DNA of 57,442 nt, the filler included, from Platydemus manokwari (lineage: Eukaryota), in NCBI GenBank assembly GCA_037951405.1. It is 5 parts of 5 records of this genome, joined end to end, with 100 filler letters (N's around TTAATTAATTAA, not from the genome) between each part and the next. Parts side by side here need not be neighbours in the genome. Positions count along the whole stretch, not along the records: positions 8,969 to 19,549 come from JBBMOY011122218.1; 4 more parts are not named here. One strand, written 5' to 3'. The notes under the pieces were generated by a model. The model ran no database searches. It worked only from the letters and a program-made list of their open reading frames with translations, and was not told the DNA's origin. Shown here piece after piece: positions 1-57,442 of this stretch. A program made the translations under genes and the position numbers. Every line of letters begins with the position of its first letter. Position 1 is the first letter of the stretch.

Positions 1-5
1 ATAAC

Positions 6-2160
6 TTGGAAAAAAATTCATTAAACGAGACATACAAAATCATCTGTGAATTTATCCAAACTATGACAGTGATTAGATCACCAGGGCATTCATTCCATGG
101 TAAAGAAACAAATTATATGAAAAGGAGGAAAACAGACATGAAACTTCGTAATCTGTTCAACATTGCCCCATCAGCTGCTTTTGGAATAATTACCAAATTT
201 ACTCATGCAAATACTTGGCCAGAAAAGGAAGACTTCGAAATACATTACAGAAACAAACAAGTCGATCCAATGAAATTACCAGAATGTATTAGACCATGTA
301 TGACGCAATGCAATGAGTTCTGTGAGTTAAAGAGATATGCAAAGAGAGGCCCTAATTTCTCATTTCGAACTATCGAAATCTAAACAATATATAAAACTTT
401 ACGTCAAAAGGATCCAACAGTTCCGGGAAGGAACAATATCGGATACAGACCCAAACTGTGAATTATTAAAAGTACTATTTGACAAATGCATGGAGCTAAA
501 TGAAATTCCTGAAGAATGGAAAACATATTCTGCCATCATGATCCCCAAACCGATGAAGCATGACGAATATGACAGAATCGGATCATGGAGACCAATCGCA
601 CTCCTCGATTGTTGTTACAAAATACTAACAACAATCCTATGCCAACAACTTCGAAGTTGGATCGATGAGAACAACCTAATTCATCCATTACAAAAGAGTC
701 GGGGGGCCAACTGATGGGTGCGCGGAGCACAACTTTTTTCTTCGAGCTCTGTTAGAAAACTATTCGAGGAAATGGAAGAGATGACATTCACATCTGATTC
801 ATGGACATTGAGGAGGCCTTTCCTTCGATAAACATCACAGCAATGACGGAGATATTGGAATATATGGGTCTGGATGAAAATGCTTTAAAAATGGTCAAAT
901 GCTTGTACAACAACTGCTGGACTAGGTTCAAGTGTGGAGATTATGAGACGTGTCCGATCGAAATGAAACGTGGGGTTCGTCAAAGTTGCCCAATATCAAT
1001 GTTGTTATTCAACATTTCAATGAACCCAATTCTTGTAAAGATAGATCAAAACCGATTGGGTGGATTATTATTGGCTAATAATAAAATCTCTTGCCTGGCA
1101 TATGCTGATGACCTTGCACTGATCGGCAGGAACGCCAATAGTGTACAATCAATAATCAACGAGGCTTCCGAACTGGCGACTACACTTGGATTCAAGTTCA
1201 AACCATCAAAATGCGGATACATACACAATGAAAGAGAAGGGTCTATGGTAGATAATTTAGAAGTGAACAATGAACCAATCCCAATAATCACTATGGAAAA
1301 CCACTATCGATATTTAGGTGTGAACTTTTCACTGAAGTTACACAATTCCACAGAAAATCTTTTCAACGATCTAAAAACTACGATGGAAATGCTCACAAAT
1401 TCAATTATACTTCCATGGCAAAATCTCAGAGCATTTGAAATGTTTATCTATACGAAATGCACTTTCTTCCTGAGAAATTATTGTATCACCTATACAAAAC
1501 TCAACGAATTCGACATTATGATGAGAATATACTTGAAGACAATACTGGGTGTATCAAAACATTGCGGTACAAATTACCTATATGCCTCCAAAGCCTATGG
1601 GGGGATATGGTCTAGGCAATATAACATAAGGTTATACAATTCAATCAATAATCCATGCCTACTATCTCCTCACGAGCAAGCATGAAGTTATCAGACTGAC
1701 AGCAGTGCACTCTCTATGTCAATCAGCAAAAACCGAAACAGAGGTGAATGACATCAACGACTCACTCAATTGGATGAACTCATACATTTCTGGGACTCGC
1801 AGAAGCAAAACTTGGTGGGGCAAATCAAATATGCAGTGAATATGCAGTTGTTCGCTTTGAGACAATAAATGGTGCCCTCATGCTCAGAATCGATCAAAAT
1901 ATCAGCTCTAATGGTCTTAGTTATACAAAAGCAGCGACAGAGGAACCAAAGAATATGAAACAAGCTCCAAAACTTCTTCGACAGTGTTTCATTTAATCGT
2001 ATCAAATCCAATGGAATGAACAAATCAGGAGCGGTCGATACAATGCATTATGTGGTACAGTTAGCCCTATGTGGATCAAGACAGTATTCCATGGCCACTT
2101 AACAATTGCAGAGTTTCTATTCATCCACAAAGCTAAAACGGATACCTTACCGTCATTGAA
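6..2160 (+). mobile_element. Degenerate RLE-type (R2/NeSL/Utopia-like) non-LTR retrotransposon: frameshifted reverse transcriptase, truncated before the endonuclease
   Basis: Successive ORFs 6-383, 337-714 and 801-1685 give SWRPIALLDCCYKIL, (G)PTDGCAEHNF, DIEEAFPSI, KRGVRQSCPISMLLFN, LAYADDLAL, GFKFKPSKC and YRYLGV. Around 2100-2155, LTIAEFLFIHKAKTDTLP matches the post-RT 'FIHRAR..LP' motif of this group. Confidence 0.9.
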
Positions 2161-2199
2161 TAAAAAACTAAAACTTCTTCGTTTTAATATTTAAATCAC

Positions 2200-3325
2200 A
2201 AGACATGTTTTCACAGAACAAATAATATATATTCCTAATACATACATTTTAATAAATTCTTCCCAATCATTTTGTATGGGCTTTCATATCTTTCCTGATC
2301 TTTATTCCTCATCTCTTTCTTTATTAGTACCTTACCTCCTTCTTTGAATTTGAGTCTAGTTACTATTTTTCTATAATTATTTGGTTTTTCTGCAATGTTC
2401 TTCTTAAGCTCATGTCTGTCAATTCTACTATTTGCTTGCCACTGTAATCTGTCAATCTTTTTCACGAATATGGCTTCTGCTGGACTAACCTTAATTGTTT
2501 TTTTTGCATTTTCGCTTTCAAAGTGCATCCTATCTTTGGTAATATTGAAGCCCACTTTGTATTTTGTCTTTCCTTTATTGCCGCATTTATGTAATCTCTA
2601 ATCTTTCGAAATTGTCGCTCAATGATTCAATTATTGATGTGATGATAAGAACTCGAGAATATCAACTTCGTTCCCATTTTGAAAGTCATATGCTTTTTTC
2701 TACATTTTCCACAACTTATGTGTATTTCCTTGTGTGCTCCTTATTTAAATACCCATAAACTTCTTTGATTTTCTTTCCCACATTGTTCATATCGAAATAA
2801 TTGTTCTGTGATCAGTTCTTTGTGTGAATCTTTTTCCGTACAACTAGTAATTGAAATCCTGATAGAAGTAATATATTTCAAGTAATTCATTCCTGGTGAT
2901 ACAACAATCCTTCTCATATTTCCTCATTACTTGAGATCCGTATACAATGACTAGTCATTTTGGTAGTTATATCTTTACAATAATACTACTACTATTTTGT
3001 CGAAACTTACATCGGTATCTAGGATGAATTCTTTATTATAATCCGGCAATGATAAGATTGGTGCTTCTGTCAGGGCATTTTTCATGTTTTCGAATGCCGT
3101 GCTCCATATAAGCTTTTTATTATTTTTACCACATAACTCTTCCATGGCTATTGATTTCTTCGAGTATTCCTTTATAAATCTTCCGTAATATTCGCAAATT
3201 CTAAGAAAGCTTCGCAGGTTCTTTAAACATTTTGGTCTTTCAAATTTTTCTATTGCTTCAATCTTACTTGGGTCAGCCTTAATACCTCCTTCATTTATAA
3301 TGAGCCATGAACTTAATTTCTTTCT
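2200..3325 (-). mobile_element. Gypsy LTR retrotransposon pol remnant (RT connection, RNase H, integrase C-terminus)
   Basis: Minus strand reads EGIKADPSKIEAIEKFERPKCLKNLRSFL, TAFENMKNALTEAPILSLPDYNKEFILDTD and VIVYGS. ORF 2235-2555 has SPAEAIF...FKEGGKVLIK...RYESPYK (integrase GPY/F region). Multiple stops and deletions. Confidence 0.85.
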
Positions 3326-3489
3326 TGTTCATCATAGGTAGATTATCTGATCTTGCTTTGTGGATAAATAAGAAATGGAATTATAATTTGTTTAAAAAAT
3401 TGTATTAATTGTTGTAATTAAATAAAATTTAAGAAAATCGTAATAATGACTTCTCTTGTTGAAACATTGATTGCAAGTGAAGTAGAAGA

Positions 3490-6010
3490 ATAATAATTTA
3501 GAAATAAATGTTTATGATAGTAAGTGTAATGGAAATGAAAGAAAAAAATACAAGTTAATTCCAATTTATATTTCAAATAAAGAAGAATATATTCAAGATA
3601 TTAAATTTCATATTTAGACAATAATGGAATATCTCATTATTCACTTATTAAAAATTCCAATCGAATACTGAATGGAGAACTAAATTATAAATCATAACTT
3701 TAACAATTCAACGAATTTCATTTATTGTAAAAGGAATTTATCAAACAAATAGATATTTGTCACTTAAGCTTGCATGAGGAAATTAACAACAGAATCAGTA
3801 TTTAAAGTTAGAGATCATGTTCATTATCTCAAAGAAAACAATTACAGAGGAGCTGCATGTAAAAAAGGTGATTAAAAGAAAATTTAAAATTAAAAGAAAA
3901 AGTAGTTAAAATAAAAGGAAACCGAGAGATTTTCCATTATATTTTCATAATGGGTCTCAATATTATTTTCATCTAAGCAAGCGTCTATGGACAAACTTGC
4001 TTTATAGGCGGCTAGGTATAAATCGATGAAAAATATTACCATTAATTGAAGAAACTTATATCTCTTTTAATTATGACTGTTTCATCAAGACTATTTCAAA
4101 ACTCTTTGGATAAAATAAGTAAATAAATGAAAGATGAAGAATTTTTAGAATTTTGAAAAGAATTTTCTGAACATTATTTAATTATGAATGAGAAAGGTAT
4201 TTATCCAAATGATTAAATAATATCATTTGAAGCATTAAATGAATTTAAATTATCATCACTAAAATGTTTTATTCTGAATTAAATTTAAATTAAATAACAG
4301 AAGAATATCGAAGAGCTCAATGTATTTGGAATAGATTTAATTTTAGAACATTATGGAATTATACAATTTTATATTTAAAACAAGATGTAAATATAATAGC
4401 TAATACAGTAAAAGCTTTCAGAACAATTACATAAATAACAGAAATTTAGATTCTGCTCATTATGTTTCAGCTCCATCTTTAACATGGGAATCTAGATTTA
4501 AAAAAACTAATAATGAATTAGAATTATTCAATGATTAAACGGTGTAGCAAATGATACAACCAGGAATTAAAGGAAAAATTTCATCAGTAATTGGAAAAAG
4601 ATATGTTAGAGCAAATAATAAATGCATCAACCAGGGTTTCGAAAACTATAAAATTATTGATAAAAATGAAGCAGAAAAATTATTACAAATTATGAATAAT
4701 GCAGAAATAATATCACCGGGTACATTTAACAAGAATTATTGAATGTATATTGATGCTAATAATTTACATAGATTGGCAATGAGCCACCCATTACCGTATG
4801 AAAACTTTAAATGAGTTGATCAATATCAAATAGATGAATTAAATGAAGATTAGAAAAGGTTTGAATCATTAATAAAACGAATACCACATAATTCAAAACA
4901 AAAAATGAATTTAGAGGTTGATTTAGAATATACAAATGAATGTAAAAAAATAAACAATAGATTTTCCTTTAGCTCCAGAGAAAAATAAAGTTAATTTTGA
5001 AATGTTTAGTGATAAGCAAAAAGCACAAATTAAGAAAGAAAAAATCCCATTATCAAGATTATTAATTTGTGATCAAACAGATAAAAAAATTATGTTGTTC
5101 TTATAGAAACTTACAATTTTATTTGAAAATGGGGATGAAAATAAGAAAGGTAAACATGATAATAATGTGTTTTCAAAAAGAATGATTAAAACAATATATT
5201 CAATCAAATACAAATCTAAAAGTATTTTGTACATCTGACTTCGAGAAGGATATTTGGAAATTAATAAATAATTATAATAATAATATTATGAAAATATTAG
5301 TGAAAATATAAAAATATTTTCTGTTCAAAATAAAGCTAAGAAACAAAATACCAAATCAACTTATAAAAGATCAACAAAATGTAATGATGAATTATTTGCA
5401 ATACACAAAGAACAGCTGAAGTTGAATAAACCAATATATTTAGGATTTTGTATTTTAGAGTTAAATAAATTATTAATGTATGAATTTTATTATAATTTTT
5501 TAAAACCTAAATATAATTAAAATATTGAAATTTTATATATTGATATAAACTATTATATTTTAAACATTAAAACCGAACATATTTATGAAGATATTAACAA
5601 TAAAAAACAATAAAAAAATTTATTTGATTCCTCAGATTATAATAAAAAGCACCCATTATATAATAAAATAAATTAAAAAGGTCCATGGAAAAAGACGAAT
5701 CAAATGGCAAAATTTTAACGAAATAAATTGCTAAGTTCAAAATTTTATTGTTATAGTGTATATAATGGCAAACTAAAAATTAAAAATGAAGGAATTTAAA
5801 AGGCAGTCATTTATAAGGAAATGAATATGGATTTTTTTAAAGAATGTTTATTTAATAATAAAAAAAGATTATGCAGATGTTACGAAAATCGGTTATAATA
5901 AACATGACATTGAATGATCAAAAACTAATAAATTAACTTTAAATGATTTGATCAAAAAATATTTATTTGTGAGGATGGTGTAAAGACCCTTTTATTTGGA
6001 AAACGGAATT
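3490..6010 (+). pseudogene. Protein-primed family B DNA polymerase (Maverick/Polinton/adintovirus type) with N-terminal endonuclease VII-like motif, heavily degraded
   Basis: Motifs in order across shifting frames: VRDHVHYLKENNYRGAAC, PLYFHNG, KGIYP, YLKQDV, DSAHYVSAPSLTW, GIKGKISSVIGKRYVRANNK, MYIDANNL..LAMSHPLP..F.(W), LEVDLEY, FPLAPE, YRNLQFYLKMGMK, FEKDIWKLINN, LNKPIYLGFCILELNKLLMYEFYY and LYIDIN (decayed YTDTDS). Confidence 0.9.
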
Positions 6011-6952
6011 AATACCACCGTGTTTTTCCTATTATAAGCGGCCCTCTGAATATAAGCGGTAGTAAATATAAATAATATGTAAATAAAAACTATAAATATG
6101 CAATTATTATGCATACATACATATCAATAAAGAATTCCCGGGGTAAAATTAATTATAACTGTATCTAAAAAGCTTTTAAGACTGCCTATCTGGACAAGTC
6201 GGCTTCATTCGAAGAAAGCTTCATAGCAAAAGATGAGATATTAGGACCACTTATCAAACATAAACTTAATTCACAGGAATTAATTACAAGCGTTCAAAAT
6301 CTTGTTTGTTTCTGAAGACGATTTAATTTTCCTGCTGTGTATTTTAATAATTCTTAATTTCATTCTTAATTTCGTTATTTCCCTTAACTCTTAATATTTC
6401 TCAAGTTCATATTTAATAATTTCCTGATCTTCAATTATTTCTTTATCATTTAATATATTATACTCCAAAGCTTTCACTTGGAATGAATATAATTTATCGA
6501 TACCATTTTCAATTGCTTTTCAAGCTTAGAGATAGAGATCATCAAAATAATCAATAATAACAAAGTCAATAAACAAAAGAACCCAAAGCTTAAAAATTTA
6601 ATTTCTTAATTACTTATAGAAGATTAATTCATTAGATTGAATTGCAGTATTGAATGTAAATAATACCAGTGCATCGGATCCCTTTGCAAATTTAATATCA
6701 ATAAAAGCTGGAACTTTATCAGTTATGAAAATGATTTTATTCAAATGAATTTTATCAAAAAACCAAATAAGCGATAGAACAAAATTGGAAATTGTTCATT
6801 TCAAAATTATTCCTGTTTTGTTTCAAAGTTATTATAAATATATTTTAAGTGTATATATGAAAAGGGAATATAATGAATGGATTTTAAACTTAATTTGTTA
6901 AAATTTGTTTTAATAATATATTGTCCGTTGCCAGTTTATTTAAATATTTATT

Positions 6953-7879
6953 ATGGCATCAGCTATTAATCAATTTCATCCATCAGATGGCTTAAGCTAT
7001 GACCTGAGCGAATTTTTAGAAATATTTAAAGCAAAAAAAAGTTTTCAATTTTTAGATTTTGCTGCAGTTTGGCGAGATTTGAATTTTTTCGAATTGATTT
7101 ACGGAAGATTATCCATGACAGCAATTAAAGATTTTCTTAATTGCTTATTTCATTATTTAGTAGATCTAATCCAAAATACTTCCGATAAACTTTGTCAGAC
7201 ATGTGCTTTATATATGATGTATGGGTTTTACGGGAAATTACCATGTAAAAATATCATTTTCATAACAGTTACCTTACCTCAATGGAAAACCATAATGGAA
7301 CTTGTGCAGTTTTATCGAGAGGAAGAGCATTTAGACTGTCTTTATGTCTTTCATAGTTTATGTTGTTCTGGTGCATTTTTGTTTTGTGCAACTCGTCAAC
7401 CTAATTATCCTAATGTTCCACTTTATGCTAATCTGAATAATATAAGATCAATTATATTTAAAACTGAACAAGAGACATACGATAAAAATGATAATGATGA
7501 TTCATATATTATGAATTCTTTACAGAAAATTTCTGAAACCTTTACCAAATATTTTGCTTGCAAGAAAGAATTGTTTCCAATTGCTGAAAATTCTCTTGGA
7601 TTTCTTAATGAGGTATCTAATATCGTTGTGAAATGTTAATATTTATTTTTAATAATCAATTTCTAAATAAAAAGTTATTTTATTATTTATATTTATTGAA
7701 TTTAGCATTATATTGATGATCTGATTGATTGTTATAAAGAAACATTAAACAAAAACAAAACAATCTATACTGATACTAATTATCCAAACAATCCTTCAAA
7801 CACTGATGATTATTCTGGCTCCAGACAACCACAAAAGAAGAGGAAACACGAATTGAACAAAAATGTCAAATTAGCTTGA
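6953..7879 (+). CDS. SNAPC1: snRNA-activating protein complex subunit 1 (SNAP43); exons 6953-7612 and 7706-7879
   Basis: DLSEFLEIFKAKKSFQFLDFAAVWRDLNFFELIYGR, ALYMMYGFY..LP, ITVTLPQW and HLDCLYVFHSL...AFLFCA match the SNAPC1 N-terminal domain. Phase-0 GT-AG intron 7613-7705. Exon 2 is open to TGA and carries a PQKKRK NLS-like motif. AATAAA at about 7922. Confidence 0.88.
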
Positions 7880-8868
7880 TAGTAATGCAAAAAATACCTG
7901 ATTTATTGAGATTTATTTGTAAATAAATGTTTCTGTTTTTATTTCTTGTTCATTTTTTCAACAATTGATAAAAATAATTTATCTTCGTTACAGTAGCTTG
8001 TTTATTTAAATTTAAAAATATAAAATTTAGATTATTAATTTCAAAATTAAATATCGGTTTAATAAATATTTTTTCGTTATAATTTATGATTTTGACACTT
8101 CAAGGAAATATACATGCTATCATATAATCTATAAAAATGACATTAAAGCTCCGAGTGTTTTGTTGATAAGAGAAATACTTCTTACGGGTGTCTGCTTCAG
8201 TTAATATTAGATGTTCTGATTTTCAATATTCATTATAGAATTATCTATTTCAACAATGGTCAATTCTGATAATACGAGTAACATATTTCTACGACTTCTT
8301 ACATGTGAACGCCATTGATGATCATAAGTTTCTCAAATTTTATTTGAAATACACAAAAGTCCATCTGGTGAGCTTACTGAAAAATTTGTAAAGTGGTTAA
8401 AGGAATTGTTTACATTTCTAAACAGCAAAAAGCATTGTTATTCATAATGTTTTCAAAGCAAAATAATTCACAAAGATTTGATACATATGAAACCGAAATT
8501 AAAATTTAATGTTTAAAGTCTGATCACGAAACTTAATGATTTTCATAAATTAACAAAATATCAAATGTGATAGTTTTTAACAATATTAGTCACAGACCTT
8601 GGCAATAAAAAGTAATAATCAAAGTGTGTAATGTAAATATTATACTGCTTCAAAAATTAAACAAAGTTAAATAATTGACATTAACTATTTTATTACTATA
8701 CCATTAGTAAAACAATAAAAAGAGCTACAGTCAACATTCTATTACATTGATCTTATTTAACAATCAAAAATTGTGGCCCTAAAGAGGACCGTTTATACGT
8801 TCTCATAGTCTTACAAAATTACATTTGTAATAAACTAAATTAACCTCCAAAACCATACAAAGTACGAC

Positions 8869-8968
8869 NNNNNNNNNNNNNNNNNNNNNNNNNNNNNNNN
8901 NNNNNNNNNNNNTTAATTAATTAANNNNNNNNNNNNNNNNNNNNNNNNNNNNNNNNNNNNNNNNNNNN
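8869..8968. other. Artificial contig linker N44-TTAATTAATTAA-N44
   Basis: 100-bp N run with a six-frame stop cassette, identical to the three other linkers. Confidence 0.97.
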
Positions 8969-9662
8969 GGTATTATTTTATCTGTATTCAATTTACCATA
9001 ATGTCCAAGACATGTTCTATCATTTAAATAACACATATTACATGAGCAAATAATACCTGCACTAATCCATGTTCACAAGGTGATTCTAATTAATTTTTTG
9101 ATCAATATAAAACACTTTTGATACCTGTAATCGATAATGCACATTTATTATAAAAATCACATCTTATTTTATGTGGATCTATTTTTTTTCATAGGTGTCG
9201 TTGGGAAGCAGGTTCCTAGAGGAAGTGCAAAATATTTTTTATTTTGAGGGTTGATTGTCAAAATCTGGTCTTCCTTAATATTGCCAGAATATTCTTTTTG
9301 TTCCAAAGTATCATTTTTCAACAATTTCAACTTATTTAAACAAATTTGCCAAATATACTTTTATATATTTCAATTCGTTTTCAATGATCGCTATAATAGT
9401 AACAGCTCATATATGCCCTCTAATATAAATAGCTGAAAATAATATGACATTTATATTTCATTTATATTTATATGCCAACCCTGTGTTTTTATATTTTCGT
9501 GAGTACCAAAATATAATTGATTGTGGATCCTATATTGTCTTTTGTTTTTAACAATGATTTATTGATTGAATCACTACCAATCCCGACACGTATTTCCCTA
9601 TGATTGCGGCTTATCAATTGCGAATCTAGGCTAGTATTGAGTATATGGTCGCAATCCATCTA

Positions 9663-9720
9663 TGGCCGATCTTAGTTGGTAGAGCGATTTGCCAAGTTAA
9701 TTCCGATAACAAACGAGATT
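9663..9720 (+). pseudogene. Short degenerate 18S rRNA fragment
   Basis: tggccgatcttagttggtagagcgatttgccaagttaattccgataacaaacgaga aligns without gaps to conserved 18S TGGCCGTTCTTAGTTGGTGGAGCGATTTGTCTGGTTAATTCCGATAACGAACGAGA with a handful of mismatches. Flanks are not rDNA. Confidence 0.85.
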
Positions 9721-10826
9721 TGCTAACATGCATATTTGTGTTCAAACTTGTCTGTGTGAGTTCTTATGAAAGTCTAATCTTAAGGTGAGTGTTCTTCATT
9801 CAATATCTACTTCAAAATGTGCAGTCTCTTTGGAATTTCATTTAGAGCTTTAAAAACTTTTAACATTAATTTATTAAAGATTATACTACTTTGAATGATT
9901 AGACAATTTTCTATTGACTTATCATCCTATAACAATACACAAAAGCCACAGTGTTAAAGTATGCCGTGTGTTAATTGCTCTGTTATTTACTTAATCGTTT
10001 TATTGATATTAAGGAATTACTGCCAATATTTTTCTTAATCTAAAATCAGATGAGATTACCCTTGAATTTAAGAATATCATTAAGCAGAGGAAGAGAGTGA
10101 CAAGGATTTCCTCAATAGTGGCAGCCGACCGGGAATAAGCCCATTACCGAATCCTGTATCCCTGGTATTAGCAATTGAGGTGTCAGTGCTGTATCTTTAA
10201 TTGCTGATTCATTCGTATATTGACTGTGTTGGTGTCCATAGTTAATGGATGTGTAGGAATTGACGACACTTTTATTGATGCTTCCGACCTGCGCCATTTG
10301 CAAACGAAAATTTAATTCATAATGAGAATGTTAACCACGATCATCAATCAACAAATCCGTTATCAAATTATTCAATTCAAGCCAATCAATGATTTAGTCG
10401 AATAACTAACAATTCTCTAATAACGTCCTCATTCCAAATATGCACACATTATATATTATCATCATTTCTCATTAAACACAAATCAAGTTCAAATAATAAT
10501 AATAATAACAATAATATTTATATTTGCACACGAAACAATTTTTAATATAAAATACATCAATAAGTGAACAAAAACACCAATATTATCAAATACCGATACA
10601 TCATAATCCATTATAAATCGTGAAGCTCTAGAATTGAAATATCGAGACTAGATCAATAAAAAATACCAATTGAGGTATTCCGAATGAATGTATCATTGTA
10701 TATGTCATTAAATAAATACTGCTGCACTGCTATTAATATAACTTGGCAATTTTACCCACAAATTATAACAATTATATATTGCTATTTATCTAATCAAGCG
10801 AAACCAGTATTAAGTCGTTGGATTAT

Positions 10827-13800
10827 TTAAATTTGATATGTTGTAGATGCCACTTGTCCACCATGTCCTGTCCAATCTGTATGTTCAAATGTACCTGGAT
10901 GATCTAATAACTGGTACTGGTGAGCTCCAAATAAATCTCGTTGAGCCTGTAATATTTCAATCACCTCTCACTGTACAATCTCAAACACTGACCTGCAATA
11001 AATTTGCTGGTAATTTTTCAGTTCTTAAACCATCGTAAAAGGCAATCGCTGATGAAAACGCTGGAGTGGGAATACCGTGCAGTACTGCAATTGAAATGAC
11101 ATTACGCCATCCGTCCTTGAAATTAATTATTTAACAACGCTCAGATAGATTTTCAATGAATAGGTCATGATTTGTGATTGATCCATTCAGCATTAATAAA
11201 TTCATTCCATCTCTCTTTTAAATTTCAAAAACAAGTTCCATTGGAACTGAAAAATTCAGATTTACTAAAGAATAAACTGATTGAAACCATTAAGCCAATA
11301 AAATGATTATTTTAGAATATGGTTTATCCAATATGACCAAAGCATATTTGAAAAATTAGAACAATGGTTTTGACTTGTTATCTCTAAATTCACTTTTGTA
11401 AATCGAGTATTAGAAAAAACTTGATAAAATTCGTTGTTAAACTATTTCGTTAATATTTCCAAACATATCTTTCGGGCACGTATTTGCAAACATTAATAAA
11501 AACATGATTTTTCATAAAATCAAACCAGAAAATTTTAACTTAAACACACACCCACACACAGAGACATAAAAACATTTCTATCACGATTTCCTGTGTGCCT
11601 ATTTCTAACAAAAGGTGTCTATCAAATAATTGCCAAAGTAGTCGGGATTTGAAATTCAGTTAAATGCAGATTATTTGAGCAGATTATTTATTGACACATG
11701 GATGGGTTTTTATTAGAGATTATTGATCCAAGTGTGTTAAATACTGGAATGCCAGTTTCGTGTGTCAAAATTCAATCCTTGAAACAAAATAACAATAATC
11801 ATAAAATTATTTACTTATTCGATAACAGTTTTTACTAATCAATTTATGATTTACCAAGTGTTTTTCACAGATATAGTTATCGATTATAATTGATATGATA
11901 CTAGAAATTCGTTATATTAAAAATGGTTTAAAATTTGACATCGTTATGAAATCCTTAATATGTCATTGCAGAAATAGATGTGCTAAAAGCTCATTTTAGA
12001 TCCATGATGAACTGAAGGAAAATGATATTGTTGAATGAATTTGTTGAGAAGTACAAAATTTAATTATGGAGAAATGAATAAAACTAAAGATAAATAGTAT
12101 GTGTATATATATTAATTTTACTGATCAAATTTCCAAACATTATATCATTTTATAAATAGATCACATATTGATTATCCCGTGATTATTGATTTTTAGAAAG
12201 ATTAAAAATATAAAATGGGTTATTTAATTACAAGATAAGAGAAAATAATTAAATTTTAGTGTTGTTAATTATCGATTCATTATAACATTGCAAAATGATT
12301 TATCGATTTATTCAATAAGATTTTTAATTAATCAAAAATTTAACCTTTAACCGCAAGATAACAATAAAAATCCTTACTTGACATTTCAAAACTTCGTCCT
12401 GAAAGAATTTATCAAATAGAAGCACAGATAGGTGATTGTGTTTTTCATAGGCTTCTCTAATATTCTGTAGAAATCGACTGATTTGATAAAGAGTTGTTAT
12501 TGGTTTTATAGGTAAAAATTTTACTACCTTCTAATTATACAACCTCCCCTCCACATCATAGCAATTTTACCAAGATTTAAGCGCCATTTAAATTCATGAG
12601 ATGCACTCTTCATCATCATAAATCCTTGAGTGTATGAAATAATCTTACTGGCATACAGAGCCTACACGTTGAAAACATAAATGAAAATATCAACAAAAAC
12701 CAAGATAATTTGATAATTAAAATGAAATCTATATCCTTTGTTGAAAATAAAATTTACCAATCGGATATCATTAAGGAATTGAATTTTATCTCCTTCAAAT
12801 TTCCGAGTATTAGTGCATGGAAATCTTTTACTCGCTTCAACACGAAGAGATTTTAAAGATGACAAACTACGAGCAAAAACGCTTTCAGCTAAAATAAATA
12901 CAATATTATAATATTGAGTGATGAAAAATGATTATTTGATGATTAATTTTTTATTCATGCTTAAGGTTATAGGAAATATTCCTTTCTGAGATAGATAATA
13001 TACATGATATCTATGTGAATTTCACAAGTATAAGTTATATGAAGAATATAAGAAAAATTATTATACCGAGTTAAATTCCATTTACTAATTCTTTATCTCT
13101 TTCATATTTCTTTCCCATATCAGTTTCATATTTCTTTCTCATATCAGTTTCATATTTATTTCCCATATCAGTTTCATATTTCTTTCCCATATCAGTTTCA
13201 TATTTATTTCCCATATCAGTTTCATATTTCTTTCCCATATCAGTTTTATATTTCTTTCCCATATCAATTTCATGTTTCTTTCTCATATCAGTTTTATATT
13301 TCTTTCTCAATATCAGTTTCATATTTCTTTCCCATTTCAATTTCATATTTCTTTCTCATATCAGTTTTATATTTCTTTCCCAAACCAGTTTCATATTTCC
13401 TTCCTTCATATCAATACTGTTTAACAAAATTCTGAAATATTGTTTCGTGTTTTTATCAAATAAATATATGAGGTAGATATACAATTTGTCGTATACACGT
13501 TTCTAGCTTGATATTATATTTTTTTGAATTAAAAATCTTAAAAAATTTATTGTGATTAACAAATATTAGATTGAAAGGTTAGTCGATAATCTATTAAAAC
13601 TCACTGAATAATAAAATTAAATCGTTCAAATATCAAAAAATTACCAATAAGAGTAACAGGAACTCCAAAATCCAGAGCCGTAATTGCCGTCCATTTACCA
13701 GTGCCTTTCTGAAATGAATTAAATAATTTCTATTATCATAAACTACCATAGATTATCTACAATTATTCACGATAAATTGCAAACTAAATCATTAAAAATC

Positions 13801-15833
13801 CCGGAGTTCTTAACTATTCTCCTAGTAATATATTTTATTAACTGATAATAAGCCGTGGAGTAGACTGCATAATTCTTAACATTTATTTTTAATAGCAGAC
13901 AGTGGATAATTAAAAGGATTGGAAAAGTATCTAGCGGTTGCAATTTTCAATTACTTCAATCAGACTTCTCCCTCATCAAGTTTGATAATGAAAATCAATT
14001 ATTTCATATTTTTAATAATATAAGCCAGTTACAAACCGAAATATTGAACATTATTTTGTGAACAATAAGTTATAATCTAATTCAATAATATTTAAATGGA
14101 AATCCCAATGATATAAAGGATTTCGAACAAACCAGCCTCTAAGCCTAAATTTTATTTCCAAAATTTCCACAATTTTCATTTCAAAAACTCGAGAATATAT
14201 TTCCGGACAATTTTTATATAATTATTTTAATAAGCATTGTGAGGATTTACAATGGATTGGCATTTGAAAATTTTCAAAATCAGATTTTTACAAAATATTG
14301 ATTTGTTTGAAAAATTGTAATTAGAATGTAATTCGATGTCGAGACGTTTCATTTGGTTTTCACTGCGTGCTTTATAAAATAGTAGCGGCTTACATGGCGA
14401 CCAGGTATTTCGATTCTATTCTGATGTCTATGGCATGGAAGCAGGGAAAAAGAGGAAGATGTAGAAAAGATGTAAAGATATAACAAAGTTGTATAAAATG
14501 TATAGAGACAAAGTGAAGATATAAAAACTTAAAACATAAAGTAGCAAAGAAATAGAAGTTTTTATATAGATAAATATCTAGAGAATTTGAGAAAGAGATA
14601 ATTAAAGAATTCCGAGAAAATCAAAGATTTTTAAAGAAAGGGGGTCGTGAGGATTTGTAATGAATTGGTATTTGAAAATATTTGAGATCAGATTTGTATA
14701 AAATATTGATTTATTCGAATAATTGTAATTAAAATATAAGTTGGTGTTGTGACGTTTCAATTGGTTTTCACTGCGTGCTGATCTGCGTTTTCACTGACAT
14801 GGCGATCAAGCATTTGGATTTCCTTTTTTAAAGTGTCTATGGCATGGAATTATGGAAAAAGAGGAAGATGTAGAAAAGATATAACAAAGTTGTATAGAAT
14901 ATATAGAGATAAAGTGTAGATATAAAAAGATATAAAGAAGATACAGAGAAGATATACGGATGATAAAGAGAAAACATAAAGTAGCGAAGAAATAGAAGTT
15001 TTTATATGGATAAATATCTAGAGAATTGTGAGATAGGGATAATTAAGGAATTCAGAGAAAAACAAAGACTTAAAAGAAAAGTCGTCGTGAGGATTTATAT
15101 TGAATTGAAATTTGAAAATAATCAATATCAGATTTTAATAAAATATAATTTTGTGTGAATAAATGTAATTAAAATATAATTTGGTGTCCTGACGTTTCAA
15201 TTGGTTTTCACTGCGTGCTTTATAAAATATTAGCGGCTTACAATCATTAAGGATAAAATGAATAAACTCCAAATGATTAATGAAATAAATCTCATCAATG
15301 TAAAGGTACGATCGTGATGATCAAACCCAATTGCTGGATGAAAGAAAACAAGAAAATCGGCCATTTATTTTCAAGTATTTTAGTCGTGTTAATTATCGAT
15401 TCATTATGACAAGTCATTCCAGCTTATCATGAATAGCAAAATGAAAATTAATTAAAATAAATCAAAAACCCAGAAATAGTGAGATCTAATTACAAAATAT
15501 TAAATTTCCAATTACTTGACCAGCTGAATCGTAGATATTTTCCAATAAATAACTTCCATCATCGGCTTTAAATTTTGTCACCGAGCTTGTAATTTCTATT
15601 AAAAATGATTCCAACTCGCCTTTGTTCCATTCGTCGAAAGCCTGATTCGATATCAATGTTATTCCACGAATCATTTTAAATAAATCAATATATATTACTG
15701 CTGAAATCTCTTCATTACCCATCTCCAACAGATCTCTCATTAGATGATATGCTTCACAAATCAATTGCATATCTCCATATTCAATTCCATTGTGTACCAT
15801 CTTTACAAAGTGGCCAGCACCATCAGGTCCAAC
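10827..15833 (-). CDS. PGD: 6-phosphogluconate dehydrogenase, decarboxylating; 5'-partial. Exons 15833-15699, 15641-15516, 13708-13645, 12888-12758, 12661-12528, 12477-12378, 11115-10993, 10946-10827
   Basis: Spliced translation: [29 protein letters not shown]...[10 protein letters not shown]...[36 protein letters not shown]...[14 protein letters not shown]...[12 protein letters not shown]...[15 protein letters not shown]...[18 protein letters not shown]...[18 protein letters not shown]. All junctions are GT-AG with consistent phase. Confidence 0.97.
13100..13400. repeat. 24-bp minisatellite (about 12 units, consensus tttcatatttctttcccatatcag) in a PGD intron
   Basis: Direct tandem repetition; it produces the spurious ORF 13071-13346 (KKYETDMG repeats). 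Confidence 0.93.
14238..15242 (+). mobile_element. Tandem TRIM array: LTR 14238-14394, internal, LTR 14646-14799, internal, LTR 15086-15242
   Basis: Three repeats of about 157 bp (TGTGAGGATTT...GCGGCTTACA). LTR1 and LTR2 are followed directly by TGGCGACCAGG and TGGCGATCAAG (PBS-like). Internal regions end in purine tracts (aaagaaagggggt, aaaagaaaagt). Outer flanks AGCAT/ATCAT are a near-perfect 5-bp TSD. No coding capacity. Confidence 0.85.
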
Positions 15834-16109
15834 CTGAACACACACATTATTTCATTATTTTTTCATATTATTTATTAAATCCTTTATACCTTAAATATAT
15901 TTCATAAATATAAATAAATGGTATATTAATCACAACTCATACTGTAATACTACATTATTTATTAAAAATTGCCTATTATATTATAAGCTTAAAAATAAGA
16001 AATCAACAAGGTTTTCATAACTAATATCTCTTGATTAATCGATATTTCAATTTAAGATTTGAATACTTTGGATTTCCTTAAGTATATTCAATGATTTTTT
16101 GAAAATTTC

Positions 16110-16657
16110 TGTTAGGTAGAACACAAAATCAATCAAAGGGTTACAGGAACCAAGGAAATAACAATAAAGATGGTCGACACGCAGATTCGATAAGCACATG
16201 TGCCGTCAGCCAATCAGATTCGTTCTAATATTAATCCATATTTAGAAGTCAGAAATCGACGAGCACATACCTACAAATGCCAGTAAACTCAAATATCTAC
16301 CAATGGCATAAGAGATACAAGGAAAATTGCAAGCAGGCCCATGTTGGAACAAATTTAGCAAATGGAATACGAAGATCTATGACATCAAGCAGACACATTC
16401 AATAAGTCTATAAAAAAGTTGAGTTCCATGAGTAACTGCCAGTCTAATTTGGTCGGTAATTTTTGTATTATTCTTTACTTTGCGTGATTTTCTTTGGTTG
16501 TTTTCTATTCTGTCTTTGACGTGCGCTCTGATCACATGTTGTGTGATAGACTATCGTTGATTTTAAGAGAGGTTTAACTGTAGTTATTGAGATTGAGCTT
16601 GTAACATTTTATTTAATATATAATTTTCAGGTTAAATTGTTGATATCACACCCAACA
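16110..16657 (+). mobile_element. Probable solo LTR
   Basis: Termini TGTTAGGT...ACCCAACA form an imperfect inverted repeat. Contains CCAAT boxes (about 16210, 16299) and CTATAAAA (about 16408). Higher GC than flanks; no TSD found. Confidence 0.45.
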
Positions 16658-17287
16658 CATCGAAATAGACATTACCTATAAAAAAATCTTAATATCTTAA
16701 CTTATTGTATAATGATAAGAATCAGATAAAAATAATGGCAATCAATTATCATATCTCTACAATTACGAATAGAGTATGCACCCACTTAAATAAAAAATAA
16801 ACTCTTAACATATCTAAATCTTACAGATTTTTTTATTAATTTTTACAACTGCCTAGCACTGCAAGATTTATTTAAAAAGTCATCCTAAAGTCACAGCACA
16901 GACTAGAATAGCATACTATTATGCTTCTAAATCATTTTATTAGTAAATTTATCATACATCTCACTTCTGGCAACAAAATGGTTCTATTTTCCCTAAGAAA
17001 AAGTTTTTCTATTCTATTAAAATCAATTTTTATAATTTTATTTTCTTAAAAAGTAACAGCGAATTTGAAAATTCAGTAAAAAAAACCCAATAACTTAAAC
17101 ATGACATTTATATGACAACAACTGGAAATTGTAACTTCCTTCTGTCACTCAGAAACTCATCTTGAAATAAAAATATTTTAAATAAAGCCAAACAAAACTA
17201 AATATGATTTAAAATTGACAAATATTTCGTTACTAAAGAATGACAAAGTGTTGTACAGAACAATAAAATAAAAGTATTCATGACTAC

Positions 17288-17775
17288 CGAGAGAATTTCA
17301 AATTTAATTAAGTTTTTTAAAGATTTAATTTGATATAAAATTTGACTTTATATAAAATTATATTAATTTGTTTATATAATTATATTAAAATATATAATTT
17401 GATGTCGTCTTTTCAGTTCGTTTACGATGCGTGTTTTATAAAATAGTAACGGTTTTCATAGCGACCACACATCTGGATTCGATTTTCAGAAGATCAATAA
17501 CTGTAAGTTATGGAAAAAGAGGAAGATGTTGAGATTATATAGAGAATATCTAAAGAATATATAAAGAAGATTTTGAGAAGATATAAAAAGATCAAAGAAT
17601 TAGATATATTTATGTAGATAAATATGTGAGCATTCGATACAATGCCTATTAGGAATACAAAGAAAATTAAAGATTTTAAAGAAAAAGGGATGTGAGCATG
17701 TAAAATTGAATTAAATTTTTATAGATTTCATTTTGTATACATTATAGAATATAAATTAATGATAATATTTACAAC
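17288..17775 (+). mobile_element. Diverged copy of the same TRIM family
   Basis: LTR end ...gcgtgttttataaaatagtaacggttttca (17458), PBS-like TAGCGACCAC, internal ggaaaaagaggaagatgt shared with the array, PPT aaagaaaaaggga, then second LTR start TGTGAGCATG (17691), truncated. Confidence 0.75.
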
Positions 17776-19457
17776 AATGCTATCCTATTTTTCTTTATAT
17801 ATATATTTATATATATAATATTTCTTATTTAGTTCTTTCAAGCTTTGAGTGCAAATCTTTAAAAATAATAATGAAAATATTAATTTTGTAAAAAAAAATA
17901 TTGATAAGTAATTTTAATGAAGATTTTTATTCCTCTTTGTCTTCAAGCCGATTGAATGATTTCATACTGGTTGTTATTCGATTGCATTAATATAATTAAT
18001 ACTTATAAGCTGATTTTGTTTTAACCAGTTCTTTTTATTTACGTTGTAGCATAATTTAATTTACTACTCGGTGCGATCATTTTTTCTTTAATTTTAAATT
18101 AATATGTATTCTTGTTTTGCGATACAAATGTAAATTATTATATAAATAATCCTGATGAATATTCTCCGAACATTGTGCGACAAGCGGGCGGGTAAACAAA
18201 AATATTCAAACATAATATTTTTAGAGCTTTTTATCGTATTTTTAAATCTATTTTTAGATGAAATGTCGAAGTATTAACTGTTATCAGTCTCCTCGAAACA
18301 TACTTATCAATTGTTACTCTACGTCTTTAGTTTATTGAAAATGAAAAACACTTACAAACACAGGCATGTTTAAAAATAAGTAGTAAATACTATTCGTAAT
18401 TATTCATAATTATTCATAAAATCAATTTATGGTGTCAGTATTATCAGGTACATGTATATAATGGTATTTATACCATTGAAAAGAGTAGATTCTTAGCTTT
18501 TATCTGTAATTAAAGTTGTGTTAACATATTCTTCATTCCAGCGCCAATTAATTATTATTACTGAGTGCAAATAACATTCAGCTTAATTATAAAATATTAT
18601 ATGAACTTAGGAAAGGTTCCAATGTTCCAAATGTTATGAAAAATAATCAGAAAGTGTATAAAGATATTTAAAAATTATCGTTGAACGTTGATTCTAGAAA
18701 TTTAGATGGGATCATAATTTTACTCATAATTTGTTGAAGATAAAACTGCGAACATCTACCGAACACATTTCTGTGTGATTAAATTGCGATTTTTGAATAT
18801 CGAGAAACTTGATTACATCCCAAAGTTTGATTTGTTGTTCGTTTGGCTGTCTTTAATCGGGTCTAGTATCATCGTGCAATTCTTTACTAGGTCGTCTGAG
18901 TAATGATCCATTTTTGGATCACTTGGTTACATGTTGCTATATATTTTTTTCAAATTTATATAGTATGACGAAATATTATAATTACTTGAATTTTTAGAAA
19001 ATCATCTTAATTCATTTTTGCAGATAAACATATCAAGTTGGATGATAGGTTGCTAAAATGTTGGAAACAAATTGGAAACCATGGAAATTATATAATTGCT
19101 TGAATAAATTACATTTTATAATTATTTTGCTTTAATTTTAATAAAATCGTATCAAGACTACTGGAATCGCCTAATAAATTGGGATTTTGTTAAATAGATA
19201 AATTTTATTTATCAAATATTTTTTTATCTTCAATCTGACATTTATTTGGGACATATTTTCGTTTTTCTAACAATTATTTCCAAGGATATGTGGAAAAAAT
19301 CAAAATTGATTAATCTATGTTTTGATGTGGTTAATGATACCAAAACTTTCAGATAGTAAATCTTTTCATTAATCAGGTGTTAAATATGTCGTCGAGATAC
19401 ATTTTACATTAAAGTTCTCTATCTAAACTCCAAATTTGGAAATAAAAATATAAGATT

Positions 19458-19497
<40 letters not shown>

Positions 19498-19501
<4 letters not shown>

Positions 19502-19549
19502 GTTGTACATAACGTTCGCGGACAAAATTGTACATAAAAATTTGCCCTC
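19498..19549 (+). mobile_element. Mariner-like terminal inverted repeat abutting a (TA)n microsatellite at a contig end
   Basis: (TA)n at 19460-19497 followed by TTAGGTTGTACATAACGTTCGCGG; TA-TTAGGTTG is a typical mariner terminus. Confidence 0.5.
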
Positions 19550-19649
19550 NNNNNNNNNNNNNNNNNNNNNNNNNNNNNNNNNNNNNNNNNNNNTTAATTA
19601 ATTAANNNNNNNNNNNNNNNNNNNNNNNNNNNNNNNNNNNNNNNNNNNN
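19550..19649. other. Artificial contig linker
   Basis: N44-TTAATTAATTAA-N44. Confidence 0.97.
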
Positions 19650-19773
19650 TCACCTTTTCAAGAGCTTTTAAATGGTACCAAATGTTGCGTAGCTATGTTA
19701 TGTTTAAATGATTTGGTAAAACAAAATTTTTAAACAACTAAAAAACATGAATAACTTTTGACTCAGCCTAATA
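19650..19773. mobile_element. Mariner-like element end (TIR at 19741-19773)
   Basis: Reverse complement reads TA-TTAGGCTGAGTCAAAAGTTATTCATGTTTTT, resembling mariner TIRs of the TTAGGTTGG..CAAAAGT.AT...GTTTT type. Confidence 0.5.
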
Positions 19774-21138
19774 TTTGATTAAAATAAAATAAAAAATGGT
19801 TTCAATAAAACAAAAATAAAATTAATTATATATTTATTTTATATAATTATTTTTAATAATTATTTTTATAATTATTTTATTTTAATAATTATTATTATAA
19901 TTATTTTTTTTGATTTTGAATTCATTAATTTTTTATTGAAAAATATATCAGTTTTACTTTATCATTTAGAATTGATCAGATTTGGTACATAAAACCCAAA
20001 AATTGGTACAAAATACCCTAAAATAAGAAAAACAAAAGAAATTATTTTTTCGAATTTCCGTAGCTTATGTTGAAATGTACTGGTCTTCCCTATTACTGAT
20101 TTCACTTATGTGTTATGTGGTAATCATTTCAGATATTCTCACTAAATAATCAATAAATAACTTTCTTATGGTGTTTTTGAAGGTCGTTTTCAATATTATT
20201 TTTGTGTCTTCGACTTCCATTTACAATTAATATTTATACCTAATTTTGTTTACTTAGCGCTTTTTATTTGTTTATTTTCTTTCTCCTATTGTCTTATCGT
20301 GCTAACCTTGATGCGGTTTTTGTTGTTTTAATTTCCTTATGAGATTTTGTAAATATTTATGTAATGATATTAAACAATGAGAGTTATATCATGCTTGATT
20401 AATCGATTATTTTTAATTTATCGATAATTTAATACGATTTTCTTTTTTGAAATCAATATCGGGTATTTCGTTGATTGATATTTTAGAATGTTTTCTGATT
20501 ATATGGGTATGATCGTTCTTGTTTCCTGCAATAATTAAAACGAAGCATCTCCTGAAATGCTGTCAAACAAAACTATAAATAGAATGAAAGAATTGGTATC
20601 AAAATGAATCAATGAAAATATATGAATTATTAAAGAAAATTTATCACAAAATTGTGAAGAAAAATTAAGAATACAAGCATTAAGAAATTCAGGTCAAGGT
20701 TTAGAAAAAAGGAAATTTAAATAATGACGACAGTCACCAATGACGCGTGAAAATATAGATTAGAGGCATGACAGCCGGTTATGTAATAAAAATAAAATAT
20801 TAAAAAGTACTTACAAATCAAAAATGGTTGAAAAATATTAAGAGAAAAGATGCGATAAAGAATTCACTTCGTATAAATGGTGTGGAATGATGTTGAATAA
20901 TCGGGATGTTGTATATGTAAAGATAACAAATTGAATTCTGAATTATGAATACTAAGAATATAAAGTGATGAGAGATATTGATTGTGAGACTCATAAATCC
21001 ATGCCAATAAAATAATCATGAATTGGTTTTAACTGCCAGTTGTTCCATCAGGGCCATTACAGGTTTTAAATTATTTTTTGCAAATATGTAAAATTATATT
21101 TATTCTTCCAAATAATTAACTTGTTTTATAATATCCAG

Positions 21139-21611
21139 ATAAACCTCCCAAAGTCAAAACGGAACCACCGAAAAATGATTATGTACTACACGATAACAAC
21201 GCCAAGAAATTAAGTCTTGCTGAAACTCTGGGTCTAGTTGACATACCAAAAGCATTTGTTAGCGATATTACTTGGAAAAGACAAAAACAGCTTTGTCTCA
21301 TTAGAGGGGATTTTTCCTCGCGTTGCTCCATTTATCAAGAAGATTTCATACTCAGCCCTACATTGCTGCTGTCCTGTAGCCATATATTCCATAGAGTAAA
21401 TTTGATCAATAATCTTATTATTTTCTAATCTTTCGGCATCTAGCAATGTATTGAGTCATTTGAAAAATTTTCCAATAAAAAATCCTGCCCAATTTGTCGT
21501 GAAAGTAATTATCTAAAGATGGTCACATTTCAGTCTGAAATTTTGTACAGAAACAAATGTGCTGTCAAGTAATCGTATTATTGACTATACTAATTTAATA
21601 ATAATAATAAT

Positions 21612-21654
<43 letters not shown>

Positions 21655-23874
21655 TTGGGTCTACCAGCTGTAGAGCACAACAATACACGCTAGGTCCTAT
21701 CTATCTGACTCCAAAAAGATAGTAGTTGAACACGAAGATATATTTTAAAACACTGTACAAACTTTAATCATCAATAAAATTTCAATCAAGGGTCCAACCC
21801 TTATATTAAGTTCAAAAATCACGGAACTTGTCCGCTTCACGATATTGGGCTCCCGGCCAAGGAGTTACTCCTGGCCTATACTACGATCCAAGCGTGTGCA
21901 ACAAACAGTTACGGGCGCACTTCTCTACATGATATTCGGGATCAACGTCATCGAATATCCTACAATTTAAGGTGCTACTAAAACAAATATTCGGGAAACA
22001 ATTTCCTCGAATATTACTCTCTGAATAAAAGATTAATTAATAAACGAATAACCTGGATTGTGTTCTAATAACAATATCCTGATTTTCTAATATTTCTAAG
22101 CTTCTAAACTTTTCCCTTTCTGTTCTAATAAAATCCTTCTATTTTTCTAATATGAGCTCCAGAAATTTCCCTTTCGGTTTCTGTCGGCGCTATTAACTGT
22201 CAACTAGTAACTATAGACTGTGAAATGTTACAATCAACTATTGATTGGCCTGTTTATTACGAACTTTACTCACAGTAAAATTCTCTTCCCCTAGTTAGAA
22301 TGTATTGCTAACTGCTGACTTTAATCAATAACTGCCTACATTAGAAAATTATTCCTATTTTTGTTTTTAACCGATTTAAACAAATAACAATTCCTAAATA
22401 AATATTTTATATTATTTATTTATTATATATTTATTAATTATTTCAATTTAATATTTATTTTTATTCATAATAATTTTATTTTAAATTAATTTTATATTTT
22501 CATTTTTGGAAATTGCATTTTATTTATCTCTCTATTTGACTTGTCATTTTAATTAATTTTAGTTATATTAAACTTTACTTTTATGTTTTACTAATTATCT
22601 TTTATATTTTGATACTTATTGGGTTCTTTCAATATTAATATTAATATTAATGTACATAATAATGTTGAGTGGATATGAATGTCACACAAATGTTGAACTC
22701 CTTTTTCGAGACTTTGCACTTATATATATGCCCACAAAGTTATACAGTCATGATAACTGACCAATCAGAGATGACATAAATTAAAGATTTGAATTAGGTA
22801 AATTACATCACTACACAATAGCAAGCACACAACGACTGACCAATCCCAGTGATAAAAATTGATAAACCTAATTGGAATGAAAATTTATCAAATTTATACA
22901 AACTTTACTTAAAAATGGTCTGTTACCAGTTAAAAGGCCTTTTAAAAGTTGGGATTATTCTTTGTTTTCAATTATCATTTTCAAGTTGATAGAGTTGGAA
23001 TTTATTTTTACTATCTGGAAGCCGATGAAAAGAAGAATTTGTTTATGTTTATATTATTGATTTAAAAGTGAGGGTTAAGCAGCACCATGTTTTATATATG
23101 TGTGTGTGCGTGTGTGTGTAAAAGAGATATGATTGATGAGCTGGTTAAAGAAGTTTCAAAATACTTCGATAAATATTATTTGCAACTTCGAAGAAATGGG
23201 CTGGTAACGAGGGAGTATTAAACCAGATACTCTCTATCTTTCCAATTTGGTTTCAAAACAGCTAATCTGTTTTATCCTCACTTTCATATTTTAAAAATAA
23301 GTTGTTGATATTCGAATTATTTATATAATCGTACAAAATGATAAGCTTTGATAATGAAATATTTAGAATTCAGAGTTACTGGCGTGGTTATCAACAACGA
23401 AAGTGGTACCAATCATACTGCGATGTAAATCCTCCGAAAAGCAGTTGTTTGAAAACGAAATGGCTGCAAAGAAGAGTAAATCGAGTGACCAATAGATGTC
23501 TTGAAGCATTGAAATCTCCAAATATTGATGATTTCATTGCTGATCTTGAAAATACAGTTGAGCAATCGAAGAAGACATTCTCAGAATGGGAAAAGATGGA
23601 ATTAGCAAGGACTAATTTGGAAACCGATATCTGGTCATTGCAATTAACCAAATCCAAAGAATTGGCACAACTAGATTGTTCAATTTGCTTACAATGCTGG
23701 TCCACAAATCGCAAACGAGTCCTTTTATCTTGTTCTCACATATTTCACAAAACATGTCTTCTAACATTTGAAAATGTTAGAGCAAAAGATAGAGAGCAGC
23801 ATAATATTTGTCCTTTGTGTAGAGAGATTTACGATAGACGAGATATAGACGCTGTGAATTATCAATTTATTTGA
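21139..23874 (+). CDS. RNF32: RING finger protein 32 (RING-IQ-RING); exons 21139-21395, 21444-21568 and 23367-23874; first exon uncertain
   Basis: Spliced: DYVLHD...LSLAETLGLV...W...K...L.RGD...CSIYQEDFILSPTLLLSCSHIFHR/QCIESFEKFSNKKSCPICRE...KCAVK/IQSYWRGYQQRKWY...CSICL...VLLSCSHIFHKTCLLTFE...CPLCR. This is colinear with the RNF32 architecture; introns are GT-AG and in phase. Confidence 0.9.
21597..21653. repeat. (AAT)n microsatellite
   Basis: Direct observation. Confidence 0.9.
21653..22340. mobile_element. Possible solo LTR inside the RNF32 intron
   Basis: Begins TGTTGGG directly after (AAT)n and ends GCCTACA (imperfect inverted termini). Raised GC; no TSD visible. Confidence 0.3.
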
Positions 23875-24859
23875 TTTTCAGGTTATAATTATCGATTGAG
23901 TGAGAACAATGATAATCTAGTAGAATTTATTTAAAATAAATTGAACAGATATGCTTATCTCTCATCCATTGACGTTGCCCGCTTGAAATATCGATCGAAA
24001 ATGTCAATTATATAAATTTTTTTTCACACTATATCTTATTTTTAAAAATTATTACGCCATAAACAAATAACACGTCATACCATAATCATTGTCTTATAAT
24101 CTCAAATCTCTAAATCATTTCTTACCTTAGCACAGATCTTTATCATAATTTCGAATACAAATTTTGTCATATTTTATGTGGTGGATAGGAAAAATCTTAT
24201 CTAAAAGCTACACTTTTATACAATTTCGATTCAAAACAATTAAAACAACAAATTTAAATGTTAATCATCAAGAAAACGTGTTTTTATTTTTTAATTTTAT
24301 TTAATATGACCTTTTTACATATTAAACATATTGAGAAAGATTTTTAGAGTTTTATGCCATTGATTCAGTGTTTTTCTTAAACAGGAATGATTGATGAAAT
24401 TTGATGTCTTCTTCGCGTAATGTTTGAAGACCCTATTCGTCAAACATGTAATTTCTTACGTTTTTAATTTTAGTGAGAGTTGATGAAAGGGTAAGTAACC
24501 CATGTTTAACCGTCGTATTTCTGTCAATTTAGTTTAATTGGTCCAACCTCAAATTCCAGACAAACAATAATTCTTCTTGATTTAAGAAAAAAATGCATGG
24601 GCCGGAAATCAAACTGAACCACAGATGCTGCATCAAAATTGCTTTTATTCATCATTATTATTGTCATACTTATTTTCTCTATCACGTGGGAAAATCCTGA
24701 ATCCCAAAACTGTTGAAAGCTTAGTAGTTTATTTATTATTCAGTAAATTTTCCGAGAACTTTATTTTGTTTGATTTAATTTTTGATGAAATTTGATATTA
24801 ATATTAATTAATTTACTGAATGATTTGTTACCAAATCTATACAGTGTTAAATGCGAAGT

Positions 24860-26840
24860 TATAAATGAATCTATGCCCATAGTACAATGAGTCGGTAGGA
24901 GCATTTGATATGAGATTAGATAAATTAGGAGCACGAGCTTTTGAGTCAAGGAATAACCTGAGACAGATGATTGAAGCCCAGTATATGATTGGATTAAATG
25001 GATATATTGGAAGCGCATTGATAACAGAAGATATTGCTAATTTTGAGCAAGCTATGCAAAAGGCAAAAAATAGAAGTTGTAAATGGAGGTCGAAGTTATG
25101 AACTCAACAAGATAGATAAATTGAGTAAAGATAAACAAAAGAAAATTAATACTGTCACATGGACAGATGAAGTGACCCCAAAAGGTAAAGCAATGGATAT
25201 TACTGTCAAGGATCAGGGTGATCCTGATATTGGAACAATGGAATGAAGAAAAATGAAAAAGATGTTCGAACAATTTCGAAAGGAAGAGGAAAAAGATGAA
25301 GCACAAATGAATCAAATTGATAATAAAGGAATAATAGTTGAAGTAACAATTGAAATAATAACAATTGAAATATAGCAGGGAAATTAGTCCTGGAAACCAA
25401 TATAATGGAGGAAATAATATTAACCAAAATAATAATAACCAATAGAGGAAATCGCCCTGGAAATCGTCACAATGAAAATAATTCGAATAGGGATTTTAAT
25501 GGAAATTATCAAAATCAATGGAATAATTTAAATAAAAATAGTAGAAGACAATGAAGTAATGAGGATTGAGATTCATGGAATAATGATAGGAATAGTTTTA
25601 ATATAAAACGAGAAGCCACAACAGGAGGAGTACTGAATCAAGGATTCAATAAGAGAAATACAGGAAATATCCCAGGATTTTCAAGGGATAAAATGAACAA
25701 AGATGGAAATATACAATGCTATAACTGACAAGAATATGGACATTGAGCAAGAACATGTTCACGACGAATAAATACCTAGATAATAGATATCACTTCCATG
25801 AGATCAGATGGATTGGGAACAATTTAGAACAACAATATCTAGTGTTAGCCGCTCATACTATTTAGAAACTACAAACTAAAATCAAAACAAAAAAGTCAAG
25901 ACACAATCAATTCTATTTTAAATCCAAATATTTAAACAAATATTTTCAATTTTACCTTAATTTAATTTTTTATAAAATTAAATTAAAACATGATTAAAAT
26001 TTGAATAAAATGAAAATGAAAATTGTTTTGAATCAAATTGAAATTCATCAAATATCTCACATCTAGTCTAAAAATTGTAGCGGTAAATGGTAAAACAGGA
26101 GAAAAAAAAGAAATACAAAAGCATTGAAAAAATGGGCTCATAGTGAATGGCTGTTTGAGGAACTAAAGGAAAATGAACAGTTACAAAGGGATACAAAGGG
26201 ATAGAACTAACTCACGATCGAAATCTATTAGACTTTTTATCACAACACCACATAAATGGGATGCAATTGTGGAGGAGAACATTTAAAGAATATCCGATAA
26301 CAGGTACAAAAGTTGGCCGAAACAATGGTCGAAGCAGATTGATTATAGCCAAGTAGTACATGGATGGGACAAGAACGCGTGGATACAGACAATACAAGAG
26401 CAAGAACCATTCAGATGTGATGAATGGACAATCATAAAAGAAAGAGATCTACCACACATAGAGGAATTATGGGGGGATACAGCAAAAGGAAAAGATAGTG
26501 TGATATCTAAAGTAACACAAGGAGAAATAGTGCGAAAACATGAATATTAACCAGATAGAAGGAGCCAAAAACCCAGAAATTGAACACGATGACCTTAATA
26601 CCCCACTCCATATTGAAGAAGATGAACTAAACTGTATGAATGAAGTGTTAAAGACACCCACTAGTGCAGAGATAGAGGAAGTAAGAGAATTCGTAGAAGA
26701 AAGCCAAATCATAAACATTAAAGAAGCAATGCAACGAATATTGAAAACCATGGATAGATTGACTGGATTACAGGAACACGAAATAAAGAGAGCATGTCTG
26801 CATTTCTATGATAAGCTTTGTGATAAGTTTTTAATGTAAA
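24860..26840 (+). mobile_element. Degenerate Gypsy-type gag-protease region
   Basis: Asn/Arg-rich gag tail followed by a decayed CCHC knuckle QCYN*QEYGH*ARTC (about 25715-25760), protease-like LKIVAVNG (about 26068-26091), and several short ORF remnants (24910-25246, 26540-26839). Confidence 0.65.
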
Positions 26841-26859
26841 TCTCTTCCGTATAAATAGT

Positions 26860-28002
26860 GATTGAAATGCTGACAGAAGTAATATATCGCTAGTAATTCC
26901 TTCCTTGGGATACAATACCCTTTCTCATGTTTGCTCATTGCATTGAGATCCGTATGCAATGACTCGTCCATTCCCTTGATTATCTCTTTGCGACAATACT
27001 GCTTCTATAGTGTCGAAACTTGCTTCGGTATTGCGAGGAAAATTTAAATCAAATAATAATAATTTTAAATAATAATTTTAATGAATTTTTTTTAATTACA
27101 ATTTAGAATAGTTTAATAAATTTTAAAATCAAAAATAGTATTTTAAAATTTTATTAAATTATTTAATATAAAGTAATTATTAAATAATTTATATATCTTT
27201 ATCTATATCTGGCTAAGATTGATAATTAAATCTCTTTATAAAAGAAATTTTTATTTGTTTAAAAATTGTATTATTTGCTGGTATTAAATAAATATTAATA
27301 AAATCGTAATAATGACTTCTTTTGTTGAAACATCAATTTCAAGCGAAGCAAATCTTACTGATAGGTATCTAGGATAAACTCTTTATTAAAATCTGGGAAT
27401 GACAAGATCAGAGCTTCTATCAGAGCTTTTTTCATATCTTCGAATGCCGTGCTGCTTCATTCCAAATGAGTTTTTCATTATTTTTACTGCACAATTCTTC
27501 CAGTGCTCTTGATTTTTTCGAGTATTCCTTTATAAATCTCATGTAATATCCACAAATTCCAAGAAAGCTTCGTAGGCTCTTTATATATTTTGAGCTTTCA
27601 AATTTTTCTATTGCTTCAATCTTACTTGGGTCTGTCTAAATACCTTCTTCATTTATGATATAACCCAGGAACTTAATTTCATTTCTCAATTTTTACATTT
27701 TTCTGGATTAATGCGCAGTCCTGCATTTCCTATTCTTTTTATTACTTCTCCCACCTTTTCAAAGTGTTCTTCTATCGCTCTTGAGAACATTAATATGTCG
27801 TCCAAATATACCATGGCTCCTTTTTCTCTCATCTCATAATATTTTTGTCATCAATTTTTGAAATTTTCCTGATGTTGCTGCGATCCCAAAGGCATCGGTG
27901 TAAAACATTATTGCCTATCTTTCATCAAGAATACTGTTTTTTCTTGTGTTTCATTGTCAATTTCTACCTGATAATTTGCATTTCCCAAGTCTACCGATGT
28001 GT
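26860..28002 (-). mobile_element. Gypsy RT-RNase H remnant, same family as 2200-3325, interrupted by a 332-bp insertion
   Basis: Minus strand gives TSVDLGNANYQVEI...QEKTVF, MPLGS, MVYLDDILMFS, GLRINPEK, DPSKIEAIEKF, AFEDMKKALIEALILSFPDFNKEFILDT and SFDTIEAVLSQ...VIAYGS. Clear nucleotide similarity to 2880-3320. Confidence 0.88.
27032..27363 (+). mobile_element. Solo-LTR-like insertion with 5-bp target-site duplication GGTAT
   Basis: GGTAT at 27027-27031 and 27364-27368; the uninterrupted paralog at about 3010-3025 has one copy. Starts with TG. Its 3' 110 bp recur at 3371-3485. Confidence 0.7.
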
Positions 28003-28199
28003 AGGGTACCTAATAGTATTATAAATATGCATTTGATTATAATATGTTCCAGATGAGCTTGAATTCTGTATGAGTTATCTTTCAGAAGTGTTGTTATATA
28101 TATCTGTATTATTATCCTTTATATAATTATTATTTTTACATATAAAATTATTCAGTAAATTCTTGATTTAAAATAAAAATTACAAAAGTTTAACAGTAA

Positions 28200-29228
28200 C
28201 TGTGAACAGTAACCAAAATTTGAATTACGCGGACTTGCACAGAGACGCAAGAGTGTGTGGTAATTCAAAAGATATCAATTTATAAAGCTTAAAATACATT
28301 GATAATAAATTGAAAAGGAATTACATGGTCAATTTGAATTGGATTGTAAGAAGGTCTATAACAAGGACATATAGGAGAAGAAGACATAGAGAAGTTGTAG
28401 AAAATATATAGAAAAGATGAAGAGATTTAGAGAAGATATAAAGAAAATATTGAGAAGATATGAAGAAGATTTTAAAAAGAGAGAAGAAAAAGAAATTTTC
28501 ATTTTGATAAATGTTTGGAGAATTCAATGAAGAGATAATTATGAATACAAGAAAATCAAGTGCTTTAAAAAAATTCGATTTAAAAATTAAAAATTTTAAT
28601 TAAAATTTAAAAATTATAAAGAGGATTTAAAAATTTAAATTGTATAAATTAATAACAAAAAATATTTTAGTTAGTTTCCAATGCTTTGTTTATGAAATAG
28701 AAGCGACTTATTGTAAGGATTTGAAAATGAATTAAAATTTAAAACATAAATTATTTATTTGATTGGTTTAAATAATCACATAAAATACACTTAACGTGTG
28801 GTAACTTGTCAATTCGATTTCAATTCCTGTTTTAAAAAGCCGCAGCGACTTCCATGGTGACCATGTATGGAATTCGATTCTGAGAAGATAAATGACAGAA
28901 AAGTATGGAAGAGAAGCAAGAAGTTATGGAGAAGATTTATAGAAGATTTTTAAAAAAAATGTAAAGAAGACTGGATAAATAGGATTTTTATATAGGTAAA
29001 TATTTAGAGAATTCAATACAGAGATAGATTAAAATAGATAGAAAATCTAATAGCTTAAAGACAGATGAGTGTGAGAATTTTGAAATTTTTAATTAGAATT
29101 TACGTTACAAAAACTAATTGCCTTTTTGAGTTGTTTCAATAATTTGGTAAAATATACTTAAATGCATTATTATTATTATCTTTTAATTCGTTATAAAAGG
29201 GAACTCAATGACATTATAGCGCCTTACA
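28200..29228 (+). mobile_element. Cluster of diverged TRIM copies (clearest: LTR 28712-28854, PBS 28855, LTR 29070-29228)
   Basis: TGTAAGGATTTG...gcagcgacttcca|TGGTGACCATG, purine-rich internal region, TGTGAGAATTTT...tagcgccttaca. A second, more decayed unit has ...ttaca|TGGTC at 28325. Confidence 0.7.
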
Positions 29229-30110
29229 AGTTTGTTAAATATGCTGTGTGTTTGTATTAGCAATTCTGTTGTTATTCCTAATCACGATTATCTGAATCAA
29301 CAATTCACTTGTATGCTTCTTTTGTTGTCACATTTTTTGCTTTCAATTTCCAGATCTTTGTTCGTTTTACATGCCTGTATGATGAGGATGTTCCACTCAT
29401 TTTGTTTGGATATTTATCTTTGCCATCGGGGTTTTCATAACCTTTTGAAAATTTTTTATTTTTATGTCCTCAAACAAAGTGACGTGAACTATTGTCATCA
29501 AACTATAGAAGGAAAAGAAAGTCAAGTAGGGTTTTTGTTGTGGTGTAGGTATTAAATGATGTTTGACAACTCAACATCGAGAGTTCCTTAATAACAAATT
29601 ACTGGACAAGAACATAATATTCACCTAAATGATTTGCCAGACATGCAATATATTATAATGCTTATTTGTGGTCCGAAATGGGTACGATCCTTTTGACTAA
29701 TTAATTATTGTTTTTTTGTTAAATGAATATTGGAATTTATCAAATATTGAGGTTTCGAACATTAATAGTTTTCAACAATTTTTTGCGTTTTCAAATTATT
29801 ATCGATTATATCAAATATTCGCATCTAGCTGTCGAAATATCTGTGAGATATTGGCTAAAGTTAAAAAAGGGTCCTAAAATACAGTTTTAAAATTGTGGAG
29901 TGTATTGCAAAAATCTATATAGATTATTTAATTAAATTCTTCAATAACTTTTTGAATATTTTATTTAAGTACTTGAGTAAAATTTTAGTTATTTAGAATC
30001 AAATAATATATTGCACAGGACTTTTAAAATCTACTAAAAATTAATTATTTGAAAAACGGGTCAAAGTAGGTCAAAATGCAATTAATTGAAAATTAGCGAG
30101 GACCCCTTTT

Positions 30111-30210
30111 NNNNNNNNNNNNNNNNNNNNNNNNNNNNNNNNNNNNNNNNNNNNTTAATTAATTAANNNNNNNNNNNNNNNNNNNNNNNNNNNNNNNNNN
30201 NNNNNNNNNN
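30111..30210. other. Artificial contig linker
   Basis: N44-TTAATTAATTAA-N44. Confidence 0.97.
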
Positions 30211-30449
30211 TATTTTTGGAATTAATAAATTCTATTTTTAGATTCTAATATATTTTTGTAATTATTAAATTCTATTTATAGGATTTGGTTTATTTTTGGG
30301 ATTAAATTATATTATTATATTTGTGGGCGTGATATGTGCTTATGTGACTCATTGTGGGTTGTATTCGGACGCATTATTTTACTTCTATAAAATTCTATTC
30401 CTAATGTAACAAGTAATTATCATTACACACTTATATATATTTTTTTTGT

Positions 30450-31060
30450 GTTGGAGTCACATGTCGTTAATTATGAAGAAAACAATTAATGATGAAGCTT
30501 TCTTCCAAATAGAATAATTAAAAATTAGAGCTAAAATTAAGCTGACACCGAAAAGATGGTATATAATGTGAGAATTTATCGTGGTCCAACGAGCTGTAGA
30601 AGCTGACAGAAAGTGTAATTGGAAACCATGTAAATTTTGTGCGATGCCCTTATTTTACGAAGTAAATAGTCTCTTATGAAGTATCAACATGAAATATCAT
30701 TATTACCAAATAAGAAAGCATCTATAGGGATAAAGCCATATAGCGTCGTCAAACTTTCAAGGCAAAAACAACAGATTAAAATGATGATAATAAAATTTAC
30801 TTTAGTATTTCAATAGCAAATGAAGACGTTTTAAGTATGTAAAAGTTTAAAGAGGATCACCAAAATGATAAAGAATATAAAAGAATGAAAACGCTCTTAG
30901 AAAGCTATCAAAAAATATAAAATAGTGTAAAATAATTTAGTAAAATATTAAAATGTTAAAGATGTCTTGTAAGTAGTACGATGGAAATACCAACATACTC
31001 CTCTCATGCAATAACAAGATGGTGCATTAGGAGGTCATTTATCTTCTATTGAAACAAATA
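30450..31060 (+). mobile_element. Highly decayed Gypsy pol fragments
   Basis: KYQHEISLLPNKKASIGIKPYS (pre-RT), ANEDVLS (RNase H end, N..AD.LS) and DGALGGHL (integrase zinc finger) occur in order, with large deletions between them. Confidence 0.55.
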
Positions 31061-33199
31061 CTTTCAAATAACTAAGTAGTAGTTTCATGATTCTTTCGGG
31101 TTAGAAAGAATTAATTAAAATAAAAAATCAATAATGATACAAAACATAAAATATACATAAAAATAACACAATAATTATGATAAATTCAAAGTAATAACCA
31201 GAGATAAATATGAAAATCACTTCTGAGGACGTTCAAAACCGTACAAACAAAAATAAACAAATTCAAAATATGCAATAGCGGGTAATTACAAAACAAAACA
31301 ACAGTAGTAACAGGACCAGACAATACACTCAGAACAATTACATGACTTCACCACAGTCGTCAGTGTAGATTAACAGCTTTTCTACATATAACCATAATGA
31401 ATTCGAAAATTAACTATAAACTGAACCGATTAAGTACAAAAATATCGAAAATATGAAAATTATGCCAACACGCAGAGACAAATCGTGACATTTGCAACTC
31501 TATGACTTTTCTTTGTTTTAACAACAAACATTATTAATTGCAGTTGTTCGCGTTTATCAGATAAACGCAGTAATTAATTTGATAAATTAAAAAATCAAAT
31601 AAAACGATAACGTTAAGTTTCTTTTGTTAGATGTATCAGTCATGCATAACATAATAAACCTTAATAATCAATGGATGTACAAGATAGTCTTTAAACGTAA
31701 AGCATGTAGATTATGTAAATTATAAAAATGAAACTTAAAATAATCTAGGTTTCAACAGTAAAATAACTTTTAATATAATTTCTAGCTAATGGTAATCCAG
31801 ATCATTTAAAATAAGTAGAGAAATTAATAATTATTAGGCTATTTAACATAGACATTTAACGTGTTTTACAAGAAGTAATCGAATCGATTGATGTGATTAA
31901 CTTCACTAATTTCAATAGCAACTCTCGAAAAGAATAAAACAGCTGGAGATTTCAAATTCAGATCATTGGAAAAACTTTTTTACTTACATATATAAAATAA
32001 AGTCAAATTTAAAATTAACACTGGCTAAATATTCATTCAATAACTTTGAAATAACCAGCACCAATATAAACATTACAAAATCATTAAATCACGGTATAGT
32101 AACACAAAAAAAGAAATTGATTATATCTTGATATATTTAAAATTTCAAATTGGCAAAATTTGTGTTTTCTCACAAAATTCGATTAAACAATAGAAAATAT
32201 TAACGGACGTCATAATTTCGAGCTTTTATATGCTATTTTAATCTGACTTTAGTCTGTTTTTAATATCATTTCATTGATTTTAAACTTAGGTTTTTCATAT
32301 CAATTCATAACAATCATTATTTTTTCTATCTCGATTAAAAACTGGCGTTTTCTGTAGTATATTTTTCAAATTTTTCATTGATAAAACATATCGGATTAAT
32401 TAAAAATTAATAGAAATATTCAGATACAGAAACTTTGTCAAATTTACAAAATTTTCTGGTAAGACAAGATGACTCACAGAATGCACCCACAATCAAAGTC
32501 CGCAACAGTTCCTTGATATTTAATAATGATATCCGTTATTTTGCGATAATTTTAAAACTTTGAATTATTTTGAGTTTGTCTGATTAATTTCAACCGTGCC
32601 ACTAACATATTCTCGAGATTTTGAATCGAATTTTTTAATTAAAATGGATAACATTTCGAAAATATAATTTAACAATGAAGTCTTTATAAAAATAAGGCTT
32701 GGAGGCAGTGTTACTGTGGGATTTTCGCTGTATGTAATAAAATTTAAAAATTAATCTTTCTTTATACAAATTTAATTTATTTAAACCTTCTGTAATAAAT
32801 AAGAAATGATTTTACAAATTTATTTTAAAAAACATTATAATAATCTCTCTCAACATTAATCTTATAATTTCAAAATTTTTATAATATTTTTTAGGATAAT
32901 ATTAATGATCAGATAAAATATCAACCATCTAAATTATTGGATAGCTAAGTATGGTTATCAGTAAATCAGTGAATTCCGCAGAAACATTTTTAATATATTT
33001 TACAAAGTGTATAATAAGCAGCTAATTAAAAGATCTAACATTTTTGGGCTTATTATGTAATAGTAAGTTATAGTAATAATATTATTACTTAAATAAATTC
33101 GCTTAAATATAATTATATATTTTAAATTAGATTTAAAGTAACTAAATATTTTTTCGTTTTAAATTATATTGAAGAGACTTATCTAAATAAAACCCAATA

Positions 33200-33407
33200 A
33201 TAAGGAATCTTAAACAATTAACTCCACTCATATCATGCTATTCGCTGGTACTATTCCCTAAATCACGAAAAAACCACTTACAAGGTTCAATCTAAAAGTA
33301 TATTTAACTCTGATTTTCAAATGTCCTAATATCGCTCTTCACATCTCTTGCTACTGAATTCCTTATTTATTTACTATATATTTTTTTACCAAATTATCTC
33401 TATCCAC

Positions 33408-33442
<35 letters not shown>

Positions 33443-33783
33443 TGAAATTTTTATCCTTTTGATATCCTTTATCTTCTAAATAACTTTTACCTTCTCTATA
33501 TCTTCCACATGTCTTTTCGAAATCCTTTACCTCTCCATATCTACTTTCTGATCTATATCTTCCATACTTTTCTACGCAGATATTCTCAGAAAAAAATTAA
33601 AATCCATGGTCACCATGTTAATGGTTACTATTTCTAAAAATACGAATTTTGAACAATTTAATAGCTTCAACACTCAAAAGTATATCTAACAAAAATATTG
33701 AAACAAATTATCTAAAGGTATTTTTTATTATTGATTTTATTTAAAGTGATAAAATCATTTATAAAAGCTCTAAAAATCCTCAA
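33200..33783 (-). mobile_element. Diverged TRIM copy in reverse orientation
   Basis: Minus strand: TGAGGATTTTT (33782)...atagtaaccattaaca|TGGTGACCATGG (33615-33604), purine-rich internal region containing gaaaagtatggaaga, second LTR start TGTGAAG at 33343. Confidence 0.65.
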
Positions 33784-34186
33784 ATATGCAATTTAAATCC
33801 ATATTTTCAAAATAATTCCATTCACTCATTATATTTAAGACACGGTCCAAATTCACCTCAAGAATATGTTGATATTAAAATTTCGGAATTTATTATCAAA
33901 CTAACATATATTGTATCTAATAAAATACAAGAGAAATCACAAACCATTTGTAGCACATCAATCATCGATATAAGCCAATAAATACAGTGAAAATTTCTAA
34001 AAGAATATCAATAATGAATAAATATATTTATAAAAATAGAGTCAACCAATCGCCAACATCAAAAAACCTCGATACAATTTTTAGCCATCGAACCAACAAA
34101 AACCATCCATCACCAATTCAATGCGATTGTTCATCACATAAATCTATCACAAACGAATAAACAATATGTTATAAACAATATGTTAA

Positions 34187-36528
34187 TCATAATTGCAATT
34201 TATCTAACTGGAATCCAAAACGATTCTGATCAAAACTTTCATTGTTGATGTCGGATAAAATATGCAAAACCGCATCGTGTACAGAAACGAACATTATGTC
34301 TCTTAGATTGTCTTGAGCTAAATTTGCCTTGGCAAACATTTTTCGTATTTTATAATTAGGTGCAGCGAAATATAAGGAAATCCCAACTTTTCGATAAGCA
34401 TTATAGATCTGAACCATATATCGATTTCAATAATGCCATTGTGTCACAAGCAACTTACTTCTCCTAACACTCTGACAGCAACATTATCTACATAATTAAC
34501 CCCACAACAATCGATGATTATGAACTTAATTTCCTGATTTAATTGATGATTGTCAGGAATGTCAAGCTTCTCGTTAAAATCATTGGTAATCAATATCTGA
34601 TTAGTATTGATAACCATAACTTTCTCATCATCAGGAGACTTCGACGATTCGATATGTTTGATATCATCTTTCCTTTCATCAATTATCGATGGTTTCATTT
34701 TCAACGGATTGATACCGGATTTCCGATACAATTTGGCTTGGAAAATTTCGGCATTTGCAAAATAAAACGGAGCATTGAAACGAAATATTTTTATTCCTGG
34801 AATTTCCACAGCCTAATTAAAACATCATTAACATTAAGTACATTACAACATGGACATTTAACAATGCATTTTGTATTCATTGAAAATTCAATATACAATT
34901 GAACTTTGGTCATATTACTCAATTAATTTGTCTCAAAACAGGTGCAATAGCGTATGCTGAACAATTCAAATACATTTCTAAAAAATTAATTAGAATATTG
35001 TCTTCAAAAAAAGACTAAGACTGTTTTGGAATTAATTTTTATCGATTACATTTTCATATCGACTTCATTAAGACAATAGATCAAATAATGGTTAGTAAAA
35101 AATATTCATTTTGGTTAATTGTAGAAATTATAGAATGTAATTTAATATGTATTGAATTAAATATAATCAATAAGAAATGCATTAATCAAAGTTCAATTGT
35201 CGAGTTTGAAAATTTGAAATTAAAATGAATCAATTTTCTCTAGAAAAATTCTTTAAGGTTGTCAGATAATGTAATCCAAAAATTGAGATAATTAATGATA
35301 ATCGTAAACATGTGGAGTGTTTATTGATTGAATCACCATTGACAATTTCGATAGTTAATTCATCGATAAAATAATTTCAAACGTGAAATTCGAATCAACA
35401 AACATTTCACTCAACAGCATCATAAATTTAAAACTTTGTCATTGTCACCTATTGTCATTGCATTTTGGTTTTATATTATTATCAAATAGGGTTATGTAAA
35501 GGATTTCATCAAAATAAAAAATTTGATTTATTGATTTATAGACTATAATTGTCGACATAATATATAATGAATATGCAGCATTATAAAGCATTAAGCTTGT
35601 AAATGAATCTCCGTAGAAACTCCAAATCGAAAGTTTGAACCAATATCGACTATCCTTTTTATTAGGGAGAACACATTCTGAATACAATATTCATCCTAAT
35701 AGACAAGGAGGAAATGATTTCATAATAATTATTCTCTCAAACCACAGCCTTTGTTACTTTATACAATTTGAAACTTCACACTGTATTTGAAATCAAACAA
35801 CATTCTCCATGGATTACGTCATATTATGTCAGAAATCAATAAACAAAAAATCAATGAACTTTTATAATGTATGGACTAAATCATATAAGTCAGTGGAGTA
35901 TATAAAAACTATCGTATCTCAGGAATAGAAACATGATGAATTCTCATTTAATGATTTACTAAATTCTGCAGCACATAACCCTATTCAAGCTTCATTTAAA
36001 TTTAATAAAACTAAAATTTAAAATCTATTTTAAAACAAGATATTTTCAATAATAACAATGGCACAACTCGAAAAATGATAAGTTACTATAAAAATAAATA
36101 TTTTCAATATCAATACTTACAAATAAAACAATACTGTACTTGACTTCATGCTAGTACAGACAAATACGCGTTGTCCGTATCAATGTCAGTCATTTCTGTA
36201 CTCGTATACCTCAACTAGTATGTTTCGTGTTTGTGCTTGATTTCCATTGGTCATTTTTACAATTATAGATGGGATATGTTATTTTTAATGAAAGATTCAT
36301 CTTTGCTTCCATATTGTGTGAGTTTTTGATTACATAATTTTTGTGGTTTATGGTTCCTCTGAATTGATTAAAAAGCTATGGTGGTTGCAATTTGGTTAAT
36401 GCATGACATATGTAATTCGTAATAACAATGGCGATGAATTGACAAGTATCTTTTTTTGTGAAAAATGCTTCCACACAACAATAAAATCACAAATCTTACT
36501 ATTATTATTAGTATTTATTATTAAATTA

Positions 36529-36568
<40 letters not shown>

Positions 36569-49620: not shown

Positions 49621-49869
49621 AGAAAACGAAGAAATGTCAAAGCATAAAAAAGGAAGAAAATGAAAAATCGGATGACATATTCTAAGTGAAAGTTATTAAC
49701 CAAATTTGATGAGGGTTGCCCAAATAAAAATAAAAATCTCAAAATTATTAGAGACTGGTTAGTCCACTGGAAAGAATCTGTTGGCGATAATTTTACGAAA
49801 GAAATTAAAAGAGTTTTTCAGGAAAAGGAAGATATAAAAATTAGAGCGAATAGGCTTCATCTGATGAAG

Positions 49870-50110
49870 AATAAAAAAATTAAACTTATTGTGCTGATAC
49901 AGAAGGGGGTGAAAGTGGATTGGAAGTAATACTAGGACAAGCAGAAATAAAACTAACTTATTATGCTATTACAGAAGAATAATATTGACAATCTATGGAA
50001 ATGGATGTCAAGGAAATAATTTGAAAATCTAAGTCATGCCAAAATAATAAGATAATAAATGGGAGGATAAAATCTAACTGAAGAGACAATTCCAAACTCT
50101 CAGATTATTG
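49870..50110 (+). mobile_element. Gypsy RNase H scrap
   Basis: ESGLEVILGQ (decayed DAS..GLG.VL.Q) and YAITEE (Y..TEKE) motifs. Confidence 0.5.
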
Positions 50111-52912
50111 ATATTGCATTGACAAATATTGATTTCAAAATAGCACTGAAGTATTGACACGTTATTGTAGAAATTACTTCTCGCAATGATGGGACTGTAA
50201 GATAATAGAAGGAATTACTGCAAAACATGGGAAAGCGTAAAGCATCCAAATGACAATTAGGAAAAACTCATTTGATTACGAATGAGTTAAGGAAAACATC
50301 ATAAGTAAACAGCTTAGATCGCTCCGAACAATAACTGATTATTCAGAAGTATTTTTCCAAATATTCGATGGAATTCAGCTATTAGAAAAAATTAAGTTGC
50401 AATAAATGATAGGCCAATTGAGTTTTAAAGCATCTGTAATTACCAAAGTAAAGTGTGAAAATTGAAGTATATTTGAGTTTAAATTTATTTGTAATCATTA
50501 AAATAACAGTGAAAGTTGATTACTATCGAAAATTATCATAAAATTGTAATTATATCAAAATCATTAAAGTCAAGAGGCTGATGATATAGCAACAATAGCA
50601 ATTGCCATAGTAAAGGTAAAAGAGGCTTTTAAATTTAAAAATAATAAAAAATAACTCTTAAATTCACATCATGAAGTTAACTCAAATTGGGTTCAATTAC
50701 GAAAAATGTAACCTCAAAAAATGTTTATGTATAAATAAAATTAATATATAAATACCCAAATATTAGAAATAAAAAGAATAATAAACTAAATGTGGTATTG
50801 AAATGTCAATAATATCATAAAAAATCAAACAAGAAAAAATTATTTATATAAATATACACCTATAATATGAGTAGCTACCCTAACACAAAAAATAAAATTC
50901 ATCACACAAATTAATCTTATCACGAAACCGAACATCTAATTGGAACGTCTAATTGCAATTAAGAAGAGTAGTAAATCAAATACACAAATCAAAGATAATC
51001 AACAAATCGAACAAATAACTGGCTTCTGGTTCGGAGATGAAAGTCGACGGTTCGAATATTAAAAGTCTCTCGTAAAATTGATCAAAAATGTATTGCTTTA
51101 TCAATCAAATAACTGAGAATGATTCATATGCATAATACGAAGCTATTGGTATTACAGTACCATGATTGACTATTATCAAAACGAACTTCCGCGAGGTAAA
51201 AACGTAAAAATTTGTTCTTTTTAAAATTATAAAATTTCAATGGAAAAAACGATAAACATTTTAGCTTTGACCATGATTAAGTATGCTTAAATAAATAAAT
51301 AAAATCATTTTAAAATCTCAAAGCCAAATTGTAATTATAGAGCTATTATACCTAACCACTTTTAAGTATACTATTAATCTATTACAATCACCGATATAAG
51401 AGTCACCCACTTTAACAAATTATCTTATAATAGAATCAAAAGAACAATAGAAAAATCATTTCGAAAAGTAAATAAAATTCTGGTTATTCGCCATGATATT
51501 TTTATCAATATTTTTATCGATTGAATTTTTAATTGTTACATTTTATTTTCTATCTAACAGTCATTAAGGTTTTGTAATAATAATAATATTCTATTCATAT
51601 TACTGTTATTTATTACATCAATTATTTATATTCTAAATCACTTATCGCCAAAAGATTCCATACACCTATTGGAGTCAGGTTGGATATGAAATCAAAATAA
51701 TCTATAGGCATTACCATAAACACTTACTAAATACAACAATATTATTCTAAGATAGAAAATATAATTAAATATAATATGATCATATGGCAGTACCAGAACA
51801 AAATTCTATATGAATTAAGGGTCCAGTCAAAATGCCTCAATACAAATGTCTTTTGAAAAAGTGAGGGAAACAATCTAATCCATAGAATATCCTATTGCTT
51901 TTGTCTAATTATTACATGTTTATGGTCATGATTTTTTTAAAAGTTATTTATGATCTTGTTTCTCAATGCAATTGACTGATTCTGGCGAAGTTTTTAAATT
52001 TTAAATTCATATATAGCGGAAAATAGTATAAATTTATGAAAATGTCTTCTGAAATATCAGAGTCTCGGGCACAATGCTATGTGGGAATGTATAGCTACCA
52101 TTTGTGATGTCAAAGGCACACAGATTAATTTGAACCATCAACTCCCTGGTTTTTCAGGGAAATTCGAGTTTGATTAGGTTAAAATTGCCACTTCAGGTGA
52201 TTGAGTTTGTCTCTGAATTTATTGAGGACCAGATAGAATGTAATCATCAGCTCAGGCTTTCGTAGAGAATTGATGTCACAATTTCTCTGATCTTAATCAT
52301 CATTTTCTGAAACGCTTATATCTTGAAAGACTTTGTAAATTGAATATTTTCTTTTGTTATGGTATGAGCACAAGGCACAAATTTAAGACATTATCTCTTG
52401 AAATGTCTAAGACTCAAAGAGCAGTTCCCGATGAGTGTTATCAATGCTTTCCTTACAGCATGTGGTGCGAAAGGGTTAGATCCCTGTTAATGAATCTCTT
52501 TCCCTTCTTGCAAATCAGACTCAAGCGACTCTTCAATTGATCGATTTGGACAGACAATAAGAAACTCAATTGACTAAGTATTTCCAAACAGCAGTTGTGT
52601 AAACCAATCAAAAACCATTTGGATATCAGTTAAAGTAGACAGATAATTAAAAAACCAGTTTGATAAAACGGAAATATTGATTGATAATGAAACCAAGTCA
52701 GAGACAAATTAATTTATAACCGTAAAGTTAGTTTGCATCTTTAACCCTGTATTTAAACTAACTATTCAATTTATGATCATTATTTAAATCATTAAACGAT
52801 AAACAAATTTTTAATTCGAACTGAATTTTGAAGGCAAAATATTTACTAAAATACATCATTTAATAATTTACAACAACTGACACATGAAAATACATTTATA
52901 TAAATAAATTCA

Positions 52913-53495
52913 TCAATGCTTTTGTAATTTGAAAATTTGTAAATCATCAAAATAATCGACATCTGAAATCATTCGTTTCGAAGCTTTGGGTTTCAAATCA
53001 TCAAAATTTAATTTATTGACTATTGGTAACGAATTTTTCAACTGCGAATATTTTTTCCTTCCTAACTGAGGAGCAGTAAAAGCAAGTTTTTTATCGAATC
53101 GATTGTTTGATTTGTTGGGTGGAGTTTTGGAAACATCACAAATATTAAGACAATAAGATATATCATCAAAATCATTTTGAAATTGGTTTCGTATGACAGA
53201 TATTTCTTGCAGTGGAATTCGACCTTTTACCTTGTTGTAATTACTTAGCATTGGGGTCGTTTTGAGTATGAACGCATTGGTGCACTGCGGATTAATACAC
53301 TTGCTAGGAGAAATGCATTTTTGAAGATGATCGCATAAAGGTATTTTATTTTCTTTATCAAACTCCTCTATGTGATTTCCATTGTTTTCTAAATTAAAGT
53401 TTTTATTAAAAATCCAATTTTCATCTGAATTCAAAGCATATTATTGACTTTATATTAAGCATACATAAAAGAATCCACACACCTGTATTCGACAT
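52913..53495 (-). CDS. Small disordered cell-cycle-type protein with KEN box and D-box (sororin-like candidate); exons 53495-53483 and 53424-52913
   Basis: ATGTCGAATACAG|gt...ttcag|ATGAAAAT splices in frame (MSNTDENW...). Contains DKEN, RIPLQEIS, several S/T-P sites and the C-terminus YFDDLQIFKLQKH*. Confidence 0.65.
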
Positions 53496-55633
53496 TTCAG
53501 GTCTAGAAGATCAATCCAACTATGATTAACTAAATAATATTAGTTGTTAGGCAACCTTTTTCACAAATAAATTAAACTAAGTTTATAATCTTTTATTTTT
53601 CAAAATAAATTATAAGAATTGGAATATTTAAACAAGTTCGTATAATTTGTTCAAATTAAAATATCAAAAGTAGGGGCCCTGACATCCTTTAAGTTTATTT
53701 CGTCTTCTTAATTTCGAAACTGATATTATAGATTTTAAATTATGATTTTAGATTGTAGTTATGAAGACTAGTATAAACAAGTTCTTTATCAAATTTATTA
53801 TGGTAAAAATTCTCGATTATAAAATTCAATATAACATCAAAATATAACATCGGCACGCTAACCAATCACTGATATTTTTTCATGTTATTATTAAGGAAAA
53901 GCGATAATATATGCATGCACATTTGCCAGTGTTATTCTATTAGTGTTTTTAATGGACAAGAAGATTTATATTTTAATTAGATTTTCCTTCTTAAATTGAA
54001 AAAATATTGTATAAATGTTATATATACACCACTGTCTACTATAAATAGTTTACACAATTATATGTTATAATTCCCTTTACAAATATCATATACGAGTTAA
54101 TAAACATATTTCAACCTAACAAACTTAATTTTCCAAACTAAAACCAATATTTAACAGTCAGACATTTTTTAAGAAAGGTAAGGCAATGAGGTAAGGTTCT
54201 AATATCGAACCTTCATTATATTTTAGTGAATCATACTTTGTTTTCTAGAGTTCACTTATTTATTCTACATTTATGTTTAGCAGCTAATTCCATAAAGAGT
54301 TACTATTGATTTTTTGCATAAATAATTTGCAATTTTGATATTAAGTTGCAAAAGTATTAATGAGTTGTGACTAAAATTCAATTCAGTCTAATAAATATTC
54401 CTAAGTATGCATTTTCGCATGTTTTTATTCAAGCTCTTAGGAGTTGTCAATCCGCGAAAAAATTTGTGCGAACGGCATAAATATTTATTCTTGAAAACCT
54501 TTGTCATTCACAACGATAATTATATTTACGCTTGCATCATTCTTGAGCATTTGCTTAATATAATTACTAAACTCAACACACATACACAAAATATCTTTTT
54601 ATAGATTTTTAATTTTAAAAACATTTTTCAAAATTTTCTAAATTTATATTGTGTTGGGTTGTGGTAGATGTTTGTTTGATATTCATAACAACTCAACAGC
54701 GGAGTTCCATTATACTTTTATTGTTTAAGATTAATTATTACAAAATAATAAAACGCAGCAACTTTTTATTATGTTTATTTTTCGCAAATTAATTATAATT
54801 TTACAATAAATAGTTAAACACAACTTAACTCAAACCAGAATTTTAGATTAAACAAATTGATGTGGTTATCTTGGCTTGATCGCAAGATCTTGAGGAAAAG
54901 TTATTAACAGTTTACTTATAAAGTTTATAATATGTGTACCCAAAAGGTTTGATTTTTTTGTGTTTTGTCAAGATTTTGAAATTATAAAATTTACTAAATT
55001 ATCAATGTTTCTCCCCTAATTATCATTTTCTCTCTGATGTTTTTTTTAAAGATTTCTCTTTTTTCAAAGTATAGGTTTAGTCAAAAGTTTCACTTATCCT
55101 AATCTTGCTTCACTCAGTGAAATTATAAATTTAACTGTTTAATTTGTTAATCTTGTGTTGGGGTACTTGTGCTGTTTCTAATTGTGATATCTATTGCAAA
55201 TATTTCTTCGAAAAATGTAATCTTATCACATTTTTAAATATTGTTTATAATGTTCATAAGATTAAATCATGCACAGACAATTAAGATCCAAAACTCGACT
55301 TAAAGTTTTATTTCAATTATATACAGATTTTTCTATATTTTTCCTCTAATATTTCCAATAACATACTTGTTTAAATATTATTATTATTTTATAGTTGATA
55401 AATCAAAATACATATTTTAACAATCTAATTTGTCACGTACTTATATATTAGGTTGCAAAACTACAATTTAGAATGAGAGGTGTACTGAATTTCAAAAATT
55501 CAAATCTTAGCTGGATAACTATTTTAAGACATTTCCAAAACTACTCTAAGTGTCAAAGTATAAGTATGAAAACTCCTCTAAGTGAAAGTATGAATGATGC
55601 ATAAAATATATTGTGTTTTAAAATGTAATTTAG

Positions 55634-55912
55634 AAATTATTAGCGAAGGGCAAAAGTCTTTTATGTTAAATGATACAATACTCGGTGTATTTAATAAACC
55701 TTTTAGTGAATTTCCTTTACCTGGAAATATTTGTCACTTATCCGAATCCAATTATTCAGATTCTCAATTACTTACCGATCGATATGCTCATCAAATGGAA
55801 ATTATTAACCAAATTCAATTGAACCAGTGTATTGATGGTTATACAAACTCTATGATGAATAATAACCATCTTGAATGTACAATACACACTTGTTTGAAAC
55901 CTCTCCGCCGAG
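55634..55912 (+). CDS. Probable internal exon (279 nt, phase 1-1) of an unidentified gene
   Basis: tttag|AA ATT...CGA G|gtatgc with an open frame throughout and protein-like composition. Partner exons not identified. Confidence 0.45.
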
Positions 55913-57288
55913 GTATGCTTTCAAGTTAACATTGTAAAATTATTTGATTGATGACAGTAATAATTTTTACCATATATGATATTAATATTTAATTTTATAA
56001 TAATTAATCTACAAACGTTTTCAATATTAAAAAGCAAATCTCGGAAAACTTTTCAATGTTTATTAGAATATTTGCAGCAACCTAAGGTGAATATAATAAC
56101 TAATCTTTAGAAATACCTTGAATAGATATAACATGATATTTTGATATACACTTCTAATTTGTTAATATTTGCACTTCAATAATTAGAATCGTCAATTTAT
56201 TCAAACTGTGAATTACTACATACTGGTTATTCTTTTGTTAAATATTTTTCTTATTTGATTTTTTAAAGAAAAATATTTGAAAAGCTTGAATTTCATAGCT
56301 GGTAAAAATGATGAATTGTTTTGTTAGTCATCATTCAAGAAATGCCTGCTTAATTTGTCAAAAATTTCAATTTCCCTGATAATATCGGTGGCGCATTGTT
56401 TTATTGACACTAAGAATCCCTTTGGACTGGACTTAGTTGGTTTTATTTTGTTTTCCAAGCAATATCCAGTTGAGAATCTGTTGATAATATGCATAGTGTC
56501 CGTTTGAAAATGTTTGTATTTTATTGTGTTTGAATTTTGCTTAATGAATCATCATGATTGGTTGATATGAAATACATTTGATTGGTGGATTGTTGTCACA
56601 TGTTTCGTGGTGGGAGAAATTAATTTTGCAATGAGACATTACAATCTGCTCGTGTAATACATTGATTTTGTATATATTATCTGCAGTCATCATTGTTGTG
56701 ATCACCTGCGATCATGTGATATTTTAAATTATTTAATATTGTTTTATTTCAGAATGTCCTTTTATTTATTATTGAAATAATATTACTCTGATATCGAAAT
56801 ACTAGTAAAAATTAATAAAAATTATTATAATGAATCGAACAAGGATGAAATAAGAATCATAACAGTCATGATAGTGATTATACTAATAATTATATTGTAA
56901 TTCATATTATAATTAATAGTCATAAAATAACGTTGATATATATGAAATGCGTAAGGCCATTTTAAAAAATTTGTTTGCACTATATTTTCCAAAAGTAAAC
57001 GTAGAAAAATTACCAAAAAACCTCATTATGAGAAGGAAATGTCTGAATTTAATGAAAGAAATTTATCGATTTCAAAAATTAAATAATTTAAGTGAATAAA
57101 GTTTTTAAATATTATATGGGGAAGATATTGTTTAGACTATTTTGAATATGGCGCTTAGAGATGAGGATCTAATTACGTTTCATATTCAATTCAGATTATT
57201 TGGAAAAATAATGAATCAATGATAGGAATCTCACTTTTTACAAAGTCTGACTATGACATGGATTATAATATGCTATAGTTACAGGTTT

Positions 57289-57289
57289 G

Positions 57290-57338
<49 letters not shown>
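57289..57338. repeat. Compound (CA)n(TA)n microsatellite
   Basis: Direct observation. Confidence 0.9.
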
Positions 57339-57340
<2 letters not shown>

Positions 57341-57442
57341 AGGTGTGTCGGTAATTCCTTTCCGTTTTTTGTAACAGATGTCACTGGCCATAAGAAAAAT
57401 GGTTTGTTGATTTGATACATGTCATTTTATTCTACTGACATT
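57339..57442 (+). mobile_element. Mariner (mauritiana-subfamily-like) left end inserted at TA
   Basis: TA|CCAGGTGTGTCGGTAATTCCTTTCCGTTTTTT. The CCAGGTGT terminus is shared with Mos1-type TIRs. Runs off the window. Confidence 0.7.

What the first reader, a model, noticed from the sequence alone, without database searches (positions are those of the whole stretch)
14238..15242. Non-coding miniature LTR retroelement (TRIM) in an LTR-sharing tandem array inside a PGD intron
Seen: three repeats of about 157 bp with TG...CA ends, alternating with two purine-rich spacers of about 250-290 bp. Each spacer begins TGGCGA(C/T)CA and ends in a purine tract, and the array is flanked by AGCAT/ATCAT. Established: LTR-PBS-internal-PPT-LTR with no ORFs defines TRIMs, and LTR-sharing tandem arrays are known for plant Cassandra-type TRIMs; animal TRIMs are much less described (the taeniid ta-TRIM is one example). 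Inference: this is a non-autonomous family, probably primed by a tRNA-Arg and mobilised by a Gypsy partner, and it may be undescribed.
Basis: partly seen in the sequence, partly recalled or inferred. Interest (0 to 1): 0.72.

Follow-up and report, generated by a model that had tools for sequence, protein, structure and literature searches.

The report
Old mini-retrotransposon with traceable Gypsy parent
This is a decayed double copy of a small, gene-less jumping element that is very common in this genome and sits in an intron; its two ends still match a full-size retrotransposon of the same genome, from which it likely arose by losing its middle, so it is a new example of a known kind.

Summary
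Confirmed. Three LTRs (157/154/157 bp) alternate with two internal regions (251/286 bp) inside a 1,807-bp 6PGD intron, flanked by AGCAT/ATCAT. The family is abundant: 372 exact LTR-end/PBS 14-mers against 3 for the control pattern. It makes 5-bp TSDs (26 of 48 elements within one mismatch; null mean 2.4). The PBS matches the host tRNA-Arg(ACG) 3' end over 12 nt. Copies are old (median LTR-LTR identity 79%), and LTR-sharing arrays recur (6 of 63 multi-LTR chains).

New here: the internal region is not featureless. Its first ~100 nt are homologous to the gag start of a Ty3/Gypsy family in the same genome, and its last ~45 nt match that family's integrase end and PPT. The two families share the first 7-10 nt of the LTR and a 5-bp TSD. 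The TRIM is therefore most likely an internal-deletion derivative of that lineage, mobilised by it in trans. In that lineage the LTR end and PBS together spell a conserved gag Met, and the next codons can pair with the tRNA T-arm.

TRIMs, tandem TRIM arrays and deletion derivatives are all known. Repbase and Dfam could not be checked. The scan's earlier TRIM notes (fungi, diatoms) concern other elements.

The parts
14233..14237 (+). left target-site duplication (AGCAT)
   Evidence: family makes 5-bp TSDs
14238..14394 (+). LTR1, 157 bp, TG...CA
14395..14403 (+). PBS 1, 9 nt exactly complementary to tRNA-Arg(ACG) in this copy (12 nt in most family copies); with the last LTR base it forms the ATG homologous to the parent's gag Met
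14395..14645 (+). internal region 1, 251 bp: ~100 nt gag-start relic, purine-rich middle, ~45 nt integrase-end relic
14633..14644 (+). polypurine tract 1
14646..14799 (+). shared middle LTR2, 154 bp, starts CG, last ~20 nt altered (private change)
14800..15085 (+). internal region 2, 286 bp, PBS with one mismatch, 39-nt purine-rich insertion relative to internal 1
15072..15081 (+). polypurine tract 2, decayed
15086..15242 (+). LTR3, 157 bp, starts CG, ends CA
15243..15247 (+). right target-site duplication (ATCAT), 4 of 5 with the left
13709..15515 (-). host intron (1,807 bp, phase 0) of the 6-phosphogluconate dehydrogenase gene that contains the array

Best explanation
This is an old, decayed two-unit tandem array of a high-copy non-coding LTR retroelement (TRIM) that likely arose by internal deletion from a compact Ty3/Gypsy retrotransposon of the same genome and was likely copied by that lineage's proteins. 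SHOWN: the LTR-PBS-internal-PPT-LTR anatomy; hundreds of exact junction matches; 5-bp TSDs; complementarity of the PBS to host tRNA-Arg(ACG); homology of the internal 5' ~100 nt to the gag start, and of the 3' ~45 nt to the integrase end and PPT, of one Gypsy family with the same LTR start and TSD length. INFERRED: LTR-to-LTR transcription; packaging into the partner's Gag particles; tRNA-Arg-primed reverse transcription (12-bp PBS, probably extended by pairing with the tRNA T-arm); PPT-primed plus strand; integration by the partner's integrase. The deletion kept the two ends because in the parent the cis signals overlap coding sequence: the PBS lies in the first gag codons and the PPT in the last integrase codons. 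The array is one insertion (one outer TSD). It most likely formed by unequal recombination between LTRs soon after insertion; insertion of a read-through dimer is not excluded. The copy is inactive, lies antisense in the 6PGD intron and is presumably spliced out.
For: TSD: 7 of 48 perfect and 26 of 48 within one mismatch at 5 bp (null 0.41 and 2.36, maximum 9 in 10,000 permutations), no excess at 4 or 6 bp. tRNA: Rfam tRNA match with anticodon ACG at L032 and a CCA-ending 3' tRNA fragment at L031. 5' homology with the PBS removed: 10 of 10 copies of one gag subfamily score 6.0-19.7 bits against the TRIM profile; 280 shuffles reach at most 4.3; 4 copies of the sister subfamily and 6 other gag starts score at most 0.5. 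Copy L083 reads MATTHLDSILRRL and partner copy L254 reads MATTHMDAILSRL. 3' homology: last 40 nt versus partner copies L286/L292 score median 11 and 9, above the 99th percentile (8 and 7) of mid-internal windows; those partner ends translate as an integrase C-terminus (80-87 bits). Partner LTRs L272 and L276 start with the same 10 nt as LTR1; partner solo LTRs show 4 of 15 perfect 5-bp TSDs and none at 4 or 6 bp. The lineage has RT-RNaseH-integrase order and Ty3 as best PDB match. Post-insertion duplication is clear in L124 and L086, whose internals are 94% and 91% alike against outer LTRs at 78% and 69%.
Against: The body of the TRIM LTR (157 bp) does not align with the partner LTR (~300 bp) apart from the termini. 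The 3' homology is short: upstream of the PPT the median score (4 and 3) is above the shuffled median (-2, -3) but below the shuffled 99th percentile (6, 5). No single contig joins that subfamily's gag to its integrase end: they are linked by the shared LTR and by L269 (gag plus pol fragments). The partner TSD test is small (6 of 15 within one mismatch; null maximum 7). In the window array, derived changes are star-like (8, 22 and 8 private; 2, 3 and 1 shared by pairs), so they do not decide how it formed. 45 of 93 multi-LTR chains were dropped before the TSD count (41 with ends not aligned). Mobilisation in trans was not tested.
Confidence: 0.82

Rival explanations
1. It is a TRIM of independent origin, or mobilised by another tRNA-Arg Gypsy family; the likeness to the partner is convergence on PBS, PPT and att signals in AT-rich DNA.
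For: LTR bodies do not align. Several families in this genome share the same PBS and a similar PPT, including a gag-only family with a 163-bp LTR and pol-bearing L252 and L267.
Against: Homology extends ~90 nt beyond the PBS and is specific to one gag subfamily. The 3' end fits the same subfamily (L286/L292, median 11 and 9) better than L252/L267 (3 and 2.5). The gag-only LTR is not convincingly similar (z 1.2-2.9).
Confidence: 0.1
2. The array was inserted as a unit from a read-through or template-switched dimer RNA, not duplicated in place. This is a rival for the array step only.
For: Outer LTRs are the most alike pair (84%) and the internals are about as diverged (81%), so the array is about as old as the insertion. 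Both routes are considered possible in PMC11899658 (Discussion read).
Against: LTR2 and LTR3 share a CG start absent from LTR1 and from all 65 comparison LTRs, which fits a change copied after insertion. Outside its altered end, LTR2 is as close to LTR1 and LTR3 (84-85% over 133 nt). L124 and L086 show in-place duplication.
Confidence: 0.35
3. The TRIM is Pol III-transcribed (Helenus/Cassandra-like), using the TTCGA motif just after the PBS as a B box.
For: The sense strand about 18 nt after the LTR reads like a B box at 8 of 9 positions (counts; consensus recalled). The partner has G where the TRIM has T in this motif.
Against: No tRNA or 5S match in Rfam for 14100-15400. The best A-box-like stretch fits 5 of 8 fixed positions (by eye). 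The motif lies outside the LTR and is explained as gag codons and as the complement of the tRNA T-loop.
Confidence: 0.05
4. It is a local tandem duplication or assembly artefact and not a mobile element.
For: AT-rich, fragmented short-read assembly.
Against: Dispersed copies with TSDs; units are 16-25% diverged; X1 contigs cover most of the array.
Confidence: 0.01

Closest known systems
Plant TRIMs and tandemly arrayed TA-TRIMs (Gao et al. 2016, PMC4717578, passages; sugar beet non-autonomous LTR elements, PMC13570524, passages)
   Same: Under 1 kb, two short LTRs, PBS, PPT, no ORF, 5-bp TSD, L3I2 arrays that keep an outer TSD; some sugar beet families keep coding remnants or resemble an autonomous partner (54 of 115 traceable).
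ta-TRIM of taeniid cestodes with candidate partner lennie (Koziol et al. 2015, PMC4558846, passages)
   Same: Animal TRIM, TG..CA LTRs, a few tandem copies, partner proposed from shared LTR start, PBS and TSD length.
   Different: ta-TRIM has a ~198-bp LTR, ~590-bp internal, tRNA-Leu PBS 4 nt from the LTR and 4-bp TSD in E. multilocularis, with no protein similarity in the internal. Here: 157-bp LTR, ~250-bp internal, tRNA-Arg PBS abutting the LTR, 5-bp TSD, and sequence homology to the partner's gag and integrase ends.
PbTRIM of Pogonomyrmex ants (PMC3532108, passages)
   Same: Same size class (480-781 bp, LTR 152-184 bp), abundant, often in or near genes.
   Different: tRNA-Leu PBS, 4-bp TSD, young copies, no autonomous relative found.
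biv-TRIM of bivalves (PMC6934838, first fifth of text read)
   Same: Animal TRIM with solo LTRs and tandem repeats.
   Different: 202-218-bp repeats, 77-80-bp internal, no clear PBS.
Cassandra, Helenus, Ajax (TRIMp3; Kojima 2024, PMC10886601, abstract and introduction read)
   Same: TRIM anatomy; Cassandra forms LTR-sharing arrays.
   Different: No 5S- or tRNA-derived segment in the LTR here.

Membership tests
TRIM | Unit under 1 kb with two direct terminal repeats of 100-250 bp | tested here: met
   LTR ~157 bp; internals mostly 160-300 bp; unit ~565 bp
TRIM | LTRs with TG...CA termini | tested here: met
   42 of 48 start TG and 36 of 48 end CA; in this copy LTR2 and LTR3 start CG
TRIM | PBS complementary to a host tRNA 3' end | tested here: met
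   12 nt to tRNA-Arg(ACG), L032; only isoacceptors fitting the pattern were sought
TRIM | PPT directly before the 3' LTR | tested here: met
TRIM | No coding capacity | tested here: met
   No + strand stop-to-stop frame over 57 aa in the array, longest on - strand 78 aa; gag-relic frame closes within 10-29 codons in the copies printed
TRIM | Dispersed copies with TSDs | tested here: met
   26 of 48 within one mismatch at 5 bp versus null 2.4
TA-TRIM (LTR-sharing tandem array) | Three or more LTRs alternating with homologous internals under one outer TSD | tested here: met
   window array; L004 (4 LTRs, perfect TSD); 6 of 63 motif-picked and 2 of 29 BLAST-picked chains
TRIMp3 (Cassandra/Helenus/Ajax) | 5S- or tRNA-derived Pol III promoter inside the LTR | tested here: not met
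   No relevant Rfam match up to E 10
Ty3/Gypsy-derived element | Homology to, and shared att/PBS/PPT/TSD with, an element of RT-RH-IN order | tested here: met
   LTR bodies do not align
Ty3/Gypsy-derived element | Mobilisation in trans by that partner | not testable with these tools
   inferred from shared signals only
Named Gypsy clade of the partner (Mag, Osvaldo, 412/mdg1 etc.) | RT phylogeny with reference elements | not testable with these tools
   homologues returned carry no clade names
An already catalogued Repbase/Dfam family | Sequence match to a catalogue entry | not testable with these tools
   no such library available

The most novel reading that the evidence does not exclude
The TRIM is the minimal descendant of an undescribed, widespread lineage of compact Ty3/Gypsy elements in which signals and genes overlap at both ends. 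The gag start codon is built from the LTR's last base plus the PBS (35 of 43 full-length Gag homologues have M-A/V-T/S near the N-terminus, 26 after Asn). The next ~10 codons pair with the T-arm of tRNA-Arg as a ~30-nt extended primer site. Integrase runs through the PPT into the 3' LTR. The ~100 + ~45 nt that the TRIM keeps would then mark out the whole priming and packaging signal, and annealing of the primer would block Gag translation as a switch.
Probability: 0.3. Interest if true: 0.6.

Novelty: new member of a known kind. Interest (0 to 1): 0.4.

Why it matters
Few non-plant TRIMs are described, and their parents are mostly unknown: none was found for PbTRIM, and lennie is linked to ta-TRIM by short motifs only. 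This family shows direct sequence descent from a Gypsy subfamily at both internal ends, next to a gag-only family of the same lineage, so the reduction series from autonomous to gag-only to TRIM can be studied in one genome. The element itself is an old, inactive intronic insertion, and nothing points to an effect on 6PGD.

Tried and rejected
Rfam on the array: only two chance-level hits. ARAGORN found no whole tRNA in L031/L032 (both partial); Rfam identified L032. A 28-nt exact junction pattern gave only 2 matches, in line with the age of the family. A phage search with a PGD exon was uninformative. The 20 long-ORF integrase contigs held no partner: other PBS contexts and no Gag match beyond the zinc knuckle. 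The gag-only family (L082, L125-L164, L215-L241) was my first partner candidate; rejected because it has no pol in the loci read, its LTR similarity is marginal and it has no PBS-free 5' homology. My first count of 17 three- or four-LTR chains included neighbouring independent insertions and was replaced by the stricter count. I first read the T-arm pairing as TRIM-specific; the partner has it too (median -13.4 versus -15.0 kcal/mol), so it is inherited. Gag searches: no hit among longer proteins, no informative Atlas hit for a fragment, one unrelated metagenome locus. No RNA holder listed. Host taxon not determined. Paper searches showed no paper on this family or on a gag ATG at the LTR/PBS junction; the library lacks most subscription papers, and I read no supplements, where TRIM lists could include it.

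Full report
Observation. The sequence shows three repeats and two spacers at the stated place: LTR1 14238-14394, internal 14395-14645, LTR2 14646-14799, internal 14800-15085, LTR3 15086-15242, flanked by AGCAT and ATCAT. The host gene is 6PGD on the minus strand (Pfam PF00393 on 4 of 4 exon frames given). The intron runs 15515 to 13709 with GT..AG ends. This copy is decayed: LTR2 and LTR3 begin CG, LTR2 has an altered end, and the second PBS and PPT are damaged.

Family. A search of the own genome with the array gave 5,127 first-look candidates, of which 40 were scored, all matching. The 14-mer spanning the LTR end and PBS occurs 372 times against 3 for the reversed control. I read 90 of these 372 loci (30 returned, 60 fetched from the first 100 listed) plus 2. 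By eye, 87 of the 90 continue in TRIM-type sequence; L082 is a gag-only element, L096 is the partner's gag start and L063 is unrelated. With about 80% conservation per site, 372 intact 14-mers imply several thousand copies; this is a rough estimate.

TSD, age and arrays. Of 137 chains, 93 had two or more LTRs; 45 were dropped (41 ends not aligned, 3 at an edge, 1 followed by a PBS). Of the 48 kept, which include the window copy, 7 have a perfect and 26 a one-mismatch-or-better 5-bp TSD, against null means of 0.41 and 2.36; there is no excess at 4 or 6 bp. LTR-LTR identity in 63 two-LTR elements has median 79%, range 57-97%, so most copies are old and a few are younger. True LTR-sharing arrays make up 6 of 63 motif-picked and 2 of 29 BLAST-picked chains.

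Primer. L032 holds a partial tRNA gene with anticodon ACG (Rfam 36.8 bits), and L031 holds its 3' part ending in CCA. The family PBS abuts the LTR and is complementary for 12 nt; positions 10-12, which the search did not fix, agree in 74-82% of 89 copies. The next 24 nt also pair with the tRNA T-arm: median -15.0 kcal/mol in 84 copies against -6.2 for shuffles and -4.2 for other windows. This is a folding prediction, not a measured interaction.

Parent. L082 led to a gag-only family (163-bp LTR, ~970-bp internal, same 9-nt PBS core, two CCHC knuckles). Its Gag found 71 homologues. Of the 43 full-length ones, 35 have M-A/V-T/S near the start, 26 of them after Asn, as expected if the LTR end plus PBS spell the ATG; the DNA was seen only for this genome's copies, and many homologues also have an upstream in-frame Met. 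Searching back with one homologue and reading 20 contigs showed further subfamilies, several with pol; pol has RT-RNaseH-integrase order and Ty3 as best PDB match. One subfamily matches the TRIM at both ends. At the 5' end, the TRIM profile without the PBS scores 6.0-19.7 bits on 10 of 10 copies, against at most 4.3 on 280 shuffles and at most 0.5 on 10 other gag starts; copy L083 reads MATTHLDSILRRL and L254 reads MATTHMDAILSRL. At the 3' end, 2 of 30 loci of that subfamily's LTR have a PPT preceded by an integrase C-terminus, and the TRIM's last 40 nt score above the 99th percentile of control windows against them, though the part upstream of the PPT alone does not. The partner LTR (~300 bp) starts like the TRIM LTR over 7-10 nt and has a similar end; 4 of 15 solo LTRs have perfect 5-bp TSDs. 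The LTR bodies do not align, so the immediate parent is probably an older relative. The partner also shows the T-arm pairing (median -13.4, 14 copies).

Mechanism. Shown: anatomy, copy abundance, TSD, tRNA complementarity and two-ended homology. Inferred from established Ty3/Gypsy biology: transcription from the 5' LTR, packaging and reverse transcription by partner proteins, tRNA-Arg and PPT priming, and integration with a 5-bp staggered cut. The array is one insertion. Duplication in place by unequal recombination is favoured (about 65:35): LTR2 and LTR3 share a CG start found in none of 65 comparison LTRs, and L124 and L086 show this route clearly. The window array is otherwise star-like and about as old as its insertion.

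Comparison and verdict. It meets every TRIM feature tested and fails the TRIMp3 test. Tandem TRIMs are common in plants (PMC4717578 and PMC13570524, passages; PMC11899658, abstract and Discussion) and were noted for ta-TRIM (PMC4558846, passages) and biv-TRIM (PMC6934838, first part). It differs from ta-TRIM and PbTRIM (PMC3532108, passages) in primer, TSD length and in having sequence homology to a parent. Eight paper searches showed no description of this family; Repbase and Dfam were not available, and the host taxon was not determined. Verdict: a new member of a known kind, interest 0.4, mainly for the traceable origin and the overlap of signals with coding sequence in the parent lineage.

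Noticed in passing
window 17289-17741 (+): A second, more decayed TRIM copy of a different subfamily about 2 kb from the array (LTR, internal, partial LTR).
   Followed up: partly
window 28332-29228 (+): Another LTR-sharing TRIM array remnant (internal-LTR-internal-LTR) in a different stretch; further fragments at 25843-25982 (-), 33461-33615 (-), 37277-37396 (+), 9327-9409 (+).
   Followed up: partly
window 2256-3301 (-) and 26814-28003 (-): Broken pol fragments of the partner Gypsy lineage (40-91% to P0101 by tblastn); a more distant RT fragment at 41787-42425 (+).
   Followed up: partly
L130 (G000:C168899:9744-11036) and L125-L164, L215-L241: Gag-only LTR family, ~1.3 kb, 163-bp LTR, same tRNA-Arg PBS core, Gag ATG at the LTR/PBS junction, at least 150 matches; L153/L221 forms an LTR-sharing array; several copies adjoin AAT microsatellites. 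Resembles plant TR-GAG elements.
   Followed up: partly
P0001-P0071, P0096-P0215: A lineage of unnamed compact Gypsy elements on 4.3-5.4 kb contigs in ENA/JGI/Logan data: ~360-aa Gag starting N-M-A-T, and pol ending in a motif that overlaps the PPT (GG/GD in the last 16 residues in 37 of 61).
   Followed up: partly
L031:750-787: 3' part of tRNA-Arg(ACG) with encoded CCA and no 5' half: looks like a retro-copied tRNA fragment.
   Followed up: no
window 13094-13406: About 13 copies of a 24-bp tandem repeat in the next 6PGD intron.
   Followed up: no
window 3-1682 (+) and 43780-44346 (+): Frames that look like non-LTR retrotransposon reverse transcriptase (by eye).
   Followed up: no
L195-L214: Many long open gag/pol frames (940-1,670 aa) of other Gypsy-like and Copia-like families in this genome.
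   Followed up: no
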